Shown piece after piece: positions 1 to 32,000 of a stretch of DNA of 32,000 nucleotides. Each line of letters begins with the position of its first letter. Within the stretch, counting starts at the first letter, position 1. Under the pieces are notes generated by a model. The model searched no databases. It worked only from the letters and a program-made list of their open reading frames with translations, and had not been told where the DNA came from. The translations under genes were made by a program, and so were the position numbers. Origin of the DNA: Wallemia ichthyophaga EXF-994 (lineage: Eukaryota > Fungi > Basidiomycota); contig NW_008806283.1 in NCBI RefSeq assembly GCF_000400465.1, positions 330,001-362,000 on the forward strand, read 5' to 3'.

Positions 1-2864
1 CTTAGAATGCAAATCTCTGCTATCTTCCATGTTGGTGACAAACCCTCTCCTGCGCGCTTCATTGAATCATGTCTCACATCACCCTTGGATGATTAAAGGT
101 CATTCCGGGCCCCCGCACTCCCACATTCCTCCTCGCCAGCCCCTTCGCCCTGATATCACGTTCGACCCTCAAGTCATCAAAGGCATGATGGGCTTTGAGT
201 TTGGTAATGAATATGAAATAGAGCATAAATTGCGCCAAGTTCTCAACTCCCCTGCATATCTCAACTCTCTTGCCGAATGGGACAAGAAAAATCTCAAGAC
301 ATCTTATAAGTCTGATCCAGAGTTGAATAACTATAACAATGATTTGAACGCGCAAATTCAGCATACTCCACACCATCACCGTAGATTCTCTCAGCAACTC
401 AACAACAATGTGGAGAAGGATCTACCGACATCAATAAGTGCAGACAACACTCAGCGAACATCGAGATTATCCAAGAGATTTTCCGGTTTAGATTTCTACA
501 AGCGCAAAATCGCTGGCACATCAATCGCAAATGCCTTTACATCAATCAATGACCAGACACAAATCGGCGAAAAGGAGAAAGAACCTAAGTATGACACATC
601 CAAACCATACCTAAATCCCACGCAGGGGTTCCATCCACTGTGGGTGAACGATAAGAAAACGTTGATACAACACTAACGAATAGCAGCATCTCCATATATT
701 TTCTCGTCAGTGAGAAACAGCAACGCGACAAAAATTTCGGTCCTGGCTTGTTCGCCAGCTCACAGGTATCGTTAGCGACGATGGCGAACCAAGCACACGC
801 GCAAGTGCACAGTCCCGTTACCCCGTCTGATCACAGTGTATATGCGCAATATGAGCGCAATCGCCCGCCTCCACCTGTAGCGCCCATACCTCTTCCTCTT
901 TCGCAATCCGACGAAGAAGGTATGCGGCGATCGACGAGCAATAGCAGCATGATGCCAGTCGCTCGCCAGCGCCTGTCGAGCACAAACAGTCGAGCGCGTC
1001 CTTTAACGATATCGGAATATACCCAGGGCACTAACGCCAACGCCGACCATAATACGCACCAACAGCACCAGCAACTGTATGGCCAGTATAGCCAGTATGG
1101 CCAGTATAATAATTACAGTCAGTACCCCCCAGCGCAACAACCGACGCCTGTTCCCAATCGCGTAACTAGCAACATGCACGGGAGTGGGAGTGGGGGTGTG
1201 AATGGGAGTGCAAATGCAAGTACAAATGCGTCAACAGTAGTACGCTCGCCCAGCTCCCCAGCGATGAACAATTCGCGACAGCATACACGCGCGCGTGCGA
1301 ATCCATTGGATGTTGGTACCGCAGCACCTATTCAGCCGCCTCCACCCGTGCGTGATGGGAAGGATTATCCTCTTCCACCACCTGCAGCGTCTGCACACAG
1401 ACGGTCACATTCTCTCAGTCAGAAACCGGAGATGTCGCCGCCACTCCCTCCTGCTAATAGTAGTGCAAATGGTAATACTAGTGCCAACGCTAGTGCTAAT
1501 GCTTCCTCTGCCTCGGGTGCCGGGGCGCCAATGTCGACTATCAATGAGCCAGACACGTCTAGCACGGCTGCTACTACTAATGGGACTGCTAATGGTGTCG
1601 CTAATGCACCTACTCATGCGAATGGAAAGGGAGGGATAGCGCACAAATTCACCTCGTTCCTCCATCGTCAATCGTCACACGAGTGCGCACCGGGCGATAT
1701 TCCGCGACAGAGAGTGAACAGCACGAACAGCTACAGAACGGCGAACCGCCTGAGCATGCTCACCAAAAGCAGTAGCAAGGATAGGGAGGGTTTGAAGGAG
1801 AAGGCGCACAACGATGCAGTGAACAAGCTCGAAGGTGGATCGCATGGAAATGGAAACAGCAATGCACACAGTAATGGCCATCACTCACCGAACGGCCACC
1901 GCCGTGCTTATACGGTGTCTGAGCAGAAAAGGGAGCACAAATCAGCGCCAGTGCACCACGATCGCACTCTGTCTTCAGGTCAGCCTAAAGCTACGACGGG
2001 CGTGCAGCATACGGTTGGGCGCTACTCAGGTGTCGGGCCTTGGATACAGTCGAGTAATAAGAAGAGCGCACAGCAGCCACATTCACACCAACAACAACAA
2101 CAGCTGCAACCACCTGGCACGCCTACTGCTCTCGAAGTGATGAGTCGATCAAGCAGCCGCAGCAACGGAAACGGGAGCGGGAGTGGTAATGCGAATGGGA
2201 ATGAGAATGGAGGAAATAGTACCAGTAATACTTCGCAAACTCAGCACACTCGGCAAACACCAGAAGAGGTGTTCGATCCCGTCGAAGAACCCAAGGCAGT
2301 ATGGGGCAAGGGATTGTTCTCTGTAGCTACAACATCGACTAAATCATCCAACACGCTGCGCTCGGAAATAGGCGACACACTAAGCAGATTGGGTGTGAGC
2401 TATAGGTTCACGCGCGCAGGCTTCGAGTGTATACACCAGCCATCCATTTCCGTTGGAGGCGCAGGCAGTAAGCGTCTAGAGGGCAGCGTCGATTATTCGC
2501 TCAAAGACAAGGGTGACTCAAGTGAACATATGAAATTTGGCAAGTTCGTCCGCAAGAAGAGCTCCAAGATGTCGTTCAACAGCTCGAAGAAAGCATCAAA
2601 TCATGATTTGGGCGAAGAGGTAGGCAATGGGAGTGGAAGTGGAAGTGGTAATGGGAATGGAAACAATCCCAGCGCGTCCAAAGTACGCTTTGAGATTAAT
2701 ATAGTTAGGGTGAGTGTGGTGTGCGGTGGGTTGTCTGGACGCTGACTCTTTATCAGGTTCCTCTGCTGCTCGGTATAAACGGGATTCAGTTCAGACGCAT
2801 TACGGGGAATAGCTGGAGCTATAAAGCCGTTGCGCAGCGTGTGCTGGGAGAGTTGCAACTTTAG
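1..2864 (+). CDS. KIN1: Kin1/MARK-family Ser/Thr kinase, 5'-partial (end of kinase domain, long low-complexity linker, C-terminal KA1 domain)
   Basis: Kinase-domain end ECKSLLSSMLVTNP..HPW at the window start. Intron 640-683 (gtgggt..ctaac..tag) joins GFHPL to SISIYFLVSEKQQRDKNFGPGLFASSQVSL. Intron 2710-2756 gives the KA1 end RFEINIVRVPLLLGINGIQFRRITGNSWSYKAVAQRVLGELQL, TAG at 2862-2864. Confidence 0.9.
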
Positions 2865-3041
2865 AATTCTACAACGCAACGACGTATATTAACGATGTTA
2901 TGTTATTTTTTTTCCACGACTATATTTTACTTGTATCTTGGATACCAGATAGTTCTATACTGTTATACATGTTATAATAAGTTACTTTTCATTACTTGTA
3001 GTTAATTCTAGTTAGTTGTAGTCACTTATGGTCAGTCTAAG

Positions 3042-3659
3042 CTACTCAAAATCACCGCCACCACCACCACCGTCATCATCGCCGCCGTCATCTTCGTCAC
3101 CTTCACCATTATCGAAATATTGATTGGCATAATCTGCATCGTCTTCACCATCGTCACCCTCTTCTTCCTCTTCCAGCTCCTCTTCTTGATCCTCCTCTGC
3201 ATTCTCCGCATCATCCCAATCGATTTTGCGTTTCTCTCTGCGCTGGACAGTCTTGCGCATACGGACACCGTCAAAGACCTGCGCCGGGAAGAATTCAGGG
3301 TTCATTATAGACTTGAGTGAGGAGAGGTGGTCCTGGTTGGCGACTGTATTAGGTTTCAGTTTGTATTTATCTGAGTAGCGTTCGACTTGATTAGCATTAG
3401 CATTCGCGCTGTTATCCTCCTCGGTAGCTTCTTCGGGTAGGTTGTAGGGAGAAAGACGTATGAGCTCGTAGTAGTCACCCGCAGCGTTTGCATACTCCAG
3501 CTCAGATGGCGCTGCTGCATTCATGTGCTTCATTTTCTGCGGTGGGTAAAGCGCCGATGAGCCCTGTGTGCGCATCGACGCCATATCAGCGAATGTTAGA
3601 CCCATCGGCGGCATCGCTGCTCCACCGCCGAATCTTCCGCCGCGACCTCCTCTACTCAT
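3042..3659 (-). CDS. RPC31: RNA polymerase III subunit C31 (RPC31/RPC7 family)
   Basis: ATG 3659 MSRGGRGGRFGG..PPMGLTFAD, LYPP, VERYSDKY, FFPAQVF motifs, long acidic tail with DYANQYFDNGEGD; no intron needed. Confidence 0.85.
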   Translation of the reverse strand: MSRGGRGGRFGGGAAMPPMGLTFADMASMRTQGSSALYPPQKMKHMNAAAPSELEYANAAGDYYELIRLSPYNLPEEATEEDNSANANANQVERYSDKYKLKPNTVANQDHLSSLKSIMNPEFFPAQVFDGVRMRKTVQRREKRKIDWDDAENAEEDQEEELEEEEEGDDGEDDADYANQYFDNGEGDEDDGGDDDGGGGGGDFE

Positions 3660-3883
3660 TTGGTGTGGTGGTGTGGAAGACAGCGATAACAAAGTAAAAA
3701 TCAAAATAAATAAATATAAATAAATATTATTGTAAAATGATTGTAAGTGGTGTGTTAATGAGTGTGAGTCTGATGTAAGCTGTTGCTCGCCGCGTGGCTA
3801 ATGAATGTGAAGCGTTGAGTTGCTTGTAGTGTGCCAATATGTTTCCTGCCTAATTCTGCCACCTAATTCCAGCTCAATTCAGC

Positions 3884-4142
3884 TCAATTACGCTTTCCCT
3901 GCCAGCTACAGATTGGACAGACGTCTAATCGCAGTTAGTGCCCTTTCAACTCAAGTATCTTGCTACTCACATATCTTGCTCCCACACATCGGAATCAGTG
4001 GGACAAAGAAAAACTCGAACCAGTAGCGCTCTTTTCCAAACACCACCGATACGTTGTGACACCTCGGACACTGTCCCTTTCCTTTCGGACTTTGCTCTTT
4101 CGTCTCCTTAACGCGCCTTGGGAATCCAAATACTAAACACAT
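3884..4142 (-). CDS. Small zinc-ribbon protein (70 aa, CPRC...CPIC; zinc_ribbon_15-like), absent from the ORF track
   Basis: Exon 4142-3971, intron 3970-3925 (gtgagt..cactaac..tag), exon 3924-3884 give MCLVFGFPRRVKETKEQSPKGKGQCPRCHNVSVVFGKERYWFEFFFVPLIPMCGSKIYVCPICSWQGKRN*. Two CxxC pairs flank WFEFFFVPLIP. Confidence 0.8.
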
Positions 4143-4394
4143 ACTTCATTCCCTTTTCATTAGCTTCTCCCGCCTCGTTATCGCCTAAACTTACGTTACG
4201 TGATGACGGATGCGGGGAGAGGATATTTATGACGCGTTCGGACGTAGCAGGTTGGAATATTAGGGTGATGTAATGAATATAACTTGGTTTAATACCAATT
4301 ATCATATAAATTGACGCGCTCAACACCTCTTGTGCACCCAATCACCATCACCCACCCCATTCGGCAGCGGCAACGTCATATCCAAAAAATCAAA

Positions 4395-4962
4395 ATGAGC
4401 ATTAAAAGCTTCTTAGAAACATTTATTCCATTTTAAATACCTCCATTAACTGCCTTATACTTGCTTATACGCAATAATAGTCACTCCTCACGCATCGCTG
4501 GTACTTTTATTGGTTCCGGTTTAATGACCAAGGGCATTGCCATGATTCTAGACAGCGATAAATCTTTCCTCGGTGGCTATTCGATGTTCACCGGAATACT
4601 GCTTTTTGTTCTCGCTTTAGGTGGCCGGCGTGGCTTCTTCAAAGCCGATCTTAACCATTATATGGACGGCACCGCATCTGATTACTACAAGTGGTACCCA
4701 AATACTGATAATGTAGATGTGAGATATGGTCAACGCTTCACCTGTTTATTCGAGAAACGTTTTTGACATTTTCAAGAAGACTTACTATGCTAAGACGGAT
4801 GGTGAATTCGTTATGGAGATGACGACAAAGAAGAGTGAAACTTATCAAATGGACCAAATCAATGATGGTAATGAGCATATCTTCGTTCTCAAGCCTAGCT
4901 CTATGTCTTTGAGTAATGGTTTGCCATCTTTAGCTAAGATAGGCTATAAAGAAATCGACTAA
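4395..4962 (+). pseudogene. Disrupted or orphan ORF, membrane-protein-like N-terminus, in an AT-rich island
   Basis: ATG 4395 (caaaATG) is in frame with ORF 4461-4766 across one TAA (4434-4436). The reading continues in another frame (4726-4962) by a frameshift or a possible intron 4719-4776. Hydrophobic segments such as GYSMFTGILLFVLALG. No family recognised. Confidence 0.4.
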
Positions 4963-5828
4963 GATAAAGATTCTGTTTGAAAAAACCAGATGAGACAGTT
5001 TAATTCATTTTTGGCATTTACAAGTATATTCCATTACGTTCCACATTACGAGACAATCGCGTTATTTACTCTCGAAGCTTTATAGATAGATGGGAATCAC
5101 ATTATATAATCAAAAGCTTTACAACGATTAATAGTCTTCGCCTACGATACCCAAGAGTTAACTACGTGGAGCTAACAGAGGCGCGCTAGTGAGGAGCGGG
5201 TTTTTGAAGAATTCATAGAGAGCAACTCGAAGCTCTATCACTGCTTGAATTCTCAAATGGCTGAAAGTTGAGAAGAAAAACCTTGTGAAATTGCTAAAGG
5301 ATTAGGTTAAGACAAGACGTGTTGTGGTACAAGATAAACGTAATTGAAACCTAATACAATTGTGATGTGAAATCTAAATATGTTGTGAAGACAATAAATG
5401 TTTAATACTGCGTCCATTAATACTTTTTAAAGCATGAGGAGTTGAAGGGGGTGTCGCATTTACTGGAAGCTATTCTTGACTAGCGTCTTAAACTTTGAAT
5501 GGTTGGTGGTTCTCAGTTACGCCAAACCACTGGAGTATCTTTGGTATGTAGTCAATTGTGGTTTAAAGAACTCGTAAAGGGCCTGTAGAGAGTGTGCGTT
5601 TCTGAGCGTTGGACCTATTTCGAACCGAATATTATTGATCTTGATAATCTTCTGTTAATGTGATTCTGGTCTTCCATGCCTTTTATATATGAATTTTCTA
5701 TGCGAGACGATGTTCTCTTTGCAGTTGAATCAATCAGTCGGAAACTCATGGGAAAAAAATTCATCAGCTGCGATTCGATCAGATTTACGTTCTGAATATG
5801 ATTAAATAATAATTGCTGATACCATCAC

Positions 5829-5910
5829 TCGTGTATGGTGTAGTGGTTATCATATCGGTTTTTCACTTGAAAGACCACCGAAGAGCCGGGTTCGATTCCC
5901 GGTACGCGAA
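5829..5910 (+). tRNA. tRNA-Glu(TTC) with a 10-nt intron at 5866-5875
   Basis: Acceptor stem TCGTGTA/TACGCGA, D-loop TAGTGGTTA, anticodon stem TCGGT/ACCGA, anticodon TTC at 5862-5864, T-arm CCGGG-TTCGATT-CCCGG. Intron TTGAAA can pair with the anticodon loop. Confidence 0.9.
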
Positions 5911-5912
5911 CA

Positions 5913-5917
5913 TTTTT
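5913..5917 (+). terminator. RNA polymerase III oligo-dT terminator of the tRNA
   Basis: TTTTT 2 nt after the discriminator base. Confidence 0.75.
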
Positions 5918-6064
5918 GCCTCAAGTTTTAATTTTGGCTTTTTGTGTGTGACTGCCTCCTAATAATGGGCCGATGGGTTGGATGTTTAGAATTTTGAACA
6001 GCTTGTTCAGACTCACGCCACGTGCTAATTGTACCACTCTTTCCATTTAACCATCACTGGGCAG

Positions 6065-6775
6065 ATGTCCAAGGTCAACAAATTCGATGCGGCGCTACTC
6101 GTATTTCAAATAATAGCAGTGCAATCAATACACTATTTATCACTGTCAATAATAACCCCACTCTTGCTTCATCTATTTGGGAATGATGAAGCATTGCGAT
6201 ACGAATGGGGGAGCTCACCGCCATGTTCTATTGGATTGATTCTAGATTGGCGGGAGCTAGCAAACTGGGACCACGGTGAACCAGTCTGGCAGGGGTTGTG
6301 GATCCAAGGGGTTCAACGAGGACGCAGTGCGAATATATACGAATGGGATGGGAGTCATAATAGGAGTAGAGGATGGGTATTGGCAATATGCTGGGTCTTT
6401 GCCTGCTTTGTTGATATTATACCTCTGTACTACCTCATTCGCAAACCAACCCTCATCCTTGATTTCGCATTGACAATAACAGGCCTTCACTTCTTGTTCA
6501 CCACAGCGCACATACAAAGCCCGCCTGTTGGATTCTTCTGCTACGGGGTGTACGCACTCGGTGTGGTCGTGCTAGTTGTTGGTGCTGAACAGCTTGCGAT
6601 GAGAAGAGAATTGACGGAGGGATTATGGGGTGATAAGTCGAATGAGCAGGATTATGAAATGTCTACTAGACACAACCACAATCAACATGTCCGTTCTCAT
6701 CGCAGACCTACGGGATTAGGCTTGGTTTTGGATAGCCCTGATAACAGCCCAGACAAAATTAGAAATACACAATGA
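6065..6775 (+). CDS. SYS1: Golgi integral membrane protein SYS1
   Basis: MSKVNKFDAALLVFQIIAVQSIHYLSL, RGWVLAICW, LIRKPTLILDFALT, AEQLAMRREL; four hydrophobic segments in SYS1 arrangement. Confidence 0.8.
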   Translation: MSKVNKFDAALLVFQIIAVQSIHYLSLSIITPLLLHLFGNDEALRYEWGSSPPCSIGLILDWRELANWDHGEPVWQGLWIQGVQRGRSANIYEWDGSHNRSRGWVLAICWVFACFVDIIPLYYLIRKPTLILDFALTITGLHFLFTTAHIQSPPVGFFCYGVYALGVVVLVVGAEQLAMRRELTEGLWGDKSNEQDYEMSTRHNHNQHVRSHRRPTGLGLVLDSPDNSPDKIRNTQ

Positions 6776-7173
6776 AGTAACTCGTACTTGCATACAGACA
6801 GTTATACCAACCAACACAGCAACATTGTAGGATATATAGTAAATTTACAGAAGAAGGAAGCAGCGTACGTTATAGAGCGAGTGAAAAGTATTATGTATAT
6901 AGTGCTTGTATATATGTGACTACACCACAAGCGCACCGTAAGCGTCGCTAATCAAAAGTAAAATAAGTATATATGTAAGTATGAATGTGACAAAAATAGA
7001 TGGATGAGCTTTAGATAGAAGTCTATTCCAAATAAGCGACTTTGGTATCGTTATTATTGCAAGTGGCGAGTTTAAAAAGTGAAGAAAAGAAAGACATTTG
7101 AACGCATAACGTTTGCGTCATAATGATAAGCTAGAAGTGAAAAATCTCAGGCCTGGAGAACTAACTAGAAGAG

Positions 7174-8518
7174 CTATCGTGTAATGGATGGGTTGATGCG
7201 CAGTCCTTTAGCGATCCTTGTACGTACAGACTTACGCACACCGTCCTCTTCGTACCGCAGCGACAGTGACTGTGGAGGGATATGGTTTGGGAAAACCACT
7301 TGGGTGCTAGGAGGTGTTATTAGAGTAGAGATTTCCGTTGAAACGGTGGAGCTTGAAGTTTTGTGATGGAGGTCGGATGCCTGACGATACACCTCTTCTG
7401 GTTTGAAGTGCACACGTGTATCTGTAGGTCGAATGTTTTCTTTTTTGCTCTTGACTTCGTCCTCGTCAGATACATACGCCACTTCCTCTTTCACCTTGGG
7501 CTGTGTCTTCTGCATTAGGCTCTTGTGACTCCTAAGCCTCGCCGCGCTGGCGTGGCTCGCCTTGCGCGATGCCTGCGCCTTAGTGAAGATTAGGGGCGCT
7601 CTATGCCCCTTTTCTTTTTCTCTTTCTTTGTCTTTCTGCTGCTGCTGCACCTGCAACTGCTCAGACAAACGCTCGCTCTTAATGATCTTGCACTGAGCCT
7701 GTTCAGACAGACTCTGGAGCTGTCTCAATTTACCTGACATTGGGTACTCCCGTTTTGCTGCAGAAAGGTAGTTGTCCTTGAGATACAGCCTGAAATCGTC
7801 TCTGGGGGACTGCAGCCGCTGGGACAGTCCTTTTTTGGCGATGTGTGAGTTCATGTCTGTCAATGGCGGAGGTGAAGGGGATGTATTTGCTGTTATGGAA
7901 ATGTCTGACTCTGCGTTGTTTGTGTTGCCTGTGTTGTTTGCATTTGTGCCAGTTTCTTCGTTGGATTGAAACATCGTGGGTTTAGGGCTATACGGTGGCC
8001 AGTGTTCGCGATGCCTGTGTTTTATATGCAGTGACTTTAGTGAGTCGTTGTTGTTCGAAAGCTGACTCTTGCAAGTGATAGCGCTGTGTGGTAGATCCTC
8101 CGAGTATGCACGCATCGGTGGAGGATTCAAGACGTTGTCGTCCGTTAAAACCGCCTGCTTATGTAAGCCAGAGTCCCTTGGTATCTAACTTGTTACACAC
8201 ATCAAGAAGATCATCGTAAATGAGGTCAAATTGGGCAGCCGAGGGGGTGATGAATGTGGGTGAGTCGTTGAGCAGCATCCCATTGTTCTGAACAAGTCTC
8301 TTGGAGAGGCTGTCAAGCTGCTCTGCCTGGGTATTCGATAAACACGAGTGCCGATATGCTATGCCATCACCCACCTTTGCCGGTAGCTCTGTGTTTAGCA
8401 TTTCAAAACTTAAAAATGAAAAAGAATGTTGATTGTTGAGACGGGAGACTGAGGTCCCAGATACCATTGTCCCATCACGCCCTGTTCCTGGCAGCGGCCA
8501 ATGTGAATTTCTCTGCAT
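7174..8518 (-). CDS. Hypothetical protein, hydrophilic and low-complexity, two exons; start uncertain
   Basis: ORFs 8159-8518 and 7174-8130 join in frame through intron 8200-8158 (gtgtgt..gcttac..aag), giving ..DDLLD-QAVLTDDNVLNPPPM... No domain recognised. Confidence 0.6.
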
Positions 8519-9020
8519 GAGAACAATGGCGTTGAGTGAGACAGGGTTCGGCAGTTATGCAGGGGAGCTAGACCTGAATGTACCATTGCTTTTAGCTACT
8601 ATCGCTCAATAGTGCTTTAACCGGTCCGCCATCGCTGTGATCACATTAGCTCCGCGTTCTCCGATCTTGTGCATTAGCACCCTGGTTTTTGTGTAATTTT
8701 ATGCATCCTTTAAGCCCAAAATCTAAACTTTCGCATACTCCGCCTAGCACACGAATTGTATTACTGCTTCCTTGAATTAATGGCTCATTAATTGACGGCT
8801 CACTAAGCAAGTGGCCCAACCACACGGTTCAAACCGGAAGCAGTGTGTAATCTTGCGCTATTTTGCGTGTTTCCGCTTCTGTGCTATGTGAAAGTTTCAC
8901 TCGGCCTCAACCTTAAAATTAAAATACGATATGACATGCATTAAACAATTAGCGTTATATTCTACTATTCTGGTATACAAAGGAATCATTCTATTTCTAC
9001 TTGAACATGTACATGTACTT

Positions 9021-11648
9021 CTACCTGAAAGAACCATCCTCCCTCTTCCCTTTATTGCTCACAGATGTAGCACTAGCGTATGGGGTTTTGTTTACCCGGC
9101 TATTATCATTCGGGTAAGCGTAAGAGTCATCAGAGAAAGAAAGCGAGTTCTCGAAATCGCTATCTTCATATCCGCTCCCACTCCCGCTGCCGTCACCATC
9201 GCCGCCAAAATCAAACTCGACGGCATCCGACGCCTTTCTGTGCATCGCCCACGGCCGCTTTGCGACAGTAGGACGACGCTCATAGTCCCTGGCAGCGGGA
9301 CGGCCACGCGCACCGCCTTCAGTGAGCTGTTCGGACCGGGGGACTGTCATAACAAGACGAGCTATGTCGTCATCCTCCGTAGTGGCAGTAGTGGCACTGT
9401 TCGCAGGTTTCGAATCAGGCTCTACCGTCAAATCGAATGCTGCACCAGCTTGCACGGCATCGTCGTCCACCATCGACCCCTTAGACAGCTTTTCGTCGTA
9501 AGGCATCTTGACATCCTTCACCACCTTATACTGGTCGACGTTGCCGACGTGCTCATTCTCGAAGCGGTAGAAATTCCACTGCCACCGTCGACATACTTCC
9601 ATCACGGCAAATATGAAGCTGCGCACGGCGTAGCGTGCGTGGTGGTCTGGGAGATAAAAAAGCCATATGAAACGGAGGATAGTATTGGTGATCTGGATTG
9701 GTGTTAGCTGCGAAGAATGGCAGGTATGACAACCCCACCATCGAAAAGTAATAGAGCTAATTGACATGTCAGTAACAAGGAAACAAAGCGAATCGCATTA
9801 TGAAAAACTCACATAGGTCTTCTCAAAAGCCAAAGTATCGCGTAGGAAGCGCCGTTTGGATTTGCGCTGTAGCAGCGACCAATCCATCAGTAGGTCCCAG
9901 CTAGCAGTATAGGAGGAAGATATAACCGAAAAAATGATCCATATAATGAATGTATAGTGCTCATAGCTCCCTTTCCCGCTATATCGCCAGCCGAAGAAGG
10001 CGAAATTCTGAGCAACGACACTAACGTACTTGCCTGTGTTGACCAAGTGGATCCGCATAGTATATTTCGAGTCATGGTATCTGCGGAGACACTGACATAA
10101 TCTAATAGTGGCCGGAATGGACTGCAGGATCGGGGTCGCCCATGAGGACTGATTGGAGCAGTATGTACGCGTATCATCCTCGTGCCACTTGACGTTGTAG
10201 CAGCAGCCTAAGAAACGCAGGTTGGAGAATGTGTAAGCGAGTGAATTTAATTCATCACCCAGGACTTAAGTCAGGTGTTAGAAAGTTGGCGTAGTGACAG
10301 ACAAACTCACAGAAATCTCGGAACTGTTCGCTATTATTAGTCATTTCATTAACACACAATAAGCAGCACAAACCTGAACACTGAGCAGCCCCGCTGTGAA
10401 AACTCTCAGTAATGACTTGATCATCCAGTAGCGCGCATTTCGATACATAAATGGCAGAGGATTGAACCAGATGATCAGAGTAACTATTATCCAAATGAGT
10501 GGCCAAGATGTGGGCGCGATGGTCTCACTCCAGCTGTTAGTGAAGGAGACATAGAACGACCACGACAGCAACAAGCAGAGGAACGAAGCTAACACGCTTA
10601 CTTGAGACGGATGCAAATAGCGTCTGAAATCCAGCTCGAAGATAAAAACGTAGTTTATCCTCGCCTTTGAAAGTAGTGCCTCATTAGTTGAGAAAAGAAG
10701 TAGAAAGAATGGAGGGAGTATACAGGCGCTGTAAGCCTGTAGAAGAGCCTGCCACGTTGGCAAGTTCTCACGCAATGTCGGATTGTAGACATTATGAATA
10801 CCCATGCAGATAGGTGGGATCGACAATCCGATAAAGATACCAGTGAATACTAGCGGTGCTGTAACTGATCTCTTTGTAGACTCCAGCCTCAACTTCTGAG
10901 CTGCACGTCTATGTGACCCTCTTTCAAAATAAGACGCAAAGACATTTTCAGTCGCATCGAGCAGATAATTAACATCCTGCGACGTTGTAAATTCTGATTG
11001 ATTCACCTTCTGTTGAATGTACAGCGGACCGAATTTGATATTGTTCTCCGCCATCTTATCATACTTCTTGAGGGCCTTGTAGAAGGCGACTTGATTGAGG
11101 TCAGAGAATGATTTAAGCATATTGAGATATCTGTGCAGCTCAAACACTGCGAGTTTCAGCTTTCTCTGCGCCTTCTTGTAACCCTGTGGATCTGGGAGGC
11201 CTTCAGTGTTATCTTTCTGGATATGAGCTCTGCTGGGAGGTATTGGAGGCTGACGCGTGAATACTCTATAGAAGTTTCTGATGTGTCTTGTATCCCATGC
11301 ACCCTTGAATGCGAGGTAGATGTTGCGCGGGTACTGCGTGTAAAATGATTGGCGGTGCTTTCGTAGTTGAATTAGCTGCGAATCTAACAAAGCAGCCTGT
11401 GTTTGCGCGTCTGACAGTCTATCGAGGTAAAACTCATTGATTTTGACTAATTCAGCGTTGAGAGTGTTGAAAAATGATCTGTGCGTTGGTGGGAGTATGG
11501 AAATAATATAATTTATATCATTAACGCTATCCTTTATCTCCACACGACCAGATAAATGTTTTATCTTCTTTTTCGAGTGCTTGTAAGCGAAGTAGCCTGG
11601 CAGCCATTCTGAGACTGCTTCAGCATCAAGTGTGACGCTAAATTTCAT
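9021..11648 (-). CDS. SYG1: SPX-EXS domain protein (Syg1/XPR1 phosphate-exporter family)
   Basis: N-terminal MKF..EW...Y..YKHSKKKIK SPX motif, LNQVAFYKALKKYDK. EXS motifs SVQFRDFFLGDELNSL, NTILRFIW and EVCRRWQWNFYRFENEHVGNVDQYK restored by introns 10373-10324, 10310-10265, 9812-9757 and 9738-9693. Confidence 0.92.
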
Positions 11649-11935
11649 TAAGAGATATATCTAGCGGAGTATCCGATACGTTTTCGTAGCGCGTCTATGT
11701 AGCGTGCCGCCTGTGGATGAAGCTAGCAATGTGACTATAGAGGTGAACAAATTTGACTAGCTTTGTTACTTGTTGGCTGTGAGCACTGAAGGAATCTAAT
11801 TTTGTACAATATTCGGAAATTCACTCTACTCATTCATCACATTCACGGCTAACTTACTGCATACAACCTTCGAAGAAAATATTCATTCCAAAGTTTTAAT
11901 TAAATCTAGTTTCCCAGAGATAGTCCCATTATTTG

Positions 11936-12633
11936 TCAATACGTCCGCCACCCCTCACCATTAAAGTAACTTTTCTCAGGCACTGGTGCCGACGCTGTCG
12001 ACAAAGGCCAAAGCATGTCATCACCATCGACCTCAGTGGACTCCCGCTTGAGCTTCTTGCTAACGCTACGCGTCATTTTAATGTTTTTCCACTCGTTGCT
12101 GGCCTGCTTTGATATCTTGCTCTGATGGGTTGTGCTTCCATTGGCTCTAATGCGACAATCAGAAAACTGAAACACCGATAAATTTCTCACTCACTTCAAA
12201 TCTGCACTTTTCTTCCGTCTGTATTCTAGGAATGAATTCATTCTAGCATGCGTCAGCAACGTGCAACTGTGCGTTCACCAACTCACCTCGGCAGCGGAGA
12301 AGGAGATGGACACATCTCTGCAGAGAAATCTGCAGAGCACAAATATTCATACTCCGATGCCAAACCCCTGCATCTCTTCTTCGGTGGTTTATGTACGTTC
12401 AAGTCTAATGGTGGCTGCGTCCTTGGCGTGATACTCGGAGGTAGATGGAGTATCTCAGGTAGATCCATCGGCGTACTCATCCACTCATCACTGGGTATGC
12501 TGTTGAAGATAGTGTCTTCAGAGGTTCTGTAGACTGAGTGAGTCGTTGATAGTTGTATTGCTATCGAGCCGTCAGAGCGTTCCCTTTTCTGCTGGAAAAA
12601 CTCACGCAAGTGGTAAAACGATAGGGAGCTCAT
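11936..12633 (-). CDS. HMG-box-like transcription factor with a divergent or truncated box
   Basis: Introns 12286-12243 and 12194-12147 (both gtgagt..ctgac/ctgat..tag) give PLPRMNSFLEYRRKKSADLKANGSTTHQSKISKQASNEWKNI, matching HMG helices 1-2 (P-R-x-N-x-F, ISK..W). Confidence 0.65.
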
Positions 12634-12975
12634 GGTATAATGGATGAAGGAAGACCGTTATGCTCCACCTTCTTAAATATATCCATTGATTGAAGTCTTG
12701 AAAGGTGAAAACTTGCTCTTCCCCGCGATACACTCTCTGCACATATGAATACGCGGACAAAGATAGTTTACACCGATGTGAAAAATAGCGTTGAAGATAG
12801 CTACACAAGGTGAATGCTGCGTTGAGTGGTGTAGTGAGAAAAGTGAGTGATGTATCAAACGAGCCCAGCATTAACTCCAAGGCACGTATAAAGAATAGTC
12901 TATATAGAGCGTGTATGGAATGATATATTACAAAGTATAGAAGTAAAATAAATTTGATATTCACAAGCAACCAAC

Positions 12976-13785
12976 TTAAAGCTGTAGAGCTCCCTTCAAA
13001 GCCTCATTCTCCAGCCTTACCAAGCGCAGCTCTTCTTCAAGCCCAGCGACACATTCAATGCGGCTAGTAAGATGGGCATTCTTCTCAACAAGTTGTTCAA
13101 CTTGCGACTCAAGATAAGACAACTCATTCCTCTTCCTTTCCCTAGATTTACGCGCAGCCAAAGTATTTTGTCTACGTTTTGATTCAATCGCATCCTGTAC
13201 GTCTGAAGGAACATCATCGACAGTGCCCCGTGATCTTTTCTTAGAGTTGCCTTCTACGCGTGATTCGAAAGCAGCAGGAACCTTCTTACGTGAAGTGGCA
13301 CTAGCTGACGAGTATTTACGGGGTTGAATTGGATCCGACATTCCGACCTTGTATCGCTTTGACTGGATGGTTGAAGAGCGTGATTTGTCACACGGAGGGG
13401 GTGAGACGGATGGTTTATTGTAAAGATCGTTCTGTTCAGAGGCTTCTTTGAGTAAGGACGAAAAACCATCGAATACGGAAGTGTCGATAGGATGTTCTGG
13501 TGGGTGTTTAACTGTTTCAGGGTCAATGCCCTCTGCACTCCCACCAAACAAGGGGAAGCCGCCCAACAAATCGTTAGTATCAGAGTGTAGGAGTTGAGGC
13601 GTGACAAGTTGTTGTTGAGGGGAGGAGGAAGATGAAGTAATTGAGAAAGGGCTGTTGGTTAGGCTTGGTGGTTGTTTGAATGAGCTAAAAAGCGCGTCAA
13701 AGTCGATCAAGTCATTCGATTGACTTGTGGCTCCGCTTTGAGCGACAGAGTGCTCATACTGAGTACTGAAATTGAGATCTGACAT
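12976..13785 (-). CDS. GCN4: bZIP activator of general amino-acid control (Gcn4/Cpc1)
   Basis: ATG 13785 MSDLNF; acidic LIDFDALF region; PRKYSSASATSRKKVP; basic region KRRQNTLAARKSRERK followed by a leucine zipper. Confidence 0.88.
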   Translation of the reverse strand: MSDLNFSTQYEHSVAQSGATSQSNDLIDFDALFSSFKQPPSLTNSPFSITSSSSSPQQQLVTPQLLHSDTNDLLGGFPLFGGSAEGIDPETVKHPPEHPIDTSVFDGFSSLLKEASEQNDLYNKPSVSPPPCDKSRSSTIQSKRYKVGMSDPIQPRKYSSASATSRKKVPAAFESRVEGNSKKRSRGTVDDVPSDVQDAIESKRRQNTLAARKSRERKRNELSYLESQVEQLVEKNAHLTSRIECVAGLEEELRLVRLENEALKGALQL

Positions 13786-13963
13786 AATTGTAATTGTGAT
13801 ATTTGTGTGATAAAATTCATCTTGTGTAAATTCTTGGTGAGACACATTGGTCTTTTATATTGTAAAGCTTAGTGATAGTCAAGGGGAAACATATTGAAAC
13901 TCTCTTAAATATAATTTGATTATTCAAATTATAAAATCTGGGTGCTTAAGTAATTTAGAACAT
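13707..13963 (-). promoter_or_regulatory. Three uORFs in the GCN4 leader: uORF1 13963-13955 (MF*), uORF2 13892-13869 (MFPLDYH*), uORF3 13847-13707 (46 aa, overlaps the main ORF out of frame)
   Basis: AUG and stop positions read directly on the minus strand; the arrangement matches GCN4/ATF4 delayed-reinitiation control. Confidence 0.8.
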
Positions 13964-13970
13964 TGTGATA

Positions 13971-14026
13971 CTGTGGTGAGTGGTGTGAGTGGATGGATTT
14001 GCCATGATTACGTTGGCTATACTTAC
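13971..14026 (-). other. Predicted 56-nt 5'-UTR intron of GCN4
   Basis: gtaagt donor at 14026, ctcac branch-like motifs, cag acceptor at 13971; size matches the other introns in the window. Confidence 0.6.
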
Positions 14027-14572
14027 AAATCAAAAGGCGGTAGGCGTTGTCGTTTTCGTTTGCGTTTATTGAGTTGATGAGAGTAGGGAGAAATCACTTT
14101 GAGAAAAAAATTCGAATATACGCGCATAAATTAAACTCAAAAATTCTATCTTGCATTTATAATTTGACCAATTTAGTATAGCCGTGAGCTGCTCTCCATG
14201 TTTCTCATTAACTTCTCCTCTGCAGTACTTCGGAAACCCGATGAAAATTTACTCTAAACCCTGATAAAAGGGAGATACATTGATTAAAAGCAGTTCTAAT
14301 GATGCCTATGTACTCTTATCTCGCTTACTCTTCATCTGACTTTGCCCACCTCTGCAAAGTGAAGCAAGTCACATGAGCATTCTCAAATGGACTAAAAGTT
14401 TGAAATTTATGCGCAGCACCAAACACACACCAACTCAAGCAATTCTCTCACTCAAATCTCCACTCTTGTCCTCGTATTTGCCCGCTTTCCTCCTTCATCC
14501 ATAACTTCCATCATCGATAAATTAATTTTGTGTTGTGCTTAAACCCTAAGATTCCAAGTATAAAAATATCTC

Positions 14573-16386
14573 ATGGACGTCTACACCCTCTATAAGCAGC
14601 AACTCGGGACTTTAAATTCAAACCAAAAGCATCTTATAAACAATTTAACGCTACTCGCACGCCAATACGCATCCACACCCAACCAAGTAGCAGATGCCGT
14701 CCATGACCACATCTCTTTCCTGAAACCGCATTACAGGCTACCTGTTCTCTACTTGATTGACAGCGTTTGTAAAAATCTCGCTCAATTCAACTACGCGTAC
14801 TACTTTAGACCATACATTGCCAAGGATTGGCTAGAGACGTACAACATGGTAGATGGCTCTACGCGTTCAAAACTCGAAGAATTGGTCATTACTTGGCGTA
14901 ATGGTGGTCCTTACGGATCAAATTTATTTGGTGAGCACGCCCAACTAGAATGTGAGCAGAGACTTTATGGCAATGGCGGATGGAAAGCAACTATACCTCT
15001 TTCGTATGGCCCAAGTAGAACACTTGTCATCTCTGAGCTTCAAGGTGCTTTGGAAAAGAGAAGGTTGCATTTGCAGTACTATCCATTTGACGATAAGGTC
15101 AAATCTCATGTTCACGCTCTATCGACGCTTGAAAAGATACTGCTTACAACTTCTGTACCACCTGATCAATTGAACCAGATATATGAGAGAGTGAAATCCA
15201 TGACGAATGATGCAACACCGTTAGTTGGCGCGCCGGGAGCAGCGCCGGGAATAACACCAGGCATATCATCAGGATTGGCTTCAGGATCACCCCCACCATT
15301 ACCCACACCTGCAATCATATCAACGCCAGCACCCGCGCCAGCACCACCAGTTCAGCCAGCTGCACCTATACCCATCTTAGCCTCGCAGTCAAACCCCTTA
15401 CTGCAATCTTTAACACCACCACCACCATCAGCAACGCCATCACAACCTGGTTCAAATGTATCTGGATTACTGCAATCATTGCAAGCATCTGGATTGTTGA
15501 AACCATCAACGACATCGATTAATGGATCTAGCACACCTGCATCACTTACACCACAAATGAACACAACCAACACAATCTCTCAGGATGACGATGAGAAAGA
15601 AAAACAATATGATCAAGCAGTTCTCGCACTTGATATTGTACTTGATAATAATGATATACTTTGGTGTGTTAGCGTATTCAATAAAGTATTTACAACGTTA
15701 ATATACCAAACAGTGCACGACCAAATCTTGACAAATTGTTTTACGATAGACTAACAATACAGTGTCCACAATGCTCTCGACGATTCGGTGATACGAAGAG
15801 CGGGAAGAAGCAGCTGGGGGAGCACATTGATACGCATTTCAGAATAAATAGGCGTAATAAAGAGGGAAGTCGAGGAGTTACAAGATCATGGTTGATTGTG
15901 TTGAGAGTGAGTCAATTAAGTCTCAGATGAAAATTCTCATGTCTAACAATAAATTCTGTGTAGGATTGGATGAATGATGTGGCTGACGACTCGCTAGCTT
16001 CACAGAGAGGACCAATGGCTTCACATGAAGATTCAGAGCACGCACAAGAGATGGAATACCGTAAAAAGTTAGAATCATCAACTGTGCCTGTACCCATTGA
16101 TGCTTCGGATGCTGCGCAGCTGTGTCCGATTTGTAAAGAAAAGTTTAAGTCGGAGTTTAGCGAGGAGGATGAAGAGTGGGTATGGGTCAATGCGATACAA
16201 GACGGTGATGTTATCTACCATGCAACATGCCACAATGATCGTACTGTGGGGGCTGTAGATACCCTACCTGCGTCTCGTTCTGGGTCTGTTTTGGGTAAGA
16301 GGGAGAGGCAGGGAAGCCTTGATGATGGCGACGTTGCTGCTGACACAAAGAAAATTTTACTTGAAGACGTTGTCAAGATGGAGTGA
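14573..16386 (+). CDS. PCF11: Cleavage/polyadenylation factor Pcf11 (CID plus C-terminal zinc fingers)
   Basis: CID motifs LNSNQKHLINNLT, LYLIDSVCKN, WRNGGP. Introns 15664-15713 and 15907-15963 give QCPQCSRRF..HIDTHF and CPICKEKFKSEFSEEDEEWVWVNA..YHATC. Confidence 0.9.
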
Positions 16387-16508
16387 GTTTCAGCGAAAGA
16401 GAATAAGTTATACAAAGCATATTTATACATTTCTACACACATATATATATAAACCTTGTTTAGTTGTTTCAACGAAATTCCTGCCTTCGCCACAATCACA
16501 ACCATCAC

Positions 16509-17162
16509 ATGCTCAGGACGCTGTCGAGAGGAATAAGAATGAGCAAGCCGTTTATCGAATCAGTAGAAAATATCCCAACAAATACAAAGTTCCTCGGACT
16601 GCAAACGCTCCACTGGAAAGACCAAGACGGGAAAGCACGCAAATGGGAGAATGCATATCGCACGACGCGTTCAGAAAGTGGCGTGGATGCAGTATCGATA
16701 GCTGCGATATTGAAATACACGACAGCGCGTCCGAGTGATATAGTGCTCATAAAGCAATACCGACCACCACACGATACGCAGGTAGTTGAGATGCCAGCTG
16801 GACTGGTGGATGCAGGCGAGGACATACGTGCCTGTGCTATCCGTGAGCTGTACGAGGAGACAGGCATACGCAGCGACAGGATAACTGTCATCGATGAGAC
16901 CCCTACGATTGCAAACGATCCGGGTATGTCAAATGCTAATATGAAGAACGTGACTCTCGTGGTGGATGGCGTCGATGCTGACGTGGCGATGCCTGAGCAG
17001 CATCTTGATGAAGGGGAACATATCACCGTACAACGCGTACCTCTCACCCAACTCCATCAGAAGCTACTTGAGTATTCGGAGCAGGGCTTTATCGTTGACG
17101 CTAGGCTGTCACACTTGGCTCTTGGCTTGCATATCGCCCGCACACAGCAGTCTGTTTTCTAA
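16509..17162 (+). CDS. YSA1: ADP-ribose pyrophosphatase, Nudix hydrolase (Ysa1/NUDT5 type)
   Basis: Nudix box GLVDAGEDIRACAIRELYEETG; WKDQDGKARKWE, KQYRPP, EMPAGL, DPGMSNAN, VDARL. Confidence 0.85.
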   Translation: MLRTLSRGIRMSKPFIESVENIPTNTKFLGLQTLHWKDQDGKARKWENAYRTTRSESGVDAVSIAAILKYTTARPSDIVLIKQYRPPHDTQVVEMPAGLVDAGEDIRACAIRELYEETGIRSDRITVIDETPTIANDPGMSNANMKNVTLVVDGVDADVAMPEQHLDEGEHITVQRVPLTQLHQKLLEYSEQGFIVDARLSHLALGLHIARTQQSVF

Positions 17163-17217
17163 TTGTACAGTTGAATGACGTCATTTGAATAAAGTATGAA
17201 CCACATTTTAGAAAATT

Positions 17218-17796
17218 TCAAGCACTCCTCTCCGGTAAACAGATGCGGGTGCCTGGGATTAGAGCATTGCAGGGCAGCGATTGCTGGAGCTGATCGAGTG
17301 GAACGTGCTGAGACATAGCGATGCCCCAGCAAGTGTCACCTTTTGAAATGGTGTATTCGCCGTGTTTACAGTGCGTGGAGCTGCCGCTGTATATAAATTT
17401 GACCAAAACAAGTAAAACGACGGCAACGATGAGAAAGAAGGGGAGGAGTGGTCTGTAAGGGGAGTTTACGGCGGTGAAGGATGGCGGAGTGAATTCGATA
17501 TCATCGTCGCGCTCATTTCCACGTAAGGGAGACGTGTACGTGAGTCTGCCGCCGTATTCATTGGCTGAAACGCACTGAGGACCGAAGAAAACGGAGAAAA
17601 GACCGACTAACCTGGCTCGCCGATGTAGTAACCCTGCGTGGATGGTGAGAAAGGTATAGGAGTTGCAAAGGCACCACAAACACACCTGAGAGTCTCTAAA
17701 CGTGTACTGCTGCGTATCCGCATCATAGCCGACTCTACGCATGCCCTCCGGAAGGCGATAAGCGTCAGAGTCGTAGTGCGTGTATCTGTTGGACAT
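17218..17796 (-). CDS. Single-pass membrane protein with a C-terminal fungal LysM (CBM50) domain
   Basis: Introns 17685-17634 and 17611-17565 give RLPEGMRRVGYDADTQQYTFRDSQGYYIGEPANEYGGRL; TM segment PLLPFFLIVAVVLLVLVKFI; LysM YTISKGDTCWGIA..CNALIPGTRICLP. Confidence 0.8.
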   Translation of the reverse strand: MSNRYTHYDSDAYRLPEGMRRVGYDADTQQYTFRDSQVCLWCLCNSYTFLTIHAGLLHRRARLVGLFSVFFGPQCVSANEYGGRLTYTSPLRGNERDDDIEFTPPSFTAVNSPYRPLLPFFLIVAVVLLVLVKFIYSGSSTHCKHGEYTISKGDTCWGIAMSQHVPLDQLQQSLPCNALIPGTRICLPERSA

Positions 17797-17903
17797 TTAA
17801 AATATTACTCAGCGTGTTTACTAATGTGATGATATTGGCCGTCGACTAGGCTTAGATTGCGACCGTGATCAGCAATTCCCTGGACCCGAAATAAAAAGAT
17901 AAA

Positions 17904-19286
17904 ATGGGAAATCCATTCAATTCCAAAGCACCAGATAGTGCACGTACAGGTCCCATGTCCTCACTCAGCGTACAGTCTTATCACCAGGATTCTCCGCCAT
18001 TTACGGGCCAAGCGAATGATGAGAAGATACCTGCGATAAATCTGGGTAGCGCGGAGAACAGCACAGAGAATACCACAGAAGCATCTTCACACTCTAGTTC
18101 TCACTCCACTTCACCCTCCTCTCAGTTCCACAATCACCTCAAAGGAAAAGCAGCTTTCTCGCCCATGTACTCTCCTAGACCCGATGGCAGCGCACAGCCA
18201 TCGCCGCACCCAATGCTGTCAGACCTCCCGAGCTCAGCAGCCAACGCTATTGCTGAGAGGGCTCTCAGACCTTCGATCCAAAGAGAGTCATCTGAGATTG
18301 GCGTAGCACGCGACCGCGTACCTAAAGAGCCTCTCATTGCTCCCGAGTTTGATGACAAGGGGAAGTCTGAGCAGGTGGAGCTAGAAAAGTCGCCCAAGAA
18401 GAATGACGCCACTGTCAAACCACCCGTCACCCCAAATCCATTCTCTCGAGAAGGCAGCCCACCTGACATGAGAGATGGAGCAGATTTGTTTGGCGACGAT
18501 GGCTATGTCTTCCCCAAGCACAAACTCAAGGGGATGATGGAGGGTGGGTCATAATGATTAATAAGACTGAACAAAGCCCCACTGACACCCTGCTCAGACG
18601 AAGAGAAAATACCTCTTGTGATCGTAGCTTGTGGCTCATTCAGCCCGCCTACTTACCTCCACCTGCGCATGTTCGAGATGGCATCCGACCAGATACGCGA
18701 GAAAGGCAAGTTTGAGATACTCGGTGGATACTATTCGCCAGTATCAGACGCATACAAAAAGTCAGGTCTGGCCGCAGCCCAGCATCGCGTGATGATGTGC
18801 CACTTGGGCGTTGAGTGCACATCTGATTGGCTCATGGTGGACCCGTGGGAGGCAAACAAGAAGGAGTTCACACGCACAGCTCACGTACTCGATCATTTCG
18901 ACCAGGAGATCAACGAGTGCGATGAATATGGAGTAAAATTACGCGATGGCTCTCGCCGCAAAGTGCAGATAATGCTCTTGGCAGGTGGGGATCTGATTGA
19001 ATCGTTTGGTGAGCCTGGAGTGTGGTCGGAGGATGATCTGAATCACATACTCGGCAAATTCGGAGCACTAATCGTAGAGAGGACAGGAAGCGACGTATGG
19101 GCGTTCTTGTTGTCACATGATTTGCTATATAAGCATCGACGGAATGTAATTGTGGTGAAGCAGCTCATTTACAATGACATATCGTCGACGAAAGTAAGGC
19201 TTTTCGTTAGGAGGGGAATGTCGATTAGATATCTACTGCCATCGGCGGTAGCGGCGTACATACTGAACAACAAGATATACATGTAA
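17904..19286 (+). CDS. NMA1: Nicotinamide/nicotinate mononucleotide adenylyltransferase
   Basis: Intron 18544-18597 joins MME to DEEKIPLVIVACGSFSPPTYLHLRMFE (GSFxPxT/H motif); SPVSDAYKK, VDPWE, LAGGDLIESF, NDISSTKVR. Confidence 0.92.
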
Positions 19287-19567
19287 GCAGTAGAATAATA
19301 ATGAATTATAGATGTTGTGAGGTATGTGTGATGATGTGGGGAGTAAGGGCAGCTAAAGGATAAAGGGAGTTAAGGGAAATATAAAGATATGCAGATACTG
19401 TAAAGTGCCCAAGAAACCTCCCAGAGAAATATCTGGAAAAAATAAATTTTGAATCACCCGCTCAAGTCAGATTTGAAGTCAATATTCTCTCTTCTTAGCT
19501 CACGGTTTCTGGTGCGTAAATGAAAATTAAATATGAGTAATGGCAGCTTACAAGGGTCTTTAGAAGA

Positions 19568-19909
19568 ATGGCCAAGTCAAAGAAGTCAGTTTGGAGCGTA
19601 TTGATTGTGTTATAAGCGTCTAACACCCAACAGCCACACTAACCACAACCAATCTGCCAAAGCTCACCGTAACTTGAAGTTCTCCCAAAGAGCTCGTTAC
19701 CCATCCAAGAAGGGTGTTGATCCAAAGTTCCTTCGTAGTGAGTGGTGTGATTACAGGTTGTTTATCCAGCTAACATGCCTCCCAGACCAAAGATACGCAA
19801 CCCAAGGTAACATCAAGAAGGCACTTGCTATCAGAGTGGGTTGGTTCTTACTGAAGGATATACACGGCTAACAAGAACACCGCAGAAGGGAACTGTTGAA
19901 TCAAACTAA
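19568..19909 (+). CDS. RPL29: 60S ribosomal protein eL29 (64 aa, four coding exons)
   Basis: Exons 19568-19584, 19634-19737, 19786-19835, 19886-19909 give [64 protein letters not shown]. A probable 5'-UTR intron 19512-19563 removes upstream ATGs. Confidence 0.93.
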
Positions 19910-20196
19910 AATTAGTTTAAGGAACTCTCTGACTTTGCATGAAACTGTCTAAAATGATTTATATTCATTTTTGAGCTAAAAACAAATTCAAGTGTGAAAA
20001 TCTTTAATTTCTACTGAGTTGATAGTGTATGCTTTAGTGTGATATGGTTGGTAAACATTCCTGAAACAACTAGTCCGGATGCCTGAAATATTCAAAGTTA
20101 CATTCCTAATAATTAATCTAAAATCTGATATCGGTTAAACTCGACGCAGTACTCGTCGGACAATACTTAGTCACCACGACATAAAACATCGCAGAA

Positions 20197-20612
20197 ATGT
20201 CCGCGGAACAACAAACAGGCCAAATGGATGCACTTGGTGGGTGAATGGTGCTATACAAGTGCGTGTGTCCCACTCACACCTATCCACAGACAAGGGCGTC
20301 GACTTCGCTGCTAACAAGGCGGGACACAAGCAATCAAGAGGAACCGTTGAAAAGATTTCTGGTGAGTCTGGTGTGTTTTGTTGGATTTCCTGCTTAAATT
20401 CACTTTACAGACGGGTATGTCTCTGCGCAGACGCACACACGCGCCTCTAACAAAGCCCAGAATTCGCAAAATCTACAAGAAGCTTACAGGCAAAGAAGGT
20501 GAGTCGAGTGTTATGTGCTGAATACACTCTCACACGCCACATCAGTACCTATCAAGGTATGCATAAGCGTCTCACCCACGATCCCGCTCACATCATACAG
20601 GACAAAGAGTAA
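20197..20612 (+). CDS. Small 58-aa hydrophilic protein, six exons including 4-nt and 11-nt micro-exons; absent from the ORF track
   Basis: Exons 20197-20236, 20290-20361, 20411-20414, 20461-20498, 20546-20556, 20601-20612; five GT-AG introns of 44-53 nt. Product MSAEQQTGQMDALDKGVDFAANKAGHKQSRGTVEKISDGIRKIYKKLTGKEVPIKDKE*. Confidence 0.82.
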
Positions 20613-20831
20613 TTCTCCCCCCAAACTTCCCTCACAGCCATATTGTCTACTGCTTAATACATAACTTGTGTCTATTGAAAACTAAGTGTGAAAGATGAAA
20701 ATTTTGTACATTTTGGACATAAAAAACAACACAGTAGTATCAATATCTGGTATAACCTCCTCAGTCGTTAAACAAGCAATGCAAGCAATGCATATAATGC
20801 ATCCACTAAGTTACTCCAAACACCTTTCTCT

Positions 20832-23800
20832 TCACTTCCAACCGGGCTTAGCAGCTGAGCCAGTGAAGCTAAAATCGCCAAACCCATGTGAGGCGGGGGT
20901 ACTGTTGGTATTGTTACCCACACCGGCACCAACACCCACGCTGCCTCGCCGCGACGGCATCAGCGACCGTCTCCCGCCTTTACGGGGGCTCTTGAGTGCA
21001 TTACGGCTGTTGAGGCTGTTGCCTGGATTGAATCGCACGGGTCCGGACTGTGCGGATGAGTTGGTGACGGTGTGGCTGTGCGGCTGAGAGTGTGATTGTG
21101 ATTTCGATTTGGGTTGCTCGTGCGAAGGCTGACTGTGAGCATGCCCGTTCTGCCCGATATGGTGACTGTGGTTATAAGCACTCTCAGACCCTAGCAGACT
21201 CGCTCTACCTCTTCGCATAGGACCGATGTTGCTACCCCGGCGTAATCTGCGTGTGCGTGGTGTACCAGCGCTAGTGGCTGCATTCGTGCTGCTCGTGTTT
21301 GCACCTCCATTCATACTCATACTCATATTCCCACTCCCACTCCCACTCATACCCGGCTCGGGGAGTTTGGATAGCCGTCTGGCGGAGCTGGCAGTGGGGG
21401 CTGCGAAACCTGCGCGTTTACCTGGACTGCCCGTGCTGCTCGTTGTGGTGTTGCTGCTATTGCTGTTGCTGGTGTTGCTGCTGCTGCTGCTACTCCCATT
21501 ACCTCCATTGCTCCCAGTGCCATTCAGATCGAGGAGCGCAACACGTTTCGCGGGCGACGACAATCGCATCGGCGACCCATTGCTCATCTGTGCCTTGCTA
21601 TTGCTATTGCTATTGCTGCCGCTGAAACTCGCCTCCTCGTCTTCGCCGAGATTACTTAGCGTCGTCTTTTTCGCGAGCGGCGGCTTGGAGGTGAGTGGGC
21701 GCATGCTACTGCTCATCCGGCGCGGTGGTTTTTGTGAGGACTGCTGTGACTGCTGTTCTAGTCGCACAGGGCCGCGTTGAGAAGAAGCGTGAGCGGCAGC
21801 GGTAGCATTTTGAGATTGCGTTTGAGAGTGAGAGTGAGGTTGATGTTGAATTGGAGCCACTGGCACGCTCACTGGCTCATCTTGAATCATGGGTACAACA
21901 CCCCCACCACCGCCAAACACCCCGTCGATCTCATTCTCATTTACACTGTGAGTTACATGCTCAAGCTCATCATCCTCCCAGCCGCCGTCACTCTTGTTGT
22001 CGTCCGTCTCCATTTCGCCACCACTGCCACCGCCAATGACGGTCGTCTTCGGCTTAATGCTTCGCCCGAGACTCTGGCGACGCCGCGACTCGTACAGCTC
22101 CCCCTCACCCGCCTCGTCTTTCCACCGGAAGCTTTTCTTCGGGAGGGGAAGAATGTTGTGAGTGGTTTGAGTTGGTTGTGTTGGTTGCGTAGGGTGGGCT
22201 GCAACGCTTGCTGCAGCGCTGAAAGAAAGGGGAGGTGGAGGTTTGAAATGAGCGTTATGCGCTGGTTGCACGCCACCGTCGTAATTTGACAGCCGCCTAT
22301 GAACTCGTTTAGGACTGCCAACACTGAGACTTCCCATAGCGTTGCGGACATGACGCAAACCATGCGTGCCATGCGTGCCCTGACCGAGTGATTCAGGCTC
22401 CACCAGTCCCGGCTGGGGGATGCTAGACGGGGAAAGGCTCTTAAGGTTAACGGTGAGGGGAGGTGGAGGGTTGAAGGGGGAGTTAGCCGAGAGCATATCC
22501 TGTCTGTACGAGCCGCGAATAGGCGACGTTACGGCAGCGATAGGTGGTGGTAGTTCATCGTTGGAGTTGATACTACTCAGCAACGCGTTACTCTCCTCGA
22601 ATTCACCCTGTAAGGATTTGGCATAAGCCACATGCGTACTGTAGTCAACCTGCTTCTTGTTGACATCTTCTATCAACTTGTTGCCGATCTGGGCGAGGTG
22701 GGCGATCGTCTTCGTCGTCCCACTCAGCCCTGTCGATAGGACACCAAGGGCGTTTTTAAGGATATCTACACGGGCTTTCTCCGACTCGAGTTGCACCTTG
22801 TCGCGACAACCTTGAGCGGCTTGTCGGATCTGCATTGTAGTGTGCTCATCCATTCCATCATACCGCTTCTCCTCTATAGCGCGGAGGGTAGCTTCGAGAA
22901 CGGCCATATTTTTCTGTGCGCTAGAAATATGCCCTCGAGCGGCGCTATGCGGTGCCAAAACTTTAGCTAGTGGACGGAGCATGCTTGATAGGAGGGCTAT
23001 TTCGTGGATGTGTGCAGAGGGTTCGGCGTTCAGCACCCCCAGACGCATTTCGAGAGGCTGGGCGCGCATTGTCGATGTAAGCAATAAGGCTTCCCATGCC
23101 GCCCCTTTCGTTATGGAGGGAAGTGTCGCTTGGAGTTTTTCAGTTATGTCGCTCTTCACTCGCACCATCTCCTCATAGTTGTACTGCCTTTTGCGCTGAT
23201 CAGCTACACTCAGCTCGTCGCTTCGACTGTCTATCACTCCCTGTAGCTTCCCATTTTGCTCGCGCAGCTCGGCTATCATCTGCACATACTCACGCACATG
23301 TCGATCGACGTTGATGATGTTCTTGGACACTTTTGTCTTGATATTCTTGGCGCGATTGGCATACTTGAGTGTGTTCTGCGTGTCTTCGTAGTGCTGCGAG
23401 AAGGGAGAGACACAGACGATCTGTGAAAGTATTAGAGTGAGGCATAACAATAACATCACGACACACCATGACAGTACGGCAATTACCACCCAGACTGAAT
23501 TTCAACAAGCGCGTCAACTTGGAATTGCGGTAGGGTATATGTCCTTTGACACCCTCACAGAGAGCGTTGATGCAATTACCTAAAGCTAGTAGACTCTTGT
23601 TAATGTTAGCCCCCTCAGTCATACGTTTACCGCTATTTTGCGTCGCTGATGCTCTCTCACTACCCGCCAAATCGATGATGGAGAGCGTCGCACACTGCTC
23701 GCTGTCATGCCCCACCTGTCTCTTCTTAACGTTGATTTGGAGAACAGCGTGGGAGCGTGAAGAGGTTGCGTTTGCCATCGTAGGGCTCATAGTGCGTTTT

Positions 23801-24559
23801 TTGTTACCGTCAAGGATCATGAGAAGGACTTGTTCAGGGGAATCTGGGTGGTGTTCGGATAGACCAGCTACGCTAATTTTATGACCAGCGCTCTCCTGCA
23901 ATGCCAGACCAGAACGCGGTGCTTTTGAGTCAGGTGGAGCGAGCAAATCGCGTATCATTTCGTTGTAAATCTCGAGGTAACTGAGGCTGATTTGAACGTT
24001 GTGCGTGGATTCAAGGTGGTGGATGCGCGTAAAAAGCTCGTTCATGGTGCGAATGATGATGCCTGGATCGTTTGGAGTGCCGGAGATGGTGTGGGTCTTT
24101 CCACAGCCAGTAGCGCCGTAAGCAAAGACGGTAGCGTTGTAGCCATCGAGGACGCCGTCGATGAGAGGGAGAGTGGAGTCGTGGAAGACGTGTTGTTGGG
24201 TGGTGGGCTCAGAAAAGACGCGATCAAACGCGTATCGCTGGTCTTTGTAGCGTTTCATTCCAGGCCGAGTAAAACCCATATTCTGAAAAGACCGAGTGGG
24301 GTCGTTGTCAGGGGGATCAAAGATGAGTACTCTATCGTCCAAAACATCGATGATACGCCTAGAAGAGCGAACTGGGTGTTTTTGGGGAGTGTAAGAGAGG
24401 GACGCGTCTGAGGAGAATGCGTTGGTGGACAGAGGCTCGATTAAGCCGCTTTCCTTGTTTGTCAGTGGTCTGACGCGTACTGGGATGGCGTGAGAGACGA
24501 AGACGGACAGCAACACTGAGCGCACCGGAGACGGATATGGATGAGTCGGTGGATGTCAT
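20832..24559 (-). CDS. KIP3: Kinesin-8 motor (Kip3/Klp5-6 type) with a long disordered tail
   Basis: ATG 24559 MTSTDSSISVS plus intron 24525-24480 to VRVRP; YAFDRVF, P-loop AYGATGCGKTHT, SSRSHA, IDLAGSER, NINKSLLALGNCI, HIPYRNSKLTRLLK; a second short intron gives TVM-IVCVSP..NTLKYANRAK. Confidence 0.92.
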
Positions 24560-24652
24560 CGACTTAACACGCGTTTTTTATCTGTATTTCTATCCTCGCT
24601 GTGTCCGCGTGGCAGCGAGATGTAAAGAGATGAATAGACAAATGAAAATAAT

Positions 24653-25180
24653 TTACAAAATTTGTTTGAGTTGGATGAGCGTGGACATGGATACACTCGC
24701 AAGCACGGCGATTCCGGTAAGTCGCTTGATCGCCGGTGTTTTTAATTTGTAGACGATGGACGTTGCTGCGACGGTGCTGAGCGATCCACTGAGATCATCG
24801 ATGGGCCTGTACACGCTGTCCCCCAGGCCCGCTCTCTGGCGCGCCTTCTCTGCGCCCACGCTCCCCAGCACCCACAGCAACCCAATTCCCCCCATCTTAC
24901 TACCATCCACCAAGCCATTCTTCAGGCTCATTTGCATTATCTTGTAATTCTTCGTCTTATTGTAGAAGTACCACCCTTGCACCGTCTTTGGCGCCCTGTG
25001 TGCATTCTCTGCTAAAAACTTTTTACCCGCCAATCTTCCCCCTCTATAGCTCCCAAGCGAGAATCCAACCAGAGAAGCACAAAATACAATTGGGAATGAT
25101 CTTTCTGGGATGGTGAGCCTTATCACATTGCTCTCTGTCTCTCTATTCCCGCCTTGTGTCGTCATCGTCGTCATATGCAT
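24653..25180 (-). CDS. Conserved fungal membrane protein, Tim17/22/23-like; start at 25180, 25174 or 25165
   Basis: Gly-patterned TM segments (SLVGFSLGSYRGG, GSKMGGIGLLWVLG) and the motif FLAENAHRAPKTVQGWYFYNKTKNYK recalled from a fungal family; the Tim17 link is inference. Confidence 0.6.
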   Translation of the reverse strand: MHMTTMTTQGGNRETESNVIRLTIPERSFPIVFCASLVGFSLGSYRGGRLAGKKFLAENAHRAPKTVQGWYFYNKTKNYKIMQMSLKNGLVDGSKMGGIGLLWVLGSVGAEKARQRAGLGDSVYRPIDDLSGSLSTVAATSIVYKLKTPAIKRLTGIAVLASVSMSTLIQLKQIL

Positions 25181-25206
25181 ACAATCAATACAATCCCTTC
25201 TCCCTT

Positions 25207-27664
25207 TCACCCCCCATACCCATGCGTAAGCCTATACTTTATCCCCTTCAACAGCTTCGAATAGCGTGGTGTATTCTTGGCTGACGTATGCGATACGTGC
25301 AGAGGCGAGGGTACTTTGCTGTCAAAGTCATTCTGAAACACATCTGTCCGAACACTGTAATGATTCTTCTTTGCTGTGTTGTGACTCTGCCGCAGTTTGT
25401 TCTTCTCGATGGATGTCTGGTGGCGCGTGTTTCGTTTTTCACTTTCTTTGGGAGGCTGAGAGGCGATATGTGAGTCGAATGCGTTGGTTGATTGGGTGAA
25501 CCTGGTTGGGTGGTGTGGTTTGGGTGGATTTTCTGTGTTGGCTGTGTTGGCTGTGTTGGCTGTGTTGGCTGTGTTTTCTATGTTGGCTGGATTGCTTGTA
25601 TCACCTGCATTACCTGTATTACCTGCAGTACCTACACTCCTTGCACTCCCTTCTCTGCTCTTCTTCTTGCCTTCCCCATTCATCTCCTCCTCCCGCTTCC
25701 GCGCCTCCCTCTCCAACGCCAATGTCTCGCCGTATCTCTGCAATCTCTCCATCAAGTCGTTTTCTTCAACCCCTTCACTCCCTCCGCTCCCCTGTCTGCG
25801 ATTATCCACCGCATTCGGCGCTTTCCCCTTCTCTGCCAGCGTCAGCAACTCTTTCTGCACCCGTTTCACCATTTCCGCAGCCTGCGCTGAGCTCACGCGT
25901 TCTTCCTGCTCTGCCAGAGGCAGCTCCTGCAGATTAGCGAAGCGGTGAGTGTGAGAGGGGTGAGAGGGGTGAGAGGGGTGAGAGGGGTGTGATGAGTGAG
26001 GGTGCGTTGAGTGCAAAGGGTCTGATAAGTGTGGTGAATGTGATTGTGATGAGTGTGTCGACTGATTTATACTTGCACTCCCACTTCCGTTCCCGACCCC
26101 ATTAAACGATGTCGCACTTTGTTGTCGCATCGCCGCCCGTCGTTTCTCCCGTCTATCTGCATGCGCCTCTCTGGCATGCTGTGACTGATTCATCGGTATC
26201 TTAAGTACGACGTCTGCATAATTAGCCTGATTCGCTTGACTCGCGCTCGTGTGCGAGCTGTTGTCGTCTGTTGCTGACAGTTGAGCATTCGTTGAACGCG
26301 TGTTTGTCGTGGATATGGTGGACACCGTGTTGGTGCGATGGCGGTGGTGGAGTGGTTGTGGTAGTGGTAGTTGTGGTGGTTGTGAGTGTGAGTGTGCTAC
26401 GTCATTGTCTTGTATAGCATGGCTAGTACTGCCAGCACTCCCACCACCACTCACACTCACACTTCTACCATTGTTATTCCCGCTCACCTCCCTCACCCGC
26501 TCCCCTTTTTTGAGAGGTGACGACGGCACTGAGGTGTTGGGCGATAGCGACGAGTTGCTGTTGGAACGCGCTCGAGTTGCATACTCATCTCCATCTCCTC
26601 CATCGCTCAAGGTTTCCTGTCCTTTCCCTGCATCTGTCTTGGACCTGCTGAATAGACTAGCGAGGGACTGCTTGCTCACTAGCCGTCTGAGGCTGTGTTG
26701 CGGTGGTGGCTGTGGCTGTGATTGTGATTGTTGTTGTTGTTGTTGTTGCTGCCCATTATCGTGATTAAGGCTAATAACCTCGTTTACATTCTCTGATGAG
26801 AAGGTTTCACCTGCTCGATTCAAGTTAAAGCTCTCTTTGATGGGTGTGTGAGGTGCTTGTGCGTTTGTTTGTGGTGTTTGTGGTGTTCGCGGTGATCCCA
26901 GCGATCCCGACGAGCTACCCCCTTCGAGTACATTAGCGAGGCTCTCAGAATGGCTATAACGCCTATTCCTATTGCTCCTTCGAATTGAGCTGGTAGAATT
27001 CCTAATCGTCGACGACGACTGTTCGATGATCGATGGGAGGGATGGTCTGCGATGTTTAGACTGCTCTTCACGCACTATCTTATCCTCCAATGCGTCAATA
27101 GCCTCGTCTGGCGTTTGCGACGTCTTCATAGTGTGATTGACGAGCAAGTGAACAACATCCCTGAAACCGCAGTGAAGAGCGAGTGTAGCTGGAAGCTGAC
27201 CATTCTTGTCGAGCCTGTTGCTGTCTGCGCCGTGTTCTAACAGCGTGATGACGATAGCGAGGTGACCACTGCCAGCTGCATAGTGAAGCGCTGTGGAACC
27301 CGTCGTGCCTGGAGATAGATCCGTGTGGGAGTGATGGAGATGAGATTCTTTGGGTGCGCCGATATTCTTTGCTAGTCGCGCCGCGTTTACATCCGCGCCG
27401 GCATCAATCAACATTTTGAGGACATCCTTGGAAGCGGCAAGAGCAGCGGCGTGTATTGGGAGAGTACCTTTATAAACGCTATTGACTGGTTGTCCGTTAC
27501 GCAACGCAAATGCAGCTGATCCAACGTCATTGGAAAAGGCAGCTTGATGGAGATTTAGATTTGTGTCTAGAAGAAATCAGCAGCTGCTAAACACACTCAA
27601 ATAAACTCATCTCACACTCTGTAACCACGTTGTACTTTGCTTCGATTTTATTCAAATTTCTCAT
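25207..27664 (-). CDS. Ankyrin-repeat protein with a long Ser/His/Gln-rich disordered C-terminus
   Basis: Exon 27664-27616 and intron 27615-27567 give MRNLNKIEAKYNVVTEYTNLNLHQAA; ANK motifs TLPIHAAA..LIDAGADVN, GSTALHYAAGSGHLAIVITLLEHGAD, GQLPATLA. Confidence 0.85.
25533..25575. repeat. Coding 9-bp tandem repeat (CTGTGTTGG)x4.8, encodes (NTA)n
   Basis: Four perfect units plus a partial unit, read directly. Confidence 0.9.
25951..25986. repeat. Coding 9-bp tandem repeat (GTGAGAGGG)x4, encodes (HPS)n
   Basis: Four perfect units, read directly. Confidence 0.9.
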
Positions 27665-27971
27665 TTTACCATCCTCGCCGTTCTCCACCAAGATATTTAG
27701 CAGGTGAGATAACACTTCCATTTTAGGCGATGGGCGTGAACAGGCTGAAATTATTTTTTATTTCCCCAAACTCACAAGGCACATCTCACAGGCACAGCGC
27801 ACTCTTCATTGATGCCGATATTACGTTATCCTGTTATCATAAGTAATATTTAATTCCCGTGATTCACTAAAATGACGTCATTAAACTTATTTACATTTAT
27901 AGAAACTTTACATAATTTCGGAAGCAACCAGGGGATTTGTTGAGTTTTTAGTGCGTTTATCCAGTGGTTAG

Positions 27972-28001
27972 CGGGTGCACTCGGGTGTAATCGGGTGTAC
28001 T
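27972..28001. repeat. Three tandem 10-mers CGGGTG(C/T)A(C/A)T
   Basis: cgggtgcact cgggtgtaat cgggtgtact, immediately after the stop of the NDUFA9-like gene. Confidence 0.8.
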
Positions 28002-29171
28002 CAATAGCTGCTCTTATTCTTCAATTCCTCTCTCTTCTTCCTCTTGTCCTCCTCCTTACACCTCTCCGCATCCTCCTTGCCGCTTCTCATCCTCGCTGGA
28101 TGTCCTTGGGGAGAAAGATATGTTGGGAGGACGTCATGCACACTCCTAGGCTGTACACCTGCAAAGTCCTGCAGCAGCTCCCTAAAACTGGCCTGATCAG
28201 CACCTCTCTCGTGCTGTGGTGTGACTATCTGCACAATGGTTAGCGACGCGTGAGCCAATTCACTCCACCCACATTGTTGCTCTTCAGCTGCTCCACCTGA
28301 TCACGTGTGATTGATAACAGCGCTGGTACCGGCAGTCTCTCTATGATCCCCGCCTGCATTTTCGCCACCAGCCACGGTATTGGTATGATAGCGCGGCTGC
28401 GACCATTGTAATTAAGCACTAATTCCATAATTTGTCGATATGTGAACACTAATCCGGTCATCAGTCGGTTATTAAGTCTCATCCCCCAATTACTCACCCT
28501 CAGGCCCACCAGCTTCTATCGTTTTCCCATTCACCCGCTCGCCTATCTGGCCATCTTCCACTGCACTCGCTGATACAGCGACCGCTTGCGCCACATCTCC
28601 AACGTAAACCGGCTGAAACAGTGTCTTGCCGTCGCCGAAAACCGGCAGGAACGGCAAGTACTTGGACAGAGTGCTGAATCTATTAAAGAAGCTATCGCCC
28701 GATCCGAATACCAGTGATGGTCGTATAATAGTCGCATTCTTGCACTCCTTCCTCGCAGCTTCTTCGCCTTTCGCTTTGGTGAGCGCATAAGGCAGCCTGG
28801 AATTAACATCTGATCCAATGGCTGATATTTGTATATACGCCGATGCATTCTCTGATGCTGCCTGTGCCGCGTTGTGCGCTCCCTCATGCTGCACCTTGTC
28901 AAACACCTGTGGCGAGGCTTGCAACAGTCCAACCGTATTTATCACCGTATCTGATCCTTTCACGGCACTGCGAACCGTCTCTATATCTGTCACATCCACC
29001 TTTGGCGTCGTTTGCCGTGATCCGAGGTTTACCGTGGCTTCTGGGAATCTCCCTCTCAGTGCTTGAGCTATGTTGCTGGCTGGCGTTGATTATTAGATCT
29101 TTCTCTGAATGCACCACCTCCAGCTTACCAACGAAGCCTGATCCTAGTATTGTAATTCTCCTGCCCGTCAT
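28001..29171 (-). CDS. NDUFA9-like atypical SDR (NAD(P)-binding Rossmann fold)
   Basis: Introns 29128-29080, 28497-28449 and 28272-28229; ILGSGFVASNIA, VINTVGLL, QISAIG, YALTKAKGE, IIRPSLVFGSGDSFFNRF, FQPVYVGDVA, EAGGPEVFTYRQI, ITRDQVEQLKSNNIV. Confidence 0.82.
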
Positions 29172-29248
29172 GATGGAATGAGAAGACGTACGTCATACGT
29201 ATGCTCCTACAACGCAATCGGCATTCACTTATTCATTAAAATCTAGAA

Positions 29249-29280
29249 TCATGCAAACTTATTCATCATGCAAACTTATT
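29249..29280. repeat. Direct repeat TCATGCAAACTTATT x2
   Basis: Copies at 29249-29263 and 29266-29280 in the spacer between the eIF4G stop and the NDUFA9-like start. Confidence 0.85.
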
Positions 29281-29339
29281 ATCATACGCGTATCACAACA
29301 AAGTAAAAGCGAGAAATTTTTCCGTTGGAATTAGTCTTG

Positions 29340-32000
29340 TTAAATATACTTTTTCAGCTTCTCGCTTGCTCCATCAGAACCACTCTTTCCAAGTACTCTG
29401 TCGGTAGTCTTTTCGTCAAACTTGGACGCTTTGATGAGACAACCCATGAACTCGTATGCGTTTGGCACATCGATTGCGATATCTTCAATAAACTCCATCA
29501 TGTTTCCGATTTCGCTTTCTAATTGAGTTTGTTCGACCAACTTATCATCGACTGCCGCCGCAATCAACTCTGCCGTGAGCTCAACTGTCTCCTTCTTCCC
29601 ATTCAACGACCGATCAATAAGCTGCTCGATCAGCTTTGGTTTGTGTTCATTAGGGAGCTCCTTAAATGACTCTAATCCTTCTGACACTTTCTTGAGCGAG
29701 TAGACTGTGTTGCTATGTGTTAGCATATCACTACTGCGCAAATGTTCTCACTTACACTCCTCGATCATTGTCTTAACCATCTGCTTGGCTTTATCATCAC
29801 TAATTTCATCCTTGCCTCCTGATGCTGAAGCTGGGGTTTCATCCTGCTCCTCCTCAACATCGCCCTTCGTTGCTGAACGTGGAAGCAAGTTGAGCTTCTT
29901 CCTCTGCGGCTGCTCTTCATTCTGAGCCTGGTCTTGAGCTTCAAGCAGACTGAACATGTTACCACTACTGTTTGTTCTGCTCACAGCAGGTGACTTGCCC
30001 TCAGAAAGCATAGGCGAGGCCAATCCAGAAGGAGACGCTCCACCAGATCCTCCTTGTCCTCTACCGCCCTTCTTAGTAAAAACGCTAGTAGGACCGAACT
30101 GCGATGGTTGCTGTTGTGATTGTTGTCCGCTAGCACCGGCACCAGTACCAGTACCAGCGCCCGCAGCTCCACCCTTTGAGGAGAATTGTCCAAATTGGCT
30201 GAGGTTTCCCGATGGTTGTGATGCCTTCTGTCCACCACTACCACCACCAGCAGCAGCACCACTGCCGATCGTGTTCCATCCATCTCCTCCTCCCTTCTCC
30301 TCTTGCACTGGTGGTCCTCTTGGTTGACCTCTCCTCGATGGCCCGCGCGAGCTCTCTTGTCTCACTGGTCCACGGTTCGATGTGCCTCTGCTCAGTGCAA
30401 TGTTGGCATCGGCTGCAGATTGCGCTCTCTGGTTCGCGGCATCCTTGTGGATCTGCGCAATAGACTTTGGTCCAGCGTCCTTATGTCTGGTTATCCAGTT
30501 GTGTGTGCGCAATTCTATCACGTCGATCAACATGAAGCGCAATCTTGATGATGTGTTTTGATTTTCTACAATACCCTCCATACGTGAGAAGTACGCATCC
30601 ATATTCTTCTTTGCTTCTGGCGTTTCTAACAACCCACCAACTGTCGTCATCAACTTGGCGAGCGATTCAATATCATCTTCTTCAACGTCTTCACCTTGCC
30701 TAGTCAAGAGCTGCATAATACAAAGATGCATGACCTTTGATGTGAGCAGTGTGAGCTTGAAGAGTTCACCAATGAATCTAATCAATCCCAAACCTCTACG
30801 CTTGGCCTTCTGAGCAGCGTAGTATTCATCAGAGAGTGTTTGAGCACTAGAACGTGTTAGCTTTGCTCATTATCTGTTGAAGCAAAAAAAAAACTCACTC
30901 AGCCTTTGGTTGTCCACCCTTGGCAACATCAGCCTCGGCTTCCTCGTTAGCTTGAAGTTTAGCGTGGTCCTCAGCCATCTTCTCAGCAGCTGCTTTAGAT
31001 GCTGCCTCCTTGTCTGACCAGCCCTTCTCAAAGTCTTCTTGACATCTCGTCAACAAGTACTTTCTGAATAAGCGACCACCTGTCGTTGTACTTGGCTGAT
31101 CCTTATCTGAGATATGCTCCGACAACTGATCGTACATCTTGCGACAGAGTCTGGCGTACATCTCAGACCACACAGCCTCATCAGTTGCTTTTTCAAAGAC
31201 CAATCTAATAACCAGTCTAAGCGTCCTACCGTCATCTTCCGTCTCGGACTTGTTGGCGTATGCAATCAATTGGTTAGAGATTGAATCAAACTTCTCAATT
31301 GTAAGCTTGTTGAGCAAACCCTTAACCTTCTTTTCAATAAAGGCTGGGTCATTCTCATCAACGTTGAGGCCTGGTCTGACACCTTGTGATCTGTTCTTGA
31401 TAGCTTGAGGTGTCCATGCATTTTCACTCTTCTCAAGTGGTGCTACTGAACCGAGGGCATCGGCAAGTGGTGTAGATGACTGACCACCTCTGCCATCACG
31501 TTGCTTGCCACGCTGCGATCTATTCCTACCACCGCCAGAGGCCTCCCTGGCCATACCACGGTGAGATGAATTAGTTCTTGACATTGGCTGACCAGCAAAT
31601 GCACCAGCTGCCTGTGATCTAGCGAAACGCTCAGCGGAAGAAGTACCTCTGGATGAAACATCAGAGAATTGACCAAATCCTCCTTGCTTTCCGAATCCTG
31701 ATGAGCGTCCCATACCACCTCTGCTGCCTTGTCTGCCTGATGAAGATCTTCCACCGAATCCCATACCTTGGTCAGGTTCCAAACCAATCGCATCAAGTGA
31801 TGGCATACTAGCTGGCTTGTCTGTAAACACAGACATGAATTGCATCAAGAAGTCCCTGTCGTAGCGGAATTTTCCAGGACGTGCTTGCTTGTTAAGCTCT
31901 GCATTTGGAGACTTGATATCGCCAGGGTAGGAAACCTTGTTGAGGTCGTCTATTCTCCTAGCAGAGCCAAGTGCTTGTGAAGGTTTTTGAGAGGATTCTG
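29340..32000 (-). CDS. TIF4631: Translation initiation factor eIF4G, 5'-partial (eIF4E-binding motif, MIF4G, C-terminal helical domain)
   Basis: YDRDFLM (YxxxxL-phi) near 31850-31865; KVKGLLNKLTIEKFDSI, VFEKATDE, LLTRCQEDFE; intron 30899-30847 gives EYYAAQKAKRRGLGLIRFIGELFK, SSRLRFMLIDVIELR; intron 29755-29705 leads to the last exon. Confidence 0.93.

What the first reader, a model, noticed from the sequence alone, without database searches (positions are those of the whole stretch)
13955..14026. Possible splicing switch on GCN4 uORF1: an intronic AUG in frame with the 2-codon uORF
Seen: the predicted leader intron (14026-13971) contains an ATG at 14005, exactly 14 codons upstream of and in frame with uORF1, with no stop between. 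Spliced mRNA has uORF1 = MF*. Intron-retained mRNA has MANPSTHTTHHSITMF* (16 aa, 3 His, 4 Thr). Knowledge: reinitiation falls as uORF length rises, and a short uORF1 is what makes GCN4 inducible. Inference: intron retention could convert a permissive uORF into a poorly reinitiating or His/Thr-sensitive one, coupling splicing to amino-acid control. I know of no description of this, but cannot search.
Basis: partly seen in the sequence, partly recalled or inferred. Interest (0 to 1): 0.7.

Follow-up and report, generated by a model that had tools for sequence, protein, structure and literature searches.

The report
Conserved leader intron before GCN4 uORF1
The halophilic fungus Wallemia ichthyophaga has a short intron, conserved across its relatives, just upstream of the first tiny upstream reading frame of its GCN4-like stress regulator. 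The in-frame start codon inside that intron looks incidental, not a conserved splicing switch.

Summary
The sequence is exactly as described. On the minus strand, GTAAGT (14026) to CAG (13971) bounds a 56-nt intron-like segment. An ATG at 14005 sits 14 codons upstream of, and in frame with, uORF1 (ATG TTC TAA, 13963-13955). The window is Wallemia ichthyophaga EXF-994, and the gene is a GCN4/CPC1-type bZIP.

An intron-like element of 45-56 nt ends 1-13 nt before the uORF1 AUG in all five Wallemiales lineages I could fetch. Its interior cannot be aligned between lineages. The chance of such an element at that spot is about 0.001 per lineage. So the leader intron is almost certainly real and old.

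The splicing-switch idea is not supported by comparison:
- An open in-frame intronic AUG occurs only in W. ichthyophaga, its sister lineage, and one of two variants of a fifth lineage.
- W. hederae and W. mellicola carry an in-frame TAG in exon 2 that forbids the extension.
- The extension peptide is not conserved, and intronic AUG counts match neutral expectation.

No RNA data were reachable, so retention is untested.

Verdict: a new member of a known kind (a 5'-leader intron whose retention would remodel uORFs, as in human ATF4 V1/V2). Interest is modest.

The parts
14104..14142 (-). Conserved promoter-like block (TTTTGAGTTTAATTTATGCGCGTATATTCGAATTTTTTT). It contains an ATG at 14127.
   Evidence: It aligns across four Wallemia lineages. 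The ATG is replaced by TAG in W. mellicola. Whether it is transcribed is unknown.
14027..14124 (-). Putative exon 1 / 5' UTR: a 98-nt C/A-rich stretch free of AUG, ending at the 5' splice site. The transcription start is not mapped.
   Evidence: AUG-free runs of 98-180 nt precede the 5' splice site in all lineages. The probability of zero ATG in the last 100-110 nt in all five is about 0.003 by shuffling, treating the lineages as independent.
13971..14026 (-). Leader intron, 56 nt: GTAAGT...CAG. It has no CTRAY branch site, only two CTCAC copies (within 13992-13973).
   Evidence: GTRAGT...YTRAY...YAG elements of 45-54 nt end 1-13 nt before uORF1 in L002, L003, L004/L010/L036/L037 and L008/L031. 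The null probability is 0.001-0.0015 per lineage. The length fits the window's ORF-bridging introns of 44-57 nt and the 61-bp species mean (PMC3849046).
14003..14005 (-). Intronic AUG in context gtaatcAUGg (A at -3, G at +4).
   Evidence: It is kept in the variant L013 despite a C>T change at -2.
13955..14005 (-). The 16-codon uORF (MANPSTHTTHHSITMF*). It exists only if the intron is retained and shares the uORF1 stop.
13955..13963 (-). uORF1: AUG UUC UAA (MF*), 7 nt downstream of the 3' splice site.
   Evidence: ATGTTCTAAAT is identical in four Wallemia lineages. The fifth lineage has ATGTCCTTCTAA.
13910..13934 (-). Conserved A/U-rich 10-bp hairpin between uORF1 and uORF2.
   Evidence: dG is -6.7 to -7.2 kcal/mol with z of -2.0 to -2.9 in four lineages. 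The fifth lineage has a different sequence forming a 9-bp stem at the same place, but its fold is not better than shuffles (-8.6 kcal/mol, z -1.3).
13869..13892 (-). uORF2: 7 codons, MFPLDYH*.
   Evidence: A 6-7-codon uORF is present in all lineages: MFYFDDH, MFSLDYL, MFYFDYL, MFYKND.
13707..13847 (-). uORF3: 46 codons from AUG 13847, or 37 codons from the conserved AUG 13820. It overlaps the main AUG out of frame.
   Evidence: An overlapping uORF of 31-46 codons occurs in all five lineages. It resembles the basidiomycete uORFL (PMC5487733) and ATF4 uORF2.
12976..13785 (-). Main ORF: a 269-aa GCN4/CPC1-type bZIP.
   Evidence: The gene order Pcf11 - bZIP - SPX/EXS is conserved.

Best explanation
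The segment 14026-13971 is a genuine, evolutionarily old spliceosomal intron in the 5' leader of the Wallemia GCN4/CPC1 orthologue. It is removed from the functional mRNA. The working leader then reads: an AUG-free exon 1, uORF1 (MF*), a small hairpin, uORF2 (7 codons), and uORF3 overlapping the main AUG. This is a delayed-reinitiation architecture of the GCN4/ATF4 type.

The AUG at 14005 is an incidental feature of fast-evolving intron sequence. Its His/Thr-rich frame is a by-product of the duplicated CCACTCAC tract near the 3' splice site.

If some unspliced RNA reaches ribosomes, the good-context AUG would be used and would produce a 16-codon uORF1. From yeast data, that should reinitiate poorly, making the isoform non-productive. 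I see this as the ordinary consequence of retaining a 5'-UTR intron, not a conserved regulatory device.

Shown here: the sequence anatomy, conservation of the splice signals and of the uORFs, and non-conservation of the AUG, its frame and its peptide. Inferred: that splicing actually occurs, where transcription starts, and the translational consequences.
For: Organism and gene identity.

The intron is real:
- All five lineages carry an intron-like element ending 1-13 nt upstream of the uORF1 AUG.
- The interior cannot be aligned, while the exon 2 elements align.
- The chance of such an element at that spot is 0.001-0.0015 per lineage.
- The window has 13 full intron-like matches against 2.9 expected.
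- The length fits local introns and the species mean of 61 bp (PMC3849046).

The region upstream is probably transcribed: the 98-180 nt before the 5' splice site are AUG-free in every lineage.

The intronic AUG looks incidental:
- Intronic ATG counts (1, 1, 2, 0, and 0 or 2) match the shuffle expectations of 0.25-1.4 per intron.
- The AUGs differ in frame and in consequence between lineages.
- They are polymorphic among close relatives.
- An in-frame TAG in exon 2 blocks any extension in W. hederae and W. mellicola.
- The extension peptides are unrelated apart from the three residues (SIT) just before the uORF1 Met.
Against: No transcript evidence of any kind was obtained, so splicing and the transcription start are inferred.

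The W. ichthyophaga intron lacks the CTRAY branch motif. That motif is present in the four other lineages and in about 10 of the 13 window introns I judged reliable. A weak branch site is typical of inefficiently spliced introns.

An open in-frame AUG in both W. ichthyophaga (null 0.063) and its sister lineage L002 (null 0.185) is nominally unlikely. The distance from that AUG to the uORF1 AUG differs between them by 9 nt, a multiple of three.

Intron retention is the commonest alternative-splicing class in this species, where 730 genes (15%) show alternative splicing (PMC3849046).
Confidence: 0.6

Rival explanations
1. A lineage-specific splicing switch, which is the first reader's idea restricted to the W. 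ichthyophaga/L002 clade. Regulated retention of the leader intron would replace the 2-codon permissive uORF1 with a 13-16-codon poorly reinitiating uORF and so tune bZIP translation.
For: - An open in-frame AUG occurs in W. ichthyophaga (both variants) and in L002, with the frame kept despite a 9-nt length difference.
- The AUG context is strong: A at -3 and G at +4.
- The branch site in W. ichthyophaga is non-consensus.
- The last three extension codons are S-I-T in both lineages, and the three nucleotide differences between them are all synonymous (AGT/AGC, ATC/ATT, ACA/ACC; read). With only three differences, this is weak.
- Extending yeast uORF1 by up to 10 codons sharply reduces reinitiation (PMC5389480).
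- Intron retention is common in this species (PMC3849046).
Against: - It is not conserved in W. hederae or W. mellicola, where an in-frame TAG in exon 2 blocks the extension.
- It is polymorphic in the fifth lineage.
- The intron-encoded part of the peptide is not conserved, and L002 has no His.
- By my arithmetic on the values, the probability that at least 2 of the 3 eligible lineages have such an AUG is about 0.05, and the feature was selected post hoc.
- There is no RNA evidence.
Confidence: 0.12
2. The intron has decayed in W. ichthyophaga and is poorly spliced or not spliced at all. The normal leader would then carry the 16-codon uORF1 constitutively.
For: This is the only lineage without a CTRAY/TTAAT branch motif; it has CTCAC twice instead. 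The intron is unusually G-poor and C/A-rich.
Against: GTAAGT, CAG and a typical 56-nt length are intact in both W. ichthyophaga variants. Non-CTRAY branch candidates (TTAAT, CTTAC, possibly CTCAC) occur in about 3 of 13 other introns in the window. The rest of the leader architecture, which presupposes a very short uORF1, is fully conserved.
Confidence: 0.08
3. There is no intron here. Transcription starts downstream of 14005, and the GT...AG is promoter or untranscribed DNA.
For: The transcription start is unmapped. In this window alone, a GTRAGT hexamer in a leader of a few hundred nt is not rare.
Against: Complete splice-signal sets are kept at the same place in five lineages while the interior has diverged beyond alignment. 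AUG avoidance extends 98-180 nt upstream of the 5' splice site.
Confidence: 0.03

Closest known systems
GCN4 (S. cerevisiae), cpc-1 (N. crassa) and basidiomycete cpc-1 leaders (Ivanov et al. 2017, PMC5487733)
   Same: A bZIP regulator with a very short first uORF followed by an inhibitory uORF. As reported for some Basidiomycota, the long uORF overlaps the main ORF.
   Different: - uORF1 here is 2 codons, against 4-7 reported for other Basidiomycota.
- There is an extra conserved 7-codon uORF2 and a conserved hairpin.
- An in-frame stop lies 33-75 nt upstream of the main AUG, so the N-terminal extension from near-cognate start codons described in that paper cannot exist here.
- In the searches I ran, I found no description of a leader intron directly upstream of uORF1 for these genes.
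Human ATF4 transcript variants V1 and V2 (PMC8933703, which cites Chan et al. 2013)
   Same: A functional analogue of GCN4 in which an intron in the 5' leader is either spliced (V2, the canonical uORF1/uORF2 leader) or retained (V1). Retention lowers productive output. A weak splice signal is conserved there.
   Different: The ATF4 intron is about 600 nt. The retained form is nuclear-detained and unstable, and it does not act by extending uORF1. In ATF4 retention is shown experimentally; in Wallemia it is untested, and the weak signal (the branch site) is confined to one lineage.
Alternatively spliced 5'-leader introns in Cryptococcus genes with uORFs (Wallace et al. 2020, PMC7049704, which cites Gonzalez-Hilarion et al. 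2016 for intron-retention-dependent regulation in Cryptococcus)
   Same: Basidiomycete genes that combine conserved uORFs with alternatively spliced 5'-leader introns. Introns are short and intron retention is the dominant splicing variation.
   Different: Those cases rest on RNA-seq, TSS-seq and ribosome profiling, and none is described as extending a GCN4-type uORF1 in frame.

Membership tests
GCN4/CPC1-type bZIP under uORF-mediated translational control | C-terminal bZIP domain with a GCN4-like basic region | tested here: met
   Pfam bZIP_2 (E 1e-8) and bZIP_1. The four best PDB sequence matches are GCN4 chains (E 5e-6 to 1.4e-5).
GCN4/CPC1-type bZIP under uORF-mediated translational control | A very short 5'-proximal uORF plus a downstream inhibitory uORF | tested here: met
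   uORF1 (2-3 codons), uORF2 (6-7 codons) and an overlapping uORF3 (31-46 codons) are conserved in five lineages.
GCN4/CPC1-type bZIP under uORF-mediated translational control | Induction of main-ORF translation on eIF2-alpha phosphorylation or amino-acid starvation | not testable with these tools
   This needs reporters or ribosome profiling.
U2-type short fungal spliceosomal intron | 5' splice site GTRNGT and 3' splice site YAG, with length in the species' range | tested here: met
   GTAAGT...CAG, 56 nt. Window introns are 44-57 nt and the species mean is 61 bp (PMC3849046).
U2-type short fungal spliceosomal intron | Branch-site consensus CTRAY 5-25 nt upstream of the 3' splice site | tested here: not met
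   The window intron has only CTCAC, twice. The orthologous introns have CTAAC, CTAAT or TTAAT.
U2-type short fungal spliceosomal intron | Positional conservation of the splice signals with a free-evolving interior | tested here: met
   Seen in five lineages. The null probability is 0.001-0.0015 per lineage, and the interior cannot be aligned.
U2-type short fungal spliceosomal intron | Absence of the segment from mature mRNA | not testable with these tools
   Every fetched contig that reaches the site is genomic and contains the intron. The metagenome scan gave only chance hits.
Regulated intron-retention switch that remodels uORFs (ATF4 V1/V2-like) | Retention changes the set of uORFs | tested here: met
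   In silico, retention gives 16 codons instead of 2 in the window, 13 codons in L002, and a 47-codon uORF that swallows uORF1 in W. hederae.
Regulated intron-retention switch that remodels uORFs (ATF4 V1/V2-like) | Conservation of the retention-specific AUG and its frame | tested here: not met
   An open in-frame AUG occurs in only 2 lineages plus 1 of 2 variants of a third. An exonic TAG blocks it in 2 lineages.
Regulated intron-retention switch that remodels uORFs (ATF4 V1/V2-like) | A retained isoform exists and varies with conditions | not testable with these tools
   No RNA data were accessible. PMC3849046 reports intron retention genome-wide, but its main text gives no per-gene data.

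The most novel reading that the evidence does not exclude
In the W. ichthyophaga clade, a weakened branch site makes the conserved leader intron a regulated, retainable intron. Retention would place a strong-context AUG in frame with uORF1 and convert the 2-codon reinitiation-permissive uORF into a 13-16-codon non-permissive one. Splicing efficiency would then gate the GCN4-type amino-acid response in an obligate halophile, for example in response to salinity or starvation.
Probability: 0.1. Interest if true: 0.6.

Novelty: new member of a known kind. Interest (0 to 1): 0.3.

Why it matters
GCN4/ATF4 leaders are the textbook case of translational control by uORFs. If splicing set the length of uORF1, that would add a pre-translational input to the circuit and echo the ATF4 V1/V2 situation in a fungus.

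What the evidence supports is more modest but useful for annotation and comparative work. Wallemiomycetes carry a conserved leader intron immediately upstream of uORF1. They also have a three-uORF plus hairpin leader that differs from the basidiomycete pattern described so far. Gene models for this locus should include a spliced 5' UTR, and anyone studying this leader should use the spliced form as the reference.

Tried and rejected
1. I looked for transcript-derived contigs through exact-protein look-ups of the window protein and of cluster members P0002-P0005, P0016, P0021, P0022, P0025 and P0026. Every contig that reaches the intron site is genomic and contains the intron. Two short contigs (L007, L038) stop 116 nt upstream of the main AUG.

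All 15 hits were unrelated AT-rich chance matches.

3. I looked for deeper conservation in another basidiomycete (Mycena amicta bZIP, L035). It has no comparable short-uORF leader, so I dropped this.

4. I tested for autoregulatory GCN4-site motifs (TGASTCA) in the intergenic region. Only W. hederae has one, so there is no conservation.

5. Literature searches for a described leader intron or intron retention in GCN4, cpc-1 or cpcA found nothing specific.

6. I rejected the His/Thr-sensing peptide idea. The sister lineage's extension has no His and one Thr. The His and Thr codons come from the duplicated CCACTCAC tract.

Full report
**What the window is.** The bZIP protein encoded at 13785-12976 on the minus strand is found verbatim on scaffold KE007233.1 of assembly GCA_000400465.1. 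Near-identical members of its protein cluster are annotated as Wallemia ichthyophaga. This is the obligately halophilic basidiomycete sequenced by Zajc et al. 2013 (PMC3849046). The protein hits Pfam bZIP_2 and bZIP_1. Its best matches among all solved structures are the S. cerevisiae GCN4 bZIP chains (E 5e-6 to 1.4e-5). The gene sits head-to-head with a Pcf11-like CID gene and upstream of an SPX/EXS gene. That order is conserved in every related locus fetched. Calling it the GCN4/CPC1 orthologue is reasonable.

**Checking the observation.**
- GTAAGT begins at 14026 and CAG ends at 13971, giving 56 nt.
- An ATG lies at 14005 in the context gtaatcATGg.
- uORF1 (ATG TTC TAA) lies at 13963-13955.
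- The unspliced frame reads MANPSTHTTHHSITMF*; the spliced leader leaves MF*.

Taken alone, the intron call is weak, because GTRAGT hexamers are common: 48 in the window against about 30 expected. The segment also lacks the CTRAY branch motif and has only two CTCAC copies. With the intron's composition fixed, an open in-frame ATG appears in 6.3% of shuffles.

**Is the intron real?** I fetched orthologous loci from four further lineages:
- an unnamed sister lineage (L002, 74% protein identity);
- W. hederae (L003, 62%);
- W. mellicola (L004, L010, L036, L037; 55%);
- a more distant, AT-rich lineage known only from metagenomes (L008, L031; 43%, same gene order).

I also fetched a second W. ichthyophaga-like variant, L013.

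In every lineage a GTGAGT...CTAAC/CTAAT/TTAAT...YAG element of 45-54 nt ends 1-13 nt upstream of the uORF1 AUG. The interiors cannot be aligned, whereas uORF1, the following hairpin and uORF2 align well. In Markov-shuffled intergenic sequence, such an element ends within 15 nt of a given AUG with probability 0.001-0.0015 per lineage. The 56-nt length fits the ORF-bridging introns of this window (44-57 nt) and the published species mean of 61 bp (PMC3849046).

Upstream of the 5' splice site, every lineage has an AUG-free run of 98-180 nt. Zero ATG in the last 100-110 nt of all five has a shuffle probability of about 0.003, treating the lineages as independent. This suggests that the region is transcribed 5' UTR. 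I conclude that this is a genuine and old leader intron. What I could not obtain is direct RNA evidence.

**Is the intronic AUG a conserved device?** No. Retention would have these effects in each lineage:

| Lineage | Effect of retaining the intron |
|---|---|
| W. ichthyophaga (window and L013) | In-frame 16-codon uORF1 |
| L002 | In-frame 13-codon uORF1 (MPSNVVQNSITMF) |
| W. hederae | Two AUGs in the uORF2 frame, giving a 47-codon uORF that runs over uORF1 to the uORF2 stop |
| W. mellicola | Only an AUG straddling the 5' splice site, followed at once by UGA. One variant (L036) has an interior AUG that is closed by a TAG in exon 2 |
| Fifth lineage | L008 has two AUGs, one in frame (MVYRMSF). 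Its close relative L031 has none |

W. hederae and W. mellicola both carry an in-frame TAG between the 3' splice site and uORF1, so an extension is impossible there. Intronic ATG counts (1, 1, 2, 0, and 0 or 2) match the shuffle expectations of 0.25-1.4 per intron. That contrasts with the AUG-free exon 1. This is the pattern expected if ribosomes normally never see the intron.

The extension peptides share nothing except the three residues (SIT) just before the uORF1 Met. The His and Thr codons in W. ichthyophaga come from a duplicated CCACTCAC tract (13992-13973) next to the 3' splice site.

**What keeps the switch idea alive.**
- An open in-frame AUG in both W. ichthyophaga (null 0.063) and L002 (null 0.185) is nominally unlikely. 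My arithmetic on those values gives about 0.05 for at least two of the three eligible lineages. The feature was chosen post hoc, and the two lineages are sisters.
- The distance from that AUG to the uORF1 AUG differs between them by 9 nt, a multiple of three.
- The three codons before uORF1 differ only synonymously between the two (S-I-T in both).
- W. ichthyophaga alone has lost the consensus branch site. However, about 3 of the 13 window introns I judged reliable also lack CTRAY.
- Intron retention is the main alternative-splicing class in this species, where 730 genes (15%) show alternative splicing (PMC3849046).
- The mechanistic premise is sound. In yeast, lengthening GCN4 uORF1 by up to 10 codons dramatically reduces reinitiation, through eIF3 loss and displacement of 5' enhancer elements (PMC5389480).

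So a retained transcript would very probably be non-productive. What lacks support is that this is regulated or selected.

**Most likely mechanism.** The functional mRNA is spliced. Its leader then runs in this order:
1. a C/A-rich, AUG-free exon 1;
2. uORF1 (2 codons), 7 nt after the exon junction;
3. a conserved 10-bp A/U hairpin (about -7 kcal/mol);
4. uORF2 (7 codons);
5. uORF3 (37-46 codons), overlapping the main AUG out of frame.

This is a delayed-reinitiation layout. It is closest to the basidiomycete cpc-1 leaders with an overlapping long uORF (PMC5487733) and to ATF4. Any unspliced RNA would initiate at 14005 and largely fail to reinitiate. I treat that as ordinary splicing leakage (confidence 0.6). 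The rivals are a clade-specific regulated switch (0.12), a decayed and unspliced intron in W. ichthyophaga (0.08), and no intron at all (0.03).

**Comparison with what is known.** Retention of a 5'-leader intron that alters uORF-dependent output is established for human ATF4. There, V1 is retained and V2 spliced, a weak splice site is conserved, and retention lowers ATF4 protein (PMC8933703). Alternatively spliced leader introns in uORF-bearing genes are documented in Cryptococcus (PMC7049704). My literature searches found no description of a leader intron next to uORF1 in GCN4, cpc-1 or cpcA genes. The Wallemia intron is therefore a new member of a known kind, not a new mechanism.

**Verdict.** Interest is 0.3. 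Mapping the existing RNA-seq data to this locus would settle the open point cheaply.

Noticed in passing
window 13910-13934 (-): A conserved A/U-rich 10-bp hairpin (UUAUAAUUUG...CAARUUAUA) lies between uORF1 and uORF2, at about -7 kcal/mol in four Wallemia lineages. The distant fifth lineage has a different sequence (UUUUGAUC...GAUCAAAA) that forms a stem at the same place, although its fold is not better than shuffles. It may time scanning or reinitiation between the two uORFs.
   Followed up: partly
window 13869-13892 (-): uORF2 has 6-7 codons in every lineage, with a peptide-like pattern: MFPLDYH, MFYFDDH, MFSLDYL, MFYFDYL, MFYKND. I did not test whether this conservation is at the peptide or the nucleotide level.
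   Followed up: partly
window 13707-13847 (-): uORF3 overlaps the main AUG out of frame in all five lineages (31-46 codons), like ATF4 uORF2 or the basidiomycete uORFL. W. ichthyophaga has an extra upstream in-frame AUG (13847) in addition to the conserved one (13820).
   Followed up: partly
window 13855-13857 (-), 72 nt upstream of the main AUG: An in-frame stop lies 33-75 nt upstream of the main AUG in all lineages. The non-AUG-initiated N-terminal extension reported for other Basidiomycota and Pezizomycotina cpc-1 genes (PMC5487733) therefore cannot exist in Wallemia.
   Followed up: yes
window 14104-14142 (-), ATG at 14127: This is a conserved promoter-like block (TTTAATT...GCGCG...AAATTTTT). 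Its ATG is present in W. ichthyophaga, L002 and W. hederae but is TAG in W. mellicola. If it were transcribed, splicing would fuse it in frame to uORF1 in W. ichthyophaga, giving a 38-codon uORF. The transcription start therefore matters.
   Followed up: partly
L008 vs L031; L036 vs L004/L010/L037: Intronic AUGs come and go between closely related genomes (two against none, and one against none), while the splice signals stay fixed.
   Followed up: yes
L007 and L038, first base (116 nt upstream of the main AUG): Two independent short-read assemblies of W. mellicola-like genomes break at the same base, just 3' of the leader hairpin. This is probably an assembly break at the inverted repeat.
   Followed up: no
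L031-L034, about 770-1900 nt downstream of the bZIP stop: The distant fifth lineage has an HMG-box gene inserted between the bZIP gene and the SPX/EXS gene. Otherwise the gene order Pcf11 - bZIP - SPX/EXS is conserved.
   Followed up: no
window 12527-12605 (-): The first intron of the downstream SPX/EXS gene is ambiguous. The frame-preserving 79-nt version has only a CTCAC-type branch candidate, while a 45-nt version with a perfect CTCTGAC branch site would break the frame. This bears on whether CTCAC serves as a branch site in this species.
   Followed up: no
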